Origin: Euprymna scolopes | Taxonomy: Eukaryota | DNA: 64,000 nt | NCBI GenBank assembly: GCA_053919585.1 | Contig: CM132812.1 | Direction: 5' to 3' (one strand) | Part shown: in pieces, positions 1-64,000 of the stretch | How positions within the stretch are numbered: the stretch's first letter is position 1 | Layout: every line of letters begins with the position of its first letter | Position numbers and translations under genes: made by a program | The notes under the pieces: generated by a model | What the model saw: only the letters and a program-made list of their open reading frames with translations | Told to the model about the DNA's origin: nothing | The model's database searches: none

Positions 1-207
1 ATATCTTAAATCACACTTGTATGGCATTCTCACAATGTATTTCTTATAGAAATAGCTCCAGACAAAGCATAGAGACACTTATAGTTAAACATATCACTTC
101 GAGGTAAAACAAAACAACTAGCAAACGATATGTTATCTGGATAGATTCCAACTCAACAGATACCAATTCTTACCTTTTTCTGAAACGTCGCTGATTTGAT
201 AAATAAC

Positions 208-562
208 GGTTGGTTTGTTGGTTGGTTGTTTTTGCTTTACGGCATATCAACCCTGGTCAAGTTATTTATTGCCGAATAAAATTTGTTAATAGAATACATT
301 TTCTTTTCAAGTCGGTTTCTATTTAATCCATATCTGGGACCTTAACAGGTACGAATCCAGTTATTTTGAAGAAAATCTTTTTAATAGAATATATATTTTT
401 TTCAAGTCGGTTTCTATTTGACACATAGTTGGGTTCCTTACAGGAAACCACTCCGGGTCAGATTGGACCTGGGAGCAATGGAAATTAAAGGTTGGCTCCA
501 CATCCTCAAAGTCCGCAAGCTGGGGCCTCACAATCGGATATAGTTTAAGGTTATATCCAGGA
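208..562. repeat. Dispersed interspersed repeat (SINE-like) with a short internal duplication
   Basis: (GGTT)n-like start followed by TTTACGGCATATCAACC and ACCACTCCGGGTCAGATTGGACCTGGGAGCAATGG. TTTTCAAGTCGGTTTCTATTT occurs twice (~305 and ~399). It resembles a common cephalopod repeat as I recall it (not searched). Confidence 0.5.
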
Positions 563-1941
563 TTGATAAATAAAGGACAAAATGAGAGAAACAAATTGTT
601 TTGAGGCTTCCGAAAATAACCGAAGATCCATTTTTCTATCTGATTTAATTATTTAGTAGCGTCCTCTATCTGAGAATCTAAGGGATCAACTTTTATCTGT
701 CTGAGAATCTAGGGGGCCTAAATCATATTGATGATATTGTTTCTTTGATAAACAATATTAAATCGAAGTCGATTTTATTTGTTTTGATTTGCATAGAACA
801 CGGATGGGTTGTTCCTAACTGCTCTCCAAACAAATGTCCCCCACCTGACACTTTCAACGATAACAATTCATATCTCAAATTTTCCAATAATCGACCTTGT
901 CCTGATTTCTAATATCTAGAAGTCTTCACCGACAATGTGTCCCATAAGCGTAGAGCGCAATCAAATCTCTCGACAAATTCTGGAAGGCCGTTAAAAAACT
1001 CAAATTATTTAAAGTATCAGTCGAATTCATCTTACTCTATGAAGCAGACGCCTGAACATTAAATTCTGCTCGATCCATGCACGTTTGCACTTGTTCAACC
1101 TACTTTTAAAGTTGTCTAGCTACGTATCCTAACAAGACGACTTATGTTGGAAAAGTGTCTTTGTGGCTCACAAAAGTAAATCGAGGAGCTGTAGAGCTCT
1201 CACCTTACAATCAAAACTCTTCTGGAATTCGACATTGTTTTTCGAAGCGAATAAAATTAGTTAAAACACTAAAAACTTATCTTGCTATGTAGGAGGGTAA
1301 CTATCTTGCCTTCGATGAAATTTGTTATGAATGGGATTTTCCCGGCATTACGCATAAACAACGTATTTTTCCTTAAATATTTTAAAAAATAAATAACATT
1401 AAAAACACTTAAGCTATAGCAAGTTTCATTGTCCCTGGAAAACATCTAAATGAAAACTAGAACGGAAAATATAGTCGCCATTTTTATAATAAACAAGTTG
1501 AGAAAAGTGTCTTGCTACGGAAATAAATACGATAACTCTTGCTTACAATCATGTTAAAAAAAAACTATAAACTTGAGTTACCTTTTTTCCTTAGCTATGC
1601 CCATTATATTTTTTCTGTCAGTTATGTGGAGGTATCCTACTGTAATCAAAAATCTTCTGGAAAAAAGATTGGGATGTCGAGATTGGGGCTTCTGGTCGCA
1701 GTGCCTGAGTCAGTATCATGACATAAGACTTACAAGTATATTTTACCGTTAATGGATGGACGGCTAAAAACAAGTCGAAAAAGAAGTGTTATTGGAGATT
1801 TTTGTTCTACTTTGAAAAAGTTTAGATATCTATGCTTTAAAGTCAGTTTAATTTTGGACAATTTTGTCTTTCAGGAAATGATGTTATCTAATGTATAAGT
1901 AATAAACTGTTGGTGAGAAATTTGGTGAATGCGGTCAATAA

Positions 1942-2690
1942 CGTTATGAAATAGGTAGAGCAGAATAAATTATATATCGATCTAGCTATCTGTCCATCTC
2001 GATATATTAATCTATCTAAGTGGAGAGGTAGACAAGAGACGGATATGATGAATATTTATAAAACCTGTCAAAATCTAACAAAGCTACATCGTAGAGAAGT
2101 TTGCCGGCACGTCTGGTCAGCTTATCGAATCTACATGCATGTCACGTGGTCAAGTTAGCTGGAGATCAGAGGAGTTGGAACTTGGGACTAAAGCAGAGCG
2201 GTTGGGCTTTACGGTTGTCTCTCCTCCCCTCTTGGGAGCGAGTAACGTATCTTTCAATGGAGACTGTTAAAACACAAGCAAAGAAACTCACTTTCCATTT
2301 TCATCTGCGCGACATCCTGGAAAGTGAAATAAAAACTAATATGAAAACCTACCAGCGATCTTGGAGTGAATGTGCTTCGTCCAAAAAGTTCCAGTCCCCT
2401 CCAAGAACAAGATGAAGTCAGGATGGACCAGGTTCAGTGAGAAGAGATGATACAGGTATGTCGAAGATACAGATATGACCCACACACGCACTCATATAAA
2501 CATTAAACGATCACGAAACATAACAATGGGTTAAAAAAATGAAGAACCGCTGATAGACATTTAGTGACACGTTTAGGACACGTCACAAACAAACACGAAA
2601 CGTATACAACCGTTTATATGGGTGCCGTTCATGTTTAGATAACGTAACACGACACATTTTAGTTCCGTTTTTGTACCCGATTATGTAACA
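1942..2690. mobile_element. Solo-LTR-like dispersed repeat, copy 1
   Basis: Colinear with 21269-22005 over its whole length. Termini are (C)GTTATGAAA...ATTATGTAACA, a TGTTA...TAACA LTR-type inverted end with the first T changed. No clear target-site duplication (TSD). Confidence 0.6.
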
Positions 2691-2744
2691 AACATTGATA
2701 ATATGGATTAGTTCGATTGTTTGAATTACACTTCTCATGCAGTG

Positions 2745-2880
2745 ATGTCATTCTCACAGGGTTTCCGTCGATGTAACACCGAATTTTCTACAAATGACAC
2801 TTTTCGAACTCGGGGATCTACGTAGAATTTCGTACTCAACTCTTTATTTAACCTATAGGTAAGATTGCTCTCGTTCTGCC
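2745..2880 (-). mobile_element. Degenerate Penelope-like pseudo-LTR fragment, same family as 3780-3976
   Basis: TCACAGGGTTTCCGTCGATGTAACACCG...TTCGAACTCGGG is similar to the left arm of the 3780-3976 palindrome (TCACAACCTTTCGTCGATGTAACGTCCG). Confidence 0.45.
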
Positions 2881-3779
2881 CGCCACAATTATAAAGTAGG
2901 GTAAAGTATTTTTTCTGACTTAGTATCACTTGCAGTGATAACTGAACTATCAATCCATGAAGGCATCACGTGAAACTGATTGACACCTTTATCTATTGCG
3001 CAACTGTACTAATTAAATTATCTCTATTTAAGAAACTAATATTCTTAATCGTTGATGTTAAGCCAGTACAAAAGGGGTGATATTTCGGAATACCAGGTGC
3101 TGTATGCACTCTCAAATTATCTCTGAATTGTTTTCAGTCCTTCGGGATTTCTCCATGTCACTAAAATCGAGCAGTGTCGTACACGTAAGAATGACAATAC
3201 CTTAATTTATAAAAATATAACGGTACCTTTACTGTGGCTTTTAGTGGTGAGGGTTGGTAGGAAGAAGAGACACACAGAAATTTGGCGACTGACTCTCGGC
3301 TTCTGCTCCCCAAAACAAAACTAACCTCAACTCAATTCAGGCCGCTGTCATGCAATCGCTTGTGACATTTCTCTATTTTGACAAGTGATTTCAAGCCTCT
3401 GTTCGATGTTCTACTCTCGCCAGTTTTATTAAAACTGGCCTTTTAAAATTATTTTTTTTGACGTTCGATTGTCGCCAACTTCATTCGTTCTTGTTTTGTC
3501 AAATGTTTTTGGGAAATTTTTATTCCTTTTGTTTCACATCTGATTGTCGTTAATTGAATTTTTAAGATTTTCGGTAGACACGGCCCTGATTACTCAACAA
3601 TAGAATACGCATGGTTGAGCATTGTGCAACCCATAGTTACTATTAAAGAGAATATATATTGTCTCTTAATACTAAACGGAGGCCATGGGTGCGAATCTTG
3701 CAGAGTCTTACCTCCATAAAGAGAATATTCAAACAAGCAGTTTCTTGACGTTTCGGAATTTTTGAGATGAGGATTGGTT

Positions 3780-3976
3780 ATTCGTATTATTTGGATTTAT
3801 CGGACTACTGTTCTCATCTTGAGTGTGATTTTCACAACCTTTCGTCGATGTAACGTCCGAGTTACATCGACCAGAGTTCCCTAGTTCGACAAAATACACC
3901 TGAAGAAGGTCGGAGGTTACATCGAACGAAACGTTATGAAAATCACAGTAGTCTGATGAATCCAAATAATACGAAG
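3780..3976. mobile_element. Fold-back Penelope-like pseudo-LTR remnant containing a hammerhead motif
   Basis: Arm TTCGTATTATTTGGATTTATCGGACTACTG...TTTTCACAACCTTTCGTCGATGTAAC is the reverse complement, with mismatches and indels, of GTTACATCGAACGAAACGTTATGAAAATCACAGTAGTCTGATGAATCCAAATAATACGAA. Confidence 0.65.
3897..3938 (+). ncRNA. Minimal type I hammerhead ribozyme (partly degenerate)
   Basis: cac-CTGAAGA-a-ggtcgg/aggttaca/tcgaac-GAAAC-GTT-atg. The core is intact and stem III is the palindrome AACGTT. Stem I 3' strand reads atg here but gtg in the inverted arm. Confidence 0.6.
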
Positions 3977-4202
3977 TAGTTTATTGTATTGCATATTGTT
4001 AAACGTTGGACAGATCTGTTGAGAGGGACTAAATCGTTTTCATCGTTTTTCATTATATAATGACATCGACAATTTATGTCTCCATCTGACATAAAATCGA
4101 AATTACATCTGAGCACATATAGCTGCCCTGGACGGAATACACGTTTACCTTTATTCTCAACTAAATTATACTGGTTCCATATTTGACAAACAGCATATAC
4201 AA

Positions 4203-4460
4203 NNNNNNNNNNNNNNNNNNNNNNNNNNNNNNNNNNNNNNNNNNNNNNNNNNNNNNNNNNNNNNNNNNNNNNNNNNNNNNNNNNNNNNNNNNNNNNNNNN
4301 NNNNNNNNNNNNNNNNNNNNNNNNNNNNNNNNNNNNNNNNNNNNNNNNNNNNNNNNNNNNNNNNNNNNNNNNNNNNNNNNNNNNNNNNNNNNNNNNNNNN
4401 NNNNNNNNNNNNNNNNNNNNNNNNNNNNNNNNNNNNNNNNNNNNNNNNNNNNNNNNNNNN
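4203..4460. other. N-run (gap or hard mask). Others at 7689-7844, 24859-25080, 30364-30509, 31231-31365, 31810-31950, 36259-36486
   Basis: Runs of N read directly from the sequence. Confidence 0.99.
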
Positions 4461-4985
4461 AAATATGTTAAAAAACACTTTAAAATGAGTTAAAAACATA
4501 TTTAATCTGAAAAGGAAACACTAGATAAATGGATAGTCCTTAATCCGCGGAGTTTCGAAGAAATACTTTCCTTCTCATCAGAGGGTAGGAATTAGCAAAA
4601 TGCGGGATCGGATTTTGCATGCAAAAGTATTTGATGAAACAACAAGTAAGTAAAAGATCTTACTTGAAAACAAAAAAAAAGTGAAGCAGAGTGAATATGG
4701 TGAAGAAAAAGGTGATTACACATGAATGGATAGTCTGGTGGAAGATAAATAATCCAGTGACTGTAAAATCCAAATGAAAAACTTCAAGAAAGTTAAAAGA
4801 ATTTCCATTTGTACAAGTAAAATCCAAGGAAATCCCGTAATTTGAAAAAGATGGTCCATAATAATCCAAAGACAGAAATCCATGGAATAATTCACAAAAA
4901 TGTGTACAAGGAAAAAAGAAAAGATTCCAATAATATTAATAAAAGAAAAATAAGATATGCTTTTCACTCTACTTCCGAGACATAG

Positions 4986-4988
<3 letters not shown>
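4461..4988 (-). mobile_element. Penelope-like pseudo-LTR remnant with a degenerate hammerhead; related to 22790-23240
   Basis: Shares TTCTCATCAGA...GAATT..GCAAAAT...ATTTTGCA..GAAAC.ACAA and the AATCCA-rich tail with 22790-23240. Ends in (TA)n. Confidence 0.5.
4534..4588 (-). ncRNA. Degenerate type I hammerhead ribozyme
   Basis: Minus strand: ccct-CTGATGA-gaaggaa/agta/tttcttc-GAAAC-tccgcgga-TTA-agg. Stem II is 7 bp and stem III is near-palindromic, but the cleavage triplet reads TTA with a C-T mismatch where GTA is expected. Confidence 0.55.
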
Positions 4989-5049
<61 letters not shown>

Positions 5050-7055
5050 CTATGACGTTTTAATACAACAGATTACTTTTACATATACTATTGGTTCCAT
5101 TCCTTCTAATCCTTTTTTAAATATGCTTATTTACAATTCCTGACTTGCATGGAGAAATTGTATAATTCAATCTGGAAAATATTTCGACATTTTCAATACG
5201 TTTTCGTCGAGTGGTTTTCATATTGATGTTGACAATTCTTGCTGAGTTTTATTTCGATGTGAAAAATCCTATATTTGTACAGTTTCCTTCATGGTTTCTA
5301 AAACCACAACTTCACTCGCTTGTGCTTTCAAACAAACCCATGATTTGTCTCCCTTGCTCTCTCTTATGTGACGATGTGACGTTTTATCTGTTTCTTGCTC
5401 ACAAAAAGTCGAGATGACATCTGAGTACATAAAGGTACCCTCGACGGGACACAATTTTCTCTTTATTCTCAACTTACTGAATTATGTCAGTTCCTTAATT
5501 TAACAAACAGGATATACAAACTATAAACGATCTAATTAGGAAATACGATATACGCATGAAATTCAAATACCTACATTTGGAGAAAACCTTTTTACGTATC
5601 ATGCATCATTAAAACAAGAACACTGACGTAACGAATAAAGTTCGGTATGAAATTCAGTTTTAAGCCATACGCTTTTGGAAGGTGGAGGTTCAAGTTTCAG
5701 TGCGGGCGATACTTAGAATACAATTGTGAATTACGTAAGACTTCTACCCGATCTGACAAAATAAAACCACGTTTTCTACGTGAATTAAATTAAGGATTCG
5801 GTTCGAAATTACTTACAGATTCCCAAGTTCGACAAGATAGACCTAAGGAGAGTCGACACATTGTTACAGTTATACTGAAGACAAGAACACTACTTCGAAT
5901 AATCCAAACCATAAAATAATAATGTATCTTAACCATAAAAAGTATTTTTCTTCGATTATTTCTCATAAACTCAGTAGGTACGTATTTATTATATAAATAT
6001 ACAGCTATTTTATAAATGCATGTAAACTCACACAAGTATAAAAACATGGTTTTTTAATGTGGTTTAATGGCTTATACAGTAATTACTATAGCTGGGCTTT
6101 ATTGCCTATAAATTGCTTTAATGCAATGCATCCCATTAGCGTGTCTGCTATGTGAATCAATATATAAGTACGTAACTCACATAGAGACGAATAACATTTA
6201 ACAATATCATATTCAGTCAAAACATTTTCTGAATATAGAAAAAAAAATACACAAAATGATCCAAATTTAAAGAACAACGTAAAAATTTCTGAAATTCTGT
6301 AGAAATGATAAAAAAAGTTTTGTTTATCACACATTCACCTGAGTAGAAAAGTAGGGAATTAAAAAAAAAGCAGTTGAGAATATTCATGTGAAGTCCTTGA
6401 GAAATCAAAAAAAGAAAACAGCACAGTTCTAGAAAAAGGTAAACAATTCAATAAGATAATAGCTATATTGGTTTTACCACCACTAATGCTCGTCACCGAC
6501 TTACGTTGCACTTTGTAAAATTTACCTGATTTTATCAATATTTTACAAAACTCTTTATTGCCCCCGCTCTATTCTAAATCAAATTATATCTCATTATACG
6601 ATAATAATACCATCTAGCCGAGATCACAGTGTAGTGTCTGTTCTTCAGATGCTGCACTTCAATTTCTTGTTCTCTGTAAGTGGAGGAGAAGTGCTTAGCG
6701 ACTGAGACAATATTTAATTTTTGTTCCTTTTCTCCACGTTAAAAAAAACGACCCTGGTGTCTAACTCTGTCCTGTGGGGAGACATTGTAAATAGGAATAA
6801 TACCTTCTGAAATAAATGTAAAAAATATAATCAAAGCTATGTTTTATATATGCCCATATATAATATTTGTATTTTAAATATTCATTATTTTTACCTACAG
6901 ACATTAGTAGTTCATTCTTATTCAATCTTAAGTATACGAAATAATAAATACTGCCAGTCGAAGAATTTGAATCTTGTTGACTTTGCAAGCTTGTACAAAA
7001 CCTCTAGATATATGCCATTTCACATTTATTAGAAAATTACGGGCTGAAATGCTAG

Positions 7056-7470
7056 TATATATATAAAAGTGAACATGTCTGTGTGTTTGCCTGTGTTTCT
7101 GTCTGTGTACATTTCCCTACGCAATAACTACAGACTCGAAATTTGATATACAGGGTACTGAGATTTGGGAAAATCTATCTGATCGGTTTTCGGTAAGACA
7201 TTCGGCTGTTAAGGGGTCAAATTTCAACGATTTGACTTTTGAGAACTCTACGAAACTCCTCCGATAATTTTGGGTCTAAACACTTGAAATTTTAGATATA
7301 GGTTCCTTGGACATGGATCTGACTTAATAACTGATCCCAAAACAATAAATGTTAAGGAGTCATAAAAGGGGCCAAAGTTTAAAAAAAAAAATTACCGTGT
7401 TTTTTTTTTTTTTTTTTTTTTTGCTCAGCATACACCTCCAAACACCCGGCACCGCCGGGCACCCATGCTA

Positions 7471-7471
<1 letters not shown>
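7056..7471 (+). mobile_element. Non-autonomous Helitron, family A
   Basis: 5' TATATATAAAAGTGAAC with a CTGT-like tract. 3' hairpin CCCGGC-ACC-GCCGGG (7445-7459) then CTAG|T (7468-7472). Inverted homolog at 10364-10766. Starts directly after another CTAG at 7052-7055. Confidence 0.8.
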
Positions 7472-7521
<50 letters not shown>

Positions 7522-7844
7522 AAGTGATGGTTGTGTAGTTCCAACGAGAGAAAAAATGTATTTTAAAAGAGTGTAGCCATCAACAATTGTGTTTTTTTTA
7601 AAGGTCTTCATCATATTTTTATTTTATTTTTATTTTTAAATTTTTAAAATAAAAATATGATGAAAACCTTTAAAAAAACCCACAATTGNNNNNNNNNNNN
7701 NNNNNNNNNNNNNNNNNNNNNNNNNNNNNNNNNNNNNNNNNNNNNNNNNNNNNNNNNNNNNNNNNNNNNNNNNNNNNNNNNNNNNNNNNNNNNNNNNNNN
7801 NNNNNNNNNNNNNNNNNNNNNNNNNNNNNNNNNNNNNNNNNNNN

Positions 7845-8237
7845 TGGAAGAGTTATTCTTTTTTCTGATTTTTTTTTTAGATACCTTTTTCAATCGCCGG
7901 ACAGTCTTTTTTATTTTAGCTGGCATGTTGTATAAAATTGCGTCCAAAAGTTCTTGTTCAGCCATATTCGACTCAAGCGCTTTCTATCTCGGTGATTAGA
8001 AAAGATATTCAGAAAAAACTACTTTTCACCCCATTACAATTTTAACCGGCTAAATACCAATAAAAAAAACAGCCCGTAAAAAATCCAATCATTTGAGACC
8101 CCTAGCGACGCTCTACGACTTTTAGTTTCCGGGGAGATAAAGTTTGAAAATATGGAGACAGCCAAACAAACCCACAGATCGACTGACCGACCGACAGACA
8201 GATAGATAGACATACATATAGCCGTTTATATATTAGA
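7845..8237 (-). mobile_element. Non-autonomous Helitron, family B (5' part)
   Basis: Minus strand starts A|TCTAATATATAAACGGCTATATG, then a (TCTG/TCGG) tract and TCTCCATATTTTCAAACT...AAAAGTCGTAGAGCGTCGCTAG...CAAATGATTGG, matching the copies at 11913-13278. Confidence 0.75.
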
Positions 8238-8454
8238 TATATATGAAAACAGAGAGATATAGAGAGAGAAAAAGAAGAGAAGAGGTAACGACTAAGAACA
8301 CTTTTAAAATAATGGTTCAAAAGAAAAGTTTATAAGGAACTATGACGGTCGTTTACGTAATAATATATGTACAATATAGACGTGTACAATATATATACAA
8401 TGTAGATGTTTACAATATAGATGTGTATATGTATATATTTAATCTCCTGTAATA

Positions 8455-8513
<59 letters not shown>

Positions 8514-8545
8514 GCTTGTATATATACGTATTTATCCATCTATTT

Positions 8546-8690
8546 ATATAAAGAGAGATAGACAGGGAGAAAGAAAATGAGAGAGAGAAAGAGAGAGAAA
8601 GAGAGAGATCGAGATCATGCTATATAAAGAGAGATAGACAGAGAGAAAGAAAATGAGAGAGAGAAAGAGAGAGACCGAGATCATGCTATA
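8546..8690. repeat. Tandem duplication of a ~75-bp (GA)-rich unit
   Basis: TATATAAAGAGAGATAGACAG.GAGAAAGAAAATGAGAGAG...CGAGATCATGC occurs twice in tandem. Confidence 0.8.
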
Positions 8691-9186
8691 TTGCTATTAT
8701 TTCCTAACTGTTAATCACAGACTGGTTGATAACTCTACACACCAAGGTATATGTCAACCCTTAGACAGTATATGAGTAATTTACATTGCAGATTAAGATG
8801 GAAGCTTTCTAAACTAGATTTACAGAGGTTAGTTAGCTGAATGGCTTATGTAAATTATTTTAAATATATTTTTCTTTGAACGTAGGGTTGATGTCTGAGG
8901 AGCAAACTATAATATGGCATAAAGACATAGTTTCGCTGGCTGGTTGTTTATGAATGAAGCACATCCGTAACGTGAACCGAAAAAAAAACTATTAAAGATT
9001 TAAACAAAAGAATCTCGCCTTTGAAATCAAGCGAATTAGTTCCTTATATTACAGATGCTCTGAAACCACAAAAGATAACAATTGAGCTTAGAATTTTTTT
9101 ACCTTTTTATTTTATGTTTTTATTTTCATTGATATGTTAGTGTTTCACGATTGGTATGTATTATAAGAATTGTTAAAAAATTATAC

Positions 9187-9238
<52 letters not shown>

Positions 9239-9249
9239 CTATATATATA

Positions 9250-9597
9250 TATTACAACAGAAAATGTGAGCATGAAAAGTAATATGGTTAAGCTTAAACA
9301 TGGAAAATTAAAGCATTAGTTGTTGAAACTGGAAAAGAAAAGGACAAGATATTCTAGAAAAAAATATAATAAATTTATAACTTAAAATAAAATGCAGCAT
9401 TAAAATTGATTATATAATGTTATAAATTGAATTTTAAAAAATTCTTAATGCTTCAATATTTTAAGTTATAAATTTATTATATTTTTGGTTAGAATATCTT
9501 GTCCTTTTCTTTTTCAGTTTATACAACTAGTCCTTTAATTTTCCATGTTTAAGCTTAACCATTTTACTTTTTATGCTCGCATTTTTCTATTGTAATC
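9250..9597. repeat. Long fold-back inverted repeat (~155-bp arms, ~40-bp spacer)
   Basis: ATTACAACAGAAAATGTGAGCATGAAAAGT...GGTTAAGCTTAAACATGGAAAATTAAAG...AGGACAAGATATTCTA pairs with TAGAATATCTTGTCCT...CTTTAATTTTCCATGTTTAAGCTTAACC...TTGTAAT. Confidence 0.85.
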
Positions 9598-10363
9598 CAT
9601 GATTTTCTAGGATTCCAGTGAATTCCCTTGTTCTTTGTTTAACTTTAGTCTAATTTTCTGCCCCCTAAACATAACATACAAATATATATAATAACAATTT
9701 ACGGCACTCGTCTGCTTTCAATGATATCCCTTCCCAATTATCTCCCTTTCATGCTTTCATTCTGTCTGTTTCACTAGTTACTTCTCTTTTCACAGGAGCG
9801 GTGAATTGGTAGCAACAGTAGTCGCTGAAGCGACGTGGTTGCTGTGGAAACCAGTCATAAAAAATGTCACTCACCCCGTTACGTTTTTTTACGATTTTAA
9901 ACACCAGTAAATTCATCATAACTTTTTTTTATTATTCGTATGCAGGTGTGTGTATTTAAATAGGCAAACAATGAACTCTTCCTTCCCCCTCTAATTCTGT
10001 ATTTCCTTATTACTCTATTTTTCTATCCTTCCCTGTTCCTTGTTGTTTCGTCTTTCTCTCTTACTTTTTCTTTTCTTTTCTCTTTTCTTTTTGTTTTACC
10101 ACTCATGTTTTGTCTCTCCCACCACTACCCCTTTAAATTTTAGAATAAGATGTCAATTGGATACATTTTTCACTTTTGATATTTATAAATATAATGCATA
10201 AGCTTTTTCTTTTTCTTTTCTTTTCTGTTATTTATTTATTTATTTCATTTTGCTTTGTCTGTCTACAGAAACCGTTTTTATTCACAAATTGAAATTCATT
10301 TGGAGTGGACTTTGAAACTCATATATTATAATTATAAAAAATATAAAATAAATATATAAAGAA

Positions 10364-10766
10364 CTAGCACTTACGCCCGGCGTTTCCCGGGTGTTTGGAG
10401 GGGTATGTTGAGCAAAAAAAAAAAGCGGTCAATTTTTTTAACTTTGACCCCTATTATGACTCATTAAAATTTATTGCTTGGGGCTCAAATCAAGTTATGA
10501 AGTTAGATCCATGTCTAAGGAACCTATATCTAAAAATTAAATTTTTTAGTCCCAAAATTGTTGGAGGAGCTTGGTAGAATTCTCAAAGGTCAAATCGTTG
10601 AATTTTGACCTCTTAACAACCAAATTTCTAGCCGAAAACCGATCCAAAAGATCTCCCCAAATCTCAGTACCCTGTATATCAAATTTCGAATCTGTAGACC
10701 AAAATTTGACAGAGTTATTGCGTAGGGAAATGTACACAGACACGTTCACCTTTATAGATATACAGA
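10364..10766 (-). mobile_element. Non-autonomous Helitron, family A, canonical termini
   Basis: Minus strand A|TCTGTATATCTATAAAGGTGAAC...CCCGGGAAACGCCGGGCGTAAGTG-CTAG|T. AT target with no TSD. Homologous to 7056-7471. Confidence 0.85.
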
Positions 10767-11416
10767 TTATATGTTTATTAAAAAAACAGCTTCAACGGAT
10801 TTATATAATAATTTATTTACCGGACTCATCATCTTTAGAAAGAAGAAACCAGGGAATTATGCCTACTTCGGATTGTTACCTTGTGCCGTGGATTAATCAA
10901 AATACAAATGGGATCTCTTTACCTCACTGCTACCAAAGATTTTCATTTCGGAATTTACAACACAATTTGGATATGAAATTCAATATCCTTTTCATTTTGA
11001 ACCAATATATACTTTCCCTTACTCTATGATATTTAAAAACTTTAAAAATTTTAAATATGATTTTTACCTTTTATTGTTTTTAGCAAATTAGGTATAAACC
11101 ATTATAATATTTGCTAATATTTTCTCCTCTGAGGGGATGGGTAGACATCAAAAACTTACAGGTTTAAGAGATATACTAATTGAAATGTATTCTTTGCTTG
11201 CATATAATAAGCATTTCTAGATTTGAAATTTAACCATTTTAAGTCATAAAATTTAAATGACTAAATTTTGATGTATCACACACACACACACCACACACAC
11301 ACATATGTGTAATACACAAATATTTATATATATATATATATCATACTACTAACACGCGAAAACACACAGACAGAAACACACACACAAACACACACACATA
11401 TATATAAATATATATG

Positions 11417-11465
<49 letters not shown>

Positions 11466-11745
11466 GAGCCGTATGTATATTTTGCTCTTAACACGCGTAC
11501 AGCATAAATACGCACATCTAAATTTCTTTTGAATGTAAAGCTCATGTTTCTAAAAGTAAATCGTTTCTAAGAACAGCAAAACACCAAACAAAATATTAGC
11601 AAATATATAATGAGTTCTCGTGCTGCAATTCATATTTGATTCGTTCGAGAAGGAAAACCTAATTACCTTAGACCTTAACAATCATAGTCACTTCTGAATG
11701 TAAAGTGTCGAATCAAATTTTATAACATAGTTTTTTTCAAGATGC

Positions 11746-11812
<67 letters not shown>

Positions 11813-11912
11813 CTTTCCATCGATTAGGCTATACATAATTAAATATACATACCAAGTGCGCATGCAAAATTTTATATTCATATGAAATATTATAAACAAT
11901 TTTGATCTATAA

Positions 11913-13278
11913 TCTAATGTATAAAAGGAAATATGTTTGTCTGTATGTCCGTCTCCATATTTTCAAACTCTATATCCTCCGACACTAAAAGTCGCAAAGC
12001 CGCGCTAGACGCATCAAATGATTGTTTTTTTTACGGACCGTTATTTTATGGGTCTTTAACCGGTTAAAATAGATTTAAGGGATTAAAAATGTGTTAAAAT
12101 TGGGAAAAAGTCATTATACATTTTGTAAATTCATTTTGTCTATTTTTTAATTTTAATTTTTAATCAGTTCATATGCGTGTCATCTTGGTACAGTGGTAAC
12201 GTCACCGGCTGTGAGTACTTCGGTTTTGATTCTAACTGATGGCCCTGAAATACGTTTTCTTTTTTTTTACTTTTGAAATCACGACTCTCTAAAATATGTA
12301 CGACATCTAGACAAATTACAATATCATTTAAGCGTATTTTACGCATAGGAAAAGCTTCCCTACCCCCACCTGCTAATATAAAATATAAAAGGCTAAATGT
12401 TTCCATATTTTGAAACTCCATCTCTTTCGAAATTAAAAGTCGCAGAGCGGCGCTAGGAGCCTTAAATTATTGGATTTTTTTACGCACCGCTTTTTTTATG
12501 GATCTTTAGCCAGTTTAAAAAGTTTTTAAAATGTCAAAAGTGCGTCAAAATTAAAAAAAAGTCATTATAGATATTATAAAACTATCTTAGATTATTTTTA
12601 TTTTTTCATTTTTAACTAGTTCATATGCGTGTCACATTATTACAATAGTAATATCACCAGCATTGACTGATACAGCTTTATTTTCGGTTTCGATTCAGCT
12701 GAATAACTAATACTGAATAACCAAAATACTTATATTTTTCATTTTGAAATCACGACTTAATAATAATATATACGAAATATAGACAAATTAAAATATAATA
12801 TTTTACGACCGGGCAAGTCTGGCCGCCCCCTCCCGGTCTAATATATAAAAGGCTATATTCCGCCTGTTTGTTTGTCGCCACATTTTCAAACTATCTCTTC
12901 CGAAATCAAAAATCGCAGAACGGCGCTAGAGGCCTCAAATGATTGGATTTATTGTGGATCGTTCTTTTATGCGTCTTTAGCCGGTTAAAATTAAGTTTAA
13001 TGGGCCTGCAATGACATAAAATTGAAAAATTAAATCGTTATTCATTTTGTACACTCATCTCAGTTTTTTTTTTACTTTTAAGTTTTAATCAGTTTATCTG
13101 CATGCCACAGTGGTAACGTCAACAGCTTAAAATATTACAGTTCTGCTTCCGGTTTCGATTCTAGCTTATGACACCCAATTACTTTTTTTTTTCATAATAT
13201 ATACGGAATCTGTACAAATTAAAATATTATATTTAAGCGTAATATACGCTCTGGCAAAGCCGGGCGCACTCTCGCTAG
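11913..13278 (+). mobile_element. Head-to-tail trimer of non-autonomous Helitron family B (11913-12376, 12373-12841, 12837-13278)
   Basis: Each ~450-bp unit starts (T)CTAAT.TATAAAAGG, shares the AAAAGTCGCAGAGCGGCGCTAG...GATTGGATTT motif and ends in a hairpin plus CTAR. The last unit ends CTGGC-AAA-GCCGG...CTAG|T. Confidence 0.8.
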
Positions 13279-13319
13279 TCATATATATATAGTTTAATAT
13301 GTAGTCATAGATAAGTGAG

Positions 13320-13390
<71 letters not shown>

Positions 13391-13396
<6 letters not shown>

Positions 13397-13511
13397 TGTG
13401 GATCGTTCTTTTATGCGTCTTTAGCCGGTTAAAATTAAGTTTAATGGGCCTGAAATGACATAAAATTGAAAAATTAAATCGTTATTCATTTTGTACACTC
13501 ATCTCAGTTTT
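13391..13511 (+). repeat. ~120-bp near-identical local duplication of 12947-13067
   Basis: ATTTATTGTGGATCG...CATCTCAGTTTT is repeated 444 bp downstream. I saw one mismatch (CTGCAATG vs CTGAAATG). Confidence 0.9.
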
Positions 13512-13605
13512 AGCATATAAGCGACGCTCTTTGTGTAAACAAATCGAGCGGAGGTATTTCGGACGATATCTAAAACATCGTTAAAACTCACTACTCGTTC
13601 AAGCA

Positions 13606-13677
13606 GCCGCCAATAGCGTAATGGTTAGAAGCCTTGACTGCCGTATAAACGGTCGGGTTTCAATCCTAGCTTGAGGT
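13606..13677 (+). promoter_or_regulatory. tRNA-derived Pol III internal promoter (second copy 13892-13963)
   Basis: A-box TAGCGTAATGG (13614-13624) and B-box GGTTTCAATCC (13656-13666) at tRNA-like spacing, with CT-GCC at the anticodon-loop position. The cloverleaf is degenerate, so this is not a functional tRNA gene. Confidence 0.65.
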
Positions 13678-13685
13678 AGTTGCCT

Positions 13686-13740
13686 GTCTAGCCGCACTGA
13701 TGAGCTGTGAAACAGCGAAACAGTACTGTATGTGGATGAC
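13686..13740 (+). ncRNA. Type I hammerhead ribozyme, intact core
   Basis: gtctag-ccgca-CTGATGA-gctgt/gaa/acagc-GAA-acag/ta/ctgt-A^tgtgg-atgac. Stem I ccgca:tgtgg, 5-bp stem II, palindromic stem III ACAGTACTGT. Predicted GUA cleavage after 13730. Confidence 0.9.
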
Positions 13741-13971
13741 TATAGTGCTCCTCACCTTGAGTTGAGCATATTGAGAAGTGAAAAACGAATTATCATTAGC
13801 ATATAAGCGACGCTCTTTGTGTAAACAAATCGAGCGGAGGTATTTCGGACGATATCTAAAACATCGTTAAAACTCACTACTCGTTCAAGCAGCCGCCAAT
13901 AGCGTAATGGTTAGAAGCCTTGACTGCCGTATAAACGGTCGGGTTTAAATCCTAGCTTGAGGTAGTTGCCT

Positions 13972-14026
13972 GTCTAGCCGCACTGATGAGCTGTGAAACA
14001 GCGAAATAGTACTGTATGTGGATGAC
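13972..14026 (+). ncRNA. Type I hammerhead ribozyme, second tandem copy
   Basis: Same as 13686-13740 except GAAAT for GAAAC, giving a U.G wobble in stem III. Predicted cleavage after 14016, exactly 286 nt after the first site. Confidence 0.85.
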
Positions 14027-14053
14027 TATATATATATATATATATATATATAT

Positions 14054-14558
14054 GCCTCACTTAAAAGTAGTTCAGAAATTGGTAGAGAGGAGATACATTC
14101 TTTTATTTTTTAAAATTACTGTAGCATTATTTATATTACCTGTAATGCTATAAAAACCTGCTAGAAGTGCTCCCCGTTGACATCTATGCATTTCTGGGCA
14201 CGTTTAACAACGTTTGCAGATATTGCCTGTAGATATTCGCTGATGATTCTCTTGATAGTGTTAGTAATGTTCTCTTTCAGTTGGTCTAGATTGTGAGGAT
14301 TATTTGTATAAACCTTTTTGTTTTAAACCCCCCCCTAAAATAGAAATCTCACGATGACAAGTCTGGGGAATGTGGTGGCTATAACACTTTTGCTAATTAT
14401 TTTCCCTTTCGTTAACATATCCTGAACTGGTCTCAGTGATCTATGAGACGTGTGGCATGTAGCGCCATCTTGTTGGAAAATGAATTGCATTTTGTCGTCT
14501 GGTGTCAGTTGATCGGTAAGAGAATAATTAGAGGGATCGGGCTAGTTTTAAGTGGGCC

Positions 14559-14563
<5 letters not shown>
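14054..14563 (-). mobile_element. Internally deleted Tc1/mariner DNA transposon with a transposase C-terminal pseudogene fragment
   Basis: Minus strand reads, across frameshifts, FQQDGATCHTS...PPHSPDLSS*DFYF...KVYTNNPHNLDQLKENI...NVVKRAQKCIDVNGEHF. Terminal inverted repeats (TIRs) CACTTAAAAGTAG and CTAGTTTTAAGTG. Flanked by (TA)n. Confidence 0.85.
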
Positions 14564-14621
<58 letters not shown>

Positions 14622-15225
14622 ATGTAGATTTCATCTGTTAAGTGTTGTTGCATTGTTTCCACTAGTGTTTTCTAATGAAACCGCAGTCGTCTTTTGGCTA
14701 TTGTTTATATGCTGGGTTAAAAAATCTACTACCAATGACTCTTGTTTCTAAAATTATGAAAGCGAATGCCTCTATCGATAGAAAAATGCAATTATAAAAA
14801 CTTAATCCATTGAGCCAAATTTATCTCTTCAAATAATGAAGTTGGACATGATTCAACATTTATTGGCTAGAATAGTGACTAAGTAAATTGATATTAATCG
14901 AAATAAATTTACAGCCGTTAACTAACTTTAAGCTTAACTAGCATTTCCATCATATAAATGTAGGCGTCTCTGTTGCCTTGTTCGATTTCATAAACCACAT
15001 ATAAACATTTTTAGGCTTAATGCTAAATTCATGACAGACAATATCACTGTTATCAATAACATATCCGATTTCTTTTTTATGAGTATCAAGCGTTAATGCA
15101 AAGCCTAGTTTAATGTTGGACTCGCTTTAATCAAAGGGAAATATATAGAAACACCCTGAATTTCCCACGGGTTTTGAATCCGTCAATATCAATATTATTA
15201 ATCGTATTTTCACTTTATAGTATAA

Positions 15226-16298
15226 CTAGCGAGGGTATCCGGCATTGCCCGGGTGTTTAGAGGTGTGTGTGCTTGGGCGGTGGTAATCAAAACATAAGAA
15301 TAAGCAAAGTAAATATTTTTAATATTAAATATTAAAATGTAAAAACTTTAAAAAATTCGAAAAAAAACCACCCCAAAAAACTAACGTAAGGCAAACGAAC
15401 GATGTTAAATGTAAAAATCGGAAAAACAAAAAAAAAGAAAACGCAAATGTGATGGAAAAAGAAAACAGAAAAACGAACGTAAAACACGTGAAAAATGGCT
15501 TCCGGGTGTTTAGAGGTGTGTGTGCTCGACGGGGGGTGGGGTTGTTAATCAAAACATAAGAATAAGCGAACTAAAAAACAAAACAAAAAGAAAACAGAAA
15601 AACGAACGTTAAAACTAATCTGAAAAATAAAGCGGGGGATACCCGGGCGGTGGGGGAGGGTAATCAAAACATAGGAATAAGAAGTAAATATTTTTAAAAC
15701 TTAAAACTTAAAAAAATCGAAAAAAACACAAAAAAAAAAACTAACGTAAGGATAAACGAACGTTGTTAAATGTAAAAATCGGAAAAACAAAAACAAAAAA
15801 GAAAACAGGAAAACGGACGTTAAAACTTCTTTATAAAATCTGAAAAATAAAAACCAAAAGAAAAACACGTGAAAATGGCTTAAATAAGCCTGTTTCAATA
15901 TTAAAATTTTAAAAATCGAAAAAAAAGAAGACATCTCACACCACGATTCAAACCCAAAACCTTCAGATAAAGACCCAACGCTCTAACCAACTGAGCTAAC
16001 ACGAAATTCACAGTTCTTCACATATTTAAACTAAATCAGGTAATGACGTCTTCTGACGCATGCGTAGAACCGATCTCGTCATGAGAAAACAGTTTTTGTT
16101 GACCCCCCGCCTGTAGAAAAGTGCTGATTTCAGGGTGAAAAAATTAATGTTTTTAGCAAACTTTTAGATATTTGTCGGGCGAAGGAGGGGGCTTTCAGAT
16201 GAGACCAAATTTGTGAATTTTTGTTCTGTCTGTCGAATGTTTTTAGCATACACACAAACATTCATACATACATACATTTTTGCTTTTATATTTATAGA
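15226..16298 (-). mobile_element. Non-autonomous Helitron with internal duplications and a tRNA-like module
   Basis: Minus strand A|TCTATAAATATAAAAGC...AAACACCCGGGCAATGCCGGATACCCTCG-CTAG|T. TAATCAAAACATA.GAATAAG occurs three times. tRNA-like segment at ~15941-16003. Confidence 0.8.
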
Positions 16299-16305
16299 TT
16301 AGTGC

Positions 16306-16391
<86 letters not shown>

Positions 16392-16670
16392 TCCTGGCCA
16401 AATTGAATATTGAAATGTTCATATGTGTATTTTTATATGGCGAAACCACATGAAAATTTACAGGTTTTTTAAAAAATATTATAATACTATTCTGTGGTTT
16501 AAATTTAATGTCAGTTGGTAAAAAATTTTTTTTTTTTCAAACCAATAAAATACGCCCAAATTTGCCTACATTTGTATATATAATGTCTTTACATGCCATC
16601 TTTAGTTTTGCTGCTTTGGGATGATTTTCGCTTTGGCTTTTTTTTTTGCTTGATTGCTTCTCATGTGGTC

Positions 16671-16730
<60 letters not shown>

Positions 16731-16917
16731 GAAACAGTGTTTCATGATAAACGACTGATTATCCGTTAAAAATAAATTATTAGTGCTATAATAAATTCGA
16801 GAGCTATTTGATGCAGTAATTGCAGGTTATTAAATGACTTACTGACTAGTTGGTTTTCAAACGATTGATAAAAAATATTTTTTCTGTGTAGTTTTAAAGG
16901 TTAAAAACTTCAAAGAT

Positions 16918-16997
<80 letters not shown>

Positions 16998-17481
16998 GAT
17001 TATATAAATAATGTTCCGACGTGATGGGCAAATGAAAAAGGAACAAAACAAATTATGTATTCGTCAAGGTTTCGTCTTTATATCAAGACATCCTCGGGGT
17101 GATTAATTTGAAGAAAATAAAATACCAGTACAATATTTGAAATGTACCTTTTGTGTTTGTAACGCGAAATATGTCTTCGTTCTGTTTCAGAACGAAAATA
17201 AAAAAAAACAACTTAATATTCAAAGTATATATAGCGTTGTGGAATAGAGAGTGAGATTTTTTACGTCATGTAGTCATTAGATAGTTAAAAGAAATTATGC
17301 AATTTCTATTCTGTTTGGAATGAATATGGTTGTTATAATTCAAATGTTGGATGCTTAATTGAGCGTGTATCTGTTTTAATTATTTATTGGTTGCGAAAGG
17401 GTGATGTTCAAACCATTGAGTATGCCTTCAGTAAGCATATAAAAAAGTTGGAAGGGAGTTGTTTCTGGGTATGTGGTGTAG

Positions 17482-18527
17482 TTTTTTTTTGTTTTTTTTT
17501 TACATAGGCGTCACCACTTATCAAGGCCGATAGGCCACTCAAGGATAAGGGTTAAAGAGTGTAGAGTAGTCAAAAGGACAATATAGTAATCGATAGTAAT
17601 GGAAGTTCGGTAAATTTGTTAACTTAAGTGGAACGGCTCATCAGAAACTTGTTCACGTTGGACTTGAAGACAACCATATTATAGACAGCTGGAAAGCAGG
17701 AAAACGGAAGACAATTCCACAGGCGTGCAGTTCTAAGAAAGAAGCTTTGATCATGGAATCTATGTTTAGGTTTAGGTACAGATAAAGATGGGGAAATTAT
17801 TGATAATGTTTTCAGCTAGTCTAGTGTTTCTTGTGAAATTTTGGCGAGGGGGGGGACCATAGATTGAAGCTCAGTTGAACACTTTCCATGAAAATAACGA
17901 TAAAGCAAAGACAAACTCGCAACATCTCTTCTGTGAGATAGAGGTTGCAGCGAAGAGAAAAGGACATCTCCCACCAGGCCACGAAGTCTATTATTTTGAA
18001 CCCTATCAAGGCAGGACAAGTCTTTTTTAGCAGCTCCTGCCCATATGTGGCAAAAGTATTCCATCCTTGGGCGTATCTGGCTCTTATATAGATAGAGAAT
18101 TGCATCAGCAGTGAGATATCTACTAGATCGATAGAAGGATCCGACCATTTTTCCAGCGGCCTTGGCAACAGATTTGATGTACGTATTCCATTTAAGATCA
18201 GGAGTAAAGGTCAAGCCCAGAAGCCTGTCAAAACTTGAGGCCTCCCCAAGACGAGAGCCATCCATTTTAATTGATGCCAGATGGGGATCAGAACGTTGAT
18301 GATGTAAAGATAGAAGCTTGGTTTTAGATGCCTTAAAAGTAACCAGCCTCTTCTTTCCCCATTGTACAACGTGATTAAGATCAGAGGAGAGAGAATCGGA
18401 GAGAACTTGGTCGTTTACTGTCTTAGATGTGCTACCATAGATGGTAGTGTCGTCAGCAAAAATGTCTACGAATTATCTAAGGATGTGATTTGGAAGATCA
18501 TTAATGTAGATCAGGAAAAGAGTTGGA
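17482..18527 (-). mobile_element. 5'-truncated CR1/L2-group LINE: RT C-terminus, 3' UTR and poly(A)
   Basis: Minus strand PTLFLIYINDL...FADDTTIY...LLGLTFTPDLKWNTYI...LYKSQIRPRMEYFCHIWAGA...RDVASLSLLYRYFHG...RLWN. Contains a stop and frameshifts. The T-run at 17482-17501 is the poly(A) tail. Confidence 0.92.
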
Positions 18528-18774
18528 ATCGAATCGCTGGATAAGAAGTTCCGCCTTCTTAGTTGCCATGCATGCGGCTGTCTGATTGTTGGATAGCGCA
18601 GGAATTACTGATTATTTTTAATTCGCTACATTATTATAGATTTTTTTCTAGAAATCACGAGTTCCTATCTTCTAAGGTTCTATGTGTTCTCTGGTTATTT
18701 CGGTATGCCTTCTTCTGGCTGTGGCTACTTCACCCCAACAATGATTTTTAGCATTTATAAATTTTTGCCTATTT

Positions 18775-18983
18775 GTACTTGACTTATGATTAGGGCTAGG
18801 ACAACAGCATATTCTTTTCATTGTTTTGACTCTCGAGTGTATATCCGTTGATATCTTAAATGCTTTTATATAGCGTGATGTGGTTCCCGGTTGATTAACT
18901 GTGTCTTACTGTGTCAGATATATATTCGAGAGTCAAAACAATGAAAAGAATATGCTGTTGTCATAGCCCTACTTATGACGTAC
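18775..18983. repeat. MITE-like inverted repeat (~60-bp arms)
   Basis: TAGGGCTAGGACAACAGCATATTCTTTTCATTGTTTTGACTCTCGA pairs with TCGAGAGTCAAAACAATGAAAAGAATATGCTGTTGTCATAGCCCTA. Confidence 0.8.
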
Positions 18984-19985
18984 GAACCGGGGGAATGCAT
19001 GTTGTCTTTGTGTAATATTAGCTGTACACTTTGTAGTGAACCATTGGGGAGGGTAGGACTTGCTATACTACTTCCCTGTGAGAACACATACTTTAATGCC
19101 CGCTTTGGCCATGAGGTTGTTTCAGTGGCACACTGTTCAGCAGGAAGAGAGAAGATACCGGTTCATGGGTACTCTTTGATGTGTTCTCTGATGGCTTTCT
19201 TGTCTGCCTTTTTGTAGTACATTGCCTTTTTGAGTAATGGCTCTTAACCTTGGGTTTGCGATTTCAGGGTGATCTCTACTGATAACACTAGGTAGTCTGC
19301 GCTTCCAAGCATTAGTCACACAATTCTTCTGGTGTTTTTCATATGAGAGGCGGGTCGGGAACATGAGTGTCTGTCTAAGGGAAGAGGCTGTAGAGAAACT
19401 TTAAGTAGAGCGTCCACCTACATCTGTGCAACTTGAGAATCCAAGCCAATTTTTATGGTGAATATCAAAGTCAACAAAAACTTACTGTCGCGTTAATATC
19501 TAAAGAAATTGCTGCGTCAATACTACCAGAGACTCCTGACTTAAGGGATAACGTTAGATAAACTATAAGTAACTAACGCAGTATTGAAAGGCTGATTAAG
19601 AGCACATGGAAGCCTCATCATTTCATGCAACGAATATAGAACCCCGTTCATATACCTGCCCGACTCCTTACGGCAGAGAAGGAAACACCCTGTCATGTCA
19701 AAGTAGTGGGAGAAAATTGTGTAGGCTTGTTTCACTTAATGTTAAAATCCAGGGAGTTTACTGAAACGTAAGACTCTACATCATTTAGATTAACTCTGAT
19801 ATTTGTGAATGCGAATCTTAATGGGGAAGCGAATTAGTTTTGTTTGGGTGGTCGCTTGGTTTCATCGTGATATCTTTTCTTGAATTAATTAGGCTTATAT
19901 CATTGTAAATTAAGAAATTTTAGTTGTATAATGCACCATTGTAATACTCTGTAAAAACTTTGTGCAAATTTAAGAATTTAAATAT

Positions 19986-20034
<49 letters not shown>

Positions 20035-20278
20035 AAGAGAGAGAGATAGAGAAAGAGAGAGAAGAAAAAGGAGGTAGGGAGAGAGTATGGGAAGACTTAT
20101 ACATATTGTAAAAATAATGTTCGCCGTTATCGATAATCGTTTTCAGCCATTTTTATTTTTCTGTAGCCATTGATTTTGAAGTGCATTCTCTTTTATATCT
20201 TTTAAAGTTATATATATTTATATCATTAAAATGTATGCATATATATATATATAAATATATGCATATATACATGCATGT

Positions 20279-20318
<40 letters not shown>

Positions 20319-21237
20319 TTATATGTGTCTTCTTTTATTGGAAATATTTTTATGATCGTTACGCTTTTTGAGTTTTTTTTTCTTCCACTTTTAGGAAAAT
20401 TCATTTTCGAATCAATTTTAAAGAAAATGCGCTTTACTTGTCGAATGTCATTTTTTGCATTGGAAAAAAACCCTTTATTCTCTTTTTCATTTGTCTTCTA
20501 ATGACAAAGCTGATTGTCACGTGACTCCAGTTACATCACAGCACATATAACTTTCAATCTGACTCGAAAGAGAGTGTGAAGTATTAAAGTGTTGATAAGG
20601 GTAAGAGGGTTTAATTTTTTAATATAAAATTGGAAAGAAGGTGAGAAATCTCCCACGTTTTGAAGGGATTGGAAAATCGTTAAAATAGCAATGTGTAGCC
20701 GGAGGAGGGGGAACACAACCGATTTGATAGAAAAACGGAGTATAATGAAAGAATGTGGAAGAAAAAAGAAAAGGAAAAATCGGAGGAATTTTATCGAATT
20801 TTAATAGAAGAACGAAAACTAACAAAAATAATAAAATGCAATTTTGCAAATGAATAACAAAAGAAAAACTAATTGTAAAATTAAAAATAAATAAAGGAAG
20901 AAGAGGGGTTGGAATTGGGTGGAAGAATAATATAATGCGTTATTCTTTCACCCATTTTCAACAATCCTCTCTTATTTTTCTATTATCTCTCTTCTTCCTT
21001 ATTTATTTAATTTGCTCTTTCTGCTTTCAATGTCTGCAGTCTAAAATGTCACTTAATCTCCACCCCTTCCCCTTGATATAAACATCTTAATTAAAAAAAA
21101 AAATCTTCAATACTCCCTTTGGAGGACTAGACTTCTTCAGTTGAACACAAAATTTGTTACGTCGCCTGACGAAACTTTGGTCCTGACCGACCAATTATCT
21201 GAAACATTAGCATGTTCAGTGTCGTGTAAATAAAATA

Positions 21238-21268
<31 letters not shown>

Positions 21269-21269
<1 letters not shown>

Positions 21270-21999
21270 GTTATGAAATAGGTAGAACAGAATAAATTAT
21301 CTATCTATCGATCTCGCTATCTGTCCATCTCGATCTCTATCTATCTATCTATCTATCTATCTAACTGGAGAAGCAGACAAGAGATGGATATGATGATATT
21401 CTCACAAATCTTGTCAAAATATGAATAGCTAGATTATAGGCAAGTTTACCGGAAGTTCTGGTCAGCTGATCGGATATATATGCATGTCACGTGATCAGGT
21501 TAGCTGGAGATCAGGGGAGTTGGAATTTGGGTTTGAAGCAGAGCGGCTGGGCTTTATGATTGTCTCTCCCCCCCTCTTGGTAGCGAGCGACGTGTCTCTC
21601 AATGTAGGCTATCAGAAAAGAAACTCACTTTCCATTTTCTAAAGTTTTTTCTAAAACTAATATGAACACAAATCATCGTCCTGGAGTCAATGTTTTTTGT
21701 CCAAAAGGTTCCAGCCCCCTTCAATGAACAAGATGAAGTCAGGATGGACCAGGTTCAGTTAGCAGAAAAGATAAAGGTATGTCAAACATACACATGGGAC
21801 CCATACATTCACGCATATGAATATTAGACGATCACGACACATAAAACGAGTTCAGAAAGTTGAAGAACCACTAAGACATTTAGTAACACGTTTAGGACAC
21901 GTCACAAACAAACACGAAACGTATACATCCGTTTACATGGGTTCATGTTAGATAACGTAACATGACTCATTTTGGTGCCGATTTTTGGTACGCCATTAT

Positions 22000-22005
<6 letters not shown>
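21269..22005. mobile_element. Solo-LTR-like dispersed repeat, copy 2
   Basis: TGTTATGAAA...ATTATGTAACA termini. Colinear with 1942-2690. Inserted between (TA)n and (CA)n tracts. Confidence 0.65.
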
Positions 22006-22055
<50 letters not shown>

Positions 22056-22186
22056 AACTGATTTCGATACTTTTTGTGACTAAGAGCGGAGGAGGTCCGC
22101 TTGAAATATAAAAAATAGCAATGAAAAAATTAAATACAAAAAGTAACATCGTTTTTCATGCTTCAGTAAACCCTCAAACTTTTAAA

Positions 22187-22270
<84 letters not shown>

Positions 22271-22716
22271 TTTAACGTGTTCGGTACACATTTATCCTAG
22301 CCAGTCGGATATAGCTGCTCTTATTGATTTAATTATATATTTAAAAAGATGGATAGATATAAAAGGAAAATCAATACATTTATTAAATCAAGTTAAAGTG
22401 TGCAAGATGGTGTGAACATTGCTGAATACACGAGACTTGTTCAATTACGGACACGTAATTCGAACATTTAATATTCAAGCGTGGCTTGAAAGCAACGTGG
22501 CAGGCGAATATTTGCTGTTCCTGCATGTTTGTTTGTATGCGAATGTGTAAGAAGATTACTCTGCCTACAGAATGCTTACCCAGGTGGAAGATGTAAGCAC
22601 GGAAAATACATAAGCGTGAACATAACTTGCGATATCGAGACACACTTGAGCCTTGATGCAGAGAAGCATCTGTTTGTGAAAAATAAACACACACGTACAC
22701 ACACATACACACACAC

Positions 22717-22762
<46 letters not shown>

Positions 22763-22789
22763 GAAAAATCTTATTGGAAATTTATTCAA

Positions 22790-23240
22790 ATTTTCCAAAA
22801 ACAATTATGAACTTCTAAAGAAGGTATACAATTTTTTTTTAATTATCCGATAAAACTTGAAAAACCTGATTTTGTGGAATTTAGTGAAATGCAATTCTTC
22901 TCATCAGACGAAAGAATTTTGCAAAATATGCAATAAATTTTGCAGGTGAATGCGTTGAAAGAAACTACAAATATGAAAGGAATCATCTTTGTATAAAAAA
23001 GTTATTAAACAGTTAATTAAAGTTTATTAAAATTTATAGTTTATCAAAGTTTATAGGAATTCATAATGATTATGAAAGCAGGACAAGGAAAATGGGAAAC
23101 AAGATATGGTAAAATCCAGTGAATAAGAAAGTAAAATCCAGAACATAATAAATCCAAAATAAATCCAAAATAAGTCCATTGATAATCCATTGGTAATTCA
23201 TAAGAACGGGAAAACAGAATTATACATGTCAATCAATGCT
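22790..23240 (-). mobile_element. Older copy of the 4461-4988 family
   Basis: Shares the motif TTCTCATCAGA (CTGATGAGAA on the minus strand) and downstream blocks. The GAAA half of the hammerhead core has decayed to TAAA. Confidence 0.45.
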
Positions 23241-23839
23241 TCCTATCTTATTTTATTTTGTATGTGTATATGCATCTAGAAATTTGTATATTCATATATG
23301 TGTATACGGAAATAATACGCTAAATTATTAAACCATTCTTTATGATCTGAAAACGTTTCTGCCTATTTCAACTGTCCTCCCAATTTTAAAGAAACACATT
23401 TCAATTTTCATGTCTTCACAATTATCTTCCTGTCCAGGTCAAATTGACCTAATCTGACCTATATGTATCTGTTCTAAAAATAGATTTGTAACGACGGTTT
23501 TCCATCTGCCTCCTGTCCTTTTTCTTTTCTCTCCTTTTCTCTCATCTATGTCTATCTTTCTTTCTCCCTTATTTTCGGTTTCTTACTATTCTTTCTTCCT
23601 CTTCTCTTTTTCTCTTTCTTTTCATTTTCCCTCTCTTTTTCTTACTCCTCCTTTCTGAAATTTCAATTTCAATATTTATAGCTACTTCTTTAATCGCCAC
23701 TTCAACATTGCCATTTACTAAAATGGTTTGCTATTTCCTCTTCCATATTGCCTTATGCGTTACTTAAAAAAAAAAGAAAAGTTTTTATAAAAGACTTTAA
23801 TTTTACTTCTCCGTGATCTGATGGTTTCATTTTTTCTGC

Positions 23840-23912
<73 letters not shown>

Positions 23913-23913
<1 letters not shown>

Positions 23914-24858
23914 TAGCAAGGTTACCCGAAGTAGCCCAATATTGAATGATGATCAACAAATATTTCATATTCGCATATTTTGTCATCGAAATCGATGAAA
24001 TAGCCCATTTTCAATGAAATCGAATGATTGCCTGCTCTGATTATGGACCCATCGCGATGCACCTGGAAGAAGCTTTAAATGCCTCGTATGGTGTATATGC
24101 AAGTTTATGCAAAGCTCAGTTGATAATATTTTAACACTGTCTTTAAAATATGCAAATGCAAAATATATAGGTTCTTTCTCTTACCAGGCTACTTCTCTTG
24201 TAGATGCATAATAACAGGGTATTAGGACTGCATTGCAATACAGAGTATTACCGTGCAGTAGTTTCTGGCGAGGTCTCTCGAGGCCATATTAGTCGGAAGT
24301 GCTACAGTTTTCCTTTTTATTTTCAGTGGTTTATAAAGATATATATATATCCTAAAGTCAAGTATGGTGCTTCAGTTGTGATCTAAAAATAAAGAATTAT
24401 TTTGATCGCGTCCTTGTCATATCAAAGAACCTGCTGTTGATTTTATATGCATAGCATTACTGGTTGTTCAGTGATAATGGCTTGAATTTTAGATTAAAAT
24501 GAAAAAGTCAAGTATCATTGTAGAATTGTGCTTTCATTTCGAACGCGCATTTATCATATCAAAAAGCGTACTTTTAATTTTATATGTCGGGCCTTTCGAC
24601 TTGTGCGGTAATAAAACTTCTCAAATACACTTGTAATGTTACGCAGTGTGAAATATTAATTCTGGTGTAAAATGACCTGTTCCTTCTTTCATTGGATTAT
24701 TTCGATTATAGATTATCGATACTTATCGACGACATTCCGACACAAAACCTATCTAAGAGCACTGCCAGGCACATGGAAGACAGTCGTGTGAAATTTCATA
24801 AAAGTCGACCCAGCAGTTTTCGAGTCCATAAGGAACGAAGACACAGGCACAGTTCCTT
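23913..24858 (-). mobile_element. Helitron-like element, family C (extent uncertain, runs into an N-run)
   Basis: ACTAGCA.GG...TGAATGATGATC.AC.AATATTTCA is shared with 25722. The GTGAAATTTCATAAAAGTCGACCCAGCAGTTTTCGAGTCCATAAGGAA block near 24790 is similar to ~26200. Confidence 0.5.
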
Positions 24859-25142
24859 NNNNNNNNNNNNNNNNNNNNNNNNNNNNNNNNNNNNNNNNNN
24901 NNNNNNNNNNNNNNNNNNNNNNNNNNNNNNNNNNNNNNNNNNNNNNNNNNNNNNNNNNNNNNNNNNNNNNNNNNNNNNNNNNNNNNNNNNNNNNNNNNNN
25001 NNNNNNNNNNNNNNNNNNNNNNNNNNNNNNNNNNNNNNNNNNNNNNNNNNNNNNNNNNNNNNNNNNNNNNNNNNNNNNNNACACACCAACATTTTCACTG
25101 CATCAAGGCCATTTATTAAGGCATGACTAGCACTCACTTCAA

Positions 25143-25208
25143 GTCAGAAATCGAATCCGCAACTATCCAGTTGATAGTCGACGGTTCTTACTCACTGAGC
25201 TATGGGGC
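25143..25208 (-). pseudogene. tRNA-derived SINE head or tRNA pseudogene
   Basis: Minus strand CCCCATAGCTCAGTGAGTAAGA...GCGGATTCGATTTC has A- and B-box-like motifs at tRNA spacing. Confidence 0.5.
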
Positions 25209-25322
25209 AGCTTTTTTTTGCGCTCCATTTGTTTATTTATAAACAAAGCACATTGCCTTTGCTTGGTAAGCAGCAAGGGATATTATTTTTGACATTGTTC
25301 TTACACCCCCAAAAGAGCAATG

Positions 25323-25387
<65 letters not shown>

Positions 25388-25486
25388 TTCATTTACTTAC
25401 ATAGAATTAATGTACGAAAGTATACATTTATGCGTAAACTTTAAGTATTTACTTCAAAAAGTTCTCAATACATAGGTAGAGCTAGT

Positions 25487-25634
25487 TAATAAGTTATAAA
25501 ATATATATGGCAATTAAGCTACACTGAATATTCCGCGTTTCATCCACTCTAGGATTCTGAAGCCTGAAGAATCATAGAGTGGATGAAACGCGGAATATTT
25601 AGTGTAGCTTAATCGGCATATATATTTTATAACT

Positions 25635-25639
<5 letters not shown>
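25487..25639. repeat. Fold-back palindrome carrying a hammerhead ribozyme
   Basis: AAGTTATAAAATATATATG...TTAAGCTACACTGAATATTCCGCGTTTCATCCACTCTA pairs with TAGAGTGGATGAAACGCGGAATATTTAGTGTAGCTTAA...CATATATATTTTATAACTT. Confidence 0.9.
25560..25610 (+). ncRNA. Type I hammerhead ribozyme
   Basis: aagc-CTGAAGA-atca/tagagt/ggat-GAA-acgc-ggaatattta-gtgt-A^gctt. Stem I aagc:gctt, predicted GUA cleavage after 25606. The inverted arm keeps a perfect stem II (atcc:ggat) and the GAATATTC palindrome. Confidence 0.7.
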
Positions 25640-25721
<82 letters not shown>

Positions 25722-25722
<1 letters not shown>

Positions 25723-26270
25723 TAGCAGGGATGAATGATGATCCACGAATATTTCACACTCCTATATTTTTATTATTATCGGTAAATCCGTGAAATTGCC
25801 CGGGAGGAAGCTTCACATGGCTCCCTGCAGTAACTTAGTCCAAAATATATACCGTTTCTTTTATAAAATTATTTAATATAAACTTTCAAGTTAACGGGAA
25901 AAAATGAAATTAATGAGCGGTGTTTAAACCTACAAACCACGCCATGCAAAAAAAAAAAATAAATAAAATAAATAAAAACAAACAAAAAAACAAGCTATCA
26001 ACTTACCTACAGTAGAATTTTCACAGCCAGTTGTTCTATCATTGTTGCTAAGCAACTACATGGAAAAGATGGCTTTACCGAGGAACGATAAATGAAAATA
26101 ACGGTTTCGATTATCGATTATCGGTAATTATCGGGAGTATCTTGAAAAAAAAAAACTAAACAAAGATAACTCCCGGACTTCTCCACCAAAGTTCTGTAAA
26201 TTTTAAAGAAAATCTGTTCAGCCGTTTTGGAGTCTATAAGGAATGAACTCACCAAGAGAGACAAAGTTGC

Positions 26271-26280
<10 letters not shown>
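25722..26280 (-). mobile_element. Non-autonomous Helitron-like element, family C
   Basis: ACTAG at the left end (3' CTAG|T). Right end reads ...TATATAAAGGC on the minus strand. Internal GACTCCAAAACGGCTGAACAGATTTTCTTTAAAATTT motif. Both flanks are (TA)n. Confidence 0.6.
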
Positions 26281-26326
<46 letters not shown>

Positions 26327-26439
26327 TCCAAAGTATAAAAAAGGCATAATTATTTTTCAAAGATAACCTAATAAAACGTTTTCAAAACATATTTGAAGCA
26401 TCGTAATAGCTATTGATTAATGTTTTAAATTTTAGCCTT

Positions 26440-26659
26440 GCAGCAAACATGTTTTCATAACGAAGTCATTATGGTCAAAGGAAAAAGTAAATCGTTTGGG
26501 TTTCGATTCTCAGTGATGGAGCAGGAATCATTTTTTTTTTTAACTTTTTAAATGATTACTAAATATTGGGTCAAAAATAATATAACAAATACTAAATCTG
26601 CATTCATCAAAATATCATATTTAAGCGTATTTTACGACCGGACAATGCCTAGTGGCCTG

Positions 26660-26662
<3 letters not shown>
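26440..26662 (+). mobile_element. 3' fragment of Helitron family B
   Basis: GGTTTCGATTC...AAAATATCATATTTAAGCGTATTTTACGACCGG matches the 3' ends of the 11913-13278 units. Confidence 0.55.
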
Positions 26663-26713
<51 letters not shown>

Positions 26714-27019
26714 GAAAATGATATTTAGATCAAATGTCACATGTAAAATATTCTAACAAATTATGAAATTTGCGTACGCTTCTAGAGAAATTTTATTAAA
26801 TTGTTGGTAAAAGTTTGCAAGAACATTAAAAATGTACAATTTCTTTTTCACTTGAAAAACATACTGAAAACAGATATCAAGCTAACGGCACATATATCAG
26901 CGATGGCATACTTACATTTGCTGAAATACAGGAAAAAGATATAAAAAGAATTCATATTTCAGTGAAATCATGAATTTTAATGTTGTTTACCAATGAATCC
27001 TTATTTACAAAGAGCAAAG

Positions 27020-27682
27020 AGGATTTAATAAGCATGGGAGAATGGTAGATTTGTAGAGGTGCATACTCTCAGGTGTGAGTAGTTTTCTAGAACGATAGAA
27101 GGATCCTACCTTTTTTGTGCAGCAGCCTTCGCAATGTCCTCAATTTATTTGTTCCAGTTTTTATTTCCTGGGGATATTAAGCCGAGGATTTAGAAGGTAG
27201 CATTCTCAGGTAGGGTGTTATTTATCATTAATATCCATGGCTGTAAAGACTTCTTGTAAGTGTTACAGGAGAGCAGCTTAGTATTATTGGCATAAAATGC
27301 TACCATCCATTTGCAGCATCATTCCACCACAGCCTTCAGGTCATTTTCTAAGGATTCAGCCATTGTCTTAAATTTGTTTATATTCATTCTTCCCTTGTAC
27401 ATGTTAATGAGCATTGTATCATCAGAAAACATACTTATCTCGGGCACAATACTAATATTATCAGCGAGATCGTTAATGAATATAAGGAATAATAGTGATC
27501 CAATAATCGAGTCCTGGGAACTCCCACATTAAGTTTATGCTGTTTGGATGCGCATCCATCAATGGTAACCTGGTCGGTCCTATTGTATGAGAAAGGTCTA
27601 ATTATATTTAGTGTACGTCTAGTTATACCGTACCATTTAATTTTCATTAGCAGCCCTTCGTCCAGATTTTGTCAAAGGCCCT
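27020..27682 (-). mobile_element. Degenerate CR1/L2-group LINE reverse transcriptase fragment
   Basis: Minus strand AFDKIWTKGLLMKIKWYGI...VTIDG...NVGVP, frameshift, then SIIGSLLFLIFINDLAD...MFSDDT...LENDLKAV...VGSFYRSRKLLT...LYKSTI. Stops present. Confidence 0.85.
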
Positions 27683-27690
27683 ATATATAT

Positions 27691-27748
<58 letters not shown>

Positions 27749-27992
27749 GTAGTAATTCAATAAATTTAAAATTTATGACGTGAAATGGTTAAATTTCAAA
27801 TAAAAATGTTTTATTATTATATGTAAGACAAAGAATACAAATGTATTCTTTGTGTTATTCGTCCAGCGTACGCCGACTCAATTTGGATTATAATTCCTAA
27901 CCAGCATGTATATACCATTTCGAGGAGATGACATCTTTTTACTAATGAGGTTCACCACTAATCAAACCCTAAGCGTTTCTTGAGGATCATAA

Positions 27993-28390
27993 TCTATTAT
28001 ATAAACCTCACCTGTCTGTAAGTGTGTGTGTATGCAGATATGTACGCTTGTATGTCTGCCTAAAACTTTCGACAGAGGCTACGGATTTTCACGATATAGA
28101 AAAATTAGCCAAAAACATTTATTCCTTCATCCTCAACTAAGCACTTTTTTACAGGGAGGGGTCGCTTTTTCCGCCGATATATTCAAAAGTCATCCTTTCT
28201 TTTTGATTGTCTACCCTTAATTTAAACCTATGTCACTTCCGGTTTGGCGATGGGCGCAACAGCTAGCGCTTTTTTTCACTTTCCTTTCCTCCTTTGCCTC
28301 ACGGGTTTGAGCCTGCCTGCCTACTACCACGTATTTTTTTGCTCAACACACACCCACAAACACCCGGGCAACACCGGGCACTCAGGCTAG
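27993..28390 (+). mobile_element. Non-autonomous Helitron, canonical termini
   Basis: A|TCTATTATATAAACC...CTGTCTGT...TTTGCTCAACACACACCCACAAACACCCGGGCAACACCGGGCACTCAGG-CTAG|T. The 3' terminus is shared with family A but the body differs. Confidence 0.8.
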
Positions 28391-28564
28391 TATCTTATAA
28401 ATCTGAAGATTCTATTATCGGCATTGGCTTCCTCAATATTTTTCTAGTCAGAATTATTTTCAGGAAACATCACGGATTAAGAGAAGATTGTCAATATCCT
28501 AAGTGAAAGTGAAAGTGATCCCTGTGGAATAAATTGGATTCGAACTTGAGGGCTTCTGTCTCAA

Positions 28565-28654
28565 CATATACGGCATAATCACATTGACACACGGGTTTTC
28601 GTTAGATCACCGAAGTTAAGCAACGTTGAGCCTAGTTAGTACCGAATGGGTGAC
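28565..28654 (+). pseudogene. 5S rRNA-derived fragment (SINE3-like head or pseudogene)
   Basis: GATCACCGAAGTTAAGCAACGTTGAGCCTAGTTAGTACCGAATGGGTGAC matches the metazoan 5S internal control region. Confidence 0.8.
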
Positions 28655-28854
28655 AAATTTAATCATTTCAGGGGTTTTATGTTGAAGGAAATCGACATGT
28701 CCCTGCAAGAGTTTCAAAAACCCAACGTCGGCATCTCGTATAACTGGGATATGCATGCGATTAGGTATCGCATGTGAATTTAATGCTCCCATGGAACTTC
28801 TTCCTTTGGAGAAAACCGGCTAAACCCGCATAGAATTAGTGCCGTCTCCCTCAT

Positions 28855-29005
28855 GCTCTTTCTCAACCTTCAAGTCAAACTTTGACAACCATCGCCAAGA
28901 TTTTTCATTGTCCACAATCTCTGGTATACCCCTACTGAATTGCCCATGCATTTTCTTCTCAAACCACTTATTTTTCGCTTTTTGTTCATTTTATTGCCTT
29001 AAATT
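28855..29005 (-). mobile_element. R4/Dong-like (RLE-clade) non-LTR retrotransposon fragment
   Basis: Minus strand KNKWFEKKMHGQFSRGIPEIVDNEKSWRWLSKFDLKVEKE matches the W..K.MHGQF.R...SW.WL....LK.ETE motif that follows the RT domain in R4-type elements. Confidence 0.7.
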
Positions 29006-29299
29006 CTAGGCTTCCTACTAATTCGCTCGCTTGCAATTTTTCTAAATTTTGACACACGTGTTATAAGCTTGTCCTTCCGTTGGAGATGTAAAATTTCAGA
29101 CCATTTTCTTCTTTTTTATGTAGATCGTCAGTTCTGTCTCGTTAACAACTGGATTACTGTCACCACACGAGTTTAAAGGAGTGCCAGTTATACGATGATA
29201 CAAAACTGTGATGACTCGTAATGATGAGTGGCGCATAGTATTACCAATTGGTCACAAATTTTGTTATCGCTTAACTTCGCTTAACTCCGGTTTAGTTCG

Positions 29300-29356
29300 G
29301 TTAACTTCGGTGATCTAACGAGAATCAGTGCATCAACGTGTGTATGTTGTATATAG
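29300..29356 (-). pseudogene. 5S rRNA-derived 5' fragment
   Basis: Minus strand TACAACATACACACGTTGATGCACTGATTCTCGTTAGATCACCGAAGTTAA. Confidence 0.7.
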
Positions 29357-29877
29357 GTGGAGGTAATCGCCGTCAAGTTGCTGGAGACGTCATAATTCAA
29401 CTTTAATTTACTGTTAATTTGGTAATTTTCGAATTGATCAGCGAGGGGAAATAATCAATTTCATCTTGCCTAGATCTCGTCATAACTAGTAACTTCTGTC
29501 ATGCCCCTGTTAGAATGAAAATTGCCTTTTTTTTTTTACTCTTTTAGGAGTACGAACGTCAGAACAATCTCTCAGAAGGCAGACACTGCATTACAATTCG
29601 TTCAAACAACAAAACAAAGGGGGAAAAATTGCAATAAATAAACGTGTTCTATTCCGGAACGCATTGAACTTGGGTGATTTCTTTCAGTGAATTGTGGGTC
29701 ACGTGTTGCTATGCGCATTATGACGTAATATCGATTCGCACGTTTGTATTGCTTGTTTGTTAGACCATATCAGCCGTATTTGGATGATCTTCTTCCTCGA
29801 CCCTTATTATTCAATGTTAATAAATATAATACAGTACATACAAAGAAGGAAACATGAATGAATTAAAGAAGAAAGCG

Positions 29878-29944
<67 letters not shown>

Positions 29945-30050
29945 GTGTGTGTGTGTGTGTGTTATTTGTTTTTGTTTTTGCGATACGTATTGAATGAATT
30001 CAATTAGTTACGAAAATGCATTTTTACCTAAATGCGAGTTGGGAATAATT

Positions 30051-30179
30051 TTATATATATAGTATTTTTAAAATATAATTATCCACTGACACGTGTTTCG
30101 TCGTCTACGACTCATCAGCCACTCTGATGAGTCGTAGATGACGAAACACGTGTCAGTGGATTATTATATTTAAAAAATG

Positions 30180-30190
<11 letters not shown>
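30051..30190. repeat. Fold-back palindrome with hammerhead cores on both strands
   Basis: ATCCACTGACACGTGTTTCGTCGTCTACGACTCATCAG-ccact-CTGATGAGTCGTAGATGACGAAACACGTGTCAGTGGAT. Flanked by (TA)n-like tracts. Confidence 0.92.
30119..30159 (+). ncRNA. Minimal type I hammerhead ribozyme, intact
   Basis: ccact-CTGATGA-gtcg/taga/tgac-GAA-acacgtgt-C^agtgg. Perfect 5-bp stem I, 4-bp stem II, palindromic stem III. Predicted GUC cleavage after 30154. Confidence 0.9.
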
Positions 30191-30224
<34 letters not shown>

Positions 30225-30555
30225 GAGTTATGTGTTCCTCAACATTTCGTCTTTATCTCGAGACTTACCCTGGATCAATAAAATTAAGAAAACAAAAACA
30301 CTAGTAAAAATATTTGAACATTTTCTTGTGAAAAGTGTGACGCTTTCCAATTTAGGAAAAACANNNNNNNNNNNNNNNNNNNNNNNNNNNNNNNNNNNNN
30401 NNNNNNNNNNNNNNNNNNNNNNNNNNNNNNNNNNNNNNNNNNNNNNNNNNNNNNNNNNNNNNNNNNNNNNNNNNNNNNNNNNNNNNNNNNNNNNNNNNNN
30501 NNNNNNNNNAGGGAAAATGACGAAATTATGAGCGTATTATTTATTTGTATTTTTA

Positions 30556-30761
30556 CTTACATAAAGTGTAGATGAGATAAGCCATCGGTATCGTCGGTTT
30601 CAAACCTGATAATAGGGACAGTTTTAGATGCCCATATCAAGTTCTTTTCATCTCTGAGTATCGGCTGAAGAGAATTTTATATGGGTATCTAAAACGGTCC
30701 CCTCTTATCAGGTTTGAAACCGACGATACCGATGACTTATCTCATCTACACTTTCTGTAAA
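30556..30761. repeat. Fold-back palindrome with an extended-stem-II hammerhead-like motif (30660-30733, + strand)
   Basis: Arms ~95 bp. The + strand reads atcgg-CTGAAGA-[44-nt stem-loop]-GAAAC-cgacg-ATA^ccgat. Confidence 0.8.
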
Positions 30762-30762
30762 T

Positions 30763-31033
30763 ATAATCGCGTTGAGACACCGGTTCTTGTCAGATCACCG
30801 AAGTTAAGCAACGTTGAGCCTGGTTAGTACCAGATGGGTGACCATTAGGGAATTCTAGGCGCTGCATGTGCTCTCCGCTTATCTGCGCATTTGTTTCCGG
30901 TTGCCCTGTACTTTACTTGCCACTGTGTTTCAGGACAGGTGAGGTTGGAGATTGCGCACGTCCTGCAACAAAAAATTTCACGCGCAGCAACCCTTCGTGG
31001 GTATCCATAATCTGTTCACGACTTAAGGACCCT

Positions 31034-31038
<5 letters not shown>
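30763..31038 (+). mobile_element. 5S rRNA-derived SINE (SINE3-like): 5S head, unrelated body, (TA)n tail
   Basis: CGTTGAGACACCGGTTCTTGTCAGATCACCGAAGTTAAGCAACGTTGAGCCTGGTTAGTACCAGATGGGTGACCATTAGGGAATTCTAGGCGCTG follows 5S rRNA. About 170 bp of relatively GC-rich body follows, then (TA)n. Confidence 0.7.
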
Positions 31039-31112
<74 letters not shown>

Positions 31113-32059
31113 TTGAAGTTTTTAACATTTGAAACTATACAAAAAATTACTTTTTATCATTCGTTAAAAAAAACCCATCTAGTCAGTAAATCATTTAATC
31201 ACCTGCAATCACTGCATCCACTCTCTCGAANNNNNNNNNNNNNNNNNNNNNNNNNNNNNNNNNNNNNNNNNNNNNNNNNNNNNNNNNNNNNNNNNNNNNN
31301 NNNNNNNNNNNNNNNNNNNNNNNNNNNNNNNNNNNNNNNNNNNNNNNNNNNNNNNNNNNNNNNNNTAAATATCTACTAGAGAGAACATTACTGCCTTCTA
31401 GACACTGTCTTTGAGTGTTTAAGATCTCTCTGTGCAGGAGTTAGTCAGAAAAAGTTGTTACGAGTATACTCCCGCCATAAAGAAAACTAACTAAATATCT
31501 TAAAAGCATAATGTTCAAAGCCCAAAATGATATCCGCGATATGGCTACCCCTTACTGACTTATACGAGGAGTGCTTCAAGTTCCCCAATTGATTTTGCCT
31601 ATAGTGACGTCATTGAGTTGGATAGTCCACCATACTAGACACATTTTTGTCCTGGCACCGATAAGATCGAGATAACAAGAGAGATACACTATGACAGTTA
31701 ACTAAAAGTAAAGGATAAATTATGTCATAACTGTAATAGAATATTCAAATATTTATCTACCTTATATAAAGCTAGAAATGGGAATCTTTGCTTTTTTATA
31801 ACTTAAACGNNNNNNNNNNNNNNNNNNNNNNNNNNNNNNNNNNNNNNNNNNNNNNNNNNNNNNNNNNNNNNNNNNNNNNNNNNNNNNNNNNNNNNNNNNN
31901 NNNNNNNNNNNNNNNNNNNNNNNNNNNNNNNNNNNNNNNNNNNNNNNNNNGTATACACTCTTTAAATTATCTCAACTTGCTACATGAATACGCTATGCCA
32001 CGTTCCCAAGGGATGAATGGCACTGCCAATAGGATGGAATACTTTTTCACTATCATCAT

Positions 32060-32340
32060 GACGTAAGAGCGAAGAGGAATTATTGAGTACTGTCCACGCT
32101 CACCGGAATTGACCTTCCCCATGGGTTTTTCTCTTTTTGTGGGGGCACAATTGGATGGCATGTAAAACACAGGGTTCATACCACAAAACGAACTACAATG
32201 AATGAGTTGAAAGCAACCAGTGAAAGAAGATGTGTCAACACACCAATTGTACTGATTGGGAACGTTTTCGATCCAATCAGTGAGCATTGTCAGCTGCTCA
32301 TGATCCATAATAGACAATATCTTGAACACTTTCGATAATT
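32060..32340 (+). mobile_element. Tc1/mariner transposase C-terminal pseudogene fragment
   Basis: RRGIIEYCPRSPELT...FLWGH...VKHRVHTTKRTTMNELK...RQYLEHFR* resembles WPPRSPDLTPLDFFLWG.LK.KVY...ELK...G.HFEH. Frameshifted. Confidence 0.7.
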
Positions 32341-32400
32341 AGATGGTTTCTATATTTGTTCACAATATTTTGATGTATGAAACTTTTCTTTCTTACACTA

Positions 32401-32469
<69 letters not shown>

Positions 32470-32477
<8 letters not shown>

Positions 32478-32750
32478 CAAATAATATTAAAAATATAATG
32501 GATAGATTTCATATAGAGAGAATCATGAAGATATAATGCGCCCAGCACCGCTCCCTTCTAGCTTCAAAATAATTCCCTGACTATATAACGACTAGTGAAA
32601 CATAAATTATTTTCGTAAGTATTTTACAAACTCAGCATTTGTAGAAGGAAATGATAACTTTAAGAGAATATTCCAATATATATATCTACCTTATATAACG
32701 CGGTAAAAGGGACTTTGATGTTTTAGAACTTTAGCAGGAGTAAAATAGAT

Positions 32751-32814
<64 letters not shown>

Positions 32815-32912
32815 CAAATAACATTAAAAATATAATGGATAGATTCTATATAGAGAAAGTCATCAAGATATAAAGCGCTCAGTACCGCTCCCCCCTAGCT
32901 TCAAAATAATAT
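32470..32912 (+). repeat. Direct duplication of a ~100-bp block (32470-32573 and 32808-32910), each after (TA)n
   Basis: TAAGCAAATAA.ATTAAAAATATAATGGATAGATT...ACCGCTCCC..CTAGCTTCAAAATAAT occurs twice. Confidence 0.8.
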
Positions 32913-33207
32913 CTATATATATAAATTCGTATTCCTGTCTGTTTGTTCACAATTTGATTAATATATACAAAACGTGCCTTACTTTAATCTTTCATTTATT
33001 TCCATATATAGTATGATACTTGCAAAAATGTACAATTAAGAGATCACCTTATTTGCATATGACATAAGGGAAAATCGATTTTACTAAATAGCGGTATCTT
33101 AGTTAATGTTTGTAGCGAGATAATTATTTTAAACTTAAACAACAATTATATTCAAGCAATGTAAAGTCAAACATTTTAGAAAACATTTTTTAATGAATTT
33201 AAATAAG

Positions 33208-33546
33208 AAAATTTGAAAACCTGAAAATGTTGAGAAATGAAAAAATAAAAAAAAGTAAAAAAAAATGTTTTCTAATGTGTGTGACTTAACATTGCTTAAA
33301 TTTCGAGCGCCTAAACCGAGCAACAACACACGGATTTTAACAGTTATCGAAACAGGACAAATTTTTCTTCGGGAGGCTGCGACCTCATTACATCATTATG
33401 AAGAAGAAAAAAAATGAATCGGACTGATCTCCTTGATAAAGCCATGGTATTGGCGAAAATTCGGAATTTAATAACAACATCAAAGAAAAAATAAATAAAA
33501 TAAATGATTTATCATGTCTCAACATTTTCAGGTTTTCAAATTTTTT
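33208..33546. repeat. ~35-bp inverted repeat pair (MITE-like)
   Basis: AAAATTTGAAAACCTGAAAATGTTGAGA pairs with TCTCAACATTTTCAGGTTTTCAAATTTT. Confidence 0.7.
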
Positions 33547-34256
33547 TTTTATAACAATTATATTGATAATATATTTACTTTAATTTATTTGGAATAATAT
33601 TTCTAACAGCGAGTATTTTTAAAACTTTTTTAGAGTTATTTTCCACTAGATGCTATACATAAAAACAAACGTTCACCAAATAAAATCATTTGGTAATCTC
33701 ATTAAGTTTCTAACTAATTAAGACCGTGTAGATAGAAAAATGTTTGGCTTTTGTTGTTTTTTTTTAAATATTCAAAACCAAAACTTACAAAACCTGAAAA
33801 GATTTCATTTGTTTGTTTTATTTCATTCCTTAAACAGCTATACAGAAATCGGTAAATTTTTACCATGTAACGCTACATCATTTACTACCTTAAAAAATGA
33901 AGATCTACTGCCCCACCTCTAAATTCCAGAATTTATACTTTTTTTCACGTTAATCTCATCGATTACAAAGTTAACTTTCTAATTAAAAAGGTAACTTTAT
34001 ACGACGTGCCGTTTAACCCCTAAAAAATCAAAATGTACTTTTTTTAGCCGAATACATTTGAACGGCCTTTATAAATATTATGAGAGAAGAAATATTGAAA
34101 AGGAAAATAACATGTTAATGTGTGGGATCACTTTTAAAAATAATGAATAAATAATACGTCCAAATCAAAAATGGGCGACTTTCTAAGAAAAACACCGGTT
34201 CTTCGAGGCGGAGACATAAACATTACTATCGTTTAAAAAAATCAAAACAAAAACCA

Positions 34257-34322
<66 letters not shown>

Positions 34323-35242
34323 GATCCCACATAATTCGTAGGCAAGTTATCATTCTATAGTTGATTGAAGCACCACTTCCTCGTTGTCCTTTTTTTTAAA
34401 TGTAATTCTTTATTGGAATGTCTGTTCTGCACGAATATTTAATACAATCTCGTGAAATTATTAACAAGTATAACTACAGGGTGGTCAAAAAGTCAGGTAA
34501 CATGTTGCCTCGGAAGTGTTTGGTTTCAGTCGGTTCAGTTGGTCCGATTTTCTGTATTTAGTTTTCCTGCATTTGTGTTAGTAAAACCGACTGTCATTGA
34601 TTTTAGAGGCCATATATTGTTTACGCTCTTCAAATTTTTGTCTGTGGTATCTCAATTTCCTCTTCTTGGGAATTATCTTACGTTCTAGGTGTTCATGTTT
34701 ATTGTCTTTTTTCTTCTTTGCCAGCCATATTTTCCTCTTCCCTCATTTCTCGTTCTGTTCCTTTTTGACCTTACTTATCGCTTTATCTTCATTTTGTAGT
34801 TTCGTGACCTGGATTTGTATTTTGGTGCATTATTTTTTTCAGATTTAGTAGAAAGATATTTAATTTCATAATGTTTTTTTTTACCTTAATTTGTTTTTTT
34901 AACCCCCTACATAAAGTAGTTCCTTATCTCGAACGATTTATATAAAAAACTATTTAATTCTCACCTTTCGATTATCAAGTCTACTATTCGAGGCAGTCAC
35001 TTAGTTTCGACTGTGTGTATAATACAAATTTGTTTACTGTGTCAAAAAAAAAAAAAAAAAAAAAGAAGGGAAAATACAGTGATCCAAAAATTAAGTCAAT
35101 CATTTTTTTCTAAATAAAATAAATAAATCATAGTTTACTACACATCACAACTTCCGGTGCCAGTCTACAGATATATTACAGTATATAAATGTTCGAATGA
35201 ATTCAAAGTAAAACAAATAGTTCCTCATCTAATCATATATAT

Positions 35243-35281
<39 letters not shown>

Positions 35282-35808
35282 ATTTGAGTAAAATTATGTA
35301 CATTAAAACTTTACAACAAATTTATTGTTTAACAAGGAATATATAAAATTAATTTTTTTTTCCCTTAATCCATCTATTTTCAATGAATGGCACGTCTCAT
35401 CGGAGGAAATGTTTGAGCAAAATAAATATTAGTAATAAGTTGTCCTTTATAGAACATACATTGCAAATTAAATTTAAAATGATTGCATGGTTGAATGAAT
35501 AAAAATATAGGAACAATTGTAAAATCTAAAGTAATGAAGACTGGTATATTCAAGACTGAATTGTGAGTTGTTTTAAGGTACATTACAGGTTGCAAAAACA
35601 AGTTCTTTGACGTTCAAAATTACACATATGACATACTTTTATATTATTGATTTTTCTCGTATATTGAGTGTTTTTATCTGGTCGGAATTGTCTTATAAAT
35701 ATTGATACTAATATTTATATGGACTTTATCTTTAAAGTATTATACAATCTGTAATCTAAAAGCATGTAAAAGTTTCATTTATATATTTTATTTTATCTTA
35801 TTTGCTTA

Positions 35809-36243
35809 TTTTTTTTTACAAAGGAGACACCACTTATCAAGGGCCGAGGATAAGTGTTAATGAATATACAGCGGTTAAGGGGAACATGTTGTAGTCATAT
35901 TTTGTCGTGGAAAGTTGGTAAATTGGATTACTTAAGGGGATGGCTTATCAAGAATTTGTTAACGTTGGACTTGAAGACAACCATATTGTAGTCAGTTGGA
36001 AAACAACAGGAAAATGGAACAGAATTCCGCAGGCGTGCAGTTCTAAGAAAGAAGCTTTCATGGAATCTACGTTTAAGTTTAAGCACAGATAAAGACTGGG
36101 GTAAATTATTGATAATGGTTGCAGTTAGACGAGTGTTTTTCGTGAAAGTCAGGAGAAGGGGGGAGACCACAGATTGGAACTCAGATGAGCACTTGCCATG
36201 AAAATAACGATAAAGCAGAGGCCGGCTCGACACGTCTCTTCTA
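35809..36243 (-). mobile_element. 3' end of a CR1/L2-group LINE, same family as 17482-18527
   Basis: LLYRYFHGKCSSE...SFFLRTARLRNS.P...FPTDYNMVVFKSNVNKFL, shared 3' UTR (CACCACTTATCAAGG) and poly(A). Confidence 0.88.
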
Positions 36244-36929
36244 TATATATCGTTAGGTNNNNNNNNNNNNNNNNNNNNNNNNNNNNNNNNNNNNNNNNNN
36301 NNNNNNNNNNNNNNNNNNNNNNNNNNNNNNNNNNNNNNNNNNNNNNNNNNNNNNNNNNNNNNNNNNNNNNNNNNNNNNNNNNNNNNNNNNNNNNNNNNNN
36401 NNNNNNNNNNNNNNNNNNNNNNNNNNNNNNNNNNNNNNNNNNNNNNNNNNNNNNNNNNNNNNNNNNNNNNNNNNNNNNNNNNNNNNATGCTACGTTCTTA
36501 CATATATGTGCGTCCGCCTGCATAATAAGTTTTCACATTCATGTGTATTTTGCCGTTTTTTCAAAATACCTTTTCCAAACTCTCAGACACAATGCAGATT
36601 CTTCAACAGCTTTGATACAATTCTTCATATTTTGGTATATTGTCAGGAAACCATTTGTATATTCTTATATATTTTACTGTTTTTAAGAAAATTCTTGGAC
36701 GTTTTCTTGTATAAATTGAAACCGTTTTAATGACATTCTTAATACGACCACGTATAGCTTGGCATATTTCAGCCACTGTGTTACTAAGTTCTTGTATATT
36801 CCGTAATCTTCTTGCTTGTATATAATCGTATATTGCAATCTTATTTCAAGATTCTTGTTTCTATTTCTATATAAAAAAAAAACGATCATCCAAGCCAATC
36901 TATGAGCCACCGAATCGATACAACGTATC

Positions 36930-39900
36930 ATCGAGTGGGTATCTCGTTTCTTCCTCGGTGCTCTGGCTACGATGTGATGAAATTGGATTTCGCTGTTAGT
37001 TGGGTTCACTTCCGACATTTGATAGATATTTATTAGCCTTAAAAAGTGTGATTGGGTGGGTATCCCATTCCATCTTCTGTGCGCTGGCTCCGATGAGATG
37101 AAATTGGATTCTGTTCTTAGTTGGGTTCACTTCCGACATTTGATAGATATTTATTAGTCTTAAAAAGTGTGATTGGGTGGGTATCCCATTCCATCTTCTG
37201 TGCGCTGGCTCCGATGAGATGAAATTGGATTCTGTTCTTAGTTGGGTTCACTTCCGACATTTGATAGATATTTATTAGCCTTAAAAAGTGTGATTGGGTG
37301 GGTATCCCATTCCATCTTCTGTGCGCTGGCTCCGATGAGATGAAATTGGATTCTGTTCTTAGTTGGGTTCACTTCCGACATTTGATAGATATTTATTAGC
37401 CTTAAAAAGTGTGATTGGGTGGGTATCCCATTCCATCTTCTGTGCGCTGGCTCCGATGAGATGAAATTGGATTCTGTTCTTAGTTGGGTTCACTTCCGAC
37501 ATTTGATAGATATTTATTAGCCTTAAAAAGTGTGATTGGGTGGGTATCCCATTCCATCTTCTGTGCGCTGGCTCCGATGAGATGAAATTGGATTCTGTTC
37601 TTAGTTGGGTTCACTTCCGACATTTGATAGATATTTATTAGCCTTAAAAAGTGTGATTGGGTGGGTATCCCATTCCATCTTCTGTGCGCTGGCTCCGATG
37701 AGATGAAATTGGATTCTGTTCTTAGTTGGGTTCACTTCCGACATTTGATAGATATTTATTAGTCTTAAAAAGTGTGATTGGGTGGGTATCCCATTCCATC
37801 TTCTGTGCGCTGGCTCCGATGTGATGAAATTGGATTCTGTTCTTAGTTGGGTTCACTTCCGACATTTGATAGATATTTATTAGCCTTAAAAAGTGTGATT
37901 GGGTGGGTATCCCATTCCATCTTCTGTGCGCTGGCTCCGATGAGATGAAATTGGATTCTGTTCTTAGTTGGGTTCACTTCCGACATTTGATAGATATTTA
38001 TTAGCCTTAAAAAGTGTGATTGGGTGGGTATCCCATTCCATCTTCTGTGCGCTGGCTCCGATGAGATGAAATTGGATTCTGTTCTTAGTTGGGTTCACTT
38101 CCGACATTTGATAGATATTTATTAGCCTTAAAAAGTGTGATTGGGTGGGTATCCCATTCCATCTTCTGTGCGCTGGCTCCGATGAGATGAAATTGGATTC
38201 TGTTCTTAGTTGGGTTCACTTCCGACATTTGATAGATATTTATTAGCCTTAAAAAGTGTGATTGGGTGGGTATCCCATTCCATCTTCTGTGCGCTGGCTC
38301 CGATGAGATGAAATTGGATTCTGTTCTTAGTTGGGTTCACTTCCGACATTTGATAGATATTTATTAGCCTTAAAAAGTGTGATTGGGTGGGTATCCCATT
38401 CCATCTTCTGTGCGCTGGCTCCGATGAGATGAAATTGGATTCTGTTCTTAGTTGGGTTCACTTCCGACATTTGATAGATATTTATTAGCCTTAAAAAGTG
38501 TGATTGGGTGGGTATCCCATTCCATCTTCTGTGCGCTGGCTCCGATGAGATGAAATTGGATTCTGTTCTTAGTTGGGTTCACTTCCGACATTTGATAGAT
38601 ATTTATTAGCCTTAAAAAGTGTGATTGGGTGGGTATCCCATTCCATCTTCTGTGCGCTGGCTCCGATGAGATGAAATTGGATTCTGTTCTTAGTTGGGTT
38701 CACTTCCGACATTTGATAGATATTTATTAGCCTTAAAAAGTGTGATTGGGTGGGTATCCCATTCCATCTTCTGTGCGCTGGCTCCGATGAGATGAAATTG
38801 GATTCTGTTCTTAGTTGGGTTCACTTCCGACATTTGATAGATATTTATTAGTCTTAAAAAGTGTGATTGGGTGGGTATCCCATTCCATCTTCTGTGCGCT
38901 GGCTCCGATGTGATGAAATTGGATTCTGTTCTTAGTTGGGTTCACTTCCGACATTTGATAGATATTTATTAGTCTTAAAAAGTGTGATTGGGTGGGTATC
39001 CCATTCCATCTTCTGTGCGCTGGCTCCGATGAGATGAAATTGGATTCTGTTCTTAGTTGGGTTCACTTCCGACATTTGATAGATATTTATTAGCCTTAAA
39101 AAGTGTGATTGGGTGGGTATCCCATTCCATCTTCTGTGCGCTGGCTCCGATGTGATGAAATTGGATTCTGTTCTTAGTTGGGTTCACTTCCGACATTTGA
39201 TAGATATTTATTAGCCTTAAAAAGTGTGATTGGGTGGGTATCCCATTCCATCTTCTGTGCGCTGGCTCCGATGTGATGAAATTGGATTCTGTTCTTAGTT
39301 GGGTTCACTTCCGACATTTGATAGATATTTATTAGTCTTAAAAAGTGTGATTGGGTGGGTATCCCATTCCATCTTCTGTGCGCTGGCTCCGATGAGATGA
39401 AATTGGATTCTGTTCTTAGTTGGGTTCACTTCCGACATTTGATAGATATTTATTAGCCTTAAAAAGTGTGATTGGGTGGGTATCCCATTCCATCTTCTGT
39501 GCGCTGGCTCCGATGTGATGAAATTGGATTCTGTTCTTAGTTGGGTTCACTTCCGACATTTGATAGATATTTATTAGCCTTAAAAAGTGTGATTGGGTGG
39601 GTATCCCATTCCATCTTCTGTGCGCTGGCTCCGATGTGATGAAATTGGATTCTGTTCTTAGTTGGGTTCACTTCCGACATTTGATAGATATTTATTAGCC
39701 TTAAAAAGTGTGATTGGGTGGGTATCCCATTCCATCTTCTGTGCGCTGGCTCCGATGTGATGAAATTGGATTCTGTTCTTAGTTGGGTTCACTTCCGACA
39801 TTTGATAGATATTTATTAGCCTTAAAAAGTGTGATTGGGTGGGTATCCCATTCCATCTTCTGTGCGCTGGCTCCGATGTGATGAAATTGGATTCTGTTCT

Positions 39901-42900
39901 TAGTTGGGTTCACTTCCGACATTTGATAGATATTTATTAGCCTTAAAAAGTGTGATTGGGTGGGTATCCCATTCCATCTTCTGTGCGCTGGCTCCGATGT
40001 GATGAAATTGGATTCTGTTCTTAGTTGGGTTCACTTCCGACATTTGATAGATATTTATTAGCCTTAAAAAGTGTGATTGGGTGGGTATCCCATTCCATCT
40101 TCTGTGCGCTGGCTCCGATGTGATGAAATTGGATTCTGTTCTTAGTTGGGTTCACTTCCGACATTTGATAGATATTTATTAGTCTTAAAAAGTGTGATTG
40201 GGTGGGTATCCCATTCCATCTTCTGTGCGCTGGCTCCGATGTGATGAAATTGGATTCTGTTCTTAGTTGGGTTCACTTCCGACATTTGATAGATATTTAT
40301 TAGCCTTAAAAAGTGTGATTGGGTGGGTATCCCATTCCATCTTCTGTGCGCTGGCTCCGATGTGATGAAATTGGATTCTGTTCTTAGTTGGGTTCACTTC
40401 CGACATTTGATAGATATTTATTAGCCTTAAAAAGTGTGATTGGGTGGGTATCCCATTCCATCTTCTGTGCGCTGGCTCCGATGTGATGAAATTGGATTCT
40501 GTTCTTAGTTGGGTTCACTTCCGACATTTGATAGATATTTATTAGCCTTAAAAAGTGTGATTGGGTGGGTATCCCATTCCATCTTCTGTGCGCTGGCTCC
40601 GATGTGATGAAATTGGATTCTGTTCTTAGTTGGGTTCACTTCCGACATTTGATAGATATTTATTAGCCTTAAAAAGTGTGATTGGGTGGGTATCCCATTC
40701 CATCTTCTGTGCGCTGGCTCCGATGTGATGAAATTGGATTCTGTTCTTAGTTGGGTTCACTTCCGACATTTGATAGATATTTATTAGCCTTAAAAAGTGT
40801 GATTGGGTGGGTATCCCATTCCATCTTCTGTGCGCTGGCTCCGATGAGATGAAATTGGATTCTGTTCTTAGTTGGGTTCACTTCCGACATTTGATAGATA
40901 TTTATTAGCCTTAAAAAGTGTGATTGGGTGGGTATCCCATTCCATCTTCTGTGCGCTGGCTCCGATGTGATGAAATTGGATTCTGTTCTTAGTTGGGTTC
41001 ACTTCCGACATTTGATAGATATTTATTAGCCTTAAAAAGTGTGATTGGGTGGGTATCCCATTCCATCTTCTGTGCGCTGGCTCCGATGTGATGAAATTGG
41101 ATTCTGTTCTTAGTTGGGTTCACTTCCGACATTTGATAGATATTTATTAGCCTTAAAAAGTGTGATTGGGTGGGTATCCCATTCCATCTTCTGTGCGCTG
41201 GCTCCGATGTGATGAAATTGGATTCTGTTCTTAGTTGGGTTCACTTCCGACATTTGATAGATATTTATTAGCCTTAAAAAGTGTGATTGGGTGGGTATCC
41301 CATTCCATCTTCTGTGCGCTGGCTCCGATGTGATGAAATTGGATTCTGTTCTTAGTTGGGTTCACTTCCGACATTTGATAGATATTTATTAGCCTTAAAA
41401 AGTGTGATTGGGTGGGTATCCCATTCCATCTTCTGTGCGCTGGCTCCGATGTGATGAAATTGGATTCTGTTCTTAGTTGGGTTCACTTCCGACATTTGAT
41501 AGATATTTATTAGCCTTAAAAAGTGTGATTGGGTGGGTATCCCATTCCATCTTCTGTGCGCTGGCTCCGATTAGATGAAATTGGATTCTGTTCTTAGTTG
41601 GGTTCACTTCCGACATTTGATAGATATTTATTAGCCTTAAAAAGTGTGATTGGGTGGGTATCCCATTCCATCTTCTGTGCGCTGGCTCCGATGTGATGAA
41701 ATTGGATTCTGTTCTTAGTTGGGTTCACTTCCGACATTTGATAGATATTTATTAGCCTTAAAAAGTGTGATTGGGTGGGTATCCCATTCCATCTTCTGTG
41801 CGCTGGCTCCGATGAGATGAAATTGGATTCTGTTCTTAGTTGGGTTCACTTCCGACATTTGATAGATATTTATTAGTCTTAAAAAGTGTGATTGGGTGGG
41901 TATCCCATTCCATCTTCTGTGCGCTGGCTCCGATGAGATGAAATTGGATTCTGTTCTTAGTTGGGTTCACTTCCGACATTTGATAGATATTTATTAGCCT
42001 TAAAAAGTGTGATTGGGTGGGTATCCCATTCCATCTTCTGTGCGCTGGCTCCGATGTGATGAAATTGGATTCTGTTCTTAGTTGGGTTCACTTCCGACAT
42101 TTGATAGATATTTATTAGCCTTAAAAAGTGTGATTGGGTGGGTATCCCATTCCATCTTCTGTGCGCTGGCTCCGATGTGATGAAATTGGATTCTGTTCTT
42201 AGTTGGGTTCACTTCCGACATTTGATAGATATTTATTAGTCTTAAAAAGTGTGATTGGGTGGGTATCCCATTCCATCTTCTGTGCGCTGGCTCCGATGAG
42301 ATGAAATTGGATTCTGTTCTTAGTTGGGTTCACTTCCGACATTTGATAGATATTTATTAGCCTTAAAAAGTGTGATTGGGTGGGTATCCCATTCCATCTT
42401 CTGTGCGCTGGCTCCGATGTGATGAAATTGGATTCTGTTCTTAGTTGGGTTCACTTCCGACATTTGATAGATATTTATTAGCCTTAAAAAGTGTGATTGG
42501 GTGGGTATCCCATTCCATCTTCTGTGCGCTGGCTCCGATGTGATGAAATTGGATTCTGTTCTTAGTTGGGTTCACTTCCGACATTTGATAGATATTTATT
42601 AGCCTTAAAAAGTGTGATTGGGTGGGTATCCCATTCCATCTTCTGTGCGCTGGCTCCGATGTGATGAAATTGGATTCTGTTCTTAGTTGGGTTCACTTCC
42701 GACATTTGATAGATATTTATTAGCCTTAAAAAGTGTGATTGGGTGGGTATCCCATTCCATCTTCTGTGCGCTGGCTCCGATGTGATGAAATTGGATTCTG
42801 TTCTTAGTTGGGTTCACTTCCGACATTTGATAGATATTTATTAGCCTTAAAAAGTGTGATTGGGTGGGTATCCCATTCCATCTTCTGTGCGCTGGCTCCG

Positions 42901-45900
42901 ATGTGATGAAATTGGATTCTGTTCTTAGTTGGGTTCACTTCCGACATTTGATAGATATTTATTAGTCTTAAAAAGTGTGATTGGGTGGGTATCCCATTCC
43001 ATCTTCTGTGCGCTGGCTCCGATGAGATGAAATTGGATTCTGTTCTTAGTTGGGTTCACTTCCGACATTTGATAGATATTTATTAGCCTTAAAAAGTGTG
43101 ATTGGGTGGGTATCCCATTCCATCTTCTGTGCGCTGGCTCCGATGAGATGAAATTGGATTCTGTTCTTAGTTGGGTTCACTTCCGACATTTGATAGATAT
43201 TTATTAGTCTTAAAAAGTGTGATTGGGTGGGTATCCCATTCCATCTTCTGTGCGCTGGCTCCGATGTGATGAAATTGGATTCTGTTCTTAGTTGGGTTCA
43301 CTTCCGACATTTGATAGATATTTATTAGCCTTAAAAAGTGTGATTGGGTGGGTATCCCATTCCATCTTCTGTGCGCTGGCTCCGATGAGATGAAATTGGA
43401 TTCTGTTCTTAGTTGGGTTCACTTCCGACATTTGATAGATATTTATTAGTCTTAAAAAGTGTGATTGGGTGGGTATCCCATTCCATCTTCTGTGCGCTGG
43501 CTCCGATGTGATGAAATTGGATTCTGTTCTTAGTTGGGTTCACTTCCGACATTTGATAGATATTTATTAGCCTTAAAAAGTGTGATTGGGTGGGTATCCC
43601 ATTCCATCTTCTGTGCGCTGGCTCCGATGTGATGAAATTGGATTCTGTTCTTAGTTGGGTTCACTTCCGACATTTGATAGATATTTATTAGCCTTAAAAA
43701 GTGTGATTGGGTGGGTATCCCATTCCATCTTCTGTGCGCTGGCTCCGATGTGATGAAATTGGATTCTGTTCTTAGTTGGGTTCACTTCCGACATTTGATA
43801 GATATTTATTAGCCTTAAAAAGTGTGATTGGGTGGGTATCCCATTCCATCTTCTGTGCGCTGGCTCCGATGTGATGAAATTGGATTCTGTTCTTAGTTGG
43901 GTTCACTTCCGACATTTGATAGATATTTATTAGTCTTAAAAAGTGTGATTGGGTGGGTATCCCATTCCATCTTCTGTGCGCTGGCTCCGATGAGATGAAA
44001 TTGGATTCTGTTCTTAGTTGGGTTCACTTCCGACATTTGATAGATATTTATTAGTCTTAAAAAGTGTGATTGGGTGGGTATCCCATTCCATCTTCTGTGC
44101 GCTGGCTCCGATGAGATGAAATTGGATTCTGTTCTTAGTTGGGTTCACTTCCGACATTTGATAGATATTTATTAGCCTTAAAAAGTGTGATTGGGTGGGT
44201 ATCCCATTCCATCTTCTGTGCGCTGGCTCCGATGAGATGAAATTGGATTCTGTTCTTAGTTGGGTTCACTTCCGACATTTGATAGATATTTATTAGCCTT
44301 AAAAAGTGTGATTGGGTGGGTATCCCATTCCATCTTCTGTGCGCTGGCTCCGATGTGATGAAATTGGATTCTGTTCTTAGTTGGGTTCACTTCCGACATT
44401 TGATAGATATTTATTAGCCTTAAAAAGTGTGATTGGGTGGGTATCCCATTCCATCTTCTGTGCGCTGGCTCCGATGTGATGAAATTGGATTCTGTTCTTA
44501 GTTGGGTTCACTTCCGACATTTGATAGATATTTATTAGTCTTAAAAAGTGTGATTGGGTGGGTATCCCATTCCATCTTCTGTGCGCTGGCTCCGATGTGA
44601 TGAAATTGGATTCTGTTCTTAGTTGGGTTCACTTCCGACATTTGATAGATATTTATTAGTCTTAAAAAGTGTGATTGGGTGGGTATCCCATTCCATCTTC
44701 TGTGCGCTGGCTCCGATGAGATGAAATTGGATTCTGTTCTTAGTTGGGTTCACTTCCGACATTTGATAGATATTTATTAGTCTTAAAAAGTGTGATTGGG
44801 TGGGTATCCCATTCCATCTTCTGTGCGCTGGCTCCGATGTGATGAAATTGGATTCTGTTCTTAGTTGGGTTCACTTCCGACATTTGATAGATATTTATTA
44901 GCCTTAAAAAGTGTGATTGGGTGGGTATCCCATTCCATCTTCTGTGCGCTGGCTCCGATGTGATGAAATTGGATTCTGTTCTTAGTTGGGTTCACTTCCG
45001 ACATTTGATAGATATTTATTAGCCTTAAAAAGTGTGATTGGGTGGGTATCCCATTCCATCTTCTGTGCGCTGGCTCCGATGTGATGAAATTGGATTCTGT
45101 TCTTAGTTGGGTTCACTTCCGACATTTGATAGATATTTATTAGCCTTAAAAAGTGTGATTGGGTGGGTATCCCATTCCATCTTCTGTGCGCTGGCTCCGA
45201 TGTGATGAAATTGGATTCTGTTCTTAGTTGGGTTCACTTCCGACATTTGATAGATATTTATTAGCCTTAAAAAGTGTGATTGGGTGGGTATCCCATTCCA
45301 TCTTCTGTGCGCTGGCTCCGATGTGATGAAATTGGATTCTGTTCTTAGTTGGGTTCACTTCCGACATTTGATAGATATTTATTAGCCTTAAAAAGTGTGA
45401 TTGGGTGGGTATCCCATTCCATCTTCTGTGCGCTGGCTCCGATGTGATGAAATTGGATTCTGTTCTTAGTTGGGTTCACTTCCGACATTTGATAGATATT
45501 TATTAGTCTTAAAAAGTGTGATTGGGTGGGTATCCCATTCCATCTTCTGTGCGCTGGCTCCGATGAGATGAAATTGGATTCTGTTCTTAGTTGGGTTCAC
45601 TTCCGACATTTGATAGATATTTATTAGTCTTAAAAAGTGTGATTGGGTGGGTATCCCATTCCATCTTCTGTGCGCTGGCTCCGATGTGATGAAATTGGAT
45701 TCTGTTCTTAGTTGGGTTCACTTCCGACATTTGATAGATATTTATTAGTCTTAAAAAGTGTGATTGGGTGGGTATCCCATTCCATCTTCTGTGCGCTGGC
45801 TCCGATGAGATGAAATTGGATTCTGTTCTTAGTTGGGTTCACTTCCGACATTTGATAGATATTTATTAGCCTTAAAAAGTGTGATTGGGTGGGTATCCCA

Positions 45901-48900
45901 TTCCATCTTCTGTGCGCTGGCTCCGATGTGATGAAATTGGATTCTGTTCTTAGTTGGGTTCACTTCCGACATTTGATAGATATTTATTAGCCTTAAAAAG
46001 TGTGATTGGGTGGGTATCCCATTCCATCTTCTGTGCGCTGGCTCCGATGTGATGAAATTGGATTCTGTTCTTAGTTGGGTTCACTTCCGACATTTGATAG
46101 ATATTTATTAGCCTTAAAAAGTGTGATTGGGTGGGTATCCCATTCCATCTTCTGTGCGCTGGCTCCGATGTGATGAAATTGGATTCTGTTCTTAGTTGGG
46201 TTCACTTCCGACATTTGATAGATATTTATTAGCCTTAAAAAGTGTGATTGGGTGGGTATCCCATTCCATCTTCTGTGCGCTGGCTCCGATGTGATGAAAT
46301 TGGATTCTGTTCTTAGTTGGGTTCACTTCCGACATTTGATAGATATTTATTAGCCTTAAAAAGTGTGATTGGGTGGGTATCCCATTCCATCTTCTGTGCG
46401 CTGGCTCCGATGTGATGAAATTGGATTCTGTTCTTAGTTGGGTTCACTTCCGACATTTGATAGATATTTATTAGTCTTAAAAAGTGTGATTGGGTGGGTA
46501 TCCCATTCCATCTTCTGTGCGCTGGCTCCGATGTGATGAAATTGGATTCTGTTCTTAGTTGGGTTCACTTCCGACATTTGATAGATATTTATTAGTCTTA
46601 AAAAGTGTGATTGGGTGGGTATCCCATTCCATCTTCTGTGCGCTGGCTCCGATGAGATGAAATTGGATTCTGTTCTTAGTTGGGTTCACTTCCGACATTT
46701 GATAGATATTTATTAGCCTTAAAAAGTGTGATTGGGTGGGTATCCCATTCCATCTTCTGTGCGCTGGCTCCGATGTGATGAAATTGGATTCTGTTCTTAG
46801 TTGGGTTCACTTCCGACATTTGATAGATATTTATTAGCCTTAAAAAGTGTGATTGGGTGGGTATCCCATTCCATCTTCTGTGCGCTGGCTCCGATGTGAT
46901 GAAATTGGATTCTGTTCTTAGTTGGGTTCACTTCCGACATTTGATAGATATTTATTAGTCTTAAAAAGTGTGATTGGGTGGGTATCCCATTCCATCTTCT
47001 GTGCGCTGGCTCCGATGTGATGAAATTGGATTCTGTTCTTAGTTGGGTTCACTTCCGACATTTGATAGATATTTATTAGCCTTAAAAAGTGTGATTGGGT
47101 GGGTATCCCATTCCATCTTCTGTGCGCTGGCTCCGATGAGATGAAATTGGATTCTGTTCTTAGTTGGGTTCACTTCCGACATTTGATAGATATTTATTAG
47201 TCTTAAAAAGTGTGATTGGGTGGGTATCCCATTCCATCTTCTGTGCGCTGGCTCCGATGTGATGAAATTGGATTCTGTTCTTAGTTGGGTTCACTTCCGA
47301 CATTTGATAGATATTTATTAGTCTTAAAAAGTGTGATTGGGTGGGTATCCCATTCCATCTTCTGTGCGCTGGCTCCGATGTGATGAAATTGGATTCTGTT
47401 CTTAGTTGGGTTCACTTCCGACATTTGATAGATATTTATTAGCCTTAAAAAGTGTGATTGGGTGGGTATCCCATTCCATCTTCTGTGCGCTGGCTCCGAT
47501 GAGATGAAATTGGATTCTGTTCTTAGTTGGGTTCACTTCCGACATTTGATAGATATTTATTAGTCTTAAAAAGTGTGATTGGGTGGGTATCCCATTCCAT
47601 CTTCTGTGCGCTGGCTCCGATGTGATGAAATTGGATTCTGTTCTTAGTTGGGTTCACTTCCGACATTTGATAGATATTTATTAGTCTTAAAAAGTGTGAT
47701 TGGGTGGGTATCCCATTCCATCTTCTGTGCGCTGGCTCCGATGTGATGAAATTGGATTCTGTTCTTAGTTGGGTTCACTTCCGACATTTGATAGATATTT
47801 ATTAGCCTTAAAAAGTGTGATTGGGTGGGTATCCCATTCCATCTTCTGTGCGCTGGCTCCGATGTGATGAAATTGGATTCTGTTCTTAGTTGGGTTCACT
47901 TCCGACATTTGATAGATATTTATTAGTCTTAAAAAGTGTGATTGGGTGGGTATCCCATTCCATCTTCTGTGCGCTGGCTCCGATGTGATGAAATTGGATT
48001 CTGTTCTTAGTTGGGTTCACTTCCGACATTTGATAGATATTTATTAGCCTTAAAAAGTGTGATTGGGTGGGTATCCCATTCCATCTTCTGTGCGCTGGCT
48101 CCGATGAGATGAAATTGGATTCTGTTCTTAGTTGGGTTCACTTCCGACATTTGATAGATATTTATTAGTCTTAAAAAGTGTGATTGGGTGGGTATCCCAT
48201 TCCATCTTCTGTGCGCTGGCTCCGATGTGATGAAATTGGATTCTGTTCTTAGTTGGGTTCACTTCCGACATTTGATAGATATTTATTAGTCTTAAAAAGT
48301 GTGATTGGGTGGGTATCCCATTCCATCTTCTGTGCGCTGGCTCCGATGTGATGAAATTGGATTCTGTTCTTAGTTGGGTTCACTTCCGACATTTGATAGA
48401 TATTTATTAGCCTTAAAAAGTGTGATTGGGTGGGTATCCCATTCCATCTTCTGTGCGCTGGCTCCGATGAGATGAAATTGGATTCTGTTCTTAGTTGGGT
48501 TCACTTCCGACATTTGATAGATATTTATTAGTCTTAAAAAGTGTGATTGGGTGGGTATCCCATTCCATCTTCTGTGCGCTGGCTCCGATGTGATGAAATT
48601 GGATTCTGTTCTTAGTTGGGTTCACTTCCGACATTTGATAGATATTTATTAGTCTTAAAAAGTGTGATTGGGTGGGTATCCCATTCCATCTTCTGTGCGC
48701 TGGCTCCGATGTGATGAAATTGGATTCTGTTCTTAGTTGGGTTCACTTCCGACATTTGATAGATATTTATTAGCCTTAAAAAGTGTGATTGGGTGGGTAT
48801 CCCATTCCATCTTCTGTGCGCTGGCTCCGATGTGATGAAATTGGATTCTGTTCTTAGTTGGGTTCACTTCCGACATTTGATAGATATTTATTAGTCTTAA

Positions 48901-51900
48901 AAAGTGTGATTGGGTGGGTATCCCATTCCATCTTCTGTGCGCTGGCTCCGATGTGATGAAATTGGATTCTGTTCTTAGTTGGGTTCACTTCCGACATTTG
49001 ATAGATATTTATTAGCCTTAAAAAGTGTGATTGGGTGGGTATCCCATTCCATCTTCTGTGCGCTGGCTCCGATGTGATGAAATTGGATTCTGTTCTTAGT
49101 TGGGTTCACTTCCGACATTTGATAGATATTTATTAGTCTTAAAAAGTGTGATTGGGTGGGTATCCCATTCCATCTTCTGTGCGCTGGCTCCGATGTGATG
49201 AAATTGGATTCTGTTCTTAGTTGGGTTCACTTCCGACATTTGATAGATATTTATTAGCCTTAAAAAGTGTGATTGGGTGGGTATCCCATTCCATCTTCTG
49301 TGCGCTGGCTCCGATGAGATGAAATTGGATTCTGTTCTTAGTTGGGTTCACTTCCGACATTTGATAGATATTTATTAGCCTTAAAAAGTGTGATTGGGTG
49401 GGTATCCCATTCCATCTTCTGTGCGCTGGCTCCGATGTGATGAAATTGGATTCTGTTCTTAGTTGGGTTCACTTCCGACATTTGATAGATATTTATTAGC
49501 CTTAAAAAGTGTGATTGGGTGGGTATCCCATTCCATCTTCTGTGCGCTGGCTCCGATGTGATGAAATTGGATTCTGTTCTTAGTTGGGTTCACTTCCGAC
49601 ATTTGATAGATATTTATTAGTCTTAAAAAGTGTGATTGGGTGGGTATCCCATTCCATCTTCTGTGCGCTGGCTCCGATGAGATGAAATTGGATTCTGTTC
49701 TTAGTTGGGTTCACTTCCGACATTTGATAGATATTTATTAGCCTTAAAAAGTGTGATTGGGTGGGTATCCCATTCCATCTTCTGTGCGCTGGCTCCGATG
49801 TGATGAAATTGGATTCTGTTCTTAGTTGGGTTCACTTCCGACATTTGATAGATATTTATTAGCCTTAAAAAGTGTGATTGGGTGGGTATCCCATTCCATC
49901 TTCTGTGCGCTGGCTCCGATGAGATGAAATTGGATTCTGTTCTTAGTTGGGTTCACTTCCGACATTTGATAGATATTTATTAGTCTTAAAAAGTGTGATC
50001 GAGTGGGTATCTCGTTTCTTCCTCGGTGCTCTGGCTCCGATGTGATGAAATTGGATTCTGTTCTTAGTTGGGTTCACTTCCGACATTTGATAGATATTTA
50101 TTAGCCTTAAAAAGTGTGATTGGGTGGGTATCCCATTCCATCTTCTGTGCGCTGGCTCCGATGAGATGAAATTGGATTCTGTTCTTAGTTGGGTTCACTT
50201 CCGACATTTGATAGATATTTATTAGTCTTAAAAAGTGTGATCGAGTGGGTATCTCGTTTCTTCCTCGGTGCTCTGGCTCCGATGTGATGAAATTGGATTC
50301 TGTTCTTAGTTGGGTTCACTTCCGACATTTGATAGATATTTATTAGTCTTAAAAAGTGTGATCGAGTGGGTATCTCGTTTCTTCCTCGGTGCTCTGGCTC
50401 CGATGTGATGAAATTGGATTCTGTTCTTAGTTGGGTTCACTTCCGACATTTGATAGATATTTATTAGTCTTAAAAAGTGTGATCGAGTGGGTATCTCGTT
50501 TCTTCCTCGGTGCTCTGGCTCCGATGTGATGAAATTGGATTCTGTTCTTAGTTGGGTTCACTTCCGACATTTGATAGATATTTATTAGCCTTAAAAAGTG
50601 TGATTGGGTGGGTATCCCATTCCATCTTCTGTGCGCTGGCTCCGATGAGATGAAATTGGATTCTGTTCTTAGTTGGGTTCACTTCCGACATTTGATAGAT
50701 ATTTATTAGTCTTAAAAAGTGTGATCGAGTGGGTATCTCGTTTCTTCCTCGGTGCTCTGGCTCCGATGTGATGAAATTGGATTCTGTTCTTAGTTGGGTT
50801 CACTTCCGACATTTGATAGATATTTATTAGCCTTAAAAAGTGTGATTGGGTGGGTATCCCATTCCATCTTCTGTGCGCTGGCTCCGATGAGATGAAATTG
50901 GATTCTGTTCTTAGTTGGGTTCACTTCCGACATTTGATAGATATTTATTAGCCTTAAAAAGTGTGATTGGGTGGGTATCCCATTCCATCTTCTGTGCGCT
51001 GGCTCCGATGAGATGAAATTGGATTCTGTTCTTAGTTGGGTTCACTTCCGACATTTGATAGATATTTATTAGTCTTAAAAAGTGTGATTGGGTGGGTATC
51101 CCATTCCATCTTCTGTGCGCTGGCTCCGATGTGATGAAATTGGATTCTGTTCTTAGTTGGGTTCACTTCCGACATTTGATAGATATTTATTAGTCTTAAA
51201 AAGTGTGATTGGGTGGGTATCCCATTCCATCTTCTGTGCGCTGGCTCCGATGAGATGAAATTGGATTCTGTTCTTAGTTGGGTTCACTTCCGACATTTGA
51301 TAGATATTTATTAGTCTTAAAAAGTGTGATTGGGTGGGTATCCCATTCCATCTTCTGTGCGCTGGCTCCGATGTGATGAAATTGGATTCTGTTCTTAGTT
51401 GGGTTCACTTCCGACATTTGATAGATATTTATTAGTCTTAAAAAGTGTGATTGGGTGGGTATCCCATTCCATCTTCTGTGCGCTGGCTCCGATGAGATGA
51501 AATTGGATTCTGTTCTTAGTTGGGTTCACTTCCGACATTTGATAGATATTTATTAGTCTTAAAAAGTGTGATTGGGTGGGTATCCCATTCCATCTTCTGT
51601 GCGCTGGCTCCGATGTGATGAAATTGGATTCTGTTCTTAGTTGGGTTCACTTCCGACATTTGATAGATATTTATTAGTCTTAAAAAGTGTGATTGGGTGG
51701 GTATCCCATTCCATCTTCTGTGCGCTGGCTCCGATGAGATGAAATTGGATTCTGTTCTTAGTTGGGTTCACTTCCGACATTTGATAGATATTTATTAGTC
51801 TTAAAAAGTGTGATTGGGTGGGTATCCCATTCCATCTTCTGTGCGCTGGCTCCGATGAGATGAAATTGGATTCTGTTCTTAGTTGGGTTCACTTCCGACA

Positions 51901-54900
51901 TTTGATAGATATTTATTAGTCTTAAAAAGTGTGATCGAGTGGGTATCTCGTTTCTTCCTCGGTGCTCTGGCTCCGATGTGATGAAATTGGATTCTGTTCT
52001 TAGTTGGGTTCACTTCCGACATTTGATAGATATTTATTAGCCTTAAAAAGTGTGATTGGGTGGGTATCCCATTCCATCTTCTGTGCGCTGGCTCCGATGA
52101 GATGAAATTGGATTCTGTTCTTAGTTGGGTTCACTTCCGACATTTGATAGATATTTATTAGCCTTAAAAAGTGTGATTGGGTGGGTATCCCATTCCATCT
52201 TCTGTGCGCTGGCTCCGATGAGATGAAATTGGATTCTGTTCTTAGTTGGGTTCACTTCCGACATTTGATAGATATTTATTAGTCTTAAAAAGTGTGATTG
52301 GGTGGGTATCCCATTCCATCTTCTGTGCGCTGGCTCCGATGAGATGAAATTGGATTCTGTTCTTAGTTGGGTTCACTTCCGACATTTGATAGATATTTAT
52401 TAGTCTTAAAAAGTGTGATTGGGTGGGTATCCCATTCCATCTTCTGTGCGCTGGCTCCGATGAGATGAAATTGGATTCTGTTCTTAGTTGGGTTCACTTC
52501 CGACATTTGATAGATATTTATTAGTCTTAAAAAGTGTGATTGGGTGGGTATCCCATTCCATCTTCTGTGCGCTGGCTCCGATGAGATGAAATTGGATTCT
52601 GTTCTTAGTTGGGTTCACTTCCGACATTTGATAGATATTTATTAGTCTTAAAAAGTGTGATTGGGTGGGTATCCCATTCCATCTTCTGTGCGCTGGCTCC
52701 GATGAGATGAAATTGGATTCTGTTCTTAGTTGGGTTCACTTCCGACATTTGATAGATATTTATTAGTCTTAAAAAGTGTGATTGGGTGGGTATCCCATTC
52801 CATCTTCTGTGCGCTGGCTCCGATGAGATAAAATTGGATTCTGTTCTTAGTTGGGTTCACTTCCGACATTTGATAGATATTTATTAGTCTTAAAAAGTGT
52901 GATTGGGTGGGTATCCCATTCCATCTTCTGTGCGCTGGCTCCGATGTGATGAAATTGGATTCTGTTCTTAGTTGGGTTCACTTCCGACATTTGATAGATA
53001 TTTATTAGTCTTAAAAAGTGTGATTGGGTGGGTATCCCATTCCATCTTCTGTGCGCTGGCTCCGATGTGATGAAATTGGATTCTGTTCTTAGTTGGGTTC
53101 ACTTCCGACATTTGATAGATATTTATTAGTCTTAAAAAGTGTGATTGGGTGGGTATCCCATTCCATCTTCTGTGCGCTGGCTCCGATGAGATGAAATTGG
53201 ATTCTGTTCTTAGTTGGGTTCACTTCCGACATTTGATAGATATTTATTAGCCTTAAAAAGTGTGATTGGGTGGGTATCCCATTCCATCTTCTGTGCGCTG
53301 GCTCCGATGAGATGAAATTGGATTCTGTTCTTAGTTGGGTTCACTTCCGACATTTGATAGATATTTATTAGTCTTAAAAAGTGTGATTGGGTGGGTATCC
53401 CATTCCATCTTCTGTGCGCTGGCTCCGATGAGATGAAATTGGATTCTGTTCTTAGTTGGGTTCACTTCCGACATTTGATAGATATTTATTAGCCTTAAAA
53501 AGTGTGATTGGGTGGGTATCCCATTCCATCTTCTGTGCGCTGGCTCCGATGAGATGAAATTGGATTCTGTTCTTAGTTGGGTTCACTTCCGACATTTGAT
53601 AGATATTTATTAGTCTTAAAAAGTGTGATTGGGTGGGTATCCCATTCCATCTTCTGTGCGCTGGCTCCGATGAGATGAAATTGGATTCTGTTCTTAGTTG
53701 GGTTCACTTCCGACATTTGATAGATATTTATTAGCCTTAAAAAGTGTGATTGGGTGGGTATCCCATTCCATCTTCTGTGCGCTGGCTCCGATGTGATGAA
53801 ATTGGATTCTGTTCTTAGTTGGGTTCACTTCCGACATTTGATAGATATTTATTAGCCTTAAAAAGTGTGATTGGGTGGGTATCCCATTCCATCTTCTGTG
53901 CGCTGGCTCCGATGAGATGAAATTGGATTCTGTTCTTAGTTGGGTTCACTTCCGACATTTGATAGATATTTATTAGCCTTAAAAAGTGTGATTGGGTGGG
54001 TATCCCATTCCATCTTCTGTGCGCTGGCTCCGATGAGATGAAATTGGATTCTGTTCTTAGTTGGGTTCACTTCCGACATTTGATAGATATTTATTAGCCT
54101 TAAAAAGTGTGATTGGGTGGGTATCCCATTCCATCTTCTGTGCGCTGGCTCCGATGAGATGAAATTGGATTCTGTTCTTAGTTGGGTTCACTTCCGACAT
54201 TTGATAGATATTTATTAGCCTTAAAAAGTGTGATTGGGTGGGTATCCCATTCCATCTTCTGTGCGCTGGCTCCGATGAGATGAAATTGGATTCTGTTCTT
54301 AGTTGGGTTCACTTCCGACATTTGATAGATATTTATTAGTCTTAAAAAGTGTGATTGGGTGGGTATCCCATTCCATCTTCTGTGCGCTGGCTCCGATGAG
54401 ATGAAATTGGATTCTGTTCTTAGTTGGGTTCACTTCCGACATTTGATAGATATTTATTAGTCTTAAAAAGTGTGATTGGGTGGGTATCCCATTCCATCTT
54501 CTGTGCGCTGGCTCCGATGAGATGAAATTGGATTCTGTTCTTAGTTGGGTTCACTTCCGACATTTGATAGATATTTATTAGTCTTAAAAAGTGTGATTGG
54601 GTGGGTATCCCATTCCATCTTCTGTGCGCTGGCTCCGATGAGATGAAATTGGATTCTGTTCTTAGTTGGGTTCACTTCCGACATTTGATAGATATTTATT
54701 AGTCTTAAAAAGTGTGATTGGGTGGGTATCCCATTCCATCTTCTGTGCGCTGGCTCCGATGAGATGAAATTGGATTCTGTTCTTAGTTGGGTTCACTTCC
54801 GACATTTGATAGATATTTATTAGTCTTAAAAAGTGTGATTGGGTGGGTATCCCATTCCATCTTCTGTGCGCTGGCTCCGATGAGATGAAATTGGATTCTG

Positions 54901-57900
54901 TTCTTAGTTGGGTTCACTTCCGACATTTGATAGATATTTATTAGTCTTAAAAAGTGTGATTGGGTGGGTATCCCATTCCATCTTCTGTGCGCTGGCTCCG
55001 ATGTGATGAAATTGGATTCTGTTCTTAGTTGGGTTCACTTCCGACATTTGATAGATATTTATTAGTCTTAAAAAGTGTGATTGGGTGGGTATCCCATTCC
55101 ATCTTCTGTGCGCTGGCTCCGATGAGATGAAATTGGATTCTGTTCTTAGTTGGGTTCACTTCCGACATTTGATAGATATTTATTAGTCTTAAAAAGTGTG
55201 ATTGGGTGGGTATCCCATTCCATCTTCTGTGCGCTGGCTCCGATGAGATGAAATTGGATTCTGTTCTTAGTTGGGTTCACTTCCGACATTTGATAGATAT
55301 TTATTAGTCTTAAAAAGTGTGATTGGGTGGGTATCCCATTCCATCTTCTGTGCGCTGGCTCCGATGAGATGAAATTGGATTCTGTTCTTAGTTGGGTTCA
55401 CTTCCGACATTTGATAGATATTTATTAGTCTTAAAAAGTGTGATTGGGTGGGTATCCCATTCCATCTTCTGTGCGCTGGCTCCGATGAGATGAAATTGGA
55501 TTCTGTTCTTAGTTGGGTTCACTTCCGACATTTGATAGATATTTATTAGTCTTAAAAAGTGTGATTGGGTGGGTATCCCATTCCATCTTCTGTGCGCTGG
55601 CTCCGATGAGATGAAATTGGATTCTGTTCTTAGTTGGGTTCACTTCCGACATTTGATAGATATTTATTAGTCTTAAAAAGTGTGATTGGGTGGGTATCCC
55701 ATTCCATCTTCTGTGCGCTGGCTCCGATGTGATGAAATTGGATTCTGTTCTTAGTTGGGTTCACTTCCGACATTTGATAGATATTTATTAGTCTTAAAAA
55801 GTGTGATTGGGTGGGTATCCCATTCCATCTTCTGTGCGCTGGCTCCGATGAGATGAAATTGGATTCTGTTCTTAGTTGGGTTCACTTCCGACATTTGATA
55901 GATATTTATTAGTCTTAAAAAGTGTGATTGGGTGGGTATCTCATTCCATCTTCTGTGCGCTGGCTCCGATGAGATGAAATTGGATTCTGTTCTTAGTTGG
56001 GTTCACTTCCGACATTTGATAGATATTTATTAGTCTTAAAAAGTGTGATTGGGTGGGTATCCCATTCCATCTTCTGTGCGCTGGCTCCGATGAGATGAAA
56101 TTGGATTCTGTTCTTAGTTGGGTTCACTTCCGACATTTGATAGATATTTATTAGTCTTAAAAAGTGTGATTGGGTGGGTATCCCATTCCATCTTCTGTGC
56201 GCTGGCTCCGATGAGATGAAATTGGATTCTGTTCTTAGTTGGGTTCACTTCCGACATTTGATAGATATTTATTAGTCTTAAAAAGTGTGATTGGGTGGGT
56301 ATCCCATTCCATCTTCTGTGCGCTGGCTCCGATGTGATGAAATTGGATTCTGTTCTTAGTTGGGTTCACTTCCGACATTTGATAGATATTTATTAGTCTT
56401 AAAAAGTGTGATTGGGTGGGTATCCCATTCCATCTTCTGTGCGCTGGCTCCGATGTGATGAAATTGGATTCTGTTCTTAGTTGGGTTCACTTCCGACATT
56501 TGATAGATATTTATTAGTCTTAAAAAGTGTGATTGGGTGGGTATCCCATTCCATCTTCTGTGCGCTGGCTCCGATGAGATGAAATTGGATTCTGTTCTTA
56601 GTTGGGTTCACTTCCGACATTTGATAGATATTTATTAGTCTTAAAAAGTGTGATTGGGTGGGTATCCCATTCCATCTTCTGTGCGCTGGCTCCGATGAGA
56701 TGAAATTGGATTCTGTTCTTAGTTGGGTTCACTTCCGACATTTGATAGATATTTATTAGTCTTAAAAAGTGTGATTGGGTGGGTATCCCATTCCATCTTC
56801 TGTGCGCTGGCTCCGATGAGATGAAATTGGATTCTGTTCTTAGTTGGGTTCACTTCCGACATTTGATAGATATTTATTAGTCTTAAAAAGTGTGATTGGG
56901 TGGGTATCCCATTCCATCTTCTGTGCGCTGGCTCCGATGAGATGAAATTGGATTCTGTTCTTAGTTGGGTTCACTTCCGACATTTGATAGATATTTATTA
57001 GTCTTAAAAAGTGTGATTGGGTGGGTATCCCATTCCATCTTCTGTGCGCTGGCTCCGATGTGATGAAATTGGATTCTGTTCTTAGTTGGGTTCACTTCCG
57101 ACATTTGATAGATATTTATTAGTCTTAAAAAGTGTGATTGGGTGGGTATCCCATTCCATCTTCTGTGCGCTGGCTCCGATGAGATGAAATTGGATTCTGT
57201 TCTTAGTTGGGTTCACTTCCGACATTTGATAGATATTTATTAGTCTTAAAAAGTGTGATTGGGTGGGTATCCCATTCCATCTTCTGTGCGCTGGCTCCGA
57301 TGAGATGAAATTGGATTCTGTTCTTAGTTGGGTTCACTTCCGACATTTGATAGATATTTATTAGTCTTAAAAAGTGTGATTGGGTGGGTATCCCATTCCA
57401 TCTTCTGTGCGCTGGCTCCGATGAGATGAAATTGGATTCTGTTCTTAGTTGGGTTCACTTCCGACATTTGATAGATATTTATTAGTCTTAAAAAGTGTGA
57501 TTGGGTGGGTATCCCATTCCATCTTCTGTGCGCTGGCTCCGATGAGATGAAATTGGATTCTGTTCTTAGTTGGGTTCACTTCCGACATTTGATAGATATT
57601 TATTAGTCTTAAAAAGTGTGATTGGGTGGGTATCCCATTCCATCTTCTGTGCGCTGGCTCCGATGAGATGAAATTGGATTCTGTTCTTAGTTGGGTTCAC
57701 TTCCGACATTTGATAGATATTTATTAGTCTTAAAAAGTGTGATTGGGTGGGTATCCCATTCCATCTTCTGTGCGCTGGCTCCGATGTGATGAAATTGGAT
57801 TCTGTTCTTAGTTGGGTTCACTTCCGACATTTGATAGATATTTATTAGTCTTAAAAAGTGTGATTGGGTGGGTATCCCATTCCATCTTCTGTGCGCTGGC

Positions 57901-60900
57901 TCCGATGAGATGAAATTGGATTCTGTTCTTAGTTGGGTTCACTTCCGACATTTGATAGATATTTATTAGTCTTAAAAAGTGTGATTGGGTGGGTATCCCA
58001 TTCCATCTTCTGTGCGCTGGCTCCGATGAGATGAAATTGGATTCTGTTCTTAGTTGGGTTCACTTCCGACATTTGATAGATATTTATTAGTCTTAAAAAG
58101 TGTGATTGGGTGGGTATCCCATTCCATCTTCTGTGCGCTGGCTCCGATGAGATGAAATTGGATTCTGTTCTTAGTTGGGTTCACTTCCGACATTTGATAG
58201 ATATTTATTAGTCTTAAAAAGTGTGATTGGGTGGGTATCCCATTCCATCTTCTGTGCGCTGGCTCCGATGAGATGAAATTGGATTCTGTTCTTAGTTGGG
58301 TTCACTTCCGACATTTGATAGATATTTATTAGTCTTAAAAAGTGTGATTGGGTGGGTATCCCATTCCATCTTCTGTGCGCTGGCTCCGATGAGATGAAAT
58401 TGGATTCTGTTCTTAGTTGGGTTCACTTCCGACATTTGATAGATATTTATTAGTCTTAAAAAGTGTGATTGGGTGGGTATCCCATTCCATCTTCTGTGCG
58501 CTGGCTCCGATGAGATGAAATTGGATTCTGTTCTTAGTTGGGTTCACTTCCGACATTTGATAGATATTTATTAGTCTTAAAAAGTGTGATTGGGTGGGTA
58601 TCCCATTCCATCTTCTGTGCGCTGGCTCCGATGTGATGAAATTGGATTCTGTTCTTAGTTGGGTTCACTTCCGACATTTGATAGATATTTATTAGCCTTA
58701 AAAAGTGTGATTGGGTGGGTATCCCATTCCATCTTCTGTGCGCTGGCTCCGATGAGATGAAATTGGATTCTGTTCTTAGTTGGGTTCACTTCCGACATTT
58801 GATAGATATTTATTAGCCTTAAAAAAGTGTGATTGGGTGGGTATCCCATTCCATCTTCTGTGCGCTGGCTCCGATGAGATGAAATTGGATTCTGTTCTTA
58901 GTTGGGTTCACTTCCGACATTTGATAGATATTTATTAGCCTTAAAAAGTGTGATTGGGTGGGTATCCCATTCCATCTTCTGTGCGCTGGCTCCGATGAGA
59001 TGAAATTGGATTCTGTTCTTAGTTGGGTTCACTTCCGACATTTGATAGATATTTATTAGTCTTAAAAAGTGTGATTGGGTGGGTATCCCATTCCATCTTC
59101 TGTGCGCTGGCTCCTATGAGATGAAATTGGATTCTGTTCTTAGTTGGGTTCACTTCCGACATTTGATAGATATTTATTAGTCTTAAAAAGTGTGATTGGG
59201 TGGGTATCCCATTCCATCTTCTGTGCGCTGGCTCCGATGAGATGAAATTGGATTCTGTTCTTAGTTGGGTTCACTTCCGACATTTGATAGATATTTATTA
59301 GTCTTAAAAAGTGTGATTGGGTGGGTATCCCATTCCATCTTCTGTGCGCTGGCTCCGATGAGATGAAATTGGATTCTGTTCTTAGTTGGGTTCACTTCCG
59401 ACATTTGATAGATATTTATTAGTCTTAAAAAGTGTGATTGGGTGGGTATCCCATTCCATCTTCTGTGCGCTGGCTCCGATGAGATGAAATTGGATTCTGT
59501 TCTTAGTTGGGTTCACTTCCGACATTTGATAGATATTTATTAGTCTTAAAAAGTGTGATTGGGTGGGTATCCCATTCCATCTTCTGTGCGCTGGCTCCGA
59601 TGTGATGAAATTGGATTCTGTTCTTAGTTGGGTTCACTTCCGACATTTGATAGATATTTATTAGTCTTAAAAAGTGTGATTGGGTGGGTATCCCATTCCA
59701 TCTTCTGTGCGCTGGCTCCGATGAGATGAAATTGGATTCTGTTCTTAGTTGGGTTCACTTCCGACATTTGATAGATATTTATTAGTCTTAAAAAGTGTGA
59801 TTGGGTGGGTATCCCATTCCATCTTCTGTGCGCTGGCTCCGATGAGATGAAATTGGATTCTGTTCTTAGTTGGGTTCACTTCCGACATTTGATAGATATT
59901 TATTAGTCTTAAAAAGTGTGATTGGGTGGGTATCCCATTCCATCTTCTGTGCGCTGGCTCCGATGAGATGAAATTGGATTCTGTTCTTAGTTGGGTTCAC
60001 TTCCGACATTTGATAGATATTTATTAGTCTTAAAAAGTGTGATTGGGTGGGTATCCCATTCCATCTTCTGTGCGCTGGCTCCGATGAGATGAAATTGGAT
60101 TCTGTTCTTAGTTGGGTTCACTTCCGACATTTGATAGATATTTATTAGTCTTAAAAAGTGTGATTGGGTGGGTATCCCATTCCATCTTCTGTGCGCTGGC
60201 TCCGATGAGATGAAATTGGATTCTGTTCTTAGTTGGGTTCACTTCCGACATTTGATAGATATTTATTAGTCTTAAAAAGTGTGATTGGGTGGGTATCCCA
60301 TTCCATCTTCTGTGCGCTGGCTCCGATGAGATGAAATTGGATTCTGTTCTTAGTTGGGTTCACTTCCGACATTTGATAGATATTTATTAGTCTTAAAAAG
60401 TGTGATTGGGTGGGTATCCCATTCCATCTTCTGTGCGCTGGCTCCGATGTGATGAAATTGGATTCTGTTCTTAGTTGGGTTCACTTCCGACATTTGATAG
60501 ATATTTATTAGCCTTAAAAAGTGTGATTGGGTGGGTATCCCATTCCATCTTCTGTGCGCTGGCTCCGATGTGATGAAATTGGATTCTGTTCTTAGTTGGG
60601 TTCACTTCCGACATTTGATAGATATTTATTAGCCTTAAAAAGTGTGATTGGGTGGGTATCCCATTCCATCTTCTGTGCGCTGGCTCCGATGAGATGAAAT
60701 TGGATTCTGTTCTTAGTTGGGTTCACTTCCGACATTTGATAGATATTTATTAGTCTTAAAAAGTGTGATTGGGTGGGTATCCCATTCCATCTTCTGTGCG
60801 CTGGCTCCGATGTGATGAAATTGGATTCTGTTCTTAGTTGGGTTCACTTCCGACATTTGATAGATATTTATTAGCCTTAAAAAGTGTGATTGGGTGGGTA

Positions 60901-63900
60901 TCCCATTCCATCTTCTGTGCGCTGGCTCCGATGAGATGAAATTGGATTCTGTTCTTAGTTGGGTTCACTTCCGACATTTGATAGATATTTATTAGTCTTA
61001 AAAAGTGTGATTGGGTGGGTATCCCATTCCATCTTCTGTGCGCTGGCTCCGATGTGATGAAATTGGATTCTGTTCTTAGTTGGGTTCACTTCCGACATTT
61101 GATAGATATTTATTAGTCTTAAAAAGTGTGATTGGGTGGGTATCCCATTCCATCTTCTGTGCGCTGGCTCCGATGTGATGAAATTGGATTCTGTTCTTAG
61201 TTGGGTTCACTTCCGACATTTGATAGATATTTATTAGCCTTAAAAAGTGTGATTGGGTGGGTATCCCATTCCATCTTCTGTGCGCTGGCTCCGATGAGAT
61301 GAAATTGGATTCTGTTCTTAGTTGGGTTCACTTCCGACATTTGATAGATATTTATTAGTCTTAAAAAGTGTGATTGGGTGGGTATCCCATTCCATCTTCT
61401 GTGCGCTGGCTCCGATGAGATGAAATTGGATTCTGTTCTTAGTTGGGTTCACTTCCGACATTTGATAGATATTTATTAGCCTTAAAAAGTGTGATTGGGT
61501 GGGTATCCCATTCCATCTTCTGTGCGCTGGCTCCGATGTGATGAAATTGGATTCTGTTCTTAGTTGGGTTCACTTCCGACATTTGATAGATATTTATTAG
61601 TCTTAAAAAGTGTGATTGGGTGGGTATCCCATTCCATCTTCTGTGCGCTGGCTCCGATGTGATGAAATTGGATTCTGTTCTTAGTTGGGTTCACTTCCGA
61701 CATTTGATAGATATTTATTAGTCTTAAAAAGTGTGATTGGGTGGGTATCCCATTCCATCTTCTGTGCGCTGGCTCCGATGTGATGAAATTGGATTCTGTT
61801 CTTAGTTGGGTTCACTTCCGACATTTGATAGATATTTATTAGTCTTAAAAAGTGTGATTGGGTGGGTATCCCATTCCATCTTCTGTGCGCTGGCTCCGAT
61901 GTGATGAAATTGGATTCTGTTCTTAGTTGGGTTCACTTCCGACATTTGATAGATATTTATTAGCCTTAAAAAGTGTGATTGGGTGGGTATCCCATTCCAT
62001 CTTCTGTGCGCTGGCTCCGATGAGATGAAATTGGATTCTGTTCTTAGTTGGGTTCACTTCCGACATTTGATAGATATTTATTAGTCTTAAAAAGTGTGAT
62101 TGGGTGGGTATCCCATTCCATCTTCTGTGCGCTGGCTCCGATGAGATGAAATTGGATTCTGTTCTTAGTTGGGTTCACTTCCGACATTTGATAGATATTT
62201 ATTAGCCTTAAAAAGTGTGATTGGGTGGGTATCCCATTCCATCTTCTGTGCGCTGGCTCCGATGTGATGAAATTGGATTCTGTTCTTAGTTGGGTTCACT
62301 TCCGACATTTGATAGATATTTATTAGTCTTAAAAAGTGTGATTGGGTGGGTATCCCATTCCATCTTCTGTGCGCTGGCTCCGATGTGATGAAATTGGATT
62401 CTGTTCTTAGTTGGGTTCACTTCCGACATTTGATAGATATTTATTAGCCTTAAAAAGTGTGATTGGGTGGGTATCCCATTCCATCTTCTGTGCGCTGGCT
62501 CCGATGAGATGAAATTGGATTCTGTTCTTAGTTGGGTTCACTTCCGACATTTGATAGATATTTATTAGTCTTAAAAAGTGTGATTGGGTGGGTATCCCAT
62601 TCCATCTTCTGTGCGCTGGCTCCGATGTGATGAAATTGGATTCTGTTCTTAGTTGGGTTCACTTCCGACATTTGATAGATATTTATTAGTCTTAAAAAGT
62701 GTGATTGGGTGGGTATCCCATTCCATCTTCTGTGCGCTGGCTCCGATGTGATGAAATTGGATTCTGTTCTTAGTTGGGTTCACTTCCGACATTTGATAGA
62801 TATTTATTAGCCTTAAAAAGTGTGATTGGGTGGGTATCCCATTCCATCTTCTGTGCGCTGGCTCCGATGAGATGAAATTGGATTCTGTTCTTAGTTGGGT
62901 TCACTTCCGACATTTGATAGATATTTATTAGTCTTAAAAAGTGTGATTGGGTGGGTATCCCATTCCATCTTCTGTGCGCTGGCTCCGATGAGATGAAATT
63001 GGATTCTGTTCTTAGTTGGGTTCACTTCCGACATTTGATAGATATTTATTAGTCTTAAAAAGTGTGATTGGGTGGGTATCCCATTCCATCTTCTGTGCGC
63101 TGGCTCCGATGAGATGAAATTGGATTCTGTTCTTAGTTGGGTTCACTTCCGACATTTGATAGATATTTATTAGTCTTAAAAAGTGTGATTGGGTGGGTAT
63201 CCCATTCCATCTTCTGTGCGCTGGCTCCGATGAGATGAAATTGGATTCTGTTCTTAGTTGGGTTCACTTCCGACATTTGATAGATATTTATTAGTCTTAA
63301 AAAGTGTGATTGGGTGGGTATCCCATTCCATCTTCTGTGCGCTGGCTCCGATGAGATGAAATTGGATTCTGTTCTTAGTTGGGTTCACTTCCGACATTTG
63401 ATAGATATTTATTAGCCTTAAAAAGTGTGATTGGGTGGGTATCCCATTCCATCTTCTGTGCGCTGGCTCCGATGAGATGAAATTGGATTCTGTTCTTAGT
63501 TGGGTTCACTTCCGACATTTGATAGATATTTATTAGTCTTAAAAAGTGTGATTGGGTGGGTATCCCATTCCATCTTCTGTGCGCTGGCTCCGATGAGATG
63601 AAATTGGATTCTGTTCTTAGTTGGGTTCACTTCCGACATTTGATAGATATTTATTAGTCTTAAAAAGTGTGATTGGGTGGGTATCCCATTCCATCTTCTG
63701 TGCGCTGGCTCCGATGAGATGAAATTGGATTCTGTTCTTAGTTGGGTTCACTTCCGACATTTGATAGATATTTATTAGTCTTAAAAAGTGTGATTGGGTG
63801 GGTATCCCATTCCATCTTCTGTGCGCTGGCTCCGATGAGATGAAATTGGATTCTGTTCTTAGTTGGGTTCACTTCCGACATTTGATAGATATTTATTAGT

Positions 63901-64000
63901 CTTAAAAAGTGTGATTGGGTGGGTATCCCATTCCATCTTCTGTGCGCTGGCTCCGATGAGATGAAATTGGATTCTGTTCTTAGTTGGGTTCACTTCCGAC
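36930..64000. repeat. 121-bp satellite DNA array, ~224 head-to-tail monomers, continuing past the window end
   Basis: Monomer GATAGATATTTATTAG[C/T]CTTAAAAAGTGTGATTGGGTGGGTATCCCATTCCATCTTCTGTGCGCTGGCTCCGATG[A/T]GATGAAATTGGATTCTGTTCTTAGTTGGGTTCACTTCCGACATTT. Period 121 (37021 to 37142). Confidence 0.99.

What the first reader, a model, noticed from the sequence alone, without database searches (positions are those of the whole stretch)
13511..14030. Retrozyme-like module: tRNA-type Pol III promoter fused to tandem hammerhead ribozymes, predicted to release a 286-nt circular RNA
Seen: a 286-bp unit repeated 1.8 times with only two differences. Each unit has an A-box (TAGCGTAATGG), a B-box (GGTTTCAATCC) and, directly after, a full type I hammerhead. 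The predicted GUA cleavage sites (13730, 14016) are exactly one unit apart. The + strand has no TTTT run in the unit despite the AT-rich context. The unit also has several hairpins: CGCTC-TTTGT/gtaa/ACAAA-tc-GAGCG, ACGAT..ATCGT and TGCTC-CTCA/cct/TGAG-tt-GAGCA. Established: metazoan non-LTR retrozymes (newt satellite 2, schistosome Sm-alpha and related families) are short tandem units with type I HHRs that give monomeric or circular RNA, and a short palindromic stem III favours dimeric HHR cleavage. Inference: Pol III starting at ~13606 could read through both ribozymes and excise a monomer that carries its own promoter. That monomer could be circularised by an RtcB-type ligase and mobilised in trans, plausibly by a Penelope-like RT. 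It may be an undescribed family in this lineage.
Basis: partly seen in the sequence, partly recalled or inferred. Interest (0 to 1): 0.92.

Follow-up and report, generated by a model that had tools for sequence, protein, structure and literature searches.

The report
Hammerhead retrozyme copy with tRNA-like boxes
This is one young copy of a very abundant, non-coding mobile element that carries a self-cleaving hammerhead RNA motif, a known kind of element (animal "retrozyme" or Penelope-dependent SINE), so it is real and tidy but not a new class.

Summary
Window 13510-14030 is a 286-bp unit repeated 1.8 times with two differences. Each copy has a complete type I hammerhead by inspection (all core bases, three helices, 10-nt palindromic helix III). 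The GUA sites, 13730 and 14016, lie exactly 286 nt apart. Rfam does not call it at its thresholds (22.4 bits against 48.5).

It is not a one-off. The 5.9-Gb genome holds about 20,500 copies of this ribozyme core. About 20,400 copies end at the same point, 14 nt past the cleavage site, directly against (TA)n. About 4,200 continue into another unit. In 14 independent arrays the 3' end is fixed and the 5' end varies, and 10 of the 12 arrays with a readable 5' end have (TA)n on both sides. That is a retrotransposition signature like that of Penelope-like elements, which are abundant and intact in this genome.

Every insertion spans the cleavage site, so the template RNA was uncleaved or religated.

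The Pol III promoter is only a motif match: the A box is good, the B box is off at two positions, and no tRNA model hits. The missing TTTT means nothing (P about 0.5). Circular RNA and transcription were not testable. The scan has flagged this family several times elsewhere in this genome. Verdict: a new member of a known kind, of moderate interest.

The parts
13510..13795 (+). full 286-bp unit (unit positions 1-286)
   Evidence: TRF period 286; 100% query in genome search
13796..14030 (+). second, 3'-terminal partial unit (unit positions 1-235), ending at the family's fixed 3' end
   Evidence: all 14 independent arrays end at unit position 235
13614..13624 (+). A-box-like motif TAGCGTAATGG (10/11 to TRGCNNAGTGG); second copy at 13900-13910
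   Evidence: consensus taken from general knowledge of tRNA-type Pol III promoters
13651..13671 (+). T-arm-like hairpin holding the B-box-like motif GGTTTCAATCC (13656-13666; 9/11 to GGTTCGANNCC); 42 nt from the A box; second copy at 13937-13957
   Evidence: The commoner family state G at 13668 closes a 6-bp stem. The same odd spelling occurs in other tRNA-like modules of the window
13686..13740 (+). hammerhead 1, type I: helix I 13686-13688/13738-13740 and 13692-13696/13731-13735; core 13697-13703; helix II 13704-13716; GAAA 13717-13720; helix III 13720-13729; predicted cleavage after A13730
   Evidence: all pairs verified, E(HHR fold) -11.3 kcal/mol against MFE -14.7; Rfam 22.4 bits, below threshold
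13972..14026 (+). hammerhead 2; predicted cleavage after A14016; C15.2>U keeps a G.U pair in helix III
   Evidence: (16.8 bits)
13720..13729 (+). 10-nt palindrome ACAGUACUGU that can form an intermolecular helix III (dimeric hammerhead)
   Evidence: perfect palindrome, duplex -13.4 kcal/mol
14026..14030 (+). fixed 3' junction ...GACTATA/(TA)n, 14 nt after the cleavage site; inferred site where reverse transcription started (internal equivalent 13740-13744, CTATA followed by G)
   Evidence: 20,366 genomic matches to the terminal junction 25-mer against 4,240 to the internal one, with reversed-pattern controls at 0
14027..14053 (.). 3' flanking (TA)13.5
   Evidence: TRF
13391..13511 (+). 5' flank: 121-nt segment 99% identical to 12947-13067, ending ...CTCAGTTTT where the upstream copy has a T10 run; either pre-existing DNA or a template-switch chimera
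13324..13396 (.). upstream (TA)36.5; would be the 5' target half if the 121-nt segment is part of the insertion
   Evidence: TRF

Best explanation
Window 13510-14030 is one young insertion of an abundant, non-coding, non-autonomous retroelement. Its key module is a type I hammerhead followed 14 nt later by a UAUA site. It belongs with the animal non-LTR retrozymes and Penelope-dependent SINE-like elements.

Shown:
- The unit is dispersed on most chromosomes.
- Copies end at one fixed position against (TA)n.
- 5' ends vary and often sit at short TA/AT microhomologies.
- 10 of 12 arrays lie inside (TA)n.
- One array has an inverted 5' partial copy.
- The same genome holds thousands of 93-99% identical Penelope-like elements with an intact RT plus C-terminal GIY-YIG frame. 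These also end in (TA)n a short distance downstream of a hammerhead-like motif.

Inferred mechanism: a Penelope-like RT/endonuclease nicks (TA)n and starts cDNA synthesis internally at the UAUA just downstream of the hammerhead. It then copies upstream and usually stops early. That yields about 83% terminal fragments (mostly shorter than one unit), about 10-15% two-ribozyme copies like this one, and rare long arrays.

Every insertion contains the intact cleavage junction. A cleaved linear monomer would give only a 14-nt cDNA. So the template must have been uncleaved or religated RNA. I slightly favour a religated 286-nt circle copied by rolling-circle reverse transcription.

A locus with two ribozymes, such as this one, is the minimum that can release a full monomer. 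Cleavage probably needs the dimeric fold made by the palindromic helix III.

The A/B boxes may give Pol III transcription, but that step is unproven.
For: Family size and dispersion: 1,749 first-look candidates and 184 scored matches at 90-100% identity, most at 97-100%, on many contigs. Counts with up to 1 mismatch: HHR core 25-mer 20,503, terminal junction 20,366, internal junction 4,240, helix I 5' marker 13,988, B-box marker 5,530, A-box marker 4,263; all reversed-pattern controls were 0. Fixed 3' end, variable 5' end and (TA)n flanks in 14 independent arrays, plus the inverted 5' copy in L011. Youth: 48 variable positions among 67 aligned units, almost all singletons. Family variation spares the catalytic core. 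The common variants are pair-preserving in helix I (13693 C>U, 13694 G>A) or lie in loop 2 (13711). No coding capacity: longest ATG ORF 21 aa. Resident PLE: 15,395 GIY-YIG candidates; an 806-aa frame with RVT_1 plus GIY-YIG; its 3' end ...CAACAATCA/(TA)n lies inside a repeat of its own ORF start; 27 of 30 sampled loci are 93-99% identical. Literature: metazoan type I HHRs sit in 150-450-bp tandem repeats that give circRNAs (PMC7229834). PLEs prefer (TA)n and leave inverted 5' copies (PMC8557442). A PLE RT initiates internally and uses uncleaved RNA (PMC11167929). Retrozymes derive from PLE pLTRs (bioRxiv 10.64898/2026.07.22.740005).
Against: No PLE carrying this ribozyme or tail was found. The sampled PLE family shares no sequence with the unit, and no PLE coding sequence lies within 1.5 kb of any array or in the window. 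At this locus the 5' junction is not in (TA)n. Rfam scores are far below threshold. The circular fold is only mildly more stable than shuffles (z = -1.7), unlike the highly self-paired circles reported for retrozymes. Transcription, cleavage and circles are not shown: the runs laid were contigs, and a 20,000-copy repeat appears in any library that holds some DNA or read-through RNA. Frangieh et al. saw no role for cleavage in PLE insertion in vitro, so the ribozyme may be a protein-binding fold rather than a processing device. The marker counts mix 5' truncation with subfamily divergence (only 218 matches for unit positions 66-90).
Confidence: 0.75

Rival explanations
1. Classical tRNA-derived SINE. 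Pol III starts upstream of the A box and reads through the hammerhead into flanking DNA. This linear, uncleaved transcript is the only template. The hammerhead plus UAUA is just the 3' recognition module for the partner RT. Circles play no part, and arrays arise by copying transcripts of older arrays or by later unequal crossing-over.
For: A box 10/11 and a B-like T-arm at tRNA spacing (42 against 44 nt), P about 0.001 per shuffled unit. The same T-arm spelling occurs in other tRNA-like, T-run-terminated modules of the window. Most insertions are shorter than one unit. PLE insertion in vitro uses unprocessed RNA. Precedent: Sm-alpha/Sj-alpha SINE-like elements with hammerheads.
Against: Array 5' ends (unit positions 1, 6, 21, 27, 40, 43, 44, 75, 102, 104, 112, 135, 175, 213, 248) show no pile-up 5-12 nt upstream of the A box; they tend to sit at TA/AT microhomologies. 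The 147 nt between the 3' end (position 235) and the A box would not be in a single-unit Pol III transcript, yet it is conserved in all arrays. No tRNA model hit. The B box lacks C56.
Confidence: 0.3
2. It is merely a detached pseudo-LTR or 'tail' of an autonomous Penelope-like element. The tRNA-like part and the ribozyme are that element's own terminal sequence, and the 286-bp unit has no independent life as a monomeric RNA.
For: Retrozymes are close relatives of PLE pLTRs in Xenopus. An unchecked note on this genome reports a GIY-YIG remnant followed directly by a tRNA-type promoter and a hammerhead (s1-295599). Most copies are short tail fragments.
Against: None of the 14 arrays, nor the window, has PLE coding sequence nearby. 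The abundant PLE family sampled has a different tail and no similarity to the unit. Arrays of up to about 33 identical 285-bp units with no ORF are not what a pLTR-ORF-pLTR structure gives.
Confidence: 0.15
3. An ordinary satellite or segmental tandem duplication that happens to contain hammerhead-like and box-like strings, with no RNA-level function.
For: Rfam scores are below threshold. The window is rich in tandem repeats.
Against: About 20,000 dispersed copies with one fixed end against (TA)n and 5' truncation. The hammerhead descriptor is about 1000-fold enriched over shuffles. The core is invariant while loops and helix I vary in pair-preserving ways.
Confidence: 0.02

Closest known systems
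Metazoan non-LTR retrozymes (Cervera & de la Pena 2020, PMC7229834)
   Same: Type I hammerhead. Non-coding AT-rich unit of 150-450 bp (here 286 bp, 43% GC). Dimers up to large multimers, dispersed in thousands of copies. Helix III short and palindromic, so cleavage is expected as a dimer. No LTR, PBS, PPT or ORF.
   Different: Here most genomic copies are sub-unit 3' fragments. The 3' end is fixed 14 nt past the cleavage site and abuts (TA)n, a detail I did not find in my searches of that paper. The unit carries A/B-box motifs. circRNA is not shown. The predicted circle is only weakly structured (z = -1.7).
Sm-alpha / Sj-alpha SINE-like elements of schistosomes (Ferbeyre et al. 1998; Laha et al. 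2000; cited in PMC2770079)
   Same: A tRNA-related Pol III-type head combined with an active type I hammerhead in a short, very high-copy retroposon (over 10,000 copies); also found as tandem repeats. Details of Sm-alpha anatomy rest on my own knowledge, because the original paper is not held.
   Different: No sequence relationship was tested. Sm-alpha relatives are recognised as tRNA-Gln-like by tRNA tools, whereas this head is not recognised by ARAGORN or Rfam. (TA)n targeting is not a described Sm-alpha feature, to my knowledge.
Penelope-like elements and their pLTR hammerheads (PMC4209133, PMC8557442, PMC11167929)
   Same: A hammerhead near the point where reverse transcription starts. Internal initiation. 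(TA)n or AT-rich targets. Partial tandem copies. An inverted 5' copy (L011). The ribozyme is expected to work as a dimer.
   Different: No RT/EN ORF. The ribozyme has canonical helices rather than the 'minimal' PLE form. No similarity to the resident PLE family sampled here, which lacks the CX2-5CxxC linker that Craig et al. associate with (TA)n targeting (by eye).

Membership tests
Hammerhead ribozyme, type I | Conserved core C3 U4 G5 A6 N7 G8 A9 ... G12 A13 A14 ... A15.1-U16.1, H17 | tested here: met
   CUGAUGA 13697-13703, GAA 13717-13719, A13720-U13729, A17 = 13730. No family variant at 10% or more in these positions.
Hammerhead ribozyme, type I | Three helices, with helices II and III closed and helix I open | tested here: met
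   Helix II 5 bp, helix III 3 bp plus GUAC loop, helix I 5 bp plus internal loop plus 3 bp; all are standard pairs.
Hammerhead ribozyme, type I | Score at or above the Rfam gathering threshold for a hammerhead model | tested here: not met
   No hit at gathering. Best is RF00008 at 22.4 bits against 48.5; the second copy scores 16.8.
Hammerhead ribozyme, type I | Mg2+-dependent self-cleavage | not testable with these tools
   Needs in vitro transcription. Raw RNA reads could show ends at 13730/13731, but the one read-laying run went on contig runs.
Metazoan non-LTR retrozyme | Short (150-450 bp) AT-rich non-coding tandem unit, each with a type I hammerhead, from dimers to multimers | tested here: met
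   286 bp, 43% GC. Arrays of 1.8 to about 33 units. Longest ATG ORF 21 aa.
Metazoan non-LTR retrozyme | Dispersed multicopy family with signs of retrotransposition | tested here: met
Metazoan non-LTR retrozyme | Expressed as monomeric linear and circular RNA | tested here: inconclusive
   14 RNA-Seq libraries from 4 studies hold 23-43% of the monomer's words, and contigs of an RNA library cover it. Contigs cannot show transcription, ends or circles for a 20,000-copy repeat.
tRNA-derived SINE | 5' head derived from a tRNA with functional A and B boxes | tested here: inconclusive
   A box 10/11, B box 9/11 with C56 replaced, spacing 42 nt; joint chance 0.1% per shuffled unit. No cloverleaf: ARAGORN finds none and Rfam tRNA gives no hit at E up to 10 in 95 nt.
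tRNA-derived SINE | Full-length copies begin at the Pol III start site just upstream of the A box | tested here: not met
   5' ends of about 20 arrays are scattered, with none at unit positions 88-98. The sample is small and biased towards multi-unit arrays.
tRNA-derived SINE | 3' end shared with a partner autonomous element | tested here: inconclusive
   No similarity to the one PLE family sampled.
Penelope-like element (autonomous) | RT with GIY-YIG endonuclease ORF between pseudo-LTRs | tested here: not met
   No tblastn hit of the resident PLE protein in the window or in any array locus.

The most novel reading that the evidence does not exclude
The unit is a self-contained Pol III retrozyme. 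Its internal A/B boxes drive read-through transcription of arrays with two or more ribozymes. Dimeric hammerheads release a 286-nt RNA that still carries its own promoter. A tRNA ligase circularises it. A (TA)n-targeting Penelope-like RT then starts at the UAUA 14 nt past the ligation junction and copies the circle by rolling-circle reverse transcription. This would make the ~20,000 junction-spanning insertions a genomic record that circles, not linear RNAs, are the retrozyme transposition intermediate.
Probability: 0.2. Interest if true: 0.65.

Novelty: new member of a known kind. Interest (0 to 1): 0.4.

Why it matters
Retrozymes are thought to move through small circular RNAs copied by Penelope-like reverse transcriptases, but the transposition intermediate has not been shown.

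This family offers a clean natural data set for that question:
- It has about 20,000 very young insertions.
- All of them start at one defined site 14 nt past the ribozyme cut and contain the intact cut site.
- They sit in a genome that still has intact Penelope-like elements.

This shows directly that cleaved linear monomers were not the templates. With raw RNA reads or polymorphic insertion sites, the choice between circle and uncleaved transcript becomes testable.

It also adds a second lineage, after schistosome Sm-alpha, in which Pol III-type boxes travel with a hammerhead.

For annotation, it explains a large class of (TA)n-associated repeats in this genome.

Tried and rejected
- Rfam at gathering thresholds over the whole window found no hammerhead and no tRNA. 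Sensitive scans gave only sub-threshold Hammerhead_3 hits, which read the motif as a type III with almost no helix I. I rejected that reading in favour of type I.
- ARAGORN found no tRNA. The Rfam tRNA model gave no hit on the 95-nt head alone or on 12.5 kb holding three other tRNA-like modules.
- A generic core pattern with a fixed 12-nt helix II found nothing because this helix II plus loop is 13 nt.
- blastn-short of the unit against 30 PLE loci found no similarity.
I did not try to read those letters by other means and used fully specified pattern counts instead.
- Those 25-mer counts proved to be confounded by subfamily divergence, so I do not give a quantitative truncation profile.
- Read laying went on four contig-only runs. 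It gave useful variant data but no information on RNA ends, strand or circles. Raw-read RNA runs surfaced only afterwards.
- RNAcofold of two ribozyme segments gave an uninformative structure.
- Using the upstream paralogue (12947-13090) as an 'empty site' failed: there is no convincing homology after the array.
- The absence of TTTT was rejected as evidence for Pol III read-through (P about 0.5).
- The Ferbeyre 1998 paper is not held.
Full report
**1. What is at 13510-14030**

Tandem Repeats Finder reports a 286-bp period, 1.8 copies and 99% matches. The two copies (13510-13744 and 13796-14030) differ at two positions, 13661 C>A and 13721 C>T. Among 67 aligned units from 13 loci covering independent arrays, both differences are unique to this locus, so they arose after or during insertion.

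Each copy contains TAGCGTAATGG and, 42 nt later, GGTTTCAATCC (GGTTTAAATCC in copy 2). A hammerhead follows directly. I checked every proposed pair by script:
- helix I: CCGCA 13692-13696 with UGUGG 13731-13735, then a UAG/AU internal loop and GUC/GAC
- core: CUGAUGA 13697-13703
- helix II: GCUGU-GAA-ACAGC 13704-13716
- GAAA: 13717-13720
- helix III: ACA-GUAC-UGU 13720-13729
- A17 at 13730

The second site is A14016, exactly 286 nt later. The ribozyme-competent fold costs -11.3 kcal/mol against an MFE of -14.7 for the same 59 nt. The 10-nt helix III sequence ACAGUACUGU is a perfect palindrome that gives a -13.4 kcal/mol intermolecular duplex. This is the architecture Cervera and de la Pena describe for canonical metazoan type I hammerheads that cleave as dimers in tandem transcripts (PMC4209133).

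Rfam does not call it. There is nothing at gathering thresholds, and the best sensitive hit is Hammerhead_3 at 22.4 bits against a threshold of 48.5. That alignment reads the motif as a type III with virtually no helix I, so I prefer the type I reading.

**2. Chance**

The descriptor 'CUGANGA, a 4-6-bp hairpin, then GAAA' occurs five times in window 1-36000 against 0.005 expected from shuffles. The other three belong to different hammerhead mini-elements.

An A box with at most one mismatch and a B box with at most two, 30-60 nt apart, appear in 0.1% of dinucleotide shuffles of the unit.

**3. The family**

The window lies in a 5.9-Gb assembly with 925 contigs. The chromosome-size contigs are numbered to at least 46. 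Together with 'mollusc metagenome' labels on RNA libraries that hold the sequence, this fits a decapodiform cephalopod (compare PMC13218726). That identification is an inference, not a result.

The unit has 1,749 first-look candidates. The 184 scored matches are 90-100% identical, most at 97-100%, and lie on many contigs, in arrays from under two to about 33 units.

Counts of fully specified 25-mers, with up to one mismatch and all reversed-pattern controls at zero:

| 25-mer | Matches |
|---|---|
| Ribozyme core | 20,503 |
| Terminal junction ACTGTATGTGGATGACTA/TATATAT | 20,366 |
| Internal junction continuing into the next unit | 4,240 |
| 5' strand of helix I | 13,988 |
| B-box marker | 5,530 |
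| A-box marker | 4,263 |
| Marker at unit positions 66-90 | 218 |

The last figure shows that the window's exact variant is a small subfamily of a heterogeneous family. It also shows that these counts mix truncation with divergence. Contigs from public runs confirm subfamilies with different sequence upstream of 13518, 13559 and 13642, for instance an A-box region spelled TAGTGTAATGGTAAGAAG.

On the first 74.6 Mb of contig C1 there are 100 exact terminal junctions, and about 13 arrays there hold an exact internal junction. On all of C1, 25 of 34 arrays with an internal junction have exactly one. So the two-ribozyme form in the window is the commonest multimeric form, but multimers are a minority of insertions.

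**4. Insertion anatomy**

In 14 independent arrays, every one ends at unit position 235 (...GGATGACTA followed by (TA)n). The 5' ends are at unit positions 1, 27, 102, 104, 112, 135, 175, 213, 248 and others. The 5' end is readable in 12 of the 14. Ten of those 12 have (TA)n immediately upstream as well, often with the first bases of the element being TA or AT. L011 has an inverted partial copy of the ribozyme tail at its 5' end, itself abutting (TA)n.

Four features stand out: a fixed 3' end, 5' truncation, a microsatellite target and occasional inverted 5' copies. This is the pattern described for Penelope-like elements: (TA)n preference and inverted 5'-truncated copies (PMC8557442), and internal initiation of reverse transcription on both strands (PMC11167929).

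The window's own copy is one of the two exceptions at the 5' side. The array starts at ...CTCAGTTTT|AGCAT, the end of a 121-nt segment (13391-13511) that is 99% identical to 12947-13067, where a T10 run follows. A (TA)36 lies directly upstream of that segment. Either the array joined pre-existing DNA of an older ~450-bp tandem repeat, or the cDNA switched templates to the 3' end of a T-run-terminated RNA. In the second case the whole 13397-14030 would be one chimeric insertion flanked by (TA)n on both sides. I could not decide between these, and the 'empty site' comparison failed.

**5. A direct mechanistic consequence**

The terminal junction 25-mer spans the predicted cleavage site, and the insertion boundary is 14 nt downstream of it. 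A hammerhead-cleaved linear monomer would begin at U13731, so a cDNA started at the UAUA (13741-13744) would run off after about 14 nt. All ~20,000 insertions contain the ribozyme upstream of that point. Their templates therefore had an intact 13730|13731 bond: they were either never cleaved or religated.

This fits a monomeric circle, whose single ribozyme with a 3-bp helix III is expected to be inactive, copied by rolling-circle reverse transcription. It fits equally well an uncleaved linear transcript, as Frangieh et al. found for a PLE in vitro. I slightly favour the circle for two reasons. Arrays contain the 147 nt that lie between the 3' end and the A box. Array 5' ends show no pile-up at a Pol III start site. 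Both points rest on a small sample biased towards multi-unit arrays.

**6. The tRNA-like head**

- For: the A box is 10/11, and the spacing (42 nt against 44 in tRNAs) is right. In the held copies the commoner state at 13668 is G (34 of 58). It closes a 6-bp stem around a 7-nt loop TTTCAAT, a T-arm-like hairpin. Two other tRNA-like modules in the window, each followed by a T-run, share the unusual spelling GGTTT[C/G][G/A]AT. This suggests a lineage-specific tRNA-derived SINE head.
- Against: ARAGORN and the Rfam tRNA model recognise none of them. No acceptor or anticodon stem can be drawn. C56 of the B box is replaced.

Function as a Pol III promoter is possible but unproven.

**7. The likely helper**

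GIY-YIG domains give 15,395 candidates. Of the 30 sampled loci, 27 are 93-99% identical to one family. [quoted passage not shown] By eye it has no CX2-5CxxC linker. Its 3' end repeats the start of its own ORF (a pseudo-LTR) and stops at ...CAACAATCA/(TA)n, about 70 nt after a hammerhead-like motif whose core has an extra U. So the genome has a young, (TA)n-inserting PLE with the same 'ribozyme, then short spacer, then initiation site' layout.

That PLE shares no sequence with the unit. No PLE coding sequence lies near any array or in the window. Whether another PLE family carries this exact ribozyme and tail remains open.

**8. RNA**

Fourteen RNA-Seq libraries from four studies hold 23-43% of the monomer's sampled words. 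Contigs of a poly(A) RNA library cover the family, with depth peaking over the ribozyme. For a 20,000-copy repeat this does not show transcription. Contigs also cannot show ends, strand or circles.

The variant table is still useful. At 10% frequency or more, no variant falls in the catalytic core. The common ones in the ribozyme are 13693 C>U (C-G to U.G), 13694 G>A (G.U to A-U) and 13711 in loop 2. This fits selection on the fold in master copies, although the family's youth limits what it can show. The predicted 286-nt circle folds at -71.9 kcal/mol against -64.3 +/- 4.6 for shuffles (z = -1.7), which is not the strongly self-paired rod reported for other retrozymes.

**9. Comparison and novelty**

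The element works like, and meets the testable criteria of, a metazoan non-LTR retrozyme (PMC7229834). It also resembles the schistosome Sm-alpha/Sj-alpha SINE-like elements, which join a tRNA-related head to a hammerhead. It is not an autonomous PLE.

No held paper links hammerhead ribozymes with cephalopods beyond a PLE survey and a twister study, so the family is probably undescribed. The scan itself has flagged tRNA-headed hammerhead elements many times on other pieces of this genome, and one was followed up as ordinary PLE debris with an odd spacer.

I rate it a new member of a known kind. Its value lies in the clean junction-spanning insertion record and the availability of intact PLEs and raw RNA data, not in a new principle.

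Noticed in passing
window 30070-30175: Head-to-head inverted pair of minimal hammerheads (CUGAUGAG-UCGU..GACG-CGAAAC-ACGUGU-C|AGUGG) forming a ~100-bp hairpin mini-element in AT-rich DNA with (TA)n runs close by. It is a different ribozyme family from the one studied, in the PLE-style inverted arrangement (also first-reader note s1-295727).
   Followed up: partly
window 4530-4600 (- strand): A third hammerhead-like motif (CUGAUGAG AAGG..CUUC GAAAC UCCGCGGA...) with a palindromic helix III, lying next to a run of N.
   Followed up: no
window 13103-13190 (+), 15895-16015 (-), 25100-25215 (-): tRNA-like modules with A and B boxes. The first two are followed by T-runs, and the third runs into a stretch of N. 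None is called by ARAGORN or the Rfam tRNA model. The first two share the unit's unusual T-arm spelling GGTTT[C/G][G/A]AT.
   Followed up: partly
window 12300-13513: An older tandem repeat of about 450 bp (71-88% identity between periods) that contains the 13103 tRNA-like module. Its last 121 nt (13391-13511) is 99% identical to 12947-13067, far better preserved than the rest.
   Followed up: partly
window 36798-64000: A 121-bp satellite, about 223 copies at about 93% identity, filling the last 27 kb of the window.
   Followed up: no
window 30753-30870 (+): A 5S rRNA match (61.9 bits, above threshold) with mismatched terminal helix pairs. It could be a gene, a pseudogene or a 5S-derived repeat.
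   Followed up: no
L063:6000-9046 (- strand) and 26 similar loci: A young, abundant Penelope-like family: 806-aa open frame with RVT_1 plus C-terminal GIY-YIG (CCHH). Its pseudo-LTR ends at ...CAACAATCA/(TA)n inside a repeat of its own ORF start. Its hammerhead-like core has an extra U (CUUGAAGA).
   Followed up: partly
G000:C1:29353485-29353533 (- strand), from coordinates only: The helix I marker abuts the terminal junction there. This implies a copy that lacks the 28-nt ribozyme core between two ACTG repeats.
   Followed up: no
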